Part shown: positions 1 to 64,000 of the stretch, one piece after another
How positions within the stretch are numbered: position 1 is the stretch's first letter
Layout of the letters: every line of letters starts with the position of its first letter
Assembly (NCBI RefSeq): GCF_963676685.1
Contig: NC_092344.1
Location: forward strand, 117,986,001-118,050,000
DNA from: Mytilus edulis
Lineage: Eukaryota
Direction: 5' to 3'
Length of the DNA stretch: 64,000 bases
Position numbers and translations under genes: made by a program
The notes under the pieces: generated by a model
Database searches by the model: none
What the model was told of the DNA's origin: nothing
Seen by the model: only the letters and a program-made list of their open reading frames with translations

Positions 1-20
1 GGTATATCAGGCCTACTTAC

Positions 21-2844
21 TAGAGAACTGTCATTCCATATATTGTCCATCTCAGAAGTTAACACATGGTCTTTACATAACTCAATTCTGAACAGAACCT
101 CTTGTTCTAGTGAAGGTCTACTGTATGTCCACAATTTATAACATGTAGCTGCAGTAATGTTATGTCTATAATCTAAAAAAAAGTCCACAATTTATAGTGC
201 ATTGCTGCAGATATGTCCAATCTGTAACCTAAAACAAAGTCACATTCCATGATATTTTCTGGCTGACTATGTTTACATATATATCCAAATTTTATAATTT
301 CTAAATGTTGCAATTATTTTTAAGCCTTTAGCATTCTAAGTGTTAATAGAGAATTTTAAGAAAAATGTTTACAAAATGGGTTTTATGTCATTTACGGATC
401 TTATATACAGGAAAGATCTAATCTTAGAAAAAAACATGTCACAAGAAAGATCAACCAACCTATGAATCATCACCATACAGTATATCACTCATGGAGGTTA
501 TCATATGATTGAATGTAGGAAATGAACTCAAATTTGGATGTTAATAAAGAGTATTATATATGAGTTCTAATTACCTTTCTTGTGTTGCAAAGATTTGGAT
601 AAATCTTCACAAATCTTTTTAGAAACTGGATCTTCCAACGGGTACAAAGTGAGCACCTCTAAGACATAATCCCATAATGACAACAAAGGAGAGTTAATTG
701 GAACAGTTAACAGTTGTTTGTACACCATTATAAACCATGAATCTGATTCTAAAGTATCTTCTCTATCCACTTTAGATTTTATTTGATCCATCTTCTCCTG
801 AAATTTTTTCCTCAATTTCCCTTTAATTTGTATAACTATCTGAAAAAAAATGGATTAAACTTTTAAAACAAATCAGAACAAATTAAAAAGTTATCATATG
901 TTTTGATCTTCAATTTGCCCTTACATTACCAAAGTTAACAGTGCACTATTTAACCATGTAACCATAACAATATTTGAATATTTTCAAAATATCTTGATAT
1001 TATTTAACTTTTAATGTTTTACCGGTACATTAATTAAAAGTAAATGAATTATTGTTCAAAGATACTTTGATACCTTAAATTATGAAATATAACACAGACA
1101 TCAAGTATCTTTATATATGAACCAAACTCGTCTTTTTTTTTTATTCATTCTTATTTACCTGCTGCTTATATTTTAGTTTATATAATATAATATAATTTTA
1201 AACCAATAACTAAATTTTACACAAGAATTACCTGTTTATTATTTTCTTTGATAACATTATTTGGTTGTATACCTAGCTGACAGACTGTGAAGTAGGAGTT
1301 CAACGGAACACTTACAGTACTTTTTACTTGTGCCTGAAAATGGTCAAAGTTTTATACCAAATTAAAACATGCAATCTGCACTACAACAAATTCATTTTGT
1401 TCAATCTGAGTGAACCTGTTTGGCATTGCAGGATTTATCAATACACTGACAAGTTTTAACCGACTGAAGGCAGGTTACTGAGGTACAATACTACATGTTC
1501 TTGAGTATGAAGTATGAAGCTTAATAAAATAATTTTTATGACAGATAAGCATAGAAAACATTTGAAATAATCTTAAGCCTGGCTATGATATGAACCAATG
1601 CATACCAAATGGTGTTGATCTATAATTACTGGCTCCCCTTTAACTAACCCCATCACAAATTATTGACACCACAGATATGTCAGAAACAGCATGCCTATGT
1701 CTTGATTTCCTGCGTTTAATAAGGCCAGACATCTATAATAAAATGTAAAAATATAAAGTACAAACCAAGGCCCACTCTGCAGCTTTTCTCTCTATGTGGG
1801 TTTGTGGATTCTCTCTCCATAGTCCCATTATACATTGTGTAGTTTTATCATACAACGCTGAGCACCCTCTGATTGTTTTCGATACATATAAACGTCCTAA
1901 TATCTGACCTGTATCAGGGATTTCTTTGATTACTGCATCAACAGTCTGTAAAAAATATTCAATTTAACAATAAGATAAGATTTAGGCTTAAAAAGAATTA
2001 AAAAGTTTGATCAAAGTTGAAACTGTATGATCTTTAATACATTTTTCAATTTTTAAGCAGATTTTAAAATTAACAGATAACACCATTTCCACTTTCTACA
2101 ACAACAAAACATGTTTTTTTAATTGCACACCGCAACACATATTTGTTTTCTTTCAAACATGCAAATACTACAAATAATATTTAAATGAAAGGTGTAGTGT
2201 ATGTATAATATTTAAATGAAAGGTGTAGTGTATGTAGACAAATATTATATAAAGGTGTAGTGTATGTAGACAAATATTATATAAAGGTAAATTATTTAGA
2301 TTGATCTTGCATGTGCTCTTTATTTTTTCCCAAGTAAAAAGTGTTCTTTGAAGGGAGATAATAATAGTCACTGAAATTTGTAAACTATATTTTTTTTTTA
2401 TTACTATAACAAACCAATTAAGAACCAGATATTCCTATAACAACACTTGAGATATGTCGACACATTGAAGAAAATTTAAAATATGGAAAAATAAATTAAG
2501 AGACTTTTTTTACAGTGGTACTTTAAAGGGGGGGTCCATGCCCGGGGTGTGACGTGTGGCAAAGCTATTTTAATATGTAGGAAGGCGTCCCAGAAAAAAA
2601 ATAAAATAGCCTTGCCAGACATCATAATTATTTGGACTAAATTGTCTGACTATAGAGTCGAGAAATGAACATTTGTTTTTACCTTAAATTTCATTAAGGA
2701 CAGCAGACCATCAAGTATCAAATTGATAGCATCAATAGAATTTCGTAAAAATATTTCTTTCTCAATGGGACAAGTCTGTGACTGTCTTATATTCGATACA
2801 ATGTAAGATACATTGTTTTTTACTTGCTCCAAGTTTGCCGCCAT
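21..2844 (-). CDS. FANCC: Fanconi anemia group C protein-like, 5' part (first 5 coding exons; continues beyond left edge)
   Basis: Exons 2844-2683, 1945-1766, 1333-1232, 839-575, 172-21, all GT-AG with compatible phases. Translation MAANLEQ...KTVDAVIKEIPDTGQILGRLYV...CIMGLWRENPQTHIERKAAEWAL...KLWTYSRPSLEQEVL resembles recalled vertebrate FANCC segments (VIERFPTIGQLL...EPQN...W; LWLRHLPSLEKAML). Confidence 0.7.
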
Positions 2845-2960
2845 TTCTACTTTCACTTTCACTTTGACTTAGTCATCTTTGGTGTCACCTTTCACTTCCG
2901 TCATAGATTTTGACACCGGTCATTTCATCTTCGACCACGTAGTCTTCCCTGGTAACTGAC
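2845..2960. promoter_or_regulatory. Probable bidirectional promoter FANCC-like / MRI1
   Basis: YY1-like AAATGGCGGC over the FANCC-like ATG (minus) and ETS-like CACTTCCG at ~2893. Candidate plus-strand donor CTG|GTAACT at 2952 could splice to the acceptor (ttctttcttag) just before the MRI1 ATG. Confidence 0.45.
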
Positions 2961-3846
2961 CAACTGCTTTGTAATACGTTTACAATCATTTTGTGGCTAT
3001 AAACTTTTACCAATTTTCATTTTATTGACATATACTTTTGGTTAATAAACTTTCTAAAGCAAACAGAAAGTAGATAATTAGACTAGCTTTCCCCCTCTAT
3101 TATCAATGAACAATAATCGTGTATGTGTTTTGAATAATCATAATATTGTTTTGCATTGTTTGTATCTGGTTGGGTATCATCCTGAAATCATGGAAAATAA
3201 AACACAGAATCCAAAATTGCAGAAAAATAAAGCAGTCTTTCCTCATTTCCTGGATCCTGAAAAATTAAATCATTTAATAATTCATATATTTAAACCTTTG
3301 AAAGTGAAAATGCAGGTGACAATAACTCTTTTGTCAGTGGCGTAGCTACCATTATTACATTGGTTGCAATGAATTACATTGATTTCCCAGTTAGATAAAA
3401 ACCGATAATTTCACATGTGAAATAAACATGGTTATTTCACTCTCTGACGTCATACAACAATAGGCGTTGTCAAGACGTCGATAACGTCGGATCAAAACAA
3501 ATTGTCAATGCGTAGGAAAAAGATATAGTTCCTTACATTTTCTACATTAATTTCATAAAAAAAGCCATTTACCAATGTAATAAAAAGAATAACTAATCGC
3601 CGTATTTGACAACTTGTGACCGAACGCCGCTATGGATTAAACTTGTGCTGCGCACTCGTTTAATCCATGCGTTGTTCGGTCGAGCATTGTCTTATATTTG
3701 ATATTCAAATATGACGATTAGTTATACTATAATTGACGCAACAAGGAACTTGCGTGCACAAACGAAATGGCAAAACAAAATATCATTATTCAAAATCATA
3801 ACAGTCAAAAAAAGAAAGCGTGCCATTGACTGTTACTATATATATC

Positions 3847-5229
3847 TGTTGGACTCTAAAGTGCGATGGGGACGCTAAAGTTCGATGGTCACGCTAAAGT
3901 GCGATGGTCTACGCTAAAGTACGTGGTTCCATACGCTAAAGTGCGATGGTCCGGGAAAATATAGACGTAAAAACGTAGTTCAATAATGACGTTAACAGTT
4001 GTTTATACAAACTAAAAATGAGCATAATATATTAGGAATATTTGATTTACAATTTTTACACCATATGTCCATGACTTACGAGTAATTAATGTCCATGACT
4101 TACGAGTAATGTCCATGACTTACGAGTAATTGATTGAATTTAACCTTTCTTTGTCGGATGAATCACAATGTTTTTTCGAGTGCTGGAAAAAGGACTTGTA
4201 TCCTACAGTCGACCATTTTACTATATAAATACAAAACTGTATACGCATAATTGTCCTGCTTCTATTTGAAGCGAACGGATACATTCGAATCATTGTTTAT
4301 GCGGCAGTTTACTTTGTGATCCCCGTTAAAATGCCGTCGATTTTAATGAAAAGTAACGTCGGTAAAATAGAGATACATGTTTCCATGCGTTTACTATAAA
4401 TTGTCTGCTAAAACATAAGTTCATACTGTATATTGTAGGAATACAGGAAAAAAAGAAAGCTTGGCGAACATTGCATTTCTCTCGCATTTAGATTTAAGCT
4501 TATGCAAATAAATGTTGCATATTCCGACAATGAACGAATTATGGATTTTGAATTTTCAATGACAAATGTAAGGGAGGTTGTAACATTAGTGTAAATGGCA
4601 ATCTACACCAATTATCCAAATTATTCAATACGCTCCGAATTGTTAAAATTCATTTTACATGAAATATAATATTAGCAAAACATAAATTTTGCATTTCTCT
4701 CGTATTTAGATTTAAGCTTATGTACATATTCTGACAATGAACGAATTAGGGATTTTTAATTTTCAGACAAATGTAATAGGAGGTAGGTTGTAACATTAGA
4801 GTGAAAGGCAATCTACACCAATTATCCAAATATTCAATACGCTCCGAATTTTTAAAAATTCATTTTACATGAAATATAATATTAGCAAAACATAAATTAC
4901 CTTTTTAGCAAATTATTACTTGGTCGGACTTGTTAATTTAGAAACAATTACTTCCGCCTACCGGTAAATTGTAAAGCCTATCACATATGTTATACCTTAG
5001 CATAATATAGCATAATAGCTTTTGCAAAAAGACTTTTTAAACCTCGATGTTTTAATACTTCGAATCTTACCCTTTGGACCAACACACTTTAGCGTGATAG
5101 ACCATCGTACTTTAGCGAACAAACAACCAACGCACTTTAGCGTGAGACATCATGGTACGTTAGCGTAGACCAACGCACTTTAGCGTGACCATCGCACTTT
5201 AGAGTACCATCGCACTTTAGAGTCCTACA
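3847..5229. mobile_element. Non-autonomous TIR transposon with TGT...ACA ends (Ginger-like) and subterminal CTAAAGTGCGATGGT repeats
   Basis: Left TGTTGGACTCTAAAGTGCGATGG matches right CCATCGCACTTTAGAGTCCTACA. About 5-7 subterminal repeats per end, set in a (TA)n tract, with an internal ~215-bp tandem duplication at ~4470-4900. Confidence 0.7.
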
Positions 5230-5441
5230 TATATATAGAATTCAAGAACTGTAGGTACTCATCCTATTCAGGCGAATCCCGCTGTTGTTGGTATTAAGGA
5301 TTATTGGCACGTCACTTTGTATATACAAATGTTTGACCATCTACCACTGTGTACTAAACGAAGTACGATTGTCTTATCATTTGGAAGACATGTTTTACTG
5401 AATTGAATTAATGTTTTACTTTCTTTCTTAGACAGTACAAG

Positions 5442-8400
5442 ATGACATTAGAGGCAATACGTTACACCAGTGGTTCTTTGATGTTGCTGGATCAGTTATT
5501 ATTGCCAAATAAATCAGAATATATCCAGATAAAAAACACAGAGGATGGATGGAACGCAATAAAGAAGATGCAGGTATTACAATTGGCTATTTATAATATA
5601 AGGGTAACAAGAAAGAACAATCCCTTCTTTAAATACTTTTTTTAAAATTTTAAATATCAGATTGGTTAAAATTTTCAGAAATGGATATCTTTAAAGGACT
5701 TTACAATCATTTATTCATGAGATTCACTTTGGTACATAGTCCAGAGATGGTAAAGTAAGAGGTAGAAAAAACTCATCATGAAGTAGAATTGATATAATTA
5801 ATGTTTAAGCAGTTGCATTTGTGTATTGTATAGACAAAATGGCAGCAAGTTCATTTTAATGTTAAAAAGTACATGTATTTGTATATAAAGGTTTGAGGAG
5901 GACTTTGCACTGTCATTACAGACTGTTGAAACCTAACTGTAGAACTGTCACTAAAACAATTCAGTAACTATATGGTATTATATTTGTATTTAGATTCGAG
6001 GAGCACCTTCCTTTGCTGTTGTAGGCTGTAGAATTGATACCCAAACAATTCAGTAATTATATGGTATTATATTTGTATTTAGATTCGAGGAGCACCTTCC
6101 TTTGCTGTTGTAGGCTGTAGAACTGATACCCAAACAATTCAGTAATTATATGGTATTATATTTGTACTTAGATTCGAGGAGCACCTTCCTTTGCTGTTGT
6201 AGGCTGTAGAACTGTCACTAAAACAATTCAGTAACTATATGGTATTATATTTGTACTTAGATTCGAGGAGCACCTTCCTTTGCTGTTGTAGGCTGTAGAA
6301 CTGATACCCAAACAATTCAGTAACTATATGGTATTATATTTGTACTTAGATTCGAGGAGCACCTTCCTTTGCTGTTGTAGGCTGTAGAACTGATACCTAA
6401 ACAATTCAGTAACTATATGGTATTATATTTGTACTTAGATTCGAGGAGCACCTTCCTTTGCTGTTGTAGGCTGTAGAACTGATACCCAAACAATTCAGTA
6501 ACTATATGGTATTATATTTGTATTTAGATTCGAGGAGCACCTTCCTTTGCTGTTGTAGGCTGTAGAACTGTCACTAAAACAATTCAGTAACTATATGGTA
6601 TTATATTTGTACTTAGATTCGAGGAGCACCTTCCTTTGCTGTTGTAGGCTGTAGAACTGATACCCAAACAATTCAGTAACTATATGGTATTATATTTGTA
6701 CTTAGATTCGAGGAGCACCTTCCTTTGCTGTTGTAGGCTGTAGAACTGATACCCAAACAATTCAGTAACTATATGGTATTATATTTGTATTTAGATTCGA
6801 GGAGCACCTTCCTTTGCTGTTGTAGGCTGTAGAACTGTCACTAAAACAATTCAGTAACTATATGGTATTATATTTGTACTTAGATTCGAGGAGCACCTTC
6901 CTTTGCTGTTGTAGGCTGTAGAACTGATACCCAAACAATTCAGTAACTATATGGTATTATATTTGTACTTAGATTCGAGGAGCACCTTCCTTTGCTGTTG
7001 TAGGCTGTAGAACTGATACCTAAACAATTCAGTAATTATATGGTATTATATTTGTACTTAGATTCGAGGAGCACCTTCCTTTGCTGTTGTAGGCTGTAGA
7101 ACTGATACCCAAACAATTCAGTAACTATATGGTATTATATTTGTATTTAGATTCGAGGAGCACCTTCCTTTGCTGTTGTAGGCTGTAGAACTGTCACTAA
7201 AACAATTCAGTAACTATATGGTATTATATTTGTACTTAGATTCGAGGAGCACCTTCCTTTGCTGTTGTAGGCTGTAGAACTGATACCTAAACAATTCAGT
7301 AACTATATGGTATTATATTTGTACTTAGATTCGAGGAGCACCTTCCTTTGCTGTTGTAGGCTGTAGAACTGATACCCAAACAATTCAGTAATTATATGGT
7401 ATTATATTTGTACTTAGATTCGAGGAGCACCTTCCTTTGCTGTTGTAGGCTGTAGAACTGATACCCAAACAATTCAGTAACTATATGGTATTATATTTGT
7501 ACTTAGATTCGAGGAGCACCTTCCTTTGCTGTTGTAGGCTGTAGAACTGATACCCAAACAATTCAGTAACTATATGGTATTATATTTGTATTTAGATTCG
7601 AGGAGCACCTTCCTTTGCTGTTGTAGGCTGTAGAACTGTCACTAAAACAATTCAGTAACTATATGGTATTATATTTGTACTTAGATTCGAGGAGCACCTT
7701 CCTTTGCTGTTGTAGGCTGTAGAACTGATACCCAAACAATTCAGTAACTATATGGTATTATATTTGTACTTAGATTCGAGGAGCACCTTCCTTTGCTGTT
7801 GTAGGCTGTAGAACTGATACCCAAACAATTCAGTAATTATATGGTATTATATGTATTTAGATTCGAGGAGCACCTTCCTTTGCTGTTGTAGGCTGTAGAA
7901 CTGATACCCAAACAATTCAGTAATTATATGGTATTATATTTGTACTTAGATTCGAGGAGCACCTGCTATTGCTGTTGCAGGATGTTTAAGTCTAGCTGTA
8001 GAACTAATACCCAAACAATTCAGTAATGTTAAAGAGTTAGTGGACTTTGTAGTGACAAAGTTAGAATACCTAGTAACCTCAAGACCTACAGCTGTAAATA
8101 TGCTAGATGCTGCTAAATTATATACTGCAAGGATGACAGAGTATGCTAAACAACCAGATCTCACACCAGATGTCATCAAAAATAAGTATGTAATTCTAAT
8201 TAAACTAAGGAATAATTAAACAAAGAGTTATTATATATAAGATAACTCTACTTGTACTTGTTATCACACACTTCACCAGTGTCAATGTGATGATCGTAAC
8301 TGCAATTACAATCATCCCAAAATGTCGGACACAAATTTAGTGAAATTTTAGAAGGCTCATTTCTCCACTTTGACAGTTTTTTTCAGATTTGTATTAGGTC

Positions 8401-11400
8401 AAAAAATATCCTTATAAGCATTGCCATTGAAATATTTCTTCGTACATGATGGAAAAGGAACAAGAAGAACGAAAATTGAGATACAAGAAATTACGATGAT
8501 GATCGTAACTTTTATTTATTTTTATCAATGATGATCGTAACTTTTATTAAATATGATCGTAACTGTGTGTTCCAACAAAGCATTTTCAGATAAATAAAGC
8601 TGTCTGGTATGCGAAAAAGTGTAAATATCAGTTAATATTGTGATAATAATGAGGAACAGTCACCGAGGGAAGGGTAATGTCCTATTGGTTAGTGCACAGA
8701 TGGTTATGACTTTGCTAGATTTCGTTTTTTCCCCATCTAGTTCAATATTAAAATGCATTGGGGGTTAACAACGTTACATATATTTTATATAAATAAGGTA
8801 ATTGGACATTTCATATTAATGGCCAGTTTGGTAAAATTGGAGGATTTTTTTAAAATTATTTTTCCATACACTTTGTAGGGAAAAAAGTACCTTTCGAGAA
8901 TCTGGTATTTTGGGGGGAATTCAGACTTTATATTTTTTCATTAACAGATATAGGATTTTGAAAGGAGAGGTAGAAAAATAGTGCATTTAGAAGTGTAACC
9001 AAATCTGTTGAATAAAAAAACCCAATGAAACCATCAATAAAGGGATCTATTTGATTTTTATTTCAGGAAGGGCTTGGATGACAAATTTTTCCTGCTTTGT
9101 TCTAAGTTGAAATCTCTATCCAGCGTTTTTTTGGTTTTTTTTCACTCTATTCGGTCCTGTCTTTTTGCATTAGTTAACCTGATTTTTTTACCTAAATTGT
9201 CATCCTGACTTTTGGTTTGGCAAAGTTGTTCTTCCGTCCTTTTTGTTTTACTCAAATCTCCTGCTTTTTTTCCAAATCCCCCCTCCCTATAAACAAATCA
9301 AATAGTAGCTATTTGATATTTTTGGCTTAAACAACTTCTTCGACTAATTTCAATAAAACATGTCATATATCGTAAGTGTAAGGATTTATACATGAAATCT
9401 AATATGAACGTGTATACCATCTATTTCAGCTTTTCCTTCTTTATATGCATAAATTGCCAACCCATGGAAGTCCAGTAGCGGAATCACAAGATTTTCATAA
9501 AAGGGGTAGAAACTGTCTGCAAAAGAGTAGGCCTGCTACAGTCATGCTTCATTGGTTCTCTATATAATCAACCAAATTACTACTAAGAAAAATTATTAAG
9601 GACACATGCATATAAGCCTGCTAATCCCCTCTTATGTCATTTCTTTTTGACAAATAGCGGTGTTCATTCAGCTCATTTTGTTTAGTTTTAAAATCATATT
9701 ATTTTCACTAATACCAATATATCGTGACTGCTAAATAGGAAAAAACACATCCTAAATTTTAAGTTACGATCATCATTTTATAAAAACAGGTCCAAGTTAC
9801 GATCATCCATAGACGAAGTTACGATCATCATCTAGTTTTTTTTAATCTCGATTTTCGTTCTTCTGGTTGTTTTTCTATCATTTAGGAAAAACACATTCAA
9901 TGGTAGTGCTTATTAAAAAAATTCTTGATATAAAACAAATCTGAAAATAAGCTGTTAAAGTGGAGAAATCGGCCTTTTAAAATTTCCCTAAATTTGTGTC
10001 CGCCATATTGGGATGATCGTAATTGCAGTTACGATCATCACGTTGACACTGGTGACACTTCCAGCTAACAGAGACCAAAAAGTAAACAATATGCATTCTA
10101 CATTGTTGAAGGTTGACATGACTTTCATTATTCATTTATTTTTGTGGTTACAATTTTCATAAATTGAGGAAAATTTATGTTTTCACAACTTTTTAACACT
10201 GAGAGTGATTTAAGATCAGGATCAAACATCAGTGACAGTTAGCACTGGAAATAAATACAAAATGTTTTTTGAAAATTGTTGAAAATCAAATTTTGCTTCA
10301 TTGTTTAATTTATTGTTAGAATAGTCACTGAGATCGAACAGATGCTAGAGGATGATGTAAATGTTAACAAAAGAATGGGACAATATGGTGGAGAAGATAT
10401 ACTTAGTCGTCTTGGAAACAGTTCAGCTACTATTCTGACACATTGCAATACTGGTTCCTTAGCAACAGCAGGTTATGGCACAGCACTAGGTAAAATCTTG
10501 GATAAAAATAGATTGATTTAAAGATCTGTTTGAAACTCATAATTAAAATTCCAACTTGAAATTACATTTACTTTTTTATGTTTATATTTGGGTTATCTCC
10601 CCTATCCATACTGACAATTATTAAATATTTCTACTTTGCTATGATAGTATATGTTAAATTTATTTCATATGTATCATCGTGTAATGTGTTTTCGTACTAA
10701 TAACAATTTTCACTGCTTACGGTTTTTACTGTTGAGTTTTTATTTAGGTGTTTACTCAGATTTAAAAAGCATGTCCTGTAGATTGATTTTAGGTATCTAG
10801 TTTTTTTGTCAATGGTTTCTACGATTTTTTACTGTTTCCGATTACTTTGCGATTTTTGTGTGTCAAAAAAACGGCGTCATGTGTTTTCGTATGAAATAAA
10901 AATTGGATCAGTACACGGACAGGAAATGACTACAAAATCCGGAAATAAATTTTTTCTAAAGTCGTGGTTCTGGTGATCGCTTGAATCGTAAAAAAAGTTA
11001 TTAAATACTTTTCAGTACTAAAAATTACTGGTAAATAGTGTAAGGTTGGTGTTTCGTGTGATGAAATTTTTAGATTTTGATTAATTTTCAGATTGGCACC
11101 TGGTTTGTACAAAATACATTATTTTTTCTAAAATAAAATGCAGTTTTCAAAATTTATGATTAAATATAAAAAGTTAAGACTGTTTTCATCTTCATGTATC
11201 AAGGATGTATAAAAAAAAATTGTCAATGAAATATTGAATAGTTGGATTTTGAACAACCATTTTATATAAGAACCCTGCTAATTTTAACTCGATGGTTTGT
11301 AATTAAAACGGCCAAAAAAACACATGACAGTCATATGTCTTGAAGATCCGGTGTCTGACTTGCAAAAAACATATCTTGACTTTATTTTAACCTTCAGAAT

Positions 11401-14400
11401 TTTTTTCCACAACTATTCTAGTGATGCGTATTTTTGACATTAAATAAAAATGGCTAAATAGGTCAGTTTTATTTAATTTGTTCTAACGTCTTTAAAAAGC
11501 GACGTTGAATATGTTTTAAATATATCAAGTTGTAGTGGTGTTGTTGTTCTAAATATAGAAACAGAAAAACATGCCACAATGTACGCGTATGCAGTCGAAA
11601 CCGACGAAATGTGGTTGATACGAAAACATATGACATACGAAAACATATGACACGACGATATATATATTTTTATAGAGATGATTTTAAAAAAACTATTCTA
11701 CTAAATTTATACATCTGAGTGATGTGCTCCCATTCTCAACTTTGTGTATTTTAAAATTAAACATTGCATTTGTAGGGGCATCATTTGTATCTCCCATACA
11801 CAATAATATCTTCAAAGAAGTCTCACATTGACTTTGCTATAATACAGTTACTTCAGAGTGGAGTGGGGGGAGGGGGCACTTTGTCTAGTTATACGACCGC
11901 ACATATTAAAAAAATGTTGGTCGTATATTGGTATCACGTTGTCAGCGTCGACGTCATCATCAGCGTCATCCCAAGACAGATGGTTTCAGGATAATAACTT
12001 TAGTATAAGTAAATAGAAATCATTCAAATTTAAACACATTGTTTATAACCATAAAAGGAAAGTTTTTTGATTTTGGGGGTTATGGTCCCAAAGGTTTAGG
12101 AATAAGGGGCCCAAAGGGGCCCAAAACAAGCATTTATCTAGTTTCAGGACAATGAGTTGTGTATAAGTATTTCAATTGCTCTGAAATTGTACCACAATGT
12201 TTAATACCATATGTAGGGTTGGGATTCAATTTAAGGGTTATGGGACAAACAATCTTGGAATTAAGGGCCAAAAAGGGGCCAAAAACAAGCATTTTTCTAG
12301 TTTTAGGACAATAACTTGTGTGTTACTGTATGGATTTCTCTGACATTGTACCACAAGGTTCCATATAACAAAGGGAAGGCTGGGATTGAGTTTGTGGTTA
12401 TTTTCCCCAAACATGTAGGAATAAGGGGCCAAAAAGAAGCATTTTTCTAGTTTACAGACAATAACTTGTGTTTAAGTGTATAAATCTCTCTGAAATTATA
12501 CCACAAGTTTCCATACTAAAAAGGGATGGTTATGGGGGTTATGGCTCAAATCATTTAGCACAAAAGGGCAAAAAAACGGGGAAAAAACAAGGGTTTTTCT
12601 GGTTAAAGGACAATTGAGACAATTTAAAGTAGTGTAAGTGAGGTAATCCAATTCCATTTAGAGGAAACTGTTATATATATATATTTATATGTTTGATTAC
12701 CTCCCTTACACCGCTTGAAAATTATGTATTAAGAAATGATGATTGTCTTTCTCATTTCAGATTTCATAATTTAAAAAGAAAATTTCTTCAAATATTTTTG
12801 TTGTTGAGGGGATTGCTCAAAAGCAAAAAAAAATGTTTAAGTTCATTAGACCACATCCATTCTGTGTCAGAAACCTATGCTTGTCAACTATTTAATCACA
12901 ATCCAAATTCAGAGCTGTATCCAGCTTTAATGTTGTGGCCATACCTGCCCCAACTGTTTAGGGTTCGACCTCTGCGGTCATATAAAGCTGCGCTGTGCGG
13001 AGCATCTGGTTTTATTTGTTTCATAGTTTCATAGTTTATTAAAGAAAACTCGGCCGCAGAAGACTGCATAACAGGAGCATATTATACACAATATAAATCA
13101 CAACATATTTCATAATACATTCAGTATACATTTTTATAATATACATCTTCAGAAATAAATCTTTGTTTATTGCAATTTTAAATCAGACAAGCATCTTTTC
13201 TACCTTTTGAATAAAAATTGACAGCTTAGACAGCACATTATTATTACAATATTTAAGCATACCCGGTACTTTTTTAACATTTGAATATTTTGAATAATAT
13301 AGAGGTATGAACTTCCCCCTTAAATCTTTATCTTGTTATCATAATCAATATTTATTCTATATTTTTCTATTTTATTATTTATATAAGCCATTAAGTATCT
13401 GTGATATGGTAGGTGATTAGAAAAGCTTTGTAGATGCCATATACATTAAAGTGTAAAATGTAGGTTTTCTTTGCAATAGGAAAAAAATCATTGTAATGCA
13501 ATTCACATTTGTACTAACATTTTGATTTGGACAATATATTGTATTTTAAGAGGATAAATCCAGGGAATAATATTCAGAATGTGCAATCATGTTGGTTTAT
13601 CTAATAGTTGGAACATTTTAGCAGAATTAGTTTAGCATTTAATAGGTAGAATTAGAAAATGAATACAGGCAAGGTATTTAAATACTTCCTGACATCCATG
13701 ATACTCTTACATTTTACAGTCACTTATATCCATTTTCAAATTGTGAAAGTAAAATCAATGATTGATGTTGCAAGTATGAAAATACAATTCAGTTATACCT
13801 CAATTTTCACCACATATGCTTAGTAGTCACTTTGCACTGCATAATATACAAATAAGTGCACATAGATATTGGTTATTTACAATTGTTCAAATAAATTGAT
13901 GAACAAGTACACTAGTAAATATATGTTGTGATATAAATGTTAGTGTACTAACTTAGCATGGCCAATGTAGAACTAGATATTTGTCTTGCTGTTGAAAACA
14001 TAAAATAAAACCAATCTGATTGACATACACAGATCATGTGTGTTTTCTTGCAAGCAAGGACCTGACAATGTTAAATTCCTATTGAAGTTTTGAAACTATT
14101 TTTTGTCAAGCTATGAAATGAAAGTGAAAAAAAACTCATTTGAATATTACAGTGATTCTAAAAATTCTGGTTTGCAAATATCAGCAACGCTCTTAACCAA
14201 AATTTTGATAGGAAAGAATGCTATGACCAGAAATGATCTAACAAGGGTATCAGAATCCACCTACCATCCAATTTTCTCAGAAAATTGAAATGTTAGTTTT
14301 ATATTATTTCTAAATTTATCACATAGAATTTAAGAAAGGTTTGTCATACCGGTAAGTCATGTAAGTACAGAAGCACTGACTATGAGCTGGGGATACCAAC

Positions 14401-15620
14401 TGCCTCTTTAGTAGTCTGCAAACAGCTGTGTCAACCCAATGCTGGAAAATGAAAATAAGATTTTATAAATTGGTGCAAAGCACTTGAGTGGATATACTTT
14501 CATCAGGTACACTCAACCCAAAAATTTGAAAGCTAAGGATGCATTCATAACTACTTGTGAAGAGCTAACTGACTTAAATGAACAAATATAAATAGCCAAA
14601 TCAAAAGGGGAAATTACACAGTGTTGATGGAGAAAGAAATGCAATGATCAGTGAGTATGATGCAGGAGTTTTTGTAGACATTGATGCCTTATTTTTCAGG
14701 AGTTGTAAGATATTTACAGAGCAAACAAAAGTTGGATCATGTTTACTGTACAGAAACCAGACCCTACAACCAGGGAGCTAGGTTAACAGCTTATGAAATA
14801 GTCTATGAGAAAATGCCAGGAACATTGATCTGTGATAGTATGGTGGCCATGTTGATGAAGAAAAATAAAATATCAGCTGTTATTGTTGGTGCAGACAGAG
14901 TCGTTGCTAATGGTGATGCTGCCAATAAAATAGGGACGTACCAAATAGCCATAGTGGCTAAACATCATGGTGTGCCATTCTATGTGGCTTGTCCATCCAC
15001 TACGTATGATGACACATTACCGGACGGAGATCATATTGTAATAGAGGAAAGACCACATGGGGAGATGACTTCTGTAAATGGAACCAGAATTGCTGCCCCA
15101 GGTATATTTTTAAATAAATATTATTTTATTCATTCAAAAAATAAAAGTAAATTTATTCATTAAACCAAATACCTTGACTAAAGTTAATTTGGCTCTTTAA
15201 TTTTCAGATATTAATTATTTTTTTTACCAAATATCTTCTTTGACGCTTTGTCAAATATTTTAAATTTCAAATTATTTGAACAACACACTTCATCGGGAAA
15301 ATTTCAATGGATATATAGCAGTTTGACAAACACAAATTTTGGTCATAGAGAAGCTTAATATTTCCTTATCAATAGAACTTGATGAAAACGTTCAGCTGAT
15401 TTTTACAGAGTTATCTCCCTTTATTTTTATGTACCACCTTAATATCCAAAGTAATTTATATCTGCTGAGAATTTAAAATTATATTTCAGGTATTGGTTGT
15501 TGGAATCCAGCCTTTGATGTCACACCAGGAGAGCTTATTACAGGGGGAATAATTACAGAATTTGGTGTATTCAAACCATCAGAGCTTCAACAAAAAATCA
15601 GACAAGCAAAATCCAAATGA
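5442..15620 (+). CDS. MRI1: Methylthioribose-1-phosphate isomerase (methionine salvage)
   Basis: Exons 5442-5573, 7950-8185, 10320-10489, 14700-15101, 15490-15620 total 1071 nt (356 aa + TGA), all GT-AG and in phase. Motifs [78 protein letters not shown]. Confidence 0.97.
5969..7949 (+). repeat. 22 x 89-bp tandem array made from the MRI1 intron-end / coding exon 2 start
   Basis: ttag|ATTCGAGGAGCACC recurs every 89 bp from 5994 up to the real exon start at 7950. Unit = ~25 nt of intron end + exon start carrying a 14-nt deletion. Confidence 0.95.
8274..10054. mobile_element. Non-autonomous DNA transposon with long (~280 bp) imperfect TIRs and 6-bp TSD
   Basis: CACCAGTGTCAA(T/C)GTGATGATCGTAACTGCAATTAC inverted at both ends; ACACTT at 8268-8273 and 10055-10060. 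Confidence 0.85.
10675..11657. mobile_element. MITE-like TIR element
   Basis: CATCGTGTAATGTGTTTTCGTA vs terminal TACGAAAACATATGACACGACG (imperfect inverted); flanks ATGTAT / ATATAT. Confidence 0.6.
11889..13010. mobile_element. Helentron-associated non-autonomous element (HINE), family A
   Basis: Sub-terminal TATACGACCGCA / TGCGGTC(A/G)TATA inverted motif, end hairpin and internal ~150-bp tandem units. Reverse-complement of the copies at 58931 and 62204. Confidence 0.75.
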
Positions 15621-17382
15621 TATTCATTATACTGCTGTTCCAATGCTATGGATGATCCAAATAAATTTACATTTTTATGTTTCATTTTAAATTTTGTTTG
15701 TCTGTTTATAAAGCTGAAGTCCAAGGAATGAATCGTTTCTAAGAGGCTATTTGTAGATATTTGATTCACCAAAAACGAAGCTACTGAATTTTGTTGTTGT
15801 TAACTCTTCTTTTGTACAAGTATCTTTTGAGACCACTCCTTGTCACAGAAATATGCCTTCTTTATAAACAATATAAAAAAGAATATGTGGTGTGATTATG
15901 ATGATTATGATAGTGATTGCCAATGAGACAACCATTTACCAGAGACCAAACAACACAGAAATAATCAACTGTAGGTTACTGTTTGGCCTTCTACAATAAG
16001 CAAAGTCCATACTGTATATTCAGCTATAAAGGCTCTGAAATGACAAATGTAAAACAAGTTTATTTTATGTGTATCTCATGGTATTCCAAAAAAAACCAAA
16101 TGTGTTGAGTTTTAGAACATTTGTTATTTCTTTTTCTTGCATGGTTGATGCCATTTCCTTATGAACATGAATACAGTATTCTATCAGTTCAAGACTTAGC
16201 TTAACTACATTAACCTTCATACAAAGCTCATAGATAATACTTCTAGTTCAAATATTGTCTTATGTCTGTCACTTGAATTTCTAGTCATGTCCATCACCAA
16301 AGTTGATTTTTTATACAATTATCCTTTGATCATCTATGCACAAGATAAGTTCTTGTAAACATTTTGATAAATGCGGATACTTGTAAGTGTAATACAGATT
16401 AATCACTGTTGCTGCCATTCTATAATCCTATTTGTTAACTTGATATCAAAAATTCACATTTTAGAAGATTGTAACCACATTACCATATTAAAACTTTTGG
16501 GGAAATGAACTGTGACACACTATTTATTAGTAACACCAAACATAATGTCTTTCAGAGGTTAAGGTGAAAGGCTGTTTGCTGAAAGATTCAAAATAAAAAT
16601 AGTCAACAAACTGCTAAGCACTGGGTTCCTTTTTAAATTATGGATAAGTGATCAACCAGCAGGATATATATGAGGGTTTGGATGGGGTTCAATGATTAAA
16701 GAATAATGCTCTTAAAAACTGAAGATTAGAGAATAACGGGCAAAAAAAATGAAGATTAGAGAAAAAAGGGGTTAATTTTTTGAAGACTAAAGAAAAAAGG
16801 GGTTAATTTTTTGAAAACGAGAAAAAAGGGGTTAATTTTTTAAAGATTAGAGAAAAAAGGGGTGAAAATTAAATGTTTACAGAATAATAGACCCTCATAT
16901 ATAGGTATATGTTCCTTAATTATTTGATTACTCAATCTACAAAAAGAAATCTGTTACCTGAGGGTGTGGATAGGGTATACAGAATAGAGAATAATAGGCT
17001 AAAAAAAGAAAGAATCGAGAATAAAGGGATGCTACAATACAATACAATAACACATAAAAAAAATATGTCCCCGTTTCAGTTTAAGCTCACTTGGCTTAAA
17101 TGGTCAAGTGAGCTTTTGCCATAACTAGGCATTTATCGTTGTCTGTCAATTTGTTTTTTTTAATAAATGTCTTCTCTAAAACTGCTGAGCCAAACGTTAC
17201 TAATGTTTACCAGAGTGTCCCTTATGGTATCTTGTTTCCAAAAAAAAATCAGAAACAAAGAAAGATGGTTGTCAAAAATGCATAGCAAAAGTATTCATCA
17301 AAACAATCGTCAATTAATCCCTTATAGGTGTTGCTACTCCCCCTACCATTTTTGTACTTTTTTTACCTGACAAACTATAATA

Positions 17383-17692
17383 AACAAGAATGTGTCCTCA
17401 GTACACGAATGCCCCACTCGCACTATCATTTTCTATGTTCAGTGGACCGTGAAATTGGGGTAAAATCTCTAATTTGGTATTAAAATTAGAAAGATCATAT
17501 CATAGGGAACATGTGTACCAAGTTTGAAGTCGATTGGACTTCAACTTCATCAAAAACTACCTCGACCAAAAACTTTAACCTGAAGCGGGACAGACGGACG
17601 AACGAACGAACGAACGGACGAACGAACGAACGAACGGACGCACAGACCAGAAAACATAATGCCCCTCTACTATCGTAGGTGGGGCATAAAAA
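17383..17692. mobile_element. HINE / pearl-like short element with (GAAC/GGAC)n microsatellite
   Basis: ATGCCCC near the 5' end, (CGAA/CGGA)n tract at 17590-17640, terminal hairpin ATGCCCC...GGGGCAT followed by an A-run. Confidence 0.75.
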
Positions 17693-18602
17693 TGATACAT
17701 TACCTAACTATTTGTGTAACAAATTAAGGTTGAATGTCGCTGAAGAAGACAAAACTAACATTGAGCACAACTGTGATTTTATTTTCTGAAAAATGAATAA
17801 TATGCAATCAAAGGAAAAATACAAATACAAATAATTTTATTTTTCATTATAAATATCCGAGAGATAAAAAAAGAAATTTTAAATTTATAAGTTTGAGCTA
17901 TGGTTAACTCTATTTTAGGGGATACAAAGAAAACAACAATACCAGGGGCGGATCCCGCGGATTTTAAAAGGGGATTCCAACCACATGCCCCCATTGGAAA
18001 GTATTGATCGTTAAAAATAAAGGGTTTCAATCCCCAGAACCCCCACCCCCTGGATCCGCCATACACTCCTATATCACTGAACACCACTAGACAAACTTTA
18101 ATAAGTGCGGTGTCGGAGAATACAGAATATCTATCAATCCTGTTGATTTCATAGCTGCAATGTTTACAGATAGATGCTCCAATCAATGTTTGCCAAACAC
18201 AAGTGTTGCATTGATTCACAGGGATATTACCGTCGGTATCTGATTACAAATTTAAAACAAAACAAATTGCTAACATAGTGCGGTTTTATTACTTTATTGT
18301 CTTTTTATATTGACCTTTTATAGTTGAATTAATACTAACGTCAAATTGATTTCACATTTTATATTTGAGATTAGCCACAAATCTTCCAGTATAAACGAGG
18401 GTTGAATGTTAAACAGTAGTTCGGAATCACACTATAATTGACCAGCAAAAACGCCAACAAAAGTGCTGGATTGGACTGACATGAAATATGAATGAATGAA
18501 TTCATCAATGTGGACTCGGGAGGAAAATGCATGAAGAATCGTCAGTAGTCCGCTATGGAGGTTATCAAAACTTATGGACCTACATCCTGTCAAGATACGT
18601 AT

Positions 18603-21600
18603 ATGTTGGCATTTCACAAAGCAAAAATATATAATACAGTAGTATTATGTGTGACTCTCTGCACACAGTCATGTACAATGTCAGAAAAAATGTTAACTGT
18701 GTTTGAGAAACTGGCGCAAGAAGGTATAAACCGAACACTTCAAACGCTTTAAATCATTTGGTATGCCAAAAACTATCACTAAATCCTCGAATAATATGTC
18801 TTATTTAAGGCGAGTACTCTTAAGTCGGTATTATAGGGCTATTGCCTTTTGGTAATGTGTTTCTGTGTTAACAATGTTGTAAAGATCTGTGTCAATCTAT
18901 TTCCAACTTATTTGTGTCTCGTCTGCGCCGAAAGTCAGAGAATGCAAGACATATAGATTACCAAATCTGGCGGCGGCAACTGCTGTAAACTATGTATAAA
19001 GTTTTATACTTCATCCATTGGATACTTTATGTTACGAAGTTCCTGTCTATCTTATGTCCATTGTCCTCAGTGACTCAAGTGTCGTGCTTCGGTGACTGCT
19101 TGAACAAAAAAAAAAAAACCAGTTTTTTTTATCAAGTTTTAAAAATACTCACTTATTAGGAGTAATAGGATAACTATCGTTGGTGTATGGATTCATTGCA
19201 AAGTCTACATGTCTGTCAGATTGAGTTCACCTGGCATCGACTTCGTTCATATCATGGATCAGTGATCAAAGTTACGTGGTCAAGTTCATATTGAACCATT
19301 GTAAGGTGTGCATGTCTGTCTGGCAGGGTTTATGTGACCTTGGTCTCATTTTCAAAGTACATTGGTCAATTATAAGTTTTCGATCTTTTGTCAATTTATC
19401 GGATACCATAGGCGATAGGACGATTGTAAGGCGTTAATAAAATTGAAAATGGAAATGGGGAATGTGTCAAAGAGACAACAACCCGACCAAATAAAAAACA
19501 ACAGCAGAGGGTCACCAACAGGTCTTCAATGTAGCGAGAAATTCCCGCACCCGGAGGCGTCCTTCAGCAGGCCCCTAAACAAATATATACTAGTCCAGTG
19601 ATAATGAACGCCATACTAATTTCCAAATTGTACACAAGAAACTAAAATTAAAATAATACAAGACTAACAATGGCCAGAGGCTCCTGACTTGGGACAGGCG
19701 CAAAAATGCGGCGGGGTTAAACATGTTTGTGAGATCTCAACCCTCCCCCTATACCTCTAACCAATGTAGAAAAGTAAACGCATAACAATACGCACATTAA
19801 AATTCAGTTTAAGAGAAGTCCGAGTCTGATGTCAGAAGATGTAACCAAAGAAAATAAACAAAATGACAATAATACATAAATAACAACAGACTACTAGCAG
19901 TTAACTGACATGTCAGCTCCAGACTTCAATTAAACTGACTGAAAGATTATGATTTCATCATATGAACATCAGGCACAATCCTTCCCGTTAGGGGTTTAGT
20001 ATCATACCATCATAACATATATGAGAAGAACATAACCCGTGTCATGCCAACAACTGTTTTTAGAATAAATGTGTTTAGTTCCGATGCAAAGACCTTATCA
20101 GTGACTCAATATTAACGCCAAAATATGCAATCTTTAATGACTTGACAACAGTATCGTAATTATATCCCTTTTTAATAAGTCTATTCAAAGGTTTTGTAAG
20201 TTTCTGAGGTGAATACTGACATCTTTGTGCTTTATAAAGAATATTTCCATAAAAAATTGGATGTGAAATACCTGAACGTATTAGAAGTCTGCATGTTGAG
20301 CTATATTTACGAATGATGTCTTTATACCGATGATACAATTTAGTAAATGTTTTGACTAGTTTGTGATATCGAAAACCCTGGTGTAGTAATTTTTCAGTAA
20401 TACATAAATTTCTCTCGTTAAAATCTAAAACATTGTTACATACACGAGCGAACCGTACAAGTTGAGATATATAAACACCGTAAGATGGTGACAAGGGAAC
20501 GTCACCATCTAAAAACGGATAATTAACGATAGGAAATGAAAAATCATCCCTTTTATCATAAATTTTAGTATTCAGCTTTCCATTAGTGATATAGATGTCA
20601 AGATCTGTCTGGATGAGTTTTGTGGCATGATCGAATCAGGTAACCAATTGGATTTACTCTTGTTTCACTTCCAATGAATTAACACTGCCTAGTGCATGCG
20701 TAACTCATCTGTTAAATTGAAGGTTCGTGGATACGGATTCAATAAAGTTGAAATATTCACTTGCAAGTGAATAACTCATTTACAATGTTTCTTAGCTTAT
20801 TCTAACAGAACTTTGACATACTATTATTCATAGAATAAAAGTGAAACAAGCCCTTTTGATTTTTCCCGATACCTAATGAGCATAAACTGATTCATTACTG
20901 GCAATATGAATTTCAGAACCGTTTTTGAAAGGTCTTTTTTCTGTTGGTGGTCATTATATTGACAGTTTTACTTTACGGCTGGAGAGTTAAATTGGGTTGA
21001 GTGGTTTACATTTATTTATCATAACGATTTGTCTCCATTATTTATCTTTTTTTATTTGTGAATATTTAAACAATTTCATGGAGAAAAAAGCTTCAATTTT
21101 TCGAATTAACTGGGTTTCACCTAATCCTTTTTCCCAAATATACAAACATGAATTGAAGACGTACAAACAAACAATGATGTGTAGAAATAGTGACATCCAA
21201 TTCTTCATTTGTAAAGATAAAAATCTAAAGGCAAATTTTGATTTAATTTTCCTTTCGCTTTTGTAAGATGATGAAAAGAAATGTGTTTCCCAATATTCTC
21301 ATTTCCAGCACACCAAGACACATTTGAAATTTAATGGTCTGCTTACAAGGCTTGTGGGAAATCGATGGATGTTCACATGAATGAAAATGATTTTTGGCAA
21401 GGCATACATCATATATGTCTGTAACTATTGATTTCGTTTAGTTATGGAGTTTTCTTTGATCGCATGGGTCGTTTTATTGAAGTCATTCATATTAGGTAAG
21501 ATCTAATTAATTAATTTTTGCAAGCAGACTTTTTTTTACAAAAAAAATGAATTACATCTTTGGTCTCTGTTGTTGGTTTTAAATGATTTGAGATTCTTTA

Positions 21601-24600
21601 TACTTTGAACAGCAAAGAAAAAAGACGAAAACAGAAACTTGCTTTTAAGATTTACTTGTATATTCCTAAATGATTATAGTGGGTTTTTTTTAACTTCTCA
21701 ATTATCTATCAATGTAACTCATTCATTCATATTAGATGTAACTATATGAGATTTAATAAAAATGACTCATCCTACAAATGATGCTTCCTGATGGGTCAGT
21801 GGATTGAGAAAGGGAAATCGAGTTTAGCATGAACACTTTTAAAATATGTCCTCGATCACCCTTTTGTTCCGCAAGAAGAACGTTTTTCAAACAACGTTTT
21901 ATTTTGTGTCTCTTTTCCCTTGACTCCAATGTTATCTTTTTTCTACAACAAAATAACAATTAAGTATTGTTGTTGAAATTGGTATTTGCAAACAAATAAA
22001 TAAAATTGAGAATGGAAATGGGAAATGTGTCAAAGAGACAACAACCCGACCATAGAAAAAAACAACAGCAGAAGGTCACTAACAGGTCTTCAATGTAGCG
22101 AGACATTCCCGCACCCGGAGGCGTATTTAATACATGACGCCCGTATACATGACATTTAAGAGAGTTACTCTTATTTCTGTCAATCAGCAAAAAAGATAGA
22201 AAAATCCATCTCCAATAGTAAAAAATACGAATGAATACACGAACATCAACCCACGAAACTGCGTCGAAAAATAAAGATTTCGAAAAATGACTCATATAAA
22301 CTTGGAATGAAACCAGGCGCCCTGGGAAGTTTTGAGGTTCCTGGTCCAGTGGTGGCACCTGTCTTTCAATCATGGTAAGTAAAAATACGGTGGTGGGTTG
22401 TCTTTGGTGATGTTAACAACAAGTACAGCATCTATTGATTGTTGTTTGTTTGGGTGACGGCTGATGGCAAATATTTATACGGTAGTCATACAATTACGTA
22501 TTCAGGACGATCACTGGATTAAATATAGGTTCTTAAAAGAGAGTAGGTCGAATTGAAGTGTTGAAACTTAGACTGCAACTGAAAAAATAGAAATATGTTG
22601 GATAGATGTAGTAATTTTTCCATGCTACTGACCACCTAAAATGGCATCAATATTTGTAACAAAGAGCTTTTATTTTGTCGAGAACGAAGCACTGTCCCTA
22701 CACGAGCATCCCCATTCAAGTAAGGTACTAGTATGGTAGCGATTGTACATGCTTCGGAGCAAATAGGTCGAATTGAAGTGTTGAAACTTAGACTGCAACT
22801 GAAAAAATAGAAGTATGTTGGATAGATGTAGTAATTTTTCCATGCTACTGACCACCTAAAATGGCATCAATATTTGTAACAAAGAGCTTTTATTTTGTCG
22901 AGAACGAAGCACTGTCCCTTCACGAGTATACCCATTCAAATAAGGTACTAGAATGGTAGCGATTTTACATGCTTGGGAGCAAATGCGACATTTCAGCATG
23001 AGGTTTTCTCTTTTGTCTTATTTTCAACAGACTCTAACCGTCAATTTCTACATATAATTAAAAACATGAAGTAAACCTCCTCTTATAAACCTTTGTATTT
23101 CTTGTTTACCATCAATGACTATTAAACATTTATGCTAACATTTAAGTTGTAGGTATAAACTATACACCAGATGGTTGTGAGGAAGGTTGGTTGTACTATA
23201 ACCAGATGTGTTATTTATACAGCCCTCACCCAGTCGACGCCATTGTCGCCAAGGATATATGTAGTACATACAAGGATTCTGTCTTAGTCAGTGTATGGAA
23301 TGAGGAAGAAATGAGTTTTATAACAACCACACTACTTCCGGTTAGTATTATTTTTTATTATTTCCAAACCTATATAACAGTTTTTCAACCATTGAAAATA
23401 GTTTTTTTTTTAAATCAGATACATAGACACAAAAAATGAAATTTATGTCCTCAAACTTGAAACTAAATAAGTTATTAGTTTGTTTTTTTTTGGTCTTATT
23501 AATAACTTAATACAAGTAGACAAATATGTGAATTTCAAATGAATCCTATCCAGTTCTAAAAGAATATATGTGATAAGGCTTATCAAGTCAACCGATATTT
23601 TATCTATAAAAACAGTCTAGTCGTTTTGTCCTGTAGAACATGTAAAAGTCCAAACATTCAATAATAATAAAAGAGAGACTGTTTTTTTTCTTCGGCCATG
23701 ATATACACGGTGGATCTGGGTTTTCGTGGTAGTAAAATATAATGTCATTCAATTTGCTTGTTCAATTTTGCTTCATACGACTGAATGTGGCTAGCTCATT
23801 TTTGGTCCATTTTCGGCTACAGATACACAGTATTCGCTCCATCGAATTGCATTTATTTTTCTTTTATTATTTAATTGATTAGTTAATAAAATTATTGTGT
23901 ATTGTGTGTTAACTATTTCAGCCTTTCACAAAGAATCTTGTATGGATAGGACTTATACCGAAACCAAACAAAGACAAAGAATGGATTTGGTTAGATGGAT
24001 CCATGTCTGACATGGACAAAAATGGTAAGTTTAGATTGGTTGAATATTAAAAAGCTGCAAATGTGAAAATGGTAAGACTTTTTGATTGGAAGATTGTTTA
24101 CAATGTTTTGCAAATTTTCCGGAGTCTATAGAAGATGTATCAGTATAGTTTGCTTAATAATGCAATTCCGAGGGTTCGTGAATTGATGTATAAACAGTAC
24201 TTCGTATGTAAATCATTGTTGTTTCCAGTATGTTTAGTGTAAATGAACTATAATGCAGTCTTAGAAAAAAACGCGACCCTGTGGAACTCTAAACTATAAG
24301 TATCAACAATCTTACAACGATGAAAAAATTGAAAACCTATTCATTTACATGGATCATATCTAAATTAACGTGCTCTATAAACAACATCGTCTCAAACATT
24401 TAAGATGTAATACCGGTATGTTGTGATATTTTGCACGCAAACCCAAACTTGCAGACCAGTTTTGTCTAGGTTTTCAGTTATATGTTGTAACGAAATCCCT
24501 GACATAAATATTTATCAGTTATACACAGGAAATCTAATACACCATACTAGCGAACGAGTTGGTAAAAAAAGTAAAAAAACTACAGAATATCACTGCCGTC

Positions 24601-26669
24601 TAAAAAGTGTGAGGCCGAAAATACAAAAGGGACAATCTAGCATTTAACATTAATAATAGGGAACGAAATTTTTTAGATTTTTCGAATGGCCATTTGATTA
24701 AGTAAAGAACTTCGGTTTGATAAGAACTTGTGAAAGAAGAGAGCCGTAGTGGTTAGTGCATCGGACTACTAACAAAAAGGTTCCTGGTTTGATTCCCGTC
24801 TGGGATGAAAATTTCAGGGACTTAATTTTCGGCTCTCCCGTGACACCATTTTTCGAGTATGGTCTTGATGAAACGATGATAGTCCGTCGGAAGGGGACGA
24901 TAAATGGCTGACCAGTGTTAAGAGAGAGCCATATCTCTTGCACGTTAAAGACACCCTTGTAGATTTCGAAAAAGAGCAGGCTAATGCCGCTACAAGGCAG
25001 CACTCGCACCCGCAAAGTGAAAAAGGATTAATATAAGTTGGAAAACTTGTTTCTCAATCCACTATAAATAAATATGTTTAAACTAAAGAGTATTATAGAG
25101 ACTAGACACTAGATATGAACAGAACCGAAAAGATCGCTAGAAGTAAGTAATTTATCTAACTGTCCTGGGTTACTTTGTTGGATGGGCAGTCTATCTGATA
25201 GGTGAAAATCACGCTGTGAAGAAATAAAGAATGAGAATCAAGTTATACATAGTGAAAGAACAATATATATACCAATACCAATACCAAATTGTTTATTTTA
25301 GTGACATGTGTTTTATAACAATAAACAATATTTCGATAAGCGGTTTTAATTACATGTATCAACACCCGGTCCTTTGGACCTATAAGTCACTTTAAACGTT
25401 ACTTGGCTGCGTAAATCCATAAAGACCACCAGACATGCACGCGTATTACATACTTATAAAATTGAGAGTATAAACGGGGAATGTGTCAAAGAGACAACAA
25501 CCCGACCAAAGAGTAGATAACAGCCGAAGGCCACCAATGGGTCTGTAATACAGAGAGAAAATCCCGCATCCGGAGGAGTTCTTTGGCTGGCCCCTAAACA
25601 AAAATGTATAATAGTACTGTGATAATGGACGTCATTCTAAACTCCGAAATATATATAATAAACAGTAATATTTTAAATCATAAAAGACTAACAAAAGCCA
25701 GAGGCTCCTGCTTGGGACAGGCGCAAAAATACCACGGGTATATATGTATATGATTTTTTGGTCTCATCTAGCTAGACATTTGTAAAATACCGGTATGCGC
25801 CTGAATAGAGCAAAACAACCTCCTTGATAATATTTGAAACTAGCGAATTTTGCTATTTCTATGTACATTGCAATTTTTAATCTTTCAATGAAACTATGGT
25901 TACGAATATTTGTATCCTGTTGCATTTGGACTAGAAATATTTTGCTGTATAAACATGTCCAGTTTGATTGCAGGAAATGCACCAATATCCAATAAAGATA
26001 TATGTGGAGCTCTGAATGCAGATGGAATTGTTGTCTTCAAAGAATGTTGGGATAGACTTCCAGGCTTCATTTGTAAGAGTTGTAAGTATCTATTGTATAC
26101 CTACTTCCCTGCTAGCTGTACGACTTTAATGAAAAGAAGTAAATAAGGTATAGGATGTCTTTAGCTTTACGTAATAACATTATCATCGTTCGTATTGACT
26201 TCCCTAAACGGTATAATAGTTTCTGTATAGAAAGAAAGATATGATAAAGAAATTGAATCCGATAAAAAAAAAGATGAAGAAAACTCACAACAAACGAAGC
26301 GGATAGTTAGTGTTTTAATTTTTTTTCTCATATGATATGTGGACTTGATTGTTAGTTACAGTCCATGAAAATATCTTTATATTCTTTGTAGCATTAGCAA
26401 TGGCATACATCGAAAGTGATCTTTTTAACAAGTCAGTTGCGAACCCACAGGAACCACCTACGCTGCTGTTTGAAAGAATATGGCCACCCAAACAACAGGA
26501 TTTGACGCAGTATGTTAAACATATCGCCCATACGAAAGCTGTATCTCACGAGACTGACTGTGCGTTCTACTGTTCTCACGTGCCTGGCTGTAAAGCGTTC
26601 ATCATCCAGTGTGCTATGGCATGGAAATGTAATCAGTACAACTGTGATCTTTACCAACCAACATCTTGA
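18603..26669 (+). CDS. Putatively secreted C-type lectin-domain + PAN/apple-domain protein
   Basis: Exons 18603 (or 18555)-18723 (tentative, signal-peptide-like), 23153-23340, 23922-24024, 25974-26081, 26392-26669, with compatible phases. CTLD: CEEGWLYYNQMCY...C...LVSV.NEEEMSFI...VWIGL...WIWLDGS...C...C...FICK. Apple-like: CAFYCSHVPGCKAF...CDLY. Confidence 0.8.
18915..19434. mobile_element. Degenerate HINE (family B) fragment hosting a Penelope-like insertion
   Basis: Similar to 27765-28150 (hairpin start, GGCGGCGG, GACCTTG..CTCATTTT units). Confidence 0.55.
19438..20605 (-). mobile_element. Penelope-like retroelement 3' fragment (RT C-terminus + 3' region)
   Basis: DLDIYITNGKLNTKIYDKRDDFSFPIVNYPFLDGDVPLSPSYGVYISQLVRFARVC...KLLHQGF matches PLE RT late-palm/thumb motifs. 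About 630 nt of 3' region is shared with 33500-34139. Confidence 0.85.
22544..22984. repeat. 220-bp direct tandem duplication (2 copies)
   Basis: TAGGTCGAATTGAAGTGTTGAAAC begins at 22544 and again at 22764; copies nearly identical. Confidence 0.9.
24738..25087 (+). mobile_element. tRNA-derived SINE (Deu/Nin-core-like) with LINE-type 3' tail
   Basis: A-box-like TAGTGGTTAGTG, B-box-like GGTTTGATTCCC, core TGCACGTTAAAGACACCC, tail AATAAATATGTTTAAACTAAA. Confidence 0.8.
25457..25735 (-). mobile_element. Solo terminal fragment of the Penelope-like element (shorter ones at ~22001-22124 and ~58624-58650)
   Basis: AAAATTGAG...GGGAATGTGTCAAAGAGACAACAACCCGACC... homologous to 19438-19715. Confidence 0.75.
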
Positions 26670-28154
26670 ATACGGTTGATAAGTTGATATTCCGTCCAAC
26701 TGTGTGCTGACTTTACAACTTTTCAAGCTTATCACAAATACAAATTAAAGATATGATAATGTATTTTTGCTCTAAATTCTGTCATTTAAATGCAAATTGC
26801 GTGGACATGTTTAACAATGGAAATGTAAAATAAGTGGCATTCTCTAAACTGTTTAGAGAAATTGTGGTTATATCGGAATCGCATGTCATTGAAAATTTCA
26901 TATGATTAAAACGAGATGTTCGTTGGATATACAAAAAAAAAAGATGGGCAACTTACAACTCATACCAGAGGGGAAGGGGTCACATACACAAAGGAAATAA
27001 AACAATCAGAGGTCAACATGTGGTCTTCAACAATAGACATGTTCCTTTACACTAAACAAGCTCTGAATACCCTCCAAACCTAGAAAAATTGTCAATAAAC
27101 TAACTGAAGAGTAAAAGGGAGAAGCAAAAATCCAACCAACTGCAAGTTTTTTAGCCAAAAAAAACCCCAACCCCAAAGACAATCCCTTCCAATAAAAAAA
27201 ACTCAACAAACTACAACAAAAACCAATAAAATATTTATTAAGTAGTATAGTTGTTCGATTTTATTTTGTTGACAGCATGCTTGGTAACGTTATTTGGATG
27301 TGTTTTTCAACTTTACGCCGTCTTTTCCCTTTAGAGGAACTTCGCTGAGATACACAATATACACAAGATAAATATGTCTCTGCATGGAGGAAGACTGCTT
27401 ACAAAATTCTCTAATGAAAAATAAACAGTTGTTAGAATTACGCTGTACCTTCACAGTACATGTAGACACGATCGTGTGTAATCACTACATGACTTCAGTC
27501 CTGGTCAGTGGAATAAACTAAACAGTAGTTCAGTTTTGTTTCAAACTAAGAGCATCTATATTAGTCCAAATTTTGGACTCCAAAACACATCAGACGTAAA
27601 GATAAAACAACAAGTAGAAAATCATATTGTTTTGTTTTTCATCAGAAAAGATTGATGAAACCTTCTGAGTGATTAGTTTTTGAATATTTATTAGTCAATC
27701 TTAGAATTATTTATCTCACTTATTGAAACAGAACGATATTGCCGGTACATATATGACCATGTAGTTTTTGTCGAGCCTGCGACTTTTGTCGCATAAAGCT
27801 CGACATAGGGATAGTGATCTGGTGGCGGCGGCGTCGTGAGCTAACTTCTTAAAAGCTTTATATTTTAGAAGGTGGAAGACCTGGATGCTTCATACTTTGT
27901 AAATGGATGCCTCATGATACGATCCGTCAGTCACATGTCCAATGTCCTTGACCTCATTTTCATGGTTCAGTGACTACTTGAAAAAAGTTAGGATTTTTTG
28001 TAATGTTAAATTCTCTCTAATTATAAGTAAAATGATAATTATATTTGGTATGTGCGTACGTTGCAAGGTATGCCCGCCAGGCAGTTTTCATTTGACCTCG
28101 ACCTCATTTCATAGATAAGTGAACATGGTTAAGTTTTGGTGGTCAAGTCTTATA

Positions 28155-28476
28155 TAGTTATCAAAGGTACCAGGATTATAATTTAGTACGCCAGACGCGC
28201 GTTTCGTCTACATAAGACTCATCAGTGACGCTCATATCAAAATATTTATAAAGCCAAACAAGTAAAAGTTGAAGAGCATTGAGGATCCAAAATTCCAAAA
28301 AGTTGTGCCAAATACAGCTATGGTAATCTGTGCCTTGGATAAGAAAACCTTTGGTTTTTCGTTAAGTTCAAAGTTTTGTAAACTGGAAATTTATAAAAAT
28401 GACCACATTATTGATATTCATGTCAACACCGAAGTGTTGACTACTGGGCTGGTGATACCCTCGGGGACGAAACGTC
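28155..28476 (-). mobile_element. Retrozyme-like non-autonomous retroelement (~320 bp)
   Basis: Non-coding insert interrupting host GGTCAAGTC|TATATCTCAG; carries a hammerhead motif. Confidence 0.75.
28186..28233 (-). ncRNA. Type I hammerhead ribozyme (minimal, palindromic helix III)
   Basis: Minus strand GAGCGUCA CUGAUGA GUCU-UAUGU-AGAC GAAA CGCGCG UC^UGGCGUAC: intact core, 4-bp helix II, helix I GCGUCA/UGGCGU. Predicted cleavage between 28194 and 28193. Confidence 0.88.
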
Positions 28477-28839
28477 TATATCTCAGATACTATAAGCAAT
28501 AGGTCTAGTATACTAGTATTCGGTGTATGGAAGGATTGTAAGATTTAGTTTAAACATATTTTATTTGCTGAATTAAAGCAAAATGGATTAGACACAAGTA
28601 AATCATACTTATGAAGTCTTCTCCATAATACAATATAAAGTTACAATAATAGTATAATATAATGGACATGCATATAAAACAAACAGTTTATACAATATAA
28701 TACTAGCTTTCATAGGTGAACAAAGAGGAGACAAAGTAAAAAAGGAAAAAGAAAGTTTGAAAAATCGTATACTTCTGTGACGATGACTTGTGGATTGATG
28801 GCAACGATGACGTCCCGTGTCAGCAATAATAACGCTCTA

Positions 28840-31800
28840 TCAAGGCATAAGAAATCTGTTTGACCTTTTTATGTAATTCTGAACATGTTTGAAAATTTGA
28901 ATATTTTGTTCGTTCGAAAGTTCCAAGTGTCCGCAAATTAATAGTTTTGTATCTAAAACAAAGTTTTCAGATAGCCAGTTAAGGTTATCGAATAAGTTTT
29001 TCCTACATAATGTGTATTTTGGGCAAACGAAAAAGTAATGGTAGACATCCTCAATATCGGACCCACAATGACAAGAGGGATCATTTATAATGTTAGCTCT
29101 AAATAGGTCATTGTTTAAAGATGAAGCGGAACATCGCAATTGCGTTAAGGTAATATTTAATTTCCTTGGGCCGTACAAATAAAACGTTTCAATTTTACAT
29201 ACTAGACTATCGTTTTTTAATTCTTTCTTAAATTTAGAAATAGAGTCGACACTGCGAATTTTTGGATCAAGTTTATTCCATTCACGTATAGTAGAGGGAA
29301 TAAACGATTCAGTAGTAAGGGAAAGTCTACAAAATGGAACAATAATATCTTGACCATTTCGCAACGGGTAGTTGGTTGTACTTTGAACACAAGGAGGTAC
29401 AAGATTACATAGATATTCTGGTGCATGCTTTTGGTTCATGTTATAAAACATCTGTAATTTTCTTCTTCTTCTTCTTTCAAAAAGAGATTCCCAGCCAACC
29501 TCAGAATATAAAGTTTCAGTTTTTGTAAATATTGGTAGACCTGTTACTATTCTTGCGGCCTCCAATTGTAAATTTTCTAATTTATTTGAGTAGCCTATTC
29601 CACAATTATCCCACACTTCCGTGGCATATTCGAAAATGGGTCTAATAAAAACTAAGTATAGTTTTTCTAAATTATTTCGAGATAATCGATATTTAAGTTT
29701 ACGTAAAACATTTAAGTGTTTCTTTACACTTGTAATTATACTTTCAATATGATTGTTCCATTTTGCGTCACTACTGAAATTAACTCCCAGGTGCTTATGA
29801 GATGTACTTAAAGGTATATTTTTACCATTTAAGGAAAAGCTGAGGTCTGGAGTCTCAATATTTGAAAAAATCATAATTTCGGTTTTATCTGGGTTGAATG
29901 ACATAAGCCATTTAGAAGACCAAACATCCAGCTCTTTCAAGTCGCGATCAATAACAGATCTAATCTGTTCTCCATCGTTACCAGAATAGTTGAATGATGT
30001 GTCGTCAGCAAATAGCCGACACAGTGAAGTAAGCTTATCAGCAATATCATTAATATATAAGACAAAAAGAAGAGGGCCCAGAACTGATCCCTGGGGGACA
30101 CCAGCTGAGACATTACAGAAGGAAGAAGACGAGTTATTTAATACTACTCTCTGTTTTCTGTCGTGTAGATAATCCTGAAACCAATTCAATACGTTTCCGT
30201 CAACACCATAAGCTTTCATTTTATATATAAGACCCCTATGCCAAACTTTGTCAAAAGCTTTAGAGAAGTCACAGAATACAAAACAATTTATATCTTTTTT
30301 TTCCAAAGAGTTTAATATGCAATTATATATTTCTAAGAGTTGATGAACAGTTGAATTTTTAGGGAGGAATCCTGATTGATACTCATAAATTAATTTATTA
30401 GCTTTTAAATGATTGTATAAGTGCTTAAACACTACTCTTTCCATAACTTTTCCTACACAACTAATTAAGGATATCGGTCTATAATTTGATGGCAAAGATG
30501 AATCTCCCTTTTTGAAAATGGGTATCAGATTTGCTATCTTCCAGCTAGTTGGGTATATTCCCTCTCTTAAGGATTTATTAAATATAATATGGAGTGGAAC
30601 TGCTACCTTTTCTGGACACAGCTTTAGCATCTTATGACTGATCACATCAGGACCAGATGCTTTGTTTGGATCTAATATCTGAATAATATCTATTATTTCT
30701 TTTATGAGGGCCCTCATGGGGTTTTTGATTATGTGATTACTTGGCCGTTTTTTTAATGATTATTTGATTATTAAGCCAAATATTTCATGATTATTTGATT
30801 ACCTAGGACTGTATTTTTAGTTTATGATTATTTGATTACTAAAGATAAGCAAATATTTAATGATTATGTGATTATATTGGCAAAAAAATGGTGATTATGT
30901 GATTACTAGGACCCCCCCCCCCCCCCCCCCCCCCATGAGGGGCCTCTTTTATATTTACTTGAATATCTGAAAACTTACTATTAGTTTTTGTATCAAATTC
31001 GGGCAAATCAACATGATCCTCATCTAATTTTGAAATCATACTAAAATATTTGTTCAACAAATTACATTTCTCCTCATCTTCATATACAGTATCATTCAGT
31101 TCATTATCATTTATAATATTTTGGAGAGGGGGTATGGTTTCTGAACCTTTTTTGGATTTAATAAACGTTTTCATTAATTTCCAATACGTTTTTGAGTTTG
31201 AGGGTTGTTTTGATATTAGACAGTCCAAATTTGTTTCAAAATTTTCTTTGGCGATTTTTTTCATATTATTTACCTTATTTCGTTGTTTTTTGTACTTCAT
31301 AATATTATTTTCACAATTATATTTAATCGCTTTTTTTCTTAATCTGTCTCGGATTCGAATTTCACGTCTTATGTCATTATTGAACCAGTGTTTGTCATTA
31401 TGTCGTACTGTTACTATTTTAGTAGGAATGCATTTTTTAGCTATTTTCAAAAATTCTATTGTAAAACATTCACACATCTCATTAGTGGTTTTACTTTCGG
31501 GAAGCATAGTATTTCAGTCTATTTCGTCTAATTTCTCAGCAAATTTGGCTTTATCAGCCCGATCGTATAGCCATACTTCTCTTTTAAAAGATTTAAAATT
31601 GGACATTGGACATTCGAGAAATGCAACAGGTGCATCATGATCACTAATTGCAGATGGAGTTTTTAGAACATTTGAAAAGGAACATGACATAGAGTCACTA
31701 ATAATAATCGGATCTAGCAGAGTACTACTATGGTCCGTTACTCTAGTAGGTAATTCAATAACATTGGTTAAATTGAACAAATTTAATGTGTCAATCAGTT

Positions 31801-32564
31801 TGTTATTATGCGTAGTAAGTAAGTCAGAGTTCAAATCGCCCGTTATTACCATCCTCTCATTGACCTGCAAACCCATCCCAATTGCATGATTTAATCGTTA
31901 CTGTCCAGTAGTTATTATCTGAATTAGGCGATCGGTAAGTGTGACACAATAGGAAGCTTTGACCTTTAGCATGGATATTGACAAAAAGGGATTCGTCTTC
32001 TTTCGTTTCGAGTGCATTTATTCGACTAAGTCCGATACCATCTTTGACATAAATGAGTAAACCACCACCAAAGCTATTTCTATCTTTTCGGACTATATTT
32101 GAAGAGAAGGAATCAAGTTTTATATCGGCGTCAGCAATGTTGGGATCTAAGTGTGTTTCCGATAGCGTAATAATATCAAATTCATCACAAAAATTATTTA
32201 GAAATTTTAGTTTATTTCTCACGGATCTTATGTTGAGACTACAAATGGATATAAAATTTTCTTGTGGTTGTGTTTCATTCATCGACGGTGCGTTCGATTC
32301 ATTACGAAAACTTGGACCAGGATTTGTTTCAACATTTCCAATAATAAGGAGAAAATGAAGTACGTACAACAGAAAAATAATGTTTGATCTTGGATTAATT
32401 GTTTGTAAAACAGAGAGATTGAAGATGAGGAGACTGCAACGTAAGTTGATTATAAATATGTCTAGATAGGAAGCTATGTGTAAATTGGATGAAGGTCTAC
32501 ATCGTTTTTTTCTGTTATTAAATATACCTATAGCAGCCCTGTATTCCTGGACGCAGTTATCCAT
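28840..32564 (-). pseudogene. Disrupted LINE ORF (APE-RT)
   Basis: ORF pieces 31857-32564, 31514-31876, 30872-31507 and 28840-30717 are consecutive parts of one protein. Confidence 0.9.
30706..30946. mobile_element. MITE with GAGG.. 16-bp TIR and 6-bp TSD inserted in the LINE ORF
   Basis: GAGGGCCCTCATGGGG / CCCCATGAGGGGCCTC; TTTTAT on both sides; internal GATTAT(G/T)TGATTA repeats. Removal restores ...DIQVNIKEIIDII... Confidence 0.9.
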
Positions 32565-32915
32565 TACATGAATAAACTGTTACAGGAATTAGGAGAGGAC
32601 TGCTGTAGGAGAACATTACAAAACTGACACACCTATCATCATCATCATCATCATCATCATCACCACCTTCATCATCACAGAAAAATACAAAAAAGTAAGA
32701 GCAAGAAAAGTTGAAAAATGTTAAAGGCCAATAAATAAGCCTCGCAAATATGGAAGTCATAAAAAAAAAGGAGAATGAAAATGGGATATTGTAATACTGA
32801 AGAAGTTATATGTATTGTATTTAGAAAAAAAAAAAAAAAAAAAGCAATTTGTAAATAAATAAAGAAAGGAAAAAGTACATGGGACTGTATTTGATAGGAT
32901 TGTAAGATGTACATG

Positions 32916-34139
32916 GGCATTTAAGAAGTCAGAATGTGAATATATATGTTCAAACTCTTTTAGGTCATTTTTTAGTAGCAATCAACAAAAAAACTATGTC
33001 AATTGGACATGCTTTGAAACCATATCAGCCCTTGAATTTTTACTAGATAACATTTTTGTTCGCTTTGGAGATTCCGTATATCGTCAGGTTATCGGAATTC
33101 CAATGGGGACTAACTGTGCACCACTTATTGCGGACCTGTTTTTGTATTGCTATGAGTTACAATTTATGACAAAAATCAGCAAAGACCCATCGAAACAACA
33201 TCTGATAAACAATTTAATAATACTTATAGATATTTGGATGATATTTGGCTCTCAATAATGACGACTTCAGTATGTATACTAAAGAAATTTATCCTGTTGA
33301 ACTTACTTTAAATAAAGCTAATAATTTTTTATGGAAATATTTTTTATAAAGCACAAAAATGTCAGTATTCACCTCAGAAACTAACAAAACCTTTAAATAG
33401 ACTTATTAAGAAGGGATATAGTTACGATAATGTTGTCAGGTCATTAAAGATTGCATATTTTGGAGTTAATATTGATTCACTTATAGGGTCTTTGCACAGG
33501 AACTAAACACATTTATTCAAAAACCAGTTGTTGGCATGACACGGGTTATGTTTTTCTCATATATGTTATGATGGTATGATACTAAACCCCTAACGGGAAG
33601 GATTGTGCCTGATGTTCATATGATGAAATCATAATCATTCAGTCAGTTTAATTGAAGTCTGGAGCTGGCATGTCAGTTAACTGCTAGTAGTCTGTTGTTA
33701 TTTATGTATTATTGTCATTTTGTTTATTTTCTTTGGTTACATCTTCTGACATCAGACTCGGACTTCTCTTGGACTGAATTTTGATGTGCGTATTGTTATG
33801 CGTTTACTTTTCTACATTGGCTAGAGGTATAGGGGGATGGTTAAGATCTCATAAACATGTTTAACCCCGCCGCATTTTTGCGCCTGTCCCAAGTCAGGAG
33901 CCTCTGGCCTTTGTTAGTCTTGTTTTATTTTTAATTTTAGTTTCTTGTGTACAATTTGGAGTTTAGTAAAGCGTTCATTATCACTGAACTAGTATACATT
34001 TGTTTAGGGGCCAGCTGAAGGACGCCTCCGGGGAATTTCTCGCTACATTGAAGACCTGTTGGTGACCTTCTGCTGTTGTCTTTTCTATTGTCGGGTTGTT
34101 GTCTCTTTGACACATTCCCCATTTCCTTTCTCAATTTTA
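32916..34139 (+). mobile_element. Penelope-like retroelement fragment (RT core, internally deleted)
   Basis: EFLLDNIFVRFGDSVYRQVIGIPMGTNCAPLIADLFLYCYE...YRYLDDI; same ORF end (SLHRN*) and 3' region as 19438-20605. Confidence 0.88.
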
Positions 34140-35230
34140 TGTCCAACTGGCAGGTGTCATCTGACCTTGACCTCATTATGGTTCAGTAGTTAAAGTTAAG
34201 TTTTTGTGGTTTAGTCTGTTTTTCTTATACTGTATGCAAAAGGTCTACCATATTTGGTGAATGGAATGATTGTAAGGTGTACATGTCTATCTGGCAGGTG
34301 TCACCTAACCTCGACCTCATTTTCATGGTTCAGTAGTCAAAGTTAAGATTTTGAGTTTTGGTCTTTTTTTCTAATACTATATGCAATAGGTCAACCTATT
34401 TGGTGTATAGAAATATTTTATGATCTATATGTCAGTCACGCAAGTTTTTTTTACCATGACCTCAATTTCACGGTTCATTGCTCAGTGTTAAGTTTTTGTG
34501 TTTTGGTCTGTTTTTCTTAAACTATAAGCAATAGATAGACTATATTTGTTGTATGGAAGAATTTGTATCTGTACATGCCTGTCTGGCATGGCTCATTTGA
34601 CCTTGACCTTATTTTCATGGTTCATTGGTCAATGTTTAGTTTTCTTAGTTAATGTTAAGTTTATGTGACAGTTGTAATAAAGCTTTATATTTAGGACTAT
34701 CAACATAATGTCAATGATTAGTAAAGTAGGCGAGACATTTTTAAGTGTGAACTCTTGTTCTCAGAGAAGTTTAAGTTTCTATTTTTGTGTCCATACTTCT
34801 AAAAGCATTCTGATTAAGGGCATATTTTAATAAAACTGGTACATTGTAACAGGCTCATTTAATCAAATGAATACAATTATTGCATTATTTCTCCCATTAA
34901 ACTAAGCAGTGCAAAACTTTCCTTACAGCTTTTTCTTTACATGTACATATGTAATAATTCTACAATGCTTTTTTTTTTTATCAATCTCAACTGATTTTGG
35001 TTCTCAATAGATTTTTTTCAATGTGAAATCGGTCACTTTTATTCATTTGATTAAAACACTGTCTCAACTGCATAACTGATTAGGATTGAATTTCATATTC
35101 AGATCAGTTTTAGTACACCTTAACGTTATCGCAGATCCATGAAAATAAGGTGAAGGTCAGATCCAAATAACTTGTACCGGTATGTCATTTGATCTCTATT
35201 GGAGAGTGATCGAATTGGCAATATTATATA

Positions 35231-36512
35231 CAGTCCGCCAAAAGTTAAGCACCACCGAAATATAACTGGCAATATTTTTTTAACTATTGCGAAAAAAATA
35301 TTAATGTTTGGTGTTATGAATTACCTTTAACATACACTAAGAAAATCAATTACGACCAAAAAGATTGAACTCCGATAAAGCAGTCAAGCAACCTCTTATC
35401 AAATGTCATCTGCGCGTTTACAAATACACAGTTTCTCCAGGTGGTCGTGTAAGTGTTCGTACATTGGTCAGTCGACTTCTCAGAGGCAACTGAAGAGCAA
35501 GTCTTGGTGTATAGAGACCTGTACTTACAGGAAGGCACTCCACCGTCAGGTTTTAATGGGATAATGACTATCTATGCTTGAACATAAGAAGCTGACAAAA
35601 CACTCATTGTTCAGATGGTAGTCAGTTTCTTTTACTGCCAGTAGACGCCAAAATACGAATTTCGCGGGGAAACAAAACGGCCTATGACCAAAAACAATGT
35701 GTGCACAAGGACTGCATTCAGTGCTGGTGGTGTTCCAGTACGGGGTTGCTTCTTATACCGTTATAAGCTGGGTATGCATGTTCTGCAGGGTAGCATAAAC
35801 GGACAGACAAACAGATTTGTAGCCTTAAAACATTTAAGTCCCTCATTTTAATAATCCCCCACTTGCGTCTACATTGCCAAGACTCTTGTACATGGACGAC
35901 AACGCTAGAACACACAGAGCAAGGATTTTAACCGAGTCCAAAGAGCAAAAAGCCATTTTCACTATTTTTTAGCCTTCCATGTCCCCATACATAAACCCTA
36001 TCAAACATGTCTGAGATACCATTGGCGGAAATCTCAATCACAGAGATCCACCTTCACAATATTTTGTCGATTTAAAAGTGGTATTTGTTGTTTAATGCAA
36101 CAGATTTCCTAAACTAAAGCTTGAAACGTCGTGTTTTGAAACTCTACCGGAAGTGAGGTTGTTATGCATGCTGTTGACTCAAATGTTGTCATTCAAATTG
36201 CCAAACATACCAAAGCTTATGTGTAGAAAGTTTTAATAATATTGGGTGATCATTTTTTGTAGAAAAATAAAATCAAAGTGAAACTTAAATTCTGTTTCTG
36301 AATTCAGTAATTTACACTATTTCTATGAATGGAAAACCTACATGCATAGAACCTTCATAAGTGACTAAAATTACATTTCTGGTTTGTTTATGGTATACAT
36401 TAGCAAAATTTCTATATGATTGTTTTATTTTTTTCGTGGAATAATTGATTTTTTAAATTTGAAAAAAAATCTGTGCAATAAAAACAGGTGGTGCTTAACT
36501 TTTGGCGGACTG
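35231..36512 (+). mobile_element. Degenerate Tc1/mariner transposon
   Basis: Perfect TIR CAGTCCGCCAAAAGTTAAGCACCACC with TA TSD; transposase relics SDGSQF (~35612), MDDNARTHRAR (~35892), SPYINPIKHV* (~35982). Confidence 0.9.
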
Positions 36513-36849
36513 TATATTTATAATGTTGACTTATTGCTTATTGAAATAGTATAAACGAAGTAGACCTTCATAGAGCTTTATTATCCCTTGACCATGAAAA
36601 CAAACATCCATACCTTCCTTTTGTGGATTTGAACCTTCTGGTAAAAGTTGATAGAGCTCTCTTACTAAAAGTATGTGCTGGACAGATACAACCCCATACA
36701 CATTTCACTGTCAATCTGATGAACAAATATGAAAGTCCTTCTGTTAAGTTGTTTCTGGGTAAAGTGTTATACAACTGTATATATATATCTGTTTGGCAAA
36801 ACAGATATTTGTACAAGCTGATTGTAAATATTGTCTCCATTTTTAAAGA

Positions 36850-37140
36850 TGGATTGAACCCTGTTTGCTCCCAACCAAAGACTTTGAATTTGGTATTTGC
36901 TGCTTCTTTGCTAAGCACACAGCATTAAGGATTTAAAGCAAAGACTGATAGGCTCCAGGCCAGAATAATGTGTTTGTGTAGCTATATAGGATGGTATGTC
37001 TTCCTGCGTACTGTTACCTTGTGAACTAGCACGTTAAAAATCTAGCTCAGGGTGTCTAATCTAGTATAAAGCAGGGTTAGTATTCATATTATGTTAATCT
37101 GTTCTAATCCTTGTAAATATGCATTAAATTTGACAATGGA
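36850..37140 (+). mobile_element. Old SINE-like repeat
   Basis: B-box-like GGATTGAACCC followed by GGTATTTGCTGCTTC..GCTAAGCAC..AGCATTAAGG, recalled as a mollusc SINE core. Confidence 0.45.
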
Positions 37141-37697
37141 CACTGAGCAGCCATCCATCCATCACCATCTTCATCATCCTCATTAGCATGGACTAATTGC
37201 AGACACGAACTTACAACAGCCATTGAATTACAGGCTCTTGACTTGGGACATGAGCATATAGAATTTCAACTTAACCATGTTTTCCCACATTAAATTTTCA
37301 ATCAGTGCAAAGCTAAGGATTTTATATAAACACAAAAATTGAAAAAAAGAAAAGCATAACCTAGTGGGTAACCTGAATTTTTGATAACTACTCTTAGCTT
37401 AGATTAATAACAACTTATCATACAAATGACATTTATTAGTGTATGATTCACATACAATTGCTATAAGTACACAAAATAAAAAGATTTAAAATGTATAAAA
37501 AACATTTACACAAATGCTAAAAATAAATGACAATAGATCGATAGCACTTTCATTTCATTTTTGTTCATCAAATGATTTTCTTCATCACTAATCACTCATT
37601 CTGATGAAAGACAGCTATCCATATTCAATGCACATCTAATGCAACACACCCTTTCCTCTCATAACAATGCCCTCACATTCCTCTCATTCAAGTATCA

Positions 37698-40600
37698 TCA
37701 TCGTGAAGATCGGCGGTCTCTGTGGCGATGTCTGTGTTCTCTTTCTCTCCCATGTTCACGTTCACGGTCACGTTCCCTGCTTCGATCTCGTTCACGACTT
37801 CTACGTCTCATTGGTTCTGAAGTCCTTCTTAAGAAATCATCAACATCTCTTTCATACTGAAAGACAAACAAAGACACTATAATTTTCAGACTTATTAAAG
37901 GAATATGGTATTCTATAAAACTTTGTGAAATATATATGTTGCTAGTTCTGACTTTATTATTGTGTTACACCAAGGGTTCTTTAACAGTCACATTTGCCAT
38001 CCATAACCAAGGTTTAGAAATAAATAATTCATGATTAATATTAAAAACTTGGATATTATGAGGTCTGTTATTGAATCCTCCAGATACTGTTTTAATAAAA
38101 CAATCAATATAACAAACATGTAAGGAGAAATATATCTGTCCTTCATACTTTACAGTGTTTAGCATTATGGTGAATTAAAATTGTTTCTTTTATAATTAAA
38201 TGGCAATAATATAATATGGAAACTATTCAAAACAATGAACGTCCAGGAACCATGACTGATCATGAATAAATGCAGGGCCAAATAATCTGTATATAAATTC
38301 AGTGACATACCAGTTATAATCTTTTTATCAAATCTTTGAAGACCCTTTTTTCCTATTCTAGGCTGTTTTCATACCAAGCATTTTGTTTGTTTGTTTTTTT
38401 TGCCGTTTTTAGTATATTCAACATGATATGTGACATGTATGCATGTACTATTTGTTTCAAACCATCATGACAAAGAATTAAAACTTTGATCATAAGCTGA
38501 CACTCTTCTTCTTAATTGGCCAAATCTGCTATATATTGGACTTGAAGAAGGAAGGGCACAAGTTTTATTTCATCAAACCAATTCTTATTAAAACAGTTTT
38601 TGTTTCAGAATGAGAAACATGTTTGTTCCTTTTCTAATGTCAGCTATTAAATCAAAATGTATACCTTTTCACAAATAACACTCAATAATACTTATTGTCA
38701 CTATAACATTGGTACTTACAGATCTTTTATCTGACCGTGATGCTGACTGAGCATATTCTGGGACTGGCATGTATTCTCTTTGTCTTTCATGATATGGATT
38801 ATGATAAGGTGGCATAGGTTCCATACCAAACCCAGGTGGCTAAAATGTAAACATTATATACTTAAACTGGCTATCCTTTATCTCTTTCAATGCAGTAAAA
38901 TACCCTTCGATTGTATTTTTATGAACCATCTTAAGCAATTTGTGGTGTTTTCTCTCTATCTTATTTCAATGACAGGATATTAAATCGTGCCTCAAATTTA
39001 AAACTTGTATGGCATTTTTTTTGTTTTTTGTTTTTTAGAATCTACCTCAAGAGAAGTGTTTGAATTTATACTATTACATTGCAAGACAATACAGCTGTTC
39101 AAAAATAATTTTGTTGGTGTTAATTAGTCATAAACAAGAATTGCAACATGTTTTTTAAAGTGGCTATATATTAAACAGAGTAGAAATACTAACTGGTGGT
39201 CCATAAGGTGGCATCCCTGGGGGTACGGGTGGTCTGGCATGCTGGAATTCTCTAATGTAGTCATTGTAAGACTGAAACAATAAAATATTAACATCATTTC
39301 TAGTTCTGTAACGTAATGGTCTATCAATAAAAGAAATAACTAATGTTAAACTTAATCGTTACAAATCAAGGGCTTTATTATATACTAGTAATTTAGTTTG
39401 TTTTTTCCTATGCAGATAATTTTCTCAAAATTCAAAATGATCAACAAGAACTTACCCCATTTATAAATGTATCTCGTCTTACTCCTGCATATCTGGGTGA
39501 CCTACAATACAGTGTAATATTTTAACCACACTTATATAACAGCTAGAATAACTATACAGAGCCATATTTTCAGGGTTTATTTTTTTCTACTAGAAGATGT
39601 TACTTATTGTCTATCAAGACAAGTTTGTTCTTTGCCAATCATATTTTCTCAAAAATTCCCATTTTAATTTGACTGTTTACCCAAATCCTATGATACAGAT
39701 TGATGGACTGATTGATTGCTGTTATCTCAATGCCACTTTCAGGACTACTGGGTATGTTCTTTTTTATATAAAGTGACAGTCCGTTTTGATTGGTGGAGGA
39801 AGCTAAAGTATTGCAGAGAACCACTACCTTCAACAGGAAAACTGTCAATTTATATAAAGTGACGGTCAGTTTTGATTGGTGGAGGAAGCTAAAGTATTGC
39901 AGAGAACCGCTACCTTCAACAGGAAAACTGTCAATTATATAAAGTGACGGTCCGTTTTGATTGGTGGAGGAAGCTAAAGTATTGCAGAGAACCGCTACCT
40001 TCAACAGGAAAACTGTCAATTTATATAAAGTGACGGTCAGTTTTGATTGGTGGAGGAAGCTTAAGTATTGCAGAGAACCGCTACCTTTAACAGGAAAACT
40101 GTCAATTTATATAAAGTGACGGTCAGTTTTGATTGGTGGAGGAAGCTTAAGTATTGCAGAGAACCGCTACCTTTAACAGGAAAACTGTCAATTTATATAA
40201 AGTGACGGTCAGTTTTGATTGGTGGAGGAAGCTTAAGTATTGCAGAGAACCACCACCTTCAACAGGAAAACTGTCAATCAAAATCAATATCAAAGGAATC
40301 GATGAGGTTCTTACACACAATCTTAGTGTTGACTGGCTATCAATTATTTAGACCGGTCAGCAACAGAAACTCCCATATAATAAAGAAATAGGTCTAAATT
40401 GGTTATAGAATGTGTACTCAACTTTGAAGTACATAAAAAGGATGTTATGTTGATATCATCAGCCAAATAAAATATTAAAGCATTACAGTAAGTGTCTTTA
40501 GTTTATCAAAATATTTTCTGTCAAAATCAATTGAGAGTTCTAATTCTCATAGATTTTATGGGGTTGACAATCTTATCCTTTTTACAGCGTAAAACAAGTT

Positions 40601-43600
40601 TATGCATTTATCTACATGAATAAAAGAGGTGGGATAAGCACCAATGACCAATCTATACCTGTTATAACACAAGAGGATAAACAACATAATAACTTTTGTA
40701 CTTGTAGTCTTGTAAGAACTATACTGTTGCAAAGTGATTTTGCCAGAGGCTACATTCTATTGTTTTATTATGCTTTTTATTAACCATAGATGGTTACAGA
40801 ATATATAAGACTTGTTCACTCACCTGTCAGGTCTATCTCTAAACATTCTACCTGTAATATTCAAACATAATGTCAATGAGTGACCATGAGTCACAATTAT
40901 AAATTTTAAATTCATGAACTGTGAATTTTTTAACTTGAGGCTTTTACATTCATTATAACAGAAATTAAAACAGATACATTTTCAGTGTTGAATATTTGTT
41001 CTCTATAAATCTTGATATTGTATTGTCTTAAACTTTGACTGATTGATTATTGTTTGTGTAATAATATCCAGTGACAAATATTTCATGTATGTAAAAAGAA
41101 AAAAAACATCTTCAGGACAAATTCTCAAGCTTTGGAGCTGTACACATCTTGCACAAAAGGAGTATAATAATAATAATAAATTCTTTATTTAAAGAGGGTA
41201 AACTCAGTTAGATACAATAAACTAATCTTCCCTGAGGCCCTCACATACAAATTACAATACAATCAACAGATATTTACACATAGTTAATTTACAGTCATGT
41301 AGTTCAGTGTTTTGTTATTAACATAAGATATAATGCTGTTTAAGATGTACATGTAGTCAAAAAAATCAAACGAAAATAAAAAATATACAAATAGATTGTA
41401 GCAAACATTTCTTATCAGGATTGTGTTAGGCAGCAACCATTTGATTTTCTGGGGGGGGGGCTATGGTTTTTTTTGGAAAAAAAAGTTTGTTTCCAGTTTT
41501 TGGAGAAAAAAATAATTTGTTTTTGATTCTGAGAAAAAAAAAATGTTTGTTTCACCCACAGCTGCCACTATATGTAATGCTAAAATTGAAAGAAAAAAAT
41601 TGTTTTCGACTTGTCGCGAAAAAAATAGATTGTTTTTCGCCACAGGCGAAAATAAAAGTTTGTACAGAAAAAAAAAAACATAGCCCCCCCCAGAAAATCA
41701 AATGGTTGCTGCCTTAGGTACTTTTTGATATTTTGCTTAAAAGTAAAAGTGTTTTGAGCTTTACGCATTTTGCGTGGTAGTCCATTCCATAACACTGATC
41801 CCAAATAAGCAAAGGATTTCTTAAATAGCTCAGCTTTTGGATTAGGAACTATCAGATTACCTTGAGTGACACCTCTTAAGGAGTAAGGATTATTATCTGA
41901 TTTCAGTTTAAACTTTTGAACTAGGTACATTGGTACTTCCATACGCATACATTTATATAGAAGTAAATATTTGTGATATTTTATTCTATTGTCAATTGTC
42001 ATCCACCCAAGTTTTTTAAATAAGGGGGCTGACGGGGAAAAGGATCTGCATCTAGAATTAATCTTGCTGCCCTTTTTTTGGAGTTTAAAAATTCTTGTTA
42101 TTCCTTCATTTTTACATTCAACCCAAATAATACAGCAGTAGTCAATTAAGGGAAGAATATACCCTGGAGTAGGTCCAGTAAGACCCCTTTTTGGCTCCAA
42201 AATATAGCAGTTTTACAAAATTGTTAAAATGTAAACTTTTAGTTATTCATTGGAAAGTAGAATGCTTCTGCAACATAAATATGGGTTGTTTCTGAAAATA
42301 CAATGTACATATATCAGGTATTAGCATCATCAAGTCATGCTTAATTACTAAAATCTTCACATTTTTAGCATTTGAGTTAATTTTAGAGTTTTCGTCTAAA
42401 ATGAAAGTGGCCGCATTTGTGTTCATTCTTAATATTGAAACGAAGTTGTATTTGATGATAATACATAACATATATAAAGGTGGAGGATGAACACAGATGC
42501 GGCCACTTTCATTTTTGACAAAAACCATCTGAAAAGTGACATGTTTTGGCATATTTGATCGATTTTTCATATATGAGCTTGAATCGGAGCGTTTGAATTA
42601 CTAAATCAGTTAAAATCTTTCACACAATCTATTTGATTCAAATGAAACAGACACTTAAGTGTTTAAAAAGTGTCCAAAATCTTTTGTCAGTTGAAACCTG
42701 AAATTTGAGGCCAAAATCAGACCTACTCCTTTCAGAAGATGTTAACAAAACATCGACATTAAACCTACCTCCCTCTCTATCAAAATCTCCTCTTGGTCGT
42801 TTTCTTCTTGGTCCTTCAAAATCGTCCATGCGCCTTCGTCTGCAACATCAAAAGACCATACATGTATATACATCCAGAAATTGACAAAATACACAACATC
42901 CGAACAACTTTTAAATTAACAAAGCTTTCGGGATATGAAAGTGAAATGTAGCAATCATGAGGCAAAAGCATATCCATTTATGATTGCTATATATGTTTTT
43001 TTTTCTGAAAAAAAACCCCCTCCTATTTCTTTTTATTAACAAGTCAAACAAACAAACCCACCTCCCCCATTTCACGTCTAAAAATAAATTATTTGCTCAT
43101 GATTGCATTCTTACTTTGTGAAGCAATATGAGGCTTAACAAAAGTCTTAAATTAACATGGTAGAACAAGAAAATTGCATTATTGGTATAAATGTGAAACC
43201 AACTGGTCATTTGAACACATGCATGCTATTATTCATCTTTTTTTTGTCTTGACATTGTCACTGAAATCTGAACCATTAAAACTCAAAACATATAATGTGC
43301 ATGACTGGGATAATATTAATTTCAAACTTTCACTTTTTGAAAACTGTACCACTGCCTAAGAATGTTCAATAAAGAATAAACTTGATTCCCCAAGTATCAG
43401 CAATGAAATATATATGTGTACATTATGTGCAACTTTTAAATCTTTTTTTTAAATTTAACAATAGAAATGTAGCATTTAATTAAAGGAGATGAGATGATTA
43501 AAGTGCCATTTTTTATTTGTAAAATAATTTTCTCTCTCTTTAATACCTCAAGTTAAACTAAGAAATATTATCATATTCAAGAAAAATACATTGAAATAGA

Positions 43601-46600
43601 TTAAGGCAAAAGCCAATATTTGAAAGGTCAAATGACAAAAACTTGATTATTATAAAGTAAGTTGGTGAGCAGCTGATATAAAGCTTGATACATGTATGCC
43701 CAGGACATTGAACATTTGTCTGTTTGTCAATCTCTCAAGACAATACATTGACCTCTTATTTGGGAAAGAACGACTTAAAAGTGAACGGAAATGACACAAC
43801 AATCTCATGAAATAGTAGGAAATAAACTACTTGTATTACTGTTCATCATCTTGATGTCTCACTGGATGACTTTCAGTAAAATCTACATAACCTTAACTTG
43901 TAGCATCAACTTCAGCCATAATGAGTTACAATAAGATCTAAGGCATCAACTTTAGTGATCATGACTTAAGTGATAATCTACAAGGCCTAAGCCTGGAGCA
44001 TCAATTTCAGTAATCATAACTTACAGTAAGATCTAATTCTTCAGTGCTCATAAATTAATTTTATATCTAAATCTTCAGCTCTCATGACTTTCAGTAAGAT
44101 CACCATGACCCAAGCATGTAGCATCAAGGTGAGCAAACACGACTTACAGTAAGATCTCAAGTTCTCAACCTTTAGGACACATGACTTACAGTAAAGTCTA
44201 CTTGGCCTAGACAGCAGCATCAAGGTCATCAATCATGACTTACAGTAAGATCTTAATCTGCAGTATCAACTTTAGGACACATGATTTACAGTAAAATCTT
44301 CATGGCCTAGACTATAGCATTTATTTTAGCAATCATGAACTGCAGTAAGATCTTAATCTTCAGAGCTCATAACTTACAGTAAGATCTAAACATGCAGCAT
44401 CAACTTTAGAGCATATGACTAACAGTAAAATCTAATTGGCCTAGACAGTAGCATTAAAGTCAGCAAACATGACTTACAGTAAGATCTTAACCTGTTGCAC
44501 CAACTTTACAGCTTACAGAAAAATCATCATGGCCAAGGCTACTGTAGCATCAAATTCAGCAATCATGATTTCAATAAGATCTTATTCTTCTGTACTCATC
44601 ATTTTCAGTAAAATCTGCTCATGACTTGCTATAAGATCTACATGGCTTAAGTCTGTACCATTCAATCAAATTCAACATTCATAACTTAAAGTACAATCTA
44701 AACCTTCAGAACTCATGGCTTACAGTTAGATCTTAAACTCAATGCTCATGACTTACAGTTAGATCGATGTGACCATAGCCTATTGCATCACCAATGCCAG
44801 CAATCATGACTTACAGTAAGATCTTAATATGCAGCATCACCTTCAGGGCTCATGATTAACAGCAAGGTCTACATGAAATAAACCTGTTTCATCAAATTCA
44901 GCTATCATTGCATTCAGTGAGATCTGCATGATTTGGGCAAGAAGTATGAACTTAAGGCTCATGACTTACAGTGAGACCTAAATAATCTAAGACTGAAGCA
45001 ACAATTTCAGCGATCATAACTTAAAAGATCTACATGCATCTACTTCAGTTCTCATGACTTTGACAGAACCAACTGATAAGTATCAATATCTCTGTTGAGT
45101 TTCATTGAAAATGGTAGCGTTTTTTATTTTTCATTTTAGGGGAGTCAATTATGATTACCATATTGTAGTTCTAAGTTTTTCACTAAATGACAGTCTGTAG
45201 TTTATAAACATTGGTACATAATGGCATACTATATAACTATATATATAATATTTATATCAACATTGCTGAAGCAATTATTTAAACAGAGTTTCAAACAACA
45301 TGTCATGAAAAGCTGTAAGGATAAAATGTAAATTGGTTTGATATAAATTTTCTTGTTTAGCTTATAATTTAATAATATACTGTTATGCTTATACATCAAT
45401 TGTTTTGTCCCAAAATTATTTGGGAAGTCGTATCATATTTTCAGGCTAACTTTCATTTTCTATAATAATATTCCTTTTATCTCAAGAACTACAAAAAAGA
45501 CATAATTATTTTACACCAGATATTAAGAAACTTTGCAACTTAAGCCCTTCAAAATTTAGTCCCTATTTTGACTAAGGGAGATAAATCTTCATCTAAATTA
45601 TTTGATCTCTAACTTATGCACACTTGTAAAATTTGGAGGCAGTAATAAATTTCTAATGTAGGTGATCTTATAAAAAATAAATCTCTACTTATATTCATCA
45701 AATTAAAAAGGATTTCCGTTAGAAGATTTATAAGAAACTGATATTAGGTTATTAACATTTAAAGGACATTAACTTATTTGCATATTTAAGCTTGCTTTAA
45801 ATAAGGCCAATATGAAATAAAATCTAAACTCCCTGAAAATATTGAATTACAAATGCATTGACACCTATGATGTATAAGGCTAAATAATACAATAGTACAG
45901 GTTTAGTAATGCACAAACTTAATATTATGACATGTTCAATTGACCAATTGATTTGACATATAACTATTTACTCATTTAACCCAAACCATTACTTGAATAT
46001 AACATACCATAGTACACAAATCCACACAAGAAGTTAATGGCTATTGTCACCATATTATTGTGGAATAAGTGTCCACATAACTAACATTGTCAATTAATAT
46101 GTAAAATGTTCACTTGCTAATCTATTCTTCAGTTTAAATCCACACTTAATATCAAAATCAGACCACAAATATGGACAGTTTACTTAGTCCTTTTTAACAT
46201 GTGATCTCCTTTTGTGTTATGAGTAAGCTCGTTTTACCCAAACACAGAAATTTAAGTCCTGTATTTACCATAGGGCACCACACTACAAACCTATTATATC
46301 ATTTTAACACAGCAAGTCCATTTGATAGAATTTTAGTCCATAGATTATTAGTCCTTTTATCACAACTATTATCTAAATAGTCCTTTAAACTGCAAACTGA
46401 AATAAGGTCCTTAAATTTTCAAAAGAATAGAATTCAGTCCTGGAGTGGTCTTCATTGAAAAAGTTGTTTGCGGAAAATTAAGTTCGTAATATATGGCAAT
46501 TTTAATCCATTTAGCACATTTTCATCGCATTTTTCATTATACAGCTTTTTTTGTCCCTGCTAAGATTCTTCTTGATATTGCAAGATTAAAAAGACCTGGA

Positions 46601-49600
46601 ACATCTTCAAAAGTAATAAAGTAATAAATACAAATGTTTTAGACAGTTACTGTTCAACAGTCTATACTTACCACATCAAGTTTACAAATTTAGACAGTAA
46701 TTTTTGAAATTATTTATGTTTTTGAAAAAGTTAAAAGAAGTTTGGATGTTCAGAAGTATCACCCTCTGTGTTTCTTTCCTTTATTTTTGGACCAAGAATA
46801 GGACAAAGTTTTGTCACCAAGTGAGATTTCTGGTGATCAGCTTGGTTTTACGTGTAGTGGTCACGTGAAATATAATACAATGTTCAAGTTATTCCTTTAG
46901 AATTACACATGTTGTAGGCTAACCTAAAGAAATCACCACGTCCAAACCGACCGCGGAAATCTCTTCCACGGAAATTTTCTCTTCTACGTTCAATATCAAC
47001 TCCTCCTCCTCCTCGTCCTCGTCCTACTCCCTCTCCCCCATCTCCTCCTGTACTGCCATTAGCTCTCCGTACAGAATGTCTTTTACGAGCTTTTCGCACA
47101 ATGGAACTCAAGTCTACATTTTCATCTGCTGAGAAAAGTTTACACAACATTTCTCCACATTTTGGCTCGATATCCTATAAAATAGAATTTGTCAATAAAT
47201 AAGTAATATCAATTTAATTCTACAGGCATATATATAGGATCTGAATAACTTATACTGATCTTACATTCCTTTCTTTGGAATATATAAGCATTTCTTTAAC
47301 GGGTAATCAGACACCCTGCCTAAATGCTTTCAGGCTTAAAATACTGCTTCAGTCTTCATTTATATAATGTTCAAATCATCTCGCATTGGAACAATTTTCC
47401 TTTTTCTTTTTATGTAGTTTAATTGTAAATCAGTGCAAATTTAACACTGAAGTTGTGCGTTTCAACCCTGTACATGGTAGGTGTTATCGACTACATTCTT
47501 AACTAACTAGGATTATCAGTTGTGAGTTTCAACCATGTTCATGGTAGGTGTTATGGACTACATTCTTAACTGACTAGGATTATCAGTTGTGAGTTTCAAC
47601 CCTGTACATGGTAGGTGTTATGGACTACATTCTTAACTAACTAGGATTATCAGTTTTCCTACAGATGGTTGATGGTTCTCTCCAGCTTCCTCGAACCAAA
47701 AAAAACTGAACGCAATGAGATAGCAAACCCTGATGAAAGTGGTAGTAAACACCAATCAATCAGTGCACATAAAATGAAATTTTTACAAATTCAGAATAAC
47801 ATCAAAAATCAATTTCCTTCTAATGAACATTCTCTGGATAAAGTTTTAAATGAATTGCGGTAAATAAACATGATATATAGTCCTTTTTAAAATATTCAAA
47901 AAGAAATTTGCCGACATAAATGCATACCTGTCCGTCACGACCAATTTTGACAGGTTTGTTGTCATTCCAACCATTGTGTAGATGTTGTGTCTTTGTGAAA
48001 GGTAATTCTCGTCTGAAAATTTGCCATAATATTAAAGTTATTCTTTACAATTATCTAAAATTATTTCTTGAGGTGGTTCAAAAATAACAGACATGGTATC
48101 ATCAAAGTATCATCGTCAAATACAGTATACATGTGAGTTTTTAATTTGCCTATGTAGGTTGTTATCAAATTTTAAAAGTACCTTCTATAGGTACCAGTAT
48201 GTTTGGATTGTACATCTTATACATTTTTTCAATTTTTTTTCATTGATATTGTGACACAGAGGCTTCTCGATATATATTGGCATTTTCAACAATACTCAAT
48301 TTAGTTCAGATTCAAATCAATCCAGATTTCTTGATATTGCCAGGTCTCATTCTAGAATAATAAAATACATATTTGTTCAAATAAATCTTTCGCCTACAAC
48401 AAAATTCACTAAGTTAGTGCTAATTACGATAATCAACAAAATTCACTAGGTTAGTGCTAATTACGATAATCAACAAAATTCACTAAGTTAGTGCTAATTA
48501 CGATAATCAACAAAATTCACTAAGTTAGTGCTAATTACGATAATCAACAAAATTCACTAAGTTAGTGCTAATTACGATAATCAACAAAATTCACTAAGTT
48601 AGTGCTAATTACGATAATCAACAAAATTCACTAGGTTAGTGTTAATTACGATAATCAACAAAATTCACTAAGTTAGTTCTAATTACGATAATCAAACTAC
48701 ATAAGATGCATATTTTAATATTTAACAATGAATCCCTTGAATCATTAAACATAAGTTTTACATATATCATGTATATCAAACCTGTTAATCCAGTCAAGTT
48801 TAAATACCCCACTAAGTGCTCTAGCACTTAAACCAGGAGGTAGAACCCATCTGATTGGTGGATGATCTTTGGTGGATTCATCAGCAATTCTTGCATAACC
48901 TGTAAATAGTCAAATGATTGAAATCACTGTAAATTCCTATTATGATTTCTTTAAACTCTGGTTTACAAAATGTATTTGTATCTTAAACATGTATTATTAA
49001 TATAAAAAAAAATGCCTTTCAAAATCACTCCCCATTTTTTCTGGAATATCTTAATTCTTTTTGTTTTTAACTTTCTAATTAGTAAGTAGAAGAATCAATC
49101 TTCACAGAAGCTACTTTTATATATTAAAGAAAGTGACCTCTTTAAGAATGAGCTGAATAATTGTCTCTGCAAATAGGGGTTTCAACATAACTTTGTTAAA
49201 TCTAGTATTTACAATACCTTGAAATTTTCCACTTTCTTTAACAGAAAATATCAATATCACATTGTCATGGTTCTGAAAAAAATAATTGAAAAAGATGTTT
49301 TAATTGTTTTTATAACACCAAATTATTCCTCACAGTACATAGAAATGAAAATTTAGCAATTATTTTTAGCAGCTGTACATTCACTTTTTCATGGCTTAAT
49401 AATTAGTAGTCAACCAATAAACATAGCTTAAATTTAATTCATATTGTATTTAACTACATTTAAAATCAACTATTCCTATACATATATTTATTTCATTTTG
49501 ATATTGTACCGAAATCTATTTTTTTTAAAATCCAACATAACCTTCCAAAGATCATTTAAATCAATAAAATATAACATAGTTTGTTTTCTAGCTCACCCTA

Positions 49601-52600
49601 TAGGCTGTGTTCAGTCTGCCTTCATTCTGTGGTGGTGTGGACCACACTCCTTTGGCCTTTGCAAGTGCAACATTTTCATGATTGTTACTCTTAATGAGAA
49701 AGAACCTTGCATTGCGGAACACATATTTCAGCTTGGAATCACCTACAAAAAAGAGATGAATATCTGTTGGAAAGTATTATTATTTAGGTATGTTGTTGCA
49801 AGATATGTGTGTCATGGTCTCAAGTTGATCATGTGGATGGTATAAAATGAATTACTGCTGGCATTGATGTTAAAATTTGATGAAAGTTGCATTTTATTCA
49901 TGTGTCTATTTTAGGTACAGCCTGTGGTTAAAGAATTTACAACTTTTAATAATTTTTTCAAACTTTCATTGAATTTTAAATAGAAGCTTTTTCATTATCA
50001 AATGATAGCACCTGAGAAAATAAATGTTTTCTTATTTTTCTGTTATTCACTTATTAATAGGATAAGCTTTTTGCTATTCGCATAACACTTTCACATTGAC
50101 ACCAGTAACAAGACACATGGAACACTGTAAACATAATTGTTAATATTTAGATCTATATGATTGTTATAAGATAAATTGTTTTATTGTATAGCAATATAAT
50201 ATTTCCCACAGAACGTAACGAAAAGTTAGCGTGCAATAAATTCTAATATTGCACTAGTGCAATAAATCTTCAAAATTCATGACGTCATCAACGTTTAAAT
50301 CTTAGTTTAAACCAATTTTTACTTTCAAATATTATATTGCTATACAATAAAAGGGTTATTGCATGAATATTCGGGAATATTGTCCCTCGTAGAACATATA
50401 TTGCACTCGCAAGCTCGTGCAATATAAAATTCTACTCGGGACAATATTCCCCAATATTCATGCAATAACCCTATATTATAGAGAGTTCCATTCAAGATAT
50501 TTTGCTGATGATACCAGATGAGGTTTCTTTCTGTAGTTGAAATTTTAACACTAACAAAGTAGGAAACAGGCCTGTTTTTAAATAGAGAAGACCCAAAACT
50601 TGTCTTAGACAAACACAAAGCTTAATTCTAAATAAATGGATTAAAATAATAAAAATTCCATGAGTATGAGCTAACAGACAAAAGATATTTCTTTCATAAT
50701 CAAATTGCAAAACTCTACTGTTATAAAACCTTACGTTTAGATTCTTCATCTGATTTTTCTGCTCCACTCTCAGCGCCACTTTTTTCCTCATGAGGACTTT
50801 CTCCATGTTCCTCCTCCTCCTCTTCTTCAACCTCACTGATTTCTTCTGACGGAACATCCCATTCAATTGGAGAGATTCCCCGCTTCATCATTTTCTTGCT
50901 TGACGGAGATCCTTCGTCTCCATCGTCATCTTCTTCTTCGTCCTCCTCCTCCTCATCATCCTCTTCTTCTTCTTCCTCTTCTTCAACAACTTCTTCCATT
51001 TCTTCATCAGCATTACTCATCCTTTCTGAACCACTTTCAAAAAAATCTGCAAATATGCAAGATAATAAATAATTCCCCTCTTTTGTAATTTGCTGAAATA
51101 GTCAACTTTTCAGTTTCAAACTATTTGTCAAGCATTCACTCTACATAATATCATATATATAGCTTTTCTTATGTTCTTTACTGTTTGTAAATCCTCAATG
51201 TACTCAAACCCAAATGAGTAAATGAAATATGCAATAATATGACATCTATTGAAAATCCTAATATGAAGTTCTTCAAACGATTAGAGTAAACACCTGTGGT
51301 CAAATTCTAAGTTATTCATTTATCAGCTGATAGGCAACATCATGACATGATTTTTGTGGGCTGTTCCAATTTTACTCTCACATCATATGCTTTTTATTAA
51401 TGATTTACCTCACTACAGATGGTGTAAATGATGCTTTTGAACAATCACGTAAGAATGTAAGGATTTTACAGGAGAATTTGTATAATGTCTATATCTTCTT
51501 AAATGAAAATAAGATTGTCAATTAAATCATACAAATCTGTCTCCTTTCTTTATTGTATATCATTTAAGAAAGTCACTTGTTTAATTTTCTTCTATGTTAT
51601 TGTCAATTTTAATAGTATGGTCAAATATAGGAACAGCAAATATTTCCCTTCACATAGAGCACCTCCATCCCAAAGAATTGCTATCTTTGTCCTAAAAGAA
51701 AAGAAATAATTCAAATGGGCTTGCATTTATACTGATTTTGCAAATAAAGAGTTGGCCCTTAATACACTTATGCTGAAATATTACCCCTCACTGTCGCTTG
51801 AGGCAAAATATTTAGCATAGAGGGCCAACTGTGGTAAAATCACAAAAATCTCAAGCTCTGGTGGATTATTCCTTAATTTTATTTTCAACTTTACTGTAAC
51901 ACTGGTGACACAAACCTGATTCCTCTTTATTTTCCTCTTCAGCTTCACTATTTGCTGCCCTATCACTGCCCTCAGCCTCACTTCTCGTGTCATATTCTTG
52001 GGCTTCCATAGCTTCAACAGCTGGTTTTATATCTTCTTCAAGATTTAACTGGTCCTCCTTTGTCTGATTACTTTGCTCTTCCAACTCAGGTTCAACTGGT
52101 TCCTGTTTGATTTCTAAAATAAAATAGTTCACATTTATTGATTGGTCTGGATAACATTGCTAATGATTACCTTTCAAAATTAGCTGTGAGATCACTGGAT
52201 GTCAACAAATTGAAACTATTTGTAAAGCCAAAAAATGTTGTATATCTTAGTATTCAAAATCCACTGCCAGAGGCAAAACAAAACTGTGTATTTTCTGTGT
52301 TTGAAAAGTATTGTTACAATTTCTGAAAATTTCTGAACTTGTATGTTTTAACATGAAAAATGCAAATTTAGATATAAGATACCTCTAAAACTATGTCCTA
52401 AAGTACATTTTTTTTAAAAGTGCATATCAAAATGGACTAGGATTTAAATTTCAAAGAGAAATGAAAGTAAATTTTCCTCTGTATCTGAGGTCTTTAACTC
52501 TTTCCTCCATGGAATTTTTTTTTAAATACTTGTTTCGCATACAATTTTTTTCAATAAAAAAAAAATCATCAGGTTTAAAGTATTAATGCATTGCGAAAAC

Positions 52601-55600
52601 GAATATTTCATCAATGAAATTCCAGTCAGATATTCTCATGAATATCCCTTTCATATAAGATACAAATTTTATTAAGTCTGATACAGATTTTTGGTAGGCA
52701 AGAAAGTTTCAACTTAGGCACTACACAGGCATCAAAAGGTGTCATTATGGAGTAAAGGGAGATATATCAAAAGGTGACATTATGGAGTAAAGGGAGAGAT
52801 ATCAAAAGGTGTCATTATGGAGTAAAGGGGGAGATATCAAAAGGTGACATTATGGAGTAAAGGGAGAGATATCAAAAGGTGTCATTATGGAGTAAAGGGA
52901 GAGATATCAAAAGGTGTCATTATGGAGTAAAGGGAGAGATATCAAAAGGTGACATTATGGAGTAAAGGGAGAGATATCAAAAGGTGTCATTATGGAGTAA
53001 AGGGAGAGATATCAAAAGGTGACATTATGGAGTAAAGGGAGAGATATCAAAAGGTGTTATTATGGAGTAAAGGGAGAGATATCAAAAGGTGTCATTATGG
53101 AGTAAAGGGAGAGATATCAAAAGGTGTCATTATGGAGTAAAGGGAGAGATATCAAAAGGTGTCATTATGGAGTAAAGGGAGAGATATCAAAAGGTGACAT
53201 TATGGAGTAAAGGGAGAGATATCAAAAGGTGACATTATGGAGTAAAGGGAGAGATATCAAAAGGTGTCATTATGGAGAATAGGGTTATTATCTGACCACA
53301 TCCTTAATTTTTAAATCCACTATTACAGTGAGTTGACTGTTAGTGTTGCTCTCCACCAATTGCAACTCATTCAAAATTTTGACTAAATTGCAATTTGTTT
53401 TATTAAACCAAATTGTTCAACTGGACAGAAAAATTGAACAAATTGTTCAGTCAAAATGTGAAAGTGCAAGGTGATAAAATAAAATATACTTACAATCCTA
53501 TAAGACTTTAACTCCACTTTAATGATGTTGCAACAAAAAATGGTTTATCAGTTTGTATAGTTATATTATATTCATTTCCATGCTGAAGGGGAACTGTTTA
53601 TTTTGAATTGCTATTAAATTGTCCAAACTAAGCTTTCATATAGTTTTTCTTTCTAAAAGTATTCTATATTTATAAGAATCAGATATCATTTTAAATAAAA
53701 CATCATATATTCAGTAAAATATGTGTGAAATAACAATATGCTATTGATAAATTTTCAGGGGGGATAACCTAAAATATTATTCTTTTGAATAAAGACTTTT
53801 TGAAAGAAAAGTTATTATCTCCCCCATGGAAACTTCCTACAAACATATATTGCAATTTTACACATATTTTACTGAATATGAAATGTTTTAATTCACATAA
53901 TGTCTGATTCTTATAAATATACAATACTTTTTTGAATTGCTATTAAATTGTCCAAACTAAGCTTTCATATAGTTTTTCTTTCTAAAAGTATTCTATCTAT
54001 AATACTAAAATTACAAGGTCCAATTTGTCAGCCGTCATCACGTAAAAACGATGAATAAAAAAATTCAACTTTATATATAACTAATATAGTACAAAGGTGT
54101 AGATTAAAAATTACACCACTCCAGGCCCTTTTGTTTTCCACGTAATTAATATTGCCAATAATTAAGAAGTTCCGGGTCGAGTCCGATACCGATACCAATA
54201 GTATATTCACCTGTTACCGATTACCTTATCTGTACGTTCCGCATCTGACAGGCGCACCACCAAACGGTGTATTCAGGATTAATATGTTATATAGTATACA
54301 CGGGTCATAATCACAGGGTTGACACTACTTAATTGTCAAATTGTTACCTTTTGTAGTATTTTAATCAGTTAGACTTTCTAAGATAACAATACAAATACTA
54401 AAAATCTGGACTAAAATAAGGCGTATAGGTACAGTTATCAATTTGTTAGCGGGCATGACGTAAAACAGCGAATCAAAGAATTCAACTTTATTTATGACTA
54501 ATATAGGACAATGCTGTTGATTAAAAAGTACTCCATTCCAGGACCTTTTGTTTTCCAAATAATTAATATTATCAATAATTGATAAGTTCCAGTTCGACGG
54601 GTTCAAACAGAAAGATTTGAAAGCGGAGAAAACTGTGTATCTTATAATCGGCATGACTTTATCAAATGACAATACTTATACTAAAATAAGGCTTGCGCAT
54701 AGTTATATACTTCAGTCACGGACCTGCGATATCAAGGGTGTGTTCTAGTATTTATAAGAATCAGACATTATGTGAATTAATACATTTGATATTCAGTAAA
54801 ATATGTGTAAAATTGCAATATATGTTTGTAGGAAGTTTCCATGGGGGAGATAATAACTTTTCTTTCAAAAAGTCTTTATTCAAAAGAATAATATTTTAGG
54901 TTATCTCCCCTGAAAATTTATCAATAGCATATTGTTATTTCACACATATTTTACTGAATATATGATGTTTTATTTAAAATGATATCTGATTCTTATAAAT
55001 ATAGAATACTTTTAGAAAGAAAAACTAAATGAAAGCTTAGTTTGGACAATTTAATAGCAATTCAAAATAAACAATTCCCCTTCAGCATGGAAATGAATAT
55101 AATATAACTATACAAACTGATAAACTAATTTTGTCAATACCTGCGAGGGCTGTATAGCCAGTCAAGGTCGTTAAAACACCACCATATATATATAATTTTG
55201 TCACAACATCATTAAAGTGGAGTTAAAGTCCTATAGGATTGTAAGTACGTTTTATTTTATCACCTTGCACTTTCATGACTTGGCTGTGGTTTTCTACAGC
55301 AGTTTGTTCAAATTTCTGACCAGTTGAACAATTTGATTTTAAAAAACAAATTGCAATTTGGTCAAAATTTTGAATGAGTTGCAATTGGTGGAGAGCAACA
55401 CTAACAGTCAACTCACTGTAATATTGTTCTGATAGCAACTTGCCTGCTTCTTTCTTTATTATCTTCTTTTTCTTTTTTATAACTTTCTTTGGAGATATTT
55501 TCTTCACAGAATATACCTTTTCTGTTTGTTCTGATTCTAAAAAAAATAAGAGCTCAAGCATAACTTTGAATATAAGATCATGCCAAAGTGTAAACCCTTA

Positions 55601-58600
55601 AATGAGACACTCACAAGGTTCAAAAATGATTTAAGTCATAAACGTTTGATCTAAAAACCTATATCATGGTAATAAAAAGGTCTACAGTGTTCCAGCTAGG
55701 ATTTGAAAATAGAGAGGCGCGTTTTTAAAAAGGGCACTTTAGCGCGTTCTCACTGAAAAAAATCAAATACTTAATATTACCACATAAAGACATCTTTTTA
55801 GCAAGCATGTAGCTTAGTTAAATATCTATTATATACAAGTTTAAAAATCATTTATTTAGAACATATAAGTTAATATCAAACTGATAGCAATAATAGACAT
55901 TACTATATTCATTTCTCTTTCAGAACTACAGATTTTTTCAAAGAAGAGTTCAAATGCAATTAAATATTTAACAACAATGACAAATCTTCTGTTTTTCTTT
56001 TTGAAGAAGGTTGTCACACATTAGTTGCATCACAGTTTAATTTTACAGTTAATATTTTTGTTAATGTCTGTGTTTTCAAGTTTGCCCTGTGACTTGTCTT
56101 TATCAATTTGACCTGAGAGAATATTTTCTCCACCTCTGCTGTACTGAGTGGTTGTACATGTCATATTGCAACACTGAATAGTTTTGCAACAAGAGGGTAC
56201 ATAAAGATAATAGGTTTTTATCCTAATGACAAGGTGAATGAAATAGCTCTAGCAGACTAGATAAGGAACGATCTGTAAGTTCTGCTGATGACACAAGAGC
56301 TATAAAGTCCTGTTATTGAATAAGGAGAGTTTCAGGGTCCATGTCAAATGTATTTGCCAGAGCTTCTATCTCTGTATAACCATACATTGTTTCACTGTCA
56401 GTTGTCTGTTCAATTCAACAAGCATCTCCGTATATTTCATGTTGAGCGTATCTAATAAAATCAATAAGTTTGTCAAAACGGATTTCAATCACAGGCACTT
56501 GTTTCTATTCATATTGGAAGACCCCCTATCAACGTATATTTACGGAAATATACGTTGATGGGGGTCTTCCAATGGATAGAAACAAGTGCCTGTGATTTCA
56601 ATAAGAAAATTGATACAAAAATCGGACTTTCGAGAGCTCCGTAATCGGCACAATAATAAATTATTTCAATTTTGTAAGTTTATTATCAATTCAACAAGCA
56701 TCTCCGTTTACTTCATGTTGAGCGTATTTAATAATATCAATATTAAAGTTAGTCAAACCGGACTTCAATTTAAGAAAAAATGATATAAATATCGGACTTT
56801 CGAGTGCTCCGTAATCGGCGGAATTTACAATAGAAGAACTATTGCGATATTTGATAGAAACCGTTCTTCTTCTCGATTTTTCATAAAGGTAAAGAATTAA
56901 ATTATTTTTTTACTTTTGATGGTCATTATTCTTGAAAAAAGATGGAATAGATGTAAAAGATGTAATAGACTTGTCATTTCCGAGTTGGTCAATTTTTCTT
57001 TTTTTCGTCGGCATTTTGCGTGTTGACCTATTGGAATGATTCTTTTTAAATGAACGTTATTTTATAAATAACAAATACATTAGAAATGAACACCGTTCAC
57101 ATTTATTTTATAAATTCTATTTTGCATCGTCAGGTGTTAAAATAATCAATTCATTTAACTTCGATGTTTGGTGCTTCAGGGCAAAGGGATTAGACAGGGT
57201 CGTAAATTTCACCTGATTAAGTAATTGACTCCAATCAAATAGGTGATTATATACAGGTAACAAGTGTCAACAATTTTAATCTGTTGTCTTAATGAAGTGT
57301 GTGTATAAACTGATAAAGAACTCAACAAAATGGCGACGATATGAGGAAAAAGATTGTTTTTTAAACTTTTTTTCAAAAGGGCACAGAGGGGCGCATAAAA
57401 AAGGCAGAGGGGCGCAAAATTTCGGGGGCGGGGCGCGGCGCCCCTCCATTTCATGCTAGCTGGAACACTGTATGTCAGATAAAAACTGTATACAATTATT
57501 TTGCTCCGAGTCTGACTAAAACAACAGTACTTCAACAGACAAGAAACAAATCAACTGGACTTTATTTTCAAACATGAAGATTTAAATTGGTAAAGGATTC
57601 TTCTAAGAATTATAAATTATTTAATGTACATGCATTGTGATACATTAATTTCTCTCCGTCTTCTCTAGTTAAAAAAAAATCAACCACCAAAACGACATAT
57701 ATTCATACCAGTAATAACTTTTTCCTTTTTACTTTCTTCCCTCTTTACTTCTGCTTGTTTTTCCTCTGGTGGAGGCTCTTCTGTCACAGGTCCTTCTATA
57801 GGGTCTGGATTCTCTTCTATCTCAGTAGAAACAAAGTCAGGCAACTGAGCCTCCTTTTTAGAAGTCTTAACCTTTTTAGTAGGTGATTTAGACTTAGTTT
57901 TAAGTTTAGATTCAGTCTTTACAACAGCTGTGAAGTAAACGTCAATATTATCAATGGAAATCAATCATCAAGACCATTAGTATAAAATCTGTTCAGTTAA
58001 TACATATTTTACAATATTTTAAAGTTATTTATAGCATGTGTCTATCAAAAGTCATTTCTATTAATACAATACTTATATTTACAATTGCTGCACTCAGAGA
58101 GAAGTATTAATATTGAAAAAGTTGTATTGACACAAAAATCTGTTTCTCCTGCTTTCTCTTGTCATAAATACAACTGACAAGCAATTACAACAATATCAGC
58201 ACAAAAATCCATGTGTTAAAGCAAATCTGTGAAGTATTCATCTGTTTTTTTATTAATGTGATGCAAACTGTCGAAGTCTATGCTTCGTTATAGAAAAAAG
58301 TTAAGGTCCTATCATTTTAAATCTAGCAGTAGCTGTGTTCTTTCTAAATTTATCTAACTTTGGAGTAATGACAAATTCAAGTTTTAACCCAATTAACAAG
58401 GTTCACTCAACATGAAAAGTTTTTTGATTTAGTACACATGTAGTTTACCATTTAGTAGTGGTTGCATCAACTTGTCAGAGGCAGATTTAGGGGGGTCTCT
58501 TTTGTGGGAAAAATTTGGTTGATTATTTAAATTAAGGAATCACTGAAACTTGAATGGAGCAGGGTCCCCACTTATGAAAATTTCTAGATCCACCACTGCT

Positions 58601-59906
58601 TGTTAATTATATTTTATTACATGCATTCCCCATTTCCTTTCTCAATTTTATACATGTTTACAATGATGTGAACTTCAAAAAAAATAAATTCATAGTACAA
58701 AAGTAAGGTGTTTAATTTTGCAGTTTTATATTATAATCTCCCCTTCATCTGTACTTAATTTATACAAACCAAACTTGAGCAGTCTAGTTTAAAAAAAAAA
58801 TTTAATAGCTATTGGAAAAGAAGATATAATGGTATAGTTTGACAACAATAAGATCAGAGAGCTACTGTTTACACAAAATAGGTGGGGAACAGCCTTATCA
58901 CTATCCTCTGCCCTTTAAAGTAACAAAAACAACCAGATGCTCTGCAGGGCGCAGCTTTATACGACCGCAGAGGTCGAACCCTGAACGTTTGGGGCAAGTA
59001 TGGACACAACATTCAAGCTGGATACAGCTCTGAATTTGGATTGTGATTAAATAGTTGACACAGCATAGGTTTCTGACACAGAATGAATGTGGTCTAATGA
59101 ACTGTTTTTTGCTTTTGAGCAATTCACTATGCTGTTGAATATTAATCCTTTCAAAAAAAAAAAAATTGAAAAAAAATTCTTTTTAATTTCTGAAATCTGA
59201 AATGAGAAAAATTGACCCCCCCCAAAATTTTTTGTCACCTCCCCCTTTACCTTATTCGAAAAATGATCTCAATTCAAATTTCTAATGGAGTTTGCAACAA
59301 TAACTACTCATTTAAATACATCATAAAATATTAAAATATAAAATGTCATACAGTCATGGTTAAAATTAATATTAATTGATAGTAACTTCTAAAAAAATAA
59401 ATGGGGAACGTGTCCAAAGGGACACAGATGATGCCCCCGCTAGTAATAACTTTATAAAGGGACATAACTCAAGAACTGTAAAAGTGAAGCTGCCAAAAAT
59501 TGAACTTAAACTAAAAAAAATTGCGGTCGTATAAAAAGACACACCCAGACTGATCCTTGTGGAAGAAAGGGTATAGAATTTTCTTCTTCAAAAAAGGAAA
59601 AGATTTTGAAGCATTACTTTTTAGCACTTTCCAGAGGAAAATTGTGAGAAGGAACAGGATCTATGAGTTGACACAAAGAAGTGATACTCTTTTGAATTTC
59701 CCTACATGTAGATGTATATGCCTATGACTTGACTCTCTTCTAATTTGCTGCACCTCCATGAACAAAATTTCAGTTTATTTTGTTCTGTATTACATTACAC
59801 ATACCAGGTTTGGATTTAGAATTATCCTTTATCTCTGTGGAAAGGTCATCATCAACAATGTGGCCTTGAAGAATGTCATCCAAGAGGTTTTCTACTCTTT
59901 CCTCTC
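37698..59906 (-). CDS. YTHDC1: YTH domain-containing protein 1 (nuclear m6A reader); start-codon exon not located in window
   Basis: Exons 59906-59805, 57927-57709, 55536-55444 (GC donor), 52113-51916, 51046-50735, 49742-49597, 49272-49218, 48899-48782, 48012-47928, 47174-46924, 42839-42769, 40851-40824, 39501-39456, 39271-39194, 38839-38720, 37856-37698, in continuous frame. Motifs NLLDDIL, Glu-rich tract, [87 protein letters not shown] tail. Confidence 0.96.
39763..40278. repeat. 6 x 86-bp minisatellite derived from a SINE-like core
   Basis: AAGTGAC at 39771, 39857, 39942, 40028, 40114, 40200. Minus strand GGTTCTCT..GCTTCCTCCACCAATCAAAAC resembles 47673-47710. Confidence 0.85.
41164..42163 (-). 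mobile_element. 5'-truncated CR1/L2-group LINE 3' end
   Basis: [12 protein letters not shown]...LQK...LGW...[17 protein letters not shown]...FKQNIK; (TTA)n tail at 41164-41180. Confidence 0.8.
41429..41713. mobile_element. PIF/Harbinger-type MITE nested in the LINE fragment
   Basis: TIR GGCAGCAACCATTTGATTTTCTGGGGGG...; TTA TSD at 41426-41428 and 41714-41716. Confidence 0.88.
42166..42729. mobile_element. MITE-like element
   Basis: Terminal GGAGTAGGTC / GACCTACTCC inverted; internal inverted GAAAGTGGCCGCAT motif; no clear TSD. Confidence 0.65.
43860..45060. repeat. Degenerate array of CATGACTTACAGTAAGATCT motifs in YTHDC1 intron
   Basis: About 20 diverged copies with irregular spacing; at least 9 retain ACTTACAG. 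Confidence 0.8.
46186..46672 (-). promoter_or_regulatory. Candidate m6A-dependent splicing element: GGACU cluster + alternative 5' splice site
   Basis: AGTCC on plus (GGACU in the transcript) at 46186, 46255, 46315, 46335, 46350, 46379, 46436; donor GTG|GTAAGT at 46672/46671. Confidence 0.6.
47450..47765 (+). mobile_element. SINE relic with internal ~67-bp triplication
   Basis: AGTTGTG.GTTTCAACC...CTAGGATTATC x3, then SINE-like core and (CAAT)n tail. Confidence 0.6.
48397..48693. repeat. 8 x 37-bp minisatellite
   Basis: CAACAAAATTCACTAAGTTAGTGCTAATTACGATAAT units. Confidence 0.93.
52495..53288. mobile_element. piggyBac-like MITE whose right end is amplified as ~16 x 35-bp tandem repeat (52731-53277)
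   Basis: TTAA|CTCTTTCCTCCAT left end vs ATGGAGAATAGGG|TTAT right end; unit GATATCAAAAGGTG(T/A)CATTATGGAGTAAAGGGAGA. Confidence 0.7.
53321..55423. repeat. Long inverted duplication (arms ~53321-53925 and ~54749-55423)
   Basis: TATTACAGTGAGTTGACTGTTAGTGTTGCTCTCCACC... at 53321 is the reverse complement of the sequence ending at 55423; high identity over ~600 bp. Confidence 0.92.
53996..54748 (+). mobile_element. Non-autonomous Helitron
   Basis: 5' TCTATAATAC, 3' GC-richer segment ending GTTCTAG, inserted at A|T without TSD. The empty site AGTATTCTA|TATTTATAAG is visible at ~53660-53675. Internal direct repeat. Confidence 0.85.
55685..57470 (-). mobile_element. hAT-derived deletion element with transposase dimerisation-domain relic
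   Basis: TIR CAGTGTTCCAGCTAG / CTAGCTGGAACACTG; minus-strand [40 protein letters not shown] at ~56040-56203. Confidence 0.8.
58931..59535. mobile_element. HINE family A (internally deleted copy)
   Basis: AACCAGATGCTC..GCAGCTTTATACGACCGCAGAGGTCGAACCC start; TTGCGGTCGTATAAAA end. Confidence 0.8.
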
Positions 59907-60029
59907 CTAAAAAAGATTGGCATTTATGAAACTAGGGCAGAAGCAAATGTTTGTCATGTTTATGACTAAAATACAGTTTTAAGAGCAATGTGATAAATGG
60001 ACTTTGTGTTATATATAGTGACAAATTCA

Positions 60030-60190
60030 GTGAAGAACAATACGAAGACACTATTCCTTACAACACCGATCCATATAAGAACAGACTAATCTGAACTCTT
60101 TCTCTGTCAAGAGCATACTACATTGGAACCAACTGGAAGACCATATTGTAAGTGCAAATACAGTTGAGAGCTTCGAGGCTGCTCACCAAC
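60030..60190 (+). mobile_element. LINE ORF C-terminal relic
   Basis: NSFSVKSILHWNQLEDHIVSANTVESF fits the SF..R.I..WN.L motif at LINE RT C-termini. Confidence 0.5.
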
Positions 60191-62203
60191 ACCCTGAAGA
60201 GGGGTATTGGGTGCATTTGCCCATTGAGTCCGTTCGCCCTGGGTTCTTTTGCTTACTTTTTTTGAAAAATATTCTTATTAGGGTATTAAAGTTTAATAAA
60301 CTTATTCAGATATTCAAAAAGAATGTATAAATTCTTGAAATTCATGAAAGCAAATGGAAATATTTAAAATTAATGGCGTTTTTTTAAGCATTAATTGAAC
60401 TTAATAATATATATTTCTCACTTATTGATGCAATAATTGTCTTTGACAGATTAATAAAAACAACATTTTATTTTGATAAATTGTGGAGTAAAAACAATGA
60501 TGTACAAATTGTAAAACATGACAAGGATTCATATGTTCATTTATTATTATACTTGCATAAATTGACTGACTAGAATTTAATAGTAAAATTGTTATAAATA
60601 TAAATAAAGATAAATACATTGTATTCCAATATTCTACTTTGCAAATCAAAGGAACATATGTAGTTGCAGCAATACAAATATTCCGCGATTTTTTTCCACA
60701 AACTGTTACAAACTTTGTTCAAATAATGAACATGATAATGCAACTAGACAACAATAAAAAAATATATAAATCAGGGCGAACAGAGCCCGGGTGACCAGGT
60801 ACAAAATGTACTACTGTACTAGGGCGAACGGACCTGGATTCCTCAATAGGACAATAGGTATCTTCAGCGTACTCATTTATACAGAACTCATGTCAGTCAA
60901 TGTCACTGCATACAGTTTAGTACTGACAGCAGATTAATGTAAACAACGTGGACTGAAAATATCAACATTGAAAATATTATCAACGAAAACGGTTCTGCAG
61001 CTAAAATTATCAACAAGATAAATCGAGAAAAAAATACATAATTATGTAACGGCGGCTAATAACGAATTTATAATTTAAAATGTCTTGATTTGATTTTAAT
61101 AGGAGATTTAATGGTCAAACTTACGTGAAATTTATATTCGGACACTAAACTACAAAATTTTAATAAATAAACGGTTATCTTTGGTGTCAGGGTTATTTAT
61201 TTTTAAAAATGCTTTGTCCCTTTTCAGCGCATTTTTTATTGCAAGCACGCCGTAGTTTATACCTTTAGAGTCAGTTGACTCCGCACTCATAACGCCCAAA
61301 GAGTGCAGAAGTTATTCCCTGTATCTCCTGCTTAAATGCCTAATTTCAAAGAAGTACAAATACTCTAAATCATTTGTCTTTTTGAAAGATTTTTAACAAT
61401 TTTCAAGATGGCCGAATCACTTCCTATTCGGAACAATGAAATTTTACACCTTAGAAAAGCCAAGAAACAATCCGAATGGATTTTGAAGTTGTCTCCCATG
61501 AAAAACTTTATAACAGTAGTAAAAGAAGATAACTAGTTTACTTTCGTTACTTCACTATATCTTAGACGAATTTCATATTGACGAGCACAATTTACCAGTC
61601 AGTAGCGTCCACTTCGTTATACAACAAGTATCAAGTGAAGCCCACTTGTACCAGTATGTTAATTTTCCTCTGTAGCATCCTCTTAGTAATTATAATGAGC
61701 ACCTCTATTCGAGGGTAGTAATGCCTTTTGTCCTCAGGCGTCAAACAGTTTATTTCCGCTACCGTTAACGTCAAATGGGTTAAAATTTTACCGTGATTTG
61801 TAAAAATATCCTTATCGTGATTCGTCAGAGCAAGGACGTATATTAGACGTATGTTAGTTATACGTCCTTGGTCAGAGGTCTCGAATAATTATCGTTCCCG
61901 TCATTTTTGGAAAAAAAATTAACCTGTTTCGTCAAAATCAGTCGATGTTTTTATCGTCTAAAAGAAAATGTACATTTTATCGTCATACACCAAAAACTAC
62001 TGTTAACGTCCTTTGGCAAGATCTTTTACCATTTTTCGTCATGAAAGTACCCCCATTACGACCCTCCTATATGAAGTTATAAAGGGGCACTAGCTGTCGA
62101 ATTCATGTTAACCGATTTGACTCAAATTTTCAGATTTGATTTATAAAAATGATTTTTTAACCATATTGCACCCGCTAAGTGAAAAGGGATTAATATAAGT
62201 TGC

Positions 62204-63352
62204 AACCAGGTGCTCTGCCGGGTGCAGCTTTATACGACCGCAGAGGTCGAACCCTGAACAATTGGGGCAAGTATGGACAAAACATTCAAGCTTGCTTGAC
62301 ACAGCTCTGAACTTGGATTGTGATCAAATTTTTGACATAATATGAGTTTATTACACAAAACAAATGTCAAGATCTTACAAATCTATTGCACAATATTGTG
62401 CAATTAAAGATTTCTTCTTCAAACTTTTTCAAAAATTTTGGGAAAAAAAATTGAAAACTACCACCCCCCCCCCCCCCCCCCCCCCCCCCCCTTTTTTTGG
62501 CAATTAGTCCAAACCTGACATTTCTTTATACATTATTTACAAGTAGTGTAAGCTTAAGGGAGGTAAATACGAACATACCCAACATTGTATGTTAAATGTT
62601 TTTAAATTACCTCGCTTACATTTAAATTGTCTTAATTGTCCAGAAAACCTAGTTTCCCCCTTTTTTTGCCCCTAATTCCAATTTTTTTTTAGCAATAACC
62701 CCCCAAAGTCAGTACTAACTATCCCTTCATTGTATGGAAACTTGTGGTATAATTTCATAGAGATTCATACACTTAAACACAAGTTATTGTTTGAAAACTA
62801 CAAAAATGCTTATTTTGGGCCCCCTTTTTGGCCCCTAATTCCTAAACTGTTTAGACCACAACCCTAAAATCAATACTAACTATCCCTTCGTGGTATGGAA
62901 ACTTGTGGTATAATTTCAGAGAGATTCATACACTTAAACACAAGTTATTGTTTGAAAACTACAAAATGCTGATTTTGGGCCCCCTTTTTTGGCCCCTAAT
63001 TCTTAACTATTGGGACCATAACCCCTTAAAACCAATACTAACTATCACTTCATGGTATGGAAACTTGTGGTATAATTTCAGAGAGATTCATACACTTAAA
63101 CACTAGTTATTGTTTGAAAACTACAAAAATGCTTATTTTGGGCCCCCTTTTTGGCCCCTAATTCCAAAACTATTGGGACCATAACCCCCAAAATCAATCC
63201 CAACCTTCCTTTAGTAGTAATGAACCTTCTGGTAAAATTTTATAAAGATCCATTCACTAAAACTAAAGTTATTGTCCGGAAACTAAATGTGTCTTCGGAC
63301 GACGACAACATGATAGCATTATACGACGCAAAATTTTTTTTGCGGTCGTATA
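62204..63352. mobile_element. HINE family A with ~140-bp internal tandem units, inserted into a SINE 3' tail
   Basis: Same ends as the 58931 copy. Flanks 62168-62203 and 63353-63395 join to give the SINE tail seen at 25005-25087. Confidence 0.85.
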
Positions 63353-64000
63353 AAAACTTGTTTCCCAATCCACTATAAATAAATATCTTTAATCTAGAAA
63401 GGTTTAAATAATCAATTTACAGGGCATGGGCTCAATAATATTTAACTTTGTTATGTGTGCATTTAACTTTTAAATCTTGACGCCATCTAATTAACTATTG
63501 AGTTCAGTTGACCACTGAAGACCTCTGATGGTCATATAAGCGATATAAACATAAATATAGATATAAATAGAACTCTTTCAATAGACAACTTTCGAGTTCG
63601 ATGCATTTCCGTTAAAAACTCTGGTTTTAGTGAACGTCATTTGTGCATTTAGGGGCATCGTCACTTCCATTCCAATGTTGAGCGAGTGGTTGGAAAACTA
63701 TCTTCTATATTGTTCGAATTATTCGGCAAATTGAATTCTCAAAATTGACAATCAGCACTGCTGTCATTAGGGAATTGTCATTAAGTACCTACAGAACAAC
63801 CATTATTTCTAGTTTATCCTGCACAAAGCAATCACTAAGACGCTTGATGAACGTTAATAGTGCAGGGATACAGGCGATCCCCTCTATCTGGTAAATGACG
63901 TCATAAAGGTGCGTATAATTGAAGAGTTTTTTCCGGTGACGGATGAACTCGAAAGTGGTCTATTGGATTTTTCTAGGTTTGTTTAATTTCATATTATAGT

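Follow-up and report, generated by a model that had tools for sequence, protein, structure and literature searches.

The MRI1 gene of Mytilus edulis raises the question of how an exon is recognised when the junction that precedes it is repeated many times in front of it, and whether the repeated 3' splice sites are used, regulated or simply passed over. The window analysed here is a stretch of 64,000 nucleotides of contig NC_092344.1 (positions 117,986,001 to 118,050,000 of the forward strand), and all coordinates are counted from its first letter. The array upstream of coding exon 2 is most probably a variable-number minisatellite derived from a duplicated MRI1 intron/exon junction, which is bypassed to the real exon in the RNA examined and is likely neutral. 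Eight of the 24 sequencing runs listed were used, four of DNA and four of RNA.

The MRI1 gene and its surroundings

The gene shows five coding exons which, with GT-AG introns throughout, form an unbroken open reading frame of 356 residues (Table 1), so that the frame of the real MRI1 is intact, as the original prediction had stated. The best PDB match of the exons is 4ldq, with an E value of 1e-55 against 9e-13 for eIF2B-alpha, and exon 2 by itself matches PDB MRI1 with an E value of 2e-11. TIGR00512 ranks top for each of the three exons tested, with scores below its whole-protein cut-off because the exons are pieces of the protein. Judged by these similarities, far better than those to eIF2B, the gene is MRI1/MtnA, predicted to encode methylthioribose-1-phosphate isomerase.

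Table 1. Features of the MRI1 locus (positions in the window).
Feature	Position	Strand	Basis and remarks
MRI1 coding exon 1, coding part	5442..5573	+	ATG at 5442, donor GT at 5574; ORF and TIGR00512 match
Old decayed full-length copy of the intron/exon-2 junction	~5866..5967	+	AG at 5889-5890; exon-like part 5891-5967; 5' limit approximate
Minisatellite, 22 units (21 of 89 nt, one of 87 nt)	5968..7949	+	Unit alignment, TRF
MRI1 coding exon 2 (real, 236 nt)	7950..8185	+	Donor GT at 8186; RNA joins on both sides
MRI1 coding exon 3	10320..10489	+	5' end from 57 loose ends of RNA reads; 3' end from ORF and GT
MRI1 coding exon 4 (402 nt)	14700..15101	+	ORF, GT-AG; PDB and NCBIfam matches
MRI1 last coding exon, through the stop	15490..15620	+	ORF and AG

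Other elements surround these exons. Upstream of the MRI1 coding exons, at 3839-5237, an element of about 1.4 kb has TA runs at its two ends and inverted arms built from short tandem repeats, complementary at 91% over 54 nt, and resembles a non-autonomous DNA transposon. Most of the intron downstream of exon 2 is occupied by an element at 8273-10055 whose terminal inverted repeats are long and imperfect (111 nt at 90%, followed by 135 nt at 77%). By eye, the minus strand at about 575-2845 shows coding-like stretches of another gene, which points in the opposite direction from MRI1 and may start near 2845. The window also contains four further young minisatellites: 39763-40278 (six copies of 86 nt), 47451-47655 (three of 67 nt), 48397-48695 (eight of 37 nt) and 52731-53284 (16 of 35 nt), in none of which is an exon boundary obvious by eye.

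Structure of the array

The array is situated between coding exons 1 and 2 of MRI1 and adjoins the real boundary. Its unit exon starts lie at 5994, 6083 and onwards to 7774 and 7861, after which the real exon begins at 7950, and TRF reports a period of 89, 23.0 copies, 96% matches and a score of 3762; the 22 tandem acceptor copies claimed directly upstream of exon 2 are thus found. Each unit begins with 26 nt of intron end with its AG and continues with the first 32 nt of the exon and, beyond a 14-nt deletion, with another 31 nt of it, and the last 26 nt of the array are the intron end of the real acceptor. The AG is kept in all 22 units. The deletion is also common to all of them and, as had been proposed, frameshifts every copy, so that a stop follows 20 codons on, or 16 in three of the 22 units; any of the 22 decoys joined to donor 8186 gives a stop within 20 codons.

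The copying is less exact than the original prediction had it. On the exon side, said to be reproduced base for base, the first 15 nt are identical to real exon 2, but beyond them the unit shows five substitutions besides the deletion (+16, +18, +19, +29 and +43). On the intron side, also described as a copy, identity to the real sequence extends over 14 nt in 15 of the 22 units, but over 26 nt in only three and over 89 nt in two. The donor-like ATG/GTATTA is present, with its GT at unit position +71, but it is weak: it agrees with the U1 complement at 4/11 positions, where the four real donors of MRI1 reach 6-8. Splice-site strength is expressed here crudely, as match counts only, with the standard U1 motif as the reference for donors. 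Another GT, at unit position +60, has seven U1 matches but lacks both the G at -1 and the G at +5. The description of the units as poison mini-exons applies to their use with donor 8186, which brings in a stop in 22/22, but does not take account of a stop-free, in-frame AG...GT stretch of 39 nt (+32 to +70) that each of the 22 units also contains.

In the genome assembly exon 2 has one match, and all of the at least 24 matches of the unit sit at the MRI1 locus; the array is therefore locus-specific and not part of a dispersed repeat family. Searches with the unit and with exon 2 found neither a dispersed repeat nor a second MRI1 copy in the assembly. Tandem mutually exclusive exons were also considered and rejected, the units comprising 63 nt of the 236-nt exon, frameshifted and with stops.

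An older copy of the junction, unnoticed earlier, is located directly upstream of the array. It has stops, it shows 54 of its 77 exon-like letters identical to 7950-8026, it does not carry the 14-nt deletion, and its 3' breakpoint is the same as that of the units. Its last 31 nt are found letter for letter in five of the 22 units (3, 7, 10, 14 and 19, here called type B), while over these 31 nt the remaining units are near the real exon. Four of the five type-B units come after a unit with the same acceptor variant. Contigs of all four DNA runs cover the old copy. From the shared letters the old copy appears to have recombined into the array, and it is likely the seed of the array; the distribution of the type-B units may be the trace of unequal exchange and block duplication.

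Copy number in DNA samples

The DNA sample consists of contigs of four runs from four studies, one for each of the species labels A-D, compared with exon 1, the old copy and unit 1 as reference. The deleted unit is present in all four. With contig depth as a rough gauge of copy number, in a comparison that spans species labels, the ratio of unit depth to flank depth is 18.5 in X1, 1.0 in X4, 35.8 in X5 (perhaps overstated up to twofold, if the flank contig represents one haplotype) and about 2 in X12. X1 may be the source of the assembly. Long arrays occur under species labels A and C. In X4 the flank, one unit and the real exon follow one another on a single contig of 1043 nt; had there been two or more near-identical units, the contig would presumably have been interrupted. 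This one-unit haplotype has an intron end shorter by 2 nt ahead of the real exon, like that of unit 21 in the window, and hence the real acceptor tract is there shorter than that of its decoy. The range of copy numbers far exceeds the error of the gauge. The array is therefore a true VNTR, as the original prediction had supposed, and not an assembly artefact, with about 1 to about 36 units over the four samples; for the precise number of 22 the assembly is the source.

One or more units occur under all four species labels, a persistence that fits neutrality or gene flow and also weak constraint. Word matching with the array as query is uninformative on the presence of the array, because words specific to the array account for 26% of the query, against 28% for those of the exons; the matched shares were 0.52-0.75 in DNA and 0.10-0.33 in RNA.

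Acceptor use in RNA

The RNA sample comprises raw reads of four runs from two studies, all of species label D, with 6-18% of each run read. The reference region contains the last unit, on which reads from any unit are expected to land, and the real exon; exon-2 skipping falls outside it. All 56 reads leaving the upstream exon join 7950 (14, 8, 8 and 26 per run): their loose ends ahead of 7950 are the last letters of MRI1 exon 1, with an agreement of 0.99-1.0. On the other side of the exon, 57 reads join 8185 to exon 3. Within exon 2 the RNA reads show variation at positions 8078, 8114 and 8165. Splicing to decoys was seen in 0/56 junction reads and in no listed joint of the four runs, at steady state and with nonsense-mediated decay (NMD) active, and sense depth on the unit at 7861-7939 is zero in 4/4 runs; the lone trace of a unit is one antisense pair in X21. 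For the 56 reads the one-sided 95% upper bound on decoy use is 5.2%. The one DNA sample of label D, X12, which comes from another animal, has 1-2 units. Since the RNA belongs to a label with low copy number and was obtained with NMD active, it leaves room for an effect of copy number on splicing.

Choice among identical acceptors

Two decoys share the full upstream 89 nt with the real acceptor and, because of this, the intron side cannot decide between sites; branch point, tract and AG would all be common to them. The choice would come from the exon side, where the acceptor nearest to the strong donor 8186 (7/11 U1 matches, with the G at +5) and with intact exon sequence behind it is expected to win, and the best-placed donor of the units lies inside the pyrimidine tract of the next acceptor. 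Exon definition by donor 8186, offered originally as one way in which the decoys could be overridden, is in agreement with the use of the real acceptor but is incomplete: the nearest decoy and donor 8186 delimit an exon of 325 nt, which is a normal size (exon 4 of MRI1 has 402 nt), and exon size is insufficient as the sole rule of selection. Judging from the sequence, position or the altered exon letters would have to complete the selection. The exon changes of the unit create a pyrimidine run and a UAGG, which are candidate silencer-like motifs.

RNA structure was rejected as a cause of decoy skipping, since in folding with three window sizes the real acceptor is not more open than five decoys: the values for an unpaired AG are 0.70, 0.05 and 0.00 at the real site, while those of the decoys range over 0.12-0.95. 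In the decoys the first exon letters fold into a short hairpin, and in the real exon the same letters are about as paired.

A rare product joining a decoy to donor 8186 would carry its early stop upstream of three more junctions and would probably be cleared by NMD. An early stop upstream of exon junctions is, by the usual rule, a target of this pathway. With such products cleared, the cost of the decoys would be low and their copy number free to drift.

Alternative explanations

One alternative is a rheostat set by copy number: each decoy would take a small share of the splicing, and long alleles would lead to NMD or to exon-2 skipping, with less MRI1. The near-identical tract and the AG retained by all 22 acceptors would suit it, as would the early stop after every use of a decoy with donor 8186 and the span from about 1 to 36 copies, and the human ABCA7 VNTR, whose exon 19 skipping grows with length, provides a precedent (PMC5954066, in the extracts available). 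However, recent homogenisation would leave the AGs intact even where selection plays no part, and none of the 56 junction reads falls on a decoy, in a label whose DNA sample is low-copy and with NMD active. In extracts of the published reports, moreover, the use of the ABCA7 repeat pseudo-sites is about 2% and independent of VNTR size (PMC5954066), and lancelet mirages leave splicing undisturbed (PMC3087553, PMC3902484). Regulation of this kind is thus unlikely. A small leak without function, in which the nearest one or two decoys are used at a few percent whatever the copy number and the products are degraded, is improbable too. The normal-sized exon between the nearest decoy and the real donor would permit it, the upper limit of about 5% from the RNA is compatible with it, and single-unit retention in ABCA7 is about 2% in the extract at hand (PMC5954066); on the other side, the four RNA runs contain no such read, and a leak would differ from the neutral explanation merely in degree. 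As regards a poison exon, for which a constrained and conserved element is expected, the four species labels show instead copy numbers from about 1 to about 36 and block-wise turnover.

A much more remote reading makes use of the 39-nt stretch of the units as an in-frame cassette exon, from the internal AG (+30/31) to the GT at +71, adding 13 residues to MRI1. This stretch is stop-free and in frame in 22/22 units and its acceptor has 14/18 pyrimidines, compared with 11/18 for the real acceptor; yet its donor is weak (4/11) and overlaps the tract of the next acceptor, the insert would adjoin the conserved RGAP motif, and 0/56 of the reads entering 7950 had letters other than those of exon 1 ahead, which together make the cassette very improbable. 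That the array was produced by the assembly has a next to negligible probability. Near-identical units are hard to assemble, and the existence of the array is deduced by means other than a single spanning read, but in two studies (X1 and X5) the unit contigs have about 18 and about 36 times the depth of the flank, the unit sequence is found in 4/4 samples and the units contain structured variants. The original prediction had left two options, decoys overridden by the real exon or copy number tuning MRI1 output, and it is the former that fits the RNA, with 56/56 reads at 7950 and no sense depth on the decoys, as in published mirages.

Origin and relatives of the array

For the neutral minisatellite favoured here, the following history is proposed. 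An ancient duplication would have doubled a piece of 103 nt (26 nt of intron end and 77 nt of exon start), of which the upstream copy then decayed. A further copy was likely seeded when this old copy mispaired with the real junction; it would then have lost 14 nt, and unequal crossing-over or slippage may have expanded the resulting 89-nt unit in some lineages, an expansion that would also have mixed in the 3' end of the old copy. The spread from 1 to 36 copies and the block-wise turnover resemble drift.

By its head-to-tail units across a host exon/intron boundary, the splice signals kept in them, its variable length and its restriction to one locus, the array is a mirage minisatellite. No description of the mussel MRI1 array was found in the open-access literature, and the known systems are compared here on the basis of extracts of the respective papers. 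Mirage minisatellites are described in lancelets, in the globin genes BflGb6 (acceptor side) and BflGb9 and in Adh3, troponin C and PGBD5 (PMC3087553, PMC3902484); for BflGb6, one haplotype with six units and one with three are described, and by RT-PCR splicing seemed unaffected (PMC3087553). As in the mussel, the tandem unit joins the 3' end of an intron to the first part of the exon after it, the repeats precede the real exon and keep the AG, their copy number varies by haplotype, and they are homogenised inside with a diverged unit at the edge. According to the extracts, lancelet mirages show normal splicing; in the mussel all 56 junction reads use the real acceptor, in animals that probably have a low copy number. 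The two differ in unit length (89 nt in mussel MRI1, 150-160 nt in lancelets) and in unit number (up to about 20-36 against 3-6), and the mussel array, unlike the lancelet ones reported there, belongs to a bivalve gene, shares a 14-nt deletion and has an older full-length copy recombined into five of its 22 units.

Three human loci show related arrangements. The CBS 844ins68 allele contains a duplicated 3' splice site of which the distal copy is strongly preferred (PMC2630376, PMC1802585). It resembles the mussel locus in that a duplicated junction provides identical 3' splice sites, two in number, of which the distal is used to give a normal mRNA, and it corresponds to the one-unit haplotype of X4; CBS has one extra copy, whereas the mussel has an array. 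In the accounts of CBS, G-runs between the sites steer the choice, whereas the mussel unit contains no G-run and its rule would be the exon-side one outlined above. Intron 7 of F7 contains a 37-bp VNTR whose pseudo-sites are identical, functional but silent, the exon-adjacent site winning by position (PMC1557585). This is likewise a minisatellite across an exon/intron boundary but, unlike that of the mussel, it is on the donor side, has 5-9 sites and was tested by mutation. In intron 18 of ABCA7 the VNTR unit begins with a splice donor and exon 19 skipping rises with length (PMC5954066). It too is a VNTR at an exon/intron boundary, every unit of which contains a splice site whose rare use leads to a premature stop, but it is on the donor side, and in the extracts of the report an effect of length on skipping and expression is demonstrated for ABCA7, which sets it apart from the mussel array.

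The array adds a bivalve, acceptor-side example to the known class of mirages, and as it stands its significance is little. Its useful feature is a natural series at one locus, from one unit to dozens, in which the old parent copy is still present. This makes it a convenient system for the study of spliceosome choice among identical 3' splice sites and of how error depends on the number of decoys, and the length of the array may serve as a marker separating populations or species. It is unlikely, slightly more so than the rheostat in general, that wild mussels present a dose series of about 1-36 identical 3' splice sites ahead of a single housekeeping exon, in which long alleles lose a measurable part of their MRI1 pre-mRNA to decay or to skipping of the exon; if true, this would be an acceptor-array rheostat on methionine salvage, differing between closely related mussels.

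Follow-up and report, generated by a model that had tools for sequence, protein, structure and literature searches.

To our knowledge, only mammalian cells have so far been shown to regulate their m6A machinery by feedback. The closest described system is that of mouse Ythdc1, in which a minor form, spliced from a downstream 5' splice site, reaches 20–30% in ES cells and is lost on METTL3 depletion (Wei et al. 2021, PMC8327914), and in which retention of intron 11 drops in Mettl3 knock-out cells (Koertel et al. 2021, 10.1101/2020.12.20.423675). In this system m6A is found downstream of a repressed upstream 5' splice site and upstream of an enhanced downstream site (PMC8327914). The same study reported feedback in other genes of the mouse m6A machinery, namely an alternative last exon at intron 6 of Wtap, an alternative 5' splice site at intron 2 of Spen and a cassette exon in Ythdf1, which follow the same logic of m6A beside a 5' splice site leading to a non-productive form, in different genes (PMC8327914).

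More distant systems share part of this logic. In METTL16/MAT2A intron detention (Pendleton et al. 2017, as cited in PMC13629450) and in the splicing of Drosophila Sxl via YT521-B, where a YTHDC1-type reader controls splicing in a protostome (review PMC5488161), m6A in or near an intron likewise governs the splicing of a regulatory gene. However, the former relies on another writer or motif (METTL16 hairpins) and the latter on another target, and in neither does the reader regulate its own gene. Alternative splicing coupled to nonsense-mediated decay (AS-NMD) in RNA-binding proteins, such as the poison exons of SR proteins, the cryptic 5' splice site of AtGRP8 (PMC2602770) or the retained intron of Chtop (PMC5175361), likewise involves a conserved non-coding element that leads to a premature stop. 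There, the protein binds its own unmodified motif, whereas the signal presumed below in the mussel also needs a writer, so that such a loop would sense the level of m6A as well as that of the reader.

The YTHDC1 gene of Mytilus edulis and its two donors

The DNA analysed here (the window, 64,000 nt) covers positions 117,986,001–118,050,000 of Mytilus edulis NC_092344.1, and all YTHDC1 parts lie on its minus strand. The preliminary description had named the gene YTHDC1, and its orthology is indeed supported: exons D and E best match solved YTHDC1 YTH domains (E = 2.6e-11), YTHDC2 being a weaker match, the Pfam YTH family matches the locus, and relatives across molluscs and vertebrates are named YTH domain-containing protein 1. 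The YTH-domain exon D (47928..48015, donor CAG|GUAUGC) is joined to exon E by the 47174/47928 junction in 4/4 runs. Exon E (46924..47174, 251 nt), bounded by RNA junctions and alignable to human YTHDC1, comprises the end of the YTH domain and an RGG-rich region (DIEPKCGEM...GRGDFF). Exon F (42765..42839), supported by junctions and loose ends and aligning to vertebrate sequence, offers the acceptor common to both donors of exon E; it is joined at 42765 to a small exon (..MFRDRPD..) located approximately at 40824..40847, which was placed by a loose-end consensus of 21 reads with 3 mismatches at the far end, its lower boundary being approximate.

The upstream, productive donor UAG|GUUAGCCU (46916..46926) is suboptimal, with U at +3 and a U1 duplex energy of -5.5 kcal/mol, in line with the weakness initially ascribed to TAG|GTTAGC at 46924. 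Its junction to exon F (46924->42839) was found in 16 reads of raw run X24 and in a contig of X3. An alternative junction, 46008->42839 (GT..AG), was seen in three independent studies: it accounts for 3/19 junction reads in X24 (about 1 in 6; 16%), and, beyond these 3 raw reads, two other studies provide contig evidence for it: X4 contains it in a contig of depth 86, and X1 shows loose ends that agree on either side of it. The corresponding donor, AUG|GUAUGUUA (46000..46010, read as AUG|GUAUGU, last exonic base 46008), lies 916 nt past the upstream one. The resulting 916-nt extension (46008..46923) forms with exon E a 1167-nt exon. A contig of X4 is unbroken over 48015-47928^47174...46008, joining the spliced D-E unit continuously with the extension, and a contig of X1 spans 46008-46953. 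The rest of the intron (42840..46007) was covered by continuous contigs at 10–60x in X1, X3 and X4, indicating partial retention, and read depth over the extension was 3–5 times that of this remaining part. The intron between D and E had zero depth in the same runs, so the material sequenced in these runs was RNA.

A downstream 5' splice site and intron retention, both anticipated from the sequence, are thus used in RNA, but the donor is not the one proposed. The site GUG|GUAAGUAU (46664..46674), previously put forward as a consensus donor GUG|GUAAGU at 46672, is indeed consensus-like and displays the best U1 complementarity of the region (-11.0 vs -5.5 kcal/mol for the canonical donor), yet no read or contig joined 46672 to 42839 in four runs. 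This changes the geometry of the locus. The GGACU cluster had been described as lying just downstream of the alternative donor; it is in fact upstream of the real one at 46008, and hence exonic in the alternative isoform, between the two 5' splice sites.

Reading through the upstream donor leads, as claimed, to an in-frame UGA (46884..46886), 13 codons into the extension, which blocks the full-length protein. The 46008/42839 junction comes 876 nt after this stop, with another one at 42765 beyond it. This exceeds the 50 nt between a stop and a later exon junction beyond which NMD is expected under a rule established for vertebrates, not for molluscs.

The correspondence with mouse intron 11 also holds. 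Published mouse primers place this intron between the codons PSRREP (exon 11) and PEFHQRP (exon 12), and the mollusc junction aligns to vertebrate sequence inside the 26-residue bracket that contains it; the equivalence first proposed is therefore supported at a resolution of 26 residues, not of single nucleotides. Mussel and mouse, where the intron 11 precedent proved real (PMC8327914; 10.1101/2020.12.20.423675), share the gene family, this intron position, retention of the intron, DRACH sites between both donors and a minor isoform that is spliced further downstream and so includes a "poisonous" alternative exon part. The fraction of the minor form is also of the same order, 16% in mussel vs 20–30% in mouse ES cells. 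By contrast, m6A peaks, METTL3 dependence, phenocopy by Ythdc1 knock-out and a rise in the protein were measured in mouse, whereas the mussel system is known from sequence, RNA junctions and conservation. In mussel, both the in-frame tail and the strong but unused U1 site are conserved.

The GGACU cluster and its conservation

Seven GGACU and one GGACC (DRACH, the METTL3/14 consensus) lie within 255 nt of the transcribed strand (46186..46440), GGACT having its 5' ends at 46440, 46383, 46354, 46339, 46319, 46259 and 46190, and GGACC at 46410. The cluster extends from 484 to 738 nt past the upstream donor and from 178 to 432 nt before the downstream one, and the antisense strand of the extension contains 0 GGACU. 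From the minus-strand rate of the whole window, 0.15 GGACT would be expected per 255 nt (Poisson, 3e-10), and random DNA of the same genome (170 kb) gave 0.106 per 255 nt, with a largest cluster of 3. Motif counts thus bear out the cluster as first described, all on one strand and non-repetitive: it is not a tandem repeat, and a single 15-nt duplication covers two of its sites. No special RNA structure (z = -0.15) and no Rfam family were found at the cluster.

Density by itself is not unique, since dense GGACT runs are frequent in this genome: there are 8435 occurrences of three GGACT within 75 nt and 12011 of the reversed pattern used as a control, most of them in tandem repeats. It is the non-repetitive context, position and conservation that set this cluster apart. 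The extension region is single copy in the 1.37-Gb genome. In L002, a contig of a related species, only the exons, the extension and the block of the alternative donor align, so that the extension is the sole non-coding DNA of the locus to do so; the remaining intron (42840-46007) does not align. All 8 GGAC cores are kept in L002, 7/8 of them column-exact and the eighth shifted by 1 nt, whereas 36% of local 4-mers are column-exact (P = 4e-3), and the cluster is the best conserved interior block of the extension (block identity 72–85%). The sense strand of L002 contains 8 GGACU, 3 GGACC and 5 GGACA (16 GGAC[A/C/U]), one GGACA being near the upstream donor, vs 0 GGACU antisense. The upstream donor is identical, the strong U1 site is kept as GGUAAGUAU at +272 nt, the alternative donor is conserved as GGUAUGUUAUAUUCAA, and the stop falls at the same codon in L002 (UAA) and in P0003. 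The check by alignment of orthologous introns therefore favours the proposed module, the position of the cluster being kept while the other introns fail to align; as it relies on one orthologous intron sequence, this conservation holds for Mytilidae-level divergence.

These data bear directly on whether the cluster is a product of chance or neutral evolution, for instance a decayed local repeat in a weakly spliced intron, with the 46008 junction as splicing noise. The abundance of GGACT runs in tandem repeats, the 15-nt duplication that explains two sites and the small number of raw reads for the alternative junction could be read in this way. However, the sites and both donors are kept in L002 although its other introns no longer align, the junction recurs in three independent studies, the region is single copy, and the strand asymmetry is 7:0 in the window and 8:0 in L002. 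Such an origin, already disfavoured, appears barely credible.

A putative m6A-dependent switch

From a mechanistic point of view, we consider it somewhat probable that the locus constitutes an m6A- and YTHDC1-dependent switch toward an isoform that is either truncated or unproductive, and that it is the orthologue of the intron 11 loop of mouse Ythdc1. In most transcripts, the weak donor UAG|GUUAGC of the last YTH exon is joined to exon F, and the full protein is encoded. About 1 in 6 junction reads come instead from the donor AUG|GUAUGU, 916 nt further on, and other transcripts retain the whole intron; the RNA added ends the reading frame after 13 codons and carries eight sense GGAC[U/C] sites in the middle of the extension. 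These candidate sites may be methylated co-transcriptionally by METTL3/14 and then bound by YTHDC1, which prefers GG(m6A)C, and the bound reader may suppress the weak upstream donor and/or favour the downstream one. High m6A or reader activity would thereby divert the YTHDC1 pre-mRNA to an isoform either degraded by NMD or lacking the C-terminal Arg/Asp/Glu-rich region, resulting in a negative feedback loop, as in mouse.

The same sites may also be considered as an array for another RNA-binding protein, a STAR/Quaking-type protein reading ACUAA, or an SR or hnRNP protein, that would steer the alternative donor without m6A. Conserved intronic enhancer or silencer arrays are indeed common beside regulated splice sites, and at 3 to 5 sites the sequence also contains ACUAA, which forms the core of both STAR/QKI and branch-point motifs (GGACUAA at 3/7 sites in the window and 5/8 in L002). 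Nevertheless, GGAC is the invariant part, while the bases after ACU vary (G, A, U; one ACC) and GG is outside the STAR motif. Moreover, the host gene reads exactly the GGAC motif, and its mouse orthologue is regulated by m6A at the same intron. We thus regard control by another protein as improbable and retain the m6A-dependent switch as the preferred reading.

The junction and its in-frame tail across molluscs

In ORF fragments from bivalves, gastropods and cephalopods the junction recurs, and its suboptimal GUU donor is conserved. The R|L read-through signature was invariant in 16/16 aligned sequences from other species, which suggests that a donor of the form AG|GUU(A/G) is conserved in the three groups. 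These fragments often share an in-frame tail ending in RG[I/V/L]T-stop, found with linkers of varying length in Mytilidae, Ruditapes, Sinanodonta, Octopus, Haliotis, Lottia, Nucella and neogastropod transcripts, and absent from the oyster, Mactra and Tegillarca sequences. This tail hints that the short isoform may be translated, and not merely destroyed. A tail and stop kept in frame in many molluscs are more in keeping with a short isoform that is translated than with one made purely for decay.

The extension may accordingly serve to produce a functional short YTHDC1, with the YTH domain and the tail RG[I/V/L]T but without the C-terminal Arg/Asp/Glu-rich region, the cluster then belonging to its 3' UTR and tuning stability, export or translation (e.g., through YTHDF-type readers) instead of splice choice. 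In line with this, the tail is kept in frame despite differing linker lengths, where it differs between the window and L002 the change is conservative, synonymous or stop-to-stop, gene models and transcript contigs of other species end in it (P0010, P0057, P0059, P0066, P0071), and read depth over the extension exceeds the prediction from the junction ratio. On the other hand, the oyster, Mactra and Tegillarca sequences lack the motif; the motif is visible only if in frame, an ascertainment bias; a used exon junction follows 876 nt after the stop; and no use of a polyadenylation site was seen within the extension. We hold this reading to be rather unlikely, and it can coexist with the feedback.

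Combining the m6A-dependent switch with the tail, we tentatively raise the possibility that the m6A-YTHDC1 splicing feedback predates the protostome/deuterostome split, its ancestral components being a downstream donor, a GUU donor kept weak and a GGAC-rich alternative exon part, and that its mollusc product is a conserved short isoform with the tail RG[I/V/L]T, the switch toggling between two forms of the reader. If this intron of the reader gene holds the same device in molluscs, the age of the loop would be close to that of bilaterians, and m6A homeostasis would be a core selected feature and not a mammalian refinement. The ratio between the 46924 and 46008 junctions would then offer a sequence-defined reporter of m6A activity in ordinary RNA-seq data from mussels and other molluscs, animals that serve widely in environmental and aquaculture research. 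The GUU donor, the unused strong U1 site and the tail of the short isoform also provide handles on how m6A near a 5' splice site shifts donor choice, a question left open by the mouse study. As for the rest of the m6A machinery, the portions examined of the mussel WTAP locus (a partial locus) contained no GGACU cluster. Oyster m6A at DRAC motifs has been documented (PMC10787124), and MT-A70 writer genes are present in the mussel genome.

Alternative donor use and retention in the YTHDC1 intron

Submitted singly to homology searches, exons D (48015-47928, ending ...VKIGRDGQ) and E (47174-46924) of the minus-strand gene had the solved YTH domains of human YTHDC1 as their best matches. The locus was also matched by the Pfam YTH family, and full-length relatives from cephalopods, gastropods, bivalves, chelicerates, amphioxus and vertebrates carry the annotation YTH domain-containing protein 1. 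From this homology, the gene is assigned as a YTHDC1 orthologue.

RNA data over 42400-48100 came from one raw RNA-seq run (X24) and from three contig sets of other studies (X1, X3 and X4), which do represent RNA since the depth of intron D-E was zero in all three while exons were covered. The productive junction, from the donor of exon E to the acceptor of exon F (46924->42839), was found in 16 reads of X24 and in a contig of X3. A second GT..AG junction used the same acceptor (46008->42839), with three reads in X24 and an X4 contig at a depth of 86; in X1, loose ends were present on both sides of 46008/42839, their letters matching the partner exon. One X4 contig indeed carried the spliced exons D and E and continued through the canonical donor up to 46008. 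Depth over 46008-46923 compared with the rest of the intron was 57 vs 12 in X4, 29 vs 10 in X1 and approximately 3 vs 0.3 in X24. The minor form made up 3/19 junction reads in X24, with few raw reads behind the alternative junction.

In view of the observed junctions, none of which lay at 46672, the alternative donor actually used is AUG|GUAUGU, with 46008 as its last exonic base. The preliminary description was thus right in proposing a used downstream donor, but not in placing it at 46672: in the four runs, no read or contig used GUG|GUAAGU at that position, including any 46672->42839 junction, and the site was rejected as alternative donor, leaving it as an unexplained conserved U1-like element. 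The alternative part is 916 nt long and makes an exon of 1167 nt. The GGAC cluster (46186-46440), previously described as lying just downstream of the alternative donor, in fact lies upstream of the 46008 donor and inside the extension, 484-738 nt past the upstream donor and 178-432 nt ahead of the downstream one. A cassette poison exon was rejected, as no junction from the canonical donor to an internal acceptor was present in the four runs.

Intron coverage, proposed as a check, did reveal a retention signal. In X3, the entire intron was assembled as a single contig at approximately 14% of exon depth, pointing to intron retention. RNA contigs of three studies covered the intron remainder (42840-46007) at 10-60x, next to an intron D-E without coverage; besides the alternative donor, the gene has here a retained or detained intron. 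Further downstream, in the intron following exon F, RNA contig depth exceeded 10,000 at 42400-42590, with many variants and loose ends, corresponding to a highly expressed dispersed repeat.

A weak donor and an in-frame tail across molluscs

Exon E ends in UAG|GUUAGC, and read-through adds 13 codons before a UGA at 46886-46884, where an in-frame stop had already been noted. The donor had also been called weak, in agreement with its GUU start and U at +3. In animal donors, U is rare at this position and purines dominate. Searches with exon E (profile-free) and with the octopus protein yielded many short ORFs, along with some gene models, that read through the junction in other species. The residue following the last exonic arginine was leucine in 16/16 aligned sequences; Sinanodonta, outside this alignment, has phenylalanine there. 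With the arginine codon split as AG|G, the residues that follow dictate an intron beginning with GUU(A/G). Judged from these translated sequences, the weak GUU donor is shared by Mytilidae, Ruditapes, Sinanodonta, oysters, Haliotis, Lottia, Littorina-like and Nucella-like gastropods, and Octopus, and its signature was also found in several fragments without a taxon name.

Many of the tails end in frame with ...RG[I/V/L]T-stop after linkers of 12-35 residues. The consensus R-LGLF..GL....C..RG[I/V/L]T-stop was drawn from P0002-P0004, P0009, P0010, P0022, P0057, P0059, P0066 and P0071 (protein relatives or ORF fragments), together with window 46884-46923, and this tail is better conserved across molluscs than the RG-rich end of the preceding exon. 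Such conservation suggests that a short YTHDC1 isoform may be translated, in which case the extension would yield a reader devoid of the C-terminal low-complexity region. Against this reading, the alternative junction follows 876 nt downstream of the stop, whose position fits predicted nonsense-mediated decay (NMD) of the extension isoform. In Mya arenaria, a 13-residue in-frame insertion (CHDFTGCLHDNNF) located precisely at the junction distinguishes two annotated isoforms (P0015 and P0056), so that another bivalve also splices this junction alternatively, in a different manner.

The GGAC cluster and its conservation

On the minus strand, 46440-46186 contains seven GGACT and one GGACC, in accordance with the counts first reported for the transcribed strand, and GGACT is absent from the opposite strand of the entire 916-nt extension. 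The window, which is free of N, holds 38 GGACT on its minus strand, hence 0.15 expected per 255 nt and a Poisson probability of 3e-10 for the cluster. In 170 kb sampled at random from this genome, GGACT occurred at 0.106 per 255 nt, with at most three in any 255-nt span. We do not rest the case on this Poisson figure, however, as a genome-wide search weakened it: the count was 8435 for three GGACT within 75 nt and 12011 for the reversed control, nearly all in micro- or minisatellites, so that GGACT density alone is not distinctive. The cluster itself, as initially stated, is not repetitive. The region exists as one copy in the 1.37-Gb assembly, and a single 15-nt duplication explains two of the sites, the remaining ones standing in unrelated contexts, and an origin from a tandem repeat or transposon was rejected on these grounds. 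A search with the antisense ORF across the cluster gave no match. Elsewhere, the non-conserved part of the intron harbors a minisatellite with 34-, 100- and 134-nt periods (44006-44490).

Conservation of the intron DNA was read from a single orthologue, the 6168-nt contig L002 (JYMV01006814.1; exon E protein 78% identical) of a related species, which was the one orthologous locus found in a scan of metagenome contigs; a scan of genome contigs found none. Only four regions were aligned by blastn: exon C, exon D, exon E with the extension (68% identity over approximately 1 kb) and the alternative-donor block (81%). The other intron DNA on L002, i.e., two upstream introns and 2.4 kb past the alternative donor, was left without blastn alignment. 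Beyond its first 40 nt, the extension is best conserved in the cluster (72-85% identity). L002 has eight GGACU and three GGACC, all at +457 to +778 nt from the donor, as well as five GGACA, of which one is close to the upstream donor and the other four directly precede the alternative one; the antisense strand of the contig is free of GGACU throughout. It also retains the donor UAG|GUUAGCC, the alternative donor GGUAUGUUAUAUUCAA and the stop at the same position (UGA in the window vs UAA in L002). The window GGAC cores were column-exact in 7/8 cases, the eighth being shifted by one base and one site having changed from U to C, whereas 36% of the 4-mers in the same block were fully conserved (binomial P = 4e-3). 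A chance origin is disfavored by this conservation and by the strand asymmetry (7:0 in the window, 8:0 in L002). Reading of the sites by another RNA-binding protein, to which ACUAA at several sites would point, has against it the invariance of the GGAC letters while those downstream vary. A structured RNA, snoRNA or miRNA was also considered for the conservation and depth of this region, and rejected; it had no Rfam match and folded no better than shuffles (z = -0.15). Just upstream of the alternative donor of L002 (3520-3720), a unit of approximately 70 nt is repeated about three times in tandem, which adds four GGACA; its window counterpart is one degenerate copy, containing a lone GGACA at 46074.

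The unused site around 46672, GUG|GUAAGUAU (46664-46674, minus strand; approximately 2915-2925 in L002), shows much the strongest U1 complementarity of the region (-11.0 kcal/mol), and GGUAAGUAU is present in both sequences, at +252 in the window and +272 in L002. It might be a decoy modulating the weak upstream donor, or might suppress nearby poly(A) signals, of which AAUAAA lies at 46785 and AUUAAA at 46506.

Comparison with mouse intron 11 and a candidate feedback loop

The intron had been proposed as equivalent to mammalian intron 11. Published assay primers for mouse Ythdc1 intron 11 (Koertel et al., 10.1101/2020.12.20.423675) translate to PSRREP in exon 11 and PEFHQRP in exon 12. With the lizard orthologue as the vertebrate sequence for placing the junction, the junction of molluscs (EISR|RRRHREEFESPRVKRSRMDYD in octopus; GDFFR| in the window) aligned inside this 26-residue bracket, and the position is thus consistent, at that resolution and by protein alignment, with positional orthology of the mussel and mammalian introns. 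The primer published for retention of mouse intron 11 (reverse complement GGATTTCACATGGTCACGTTGG) bears a loose resemblance to ATTTCACGTGACCAC at 46855-46876 (minus strand), 50-70 nt into the extension, which is probably due to chance.

In mouse Ythdc1, heavy methylation spans exon 11 and intron 11, and the minor isoform, which relies on an alternative 5' splice site, represents 20-30% of junctions and falls to nearly zero upon acute or stable METTL3 loss, while YTHDC1 mRNA and protein increase (Wei et al., PMC8327914). Ythdc1 knock-out phenocopies such m6A-dependent events, in which m6A generally lies downstream of a repressed upstream donor and upstream of an enhanced downstream donor (PMC8327914). 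Intron-11 retention is also reduced in Mettl3 knock-out cells (Koertel et al., 10.1101/2020.12.20.423675). The mussel geometry is alike, with the cluster between the two donors, as defined by consensus sites and junction reads; the minor form reached 3/19 reads, compared with the 20-30% of mouse junctions. The best-supported reading of the module would be a negative feedback loop on YTHDC1, through predicted methylation of the cluster. The methylated cluster would be bound by YTHDC1, the already poor GUU donor would be used less, the downstream donor or intron retention would be favored instead, and output of the full-length reader would drop. The cluster is well away from the junctions of the 1167-nt exon, and in mammals the zone far from exon junctions is permissive for m6A, owing to exon-junction-complex exclusion.

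MT-A70 writer genes are present in the mussel genome. In oyster, m6A has been documented at DRAC motifs (PMC10787124), and a recent survey lists m6A machinery in Mytilus (PMC13629450). Reader autoregulation outside mammals was not described in the papers found by our literature search. No GGACT cluster was seen in the scanned parts of the mussel WTAP locus. The best YTH-family locus of the genome, L005 (G000:C12:29532145-29535552), is YTHDF-like with a single long exon, and has five GGACT on the strand of the gene and none on the other. In mouse Ythdf genes, methylation is found in long coding exons.
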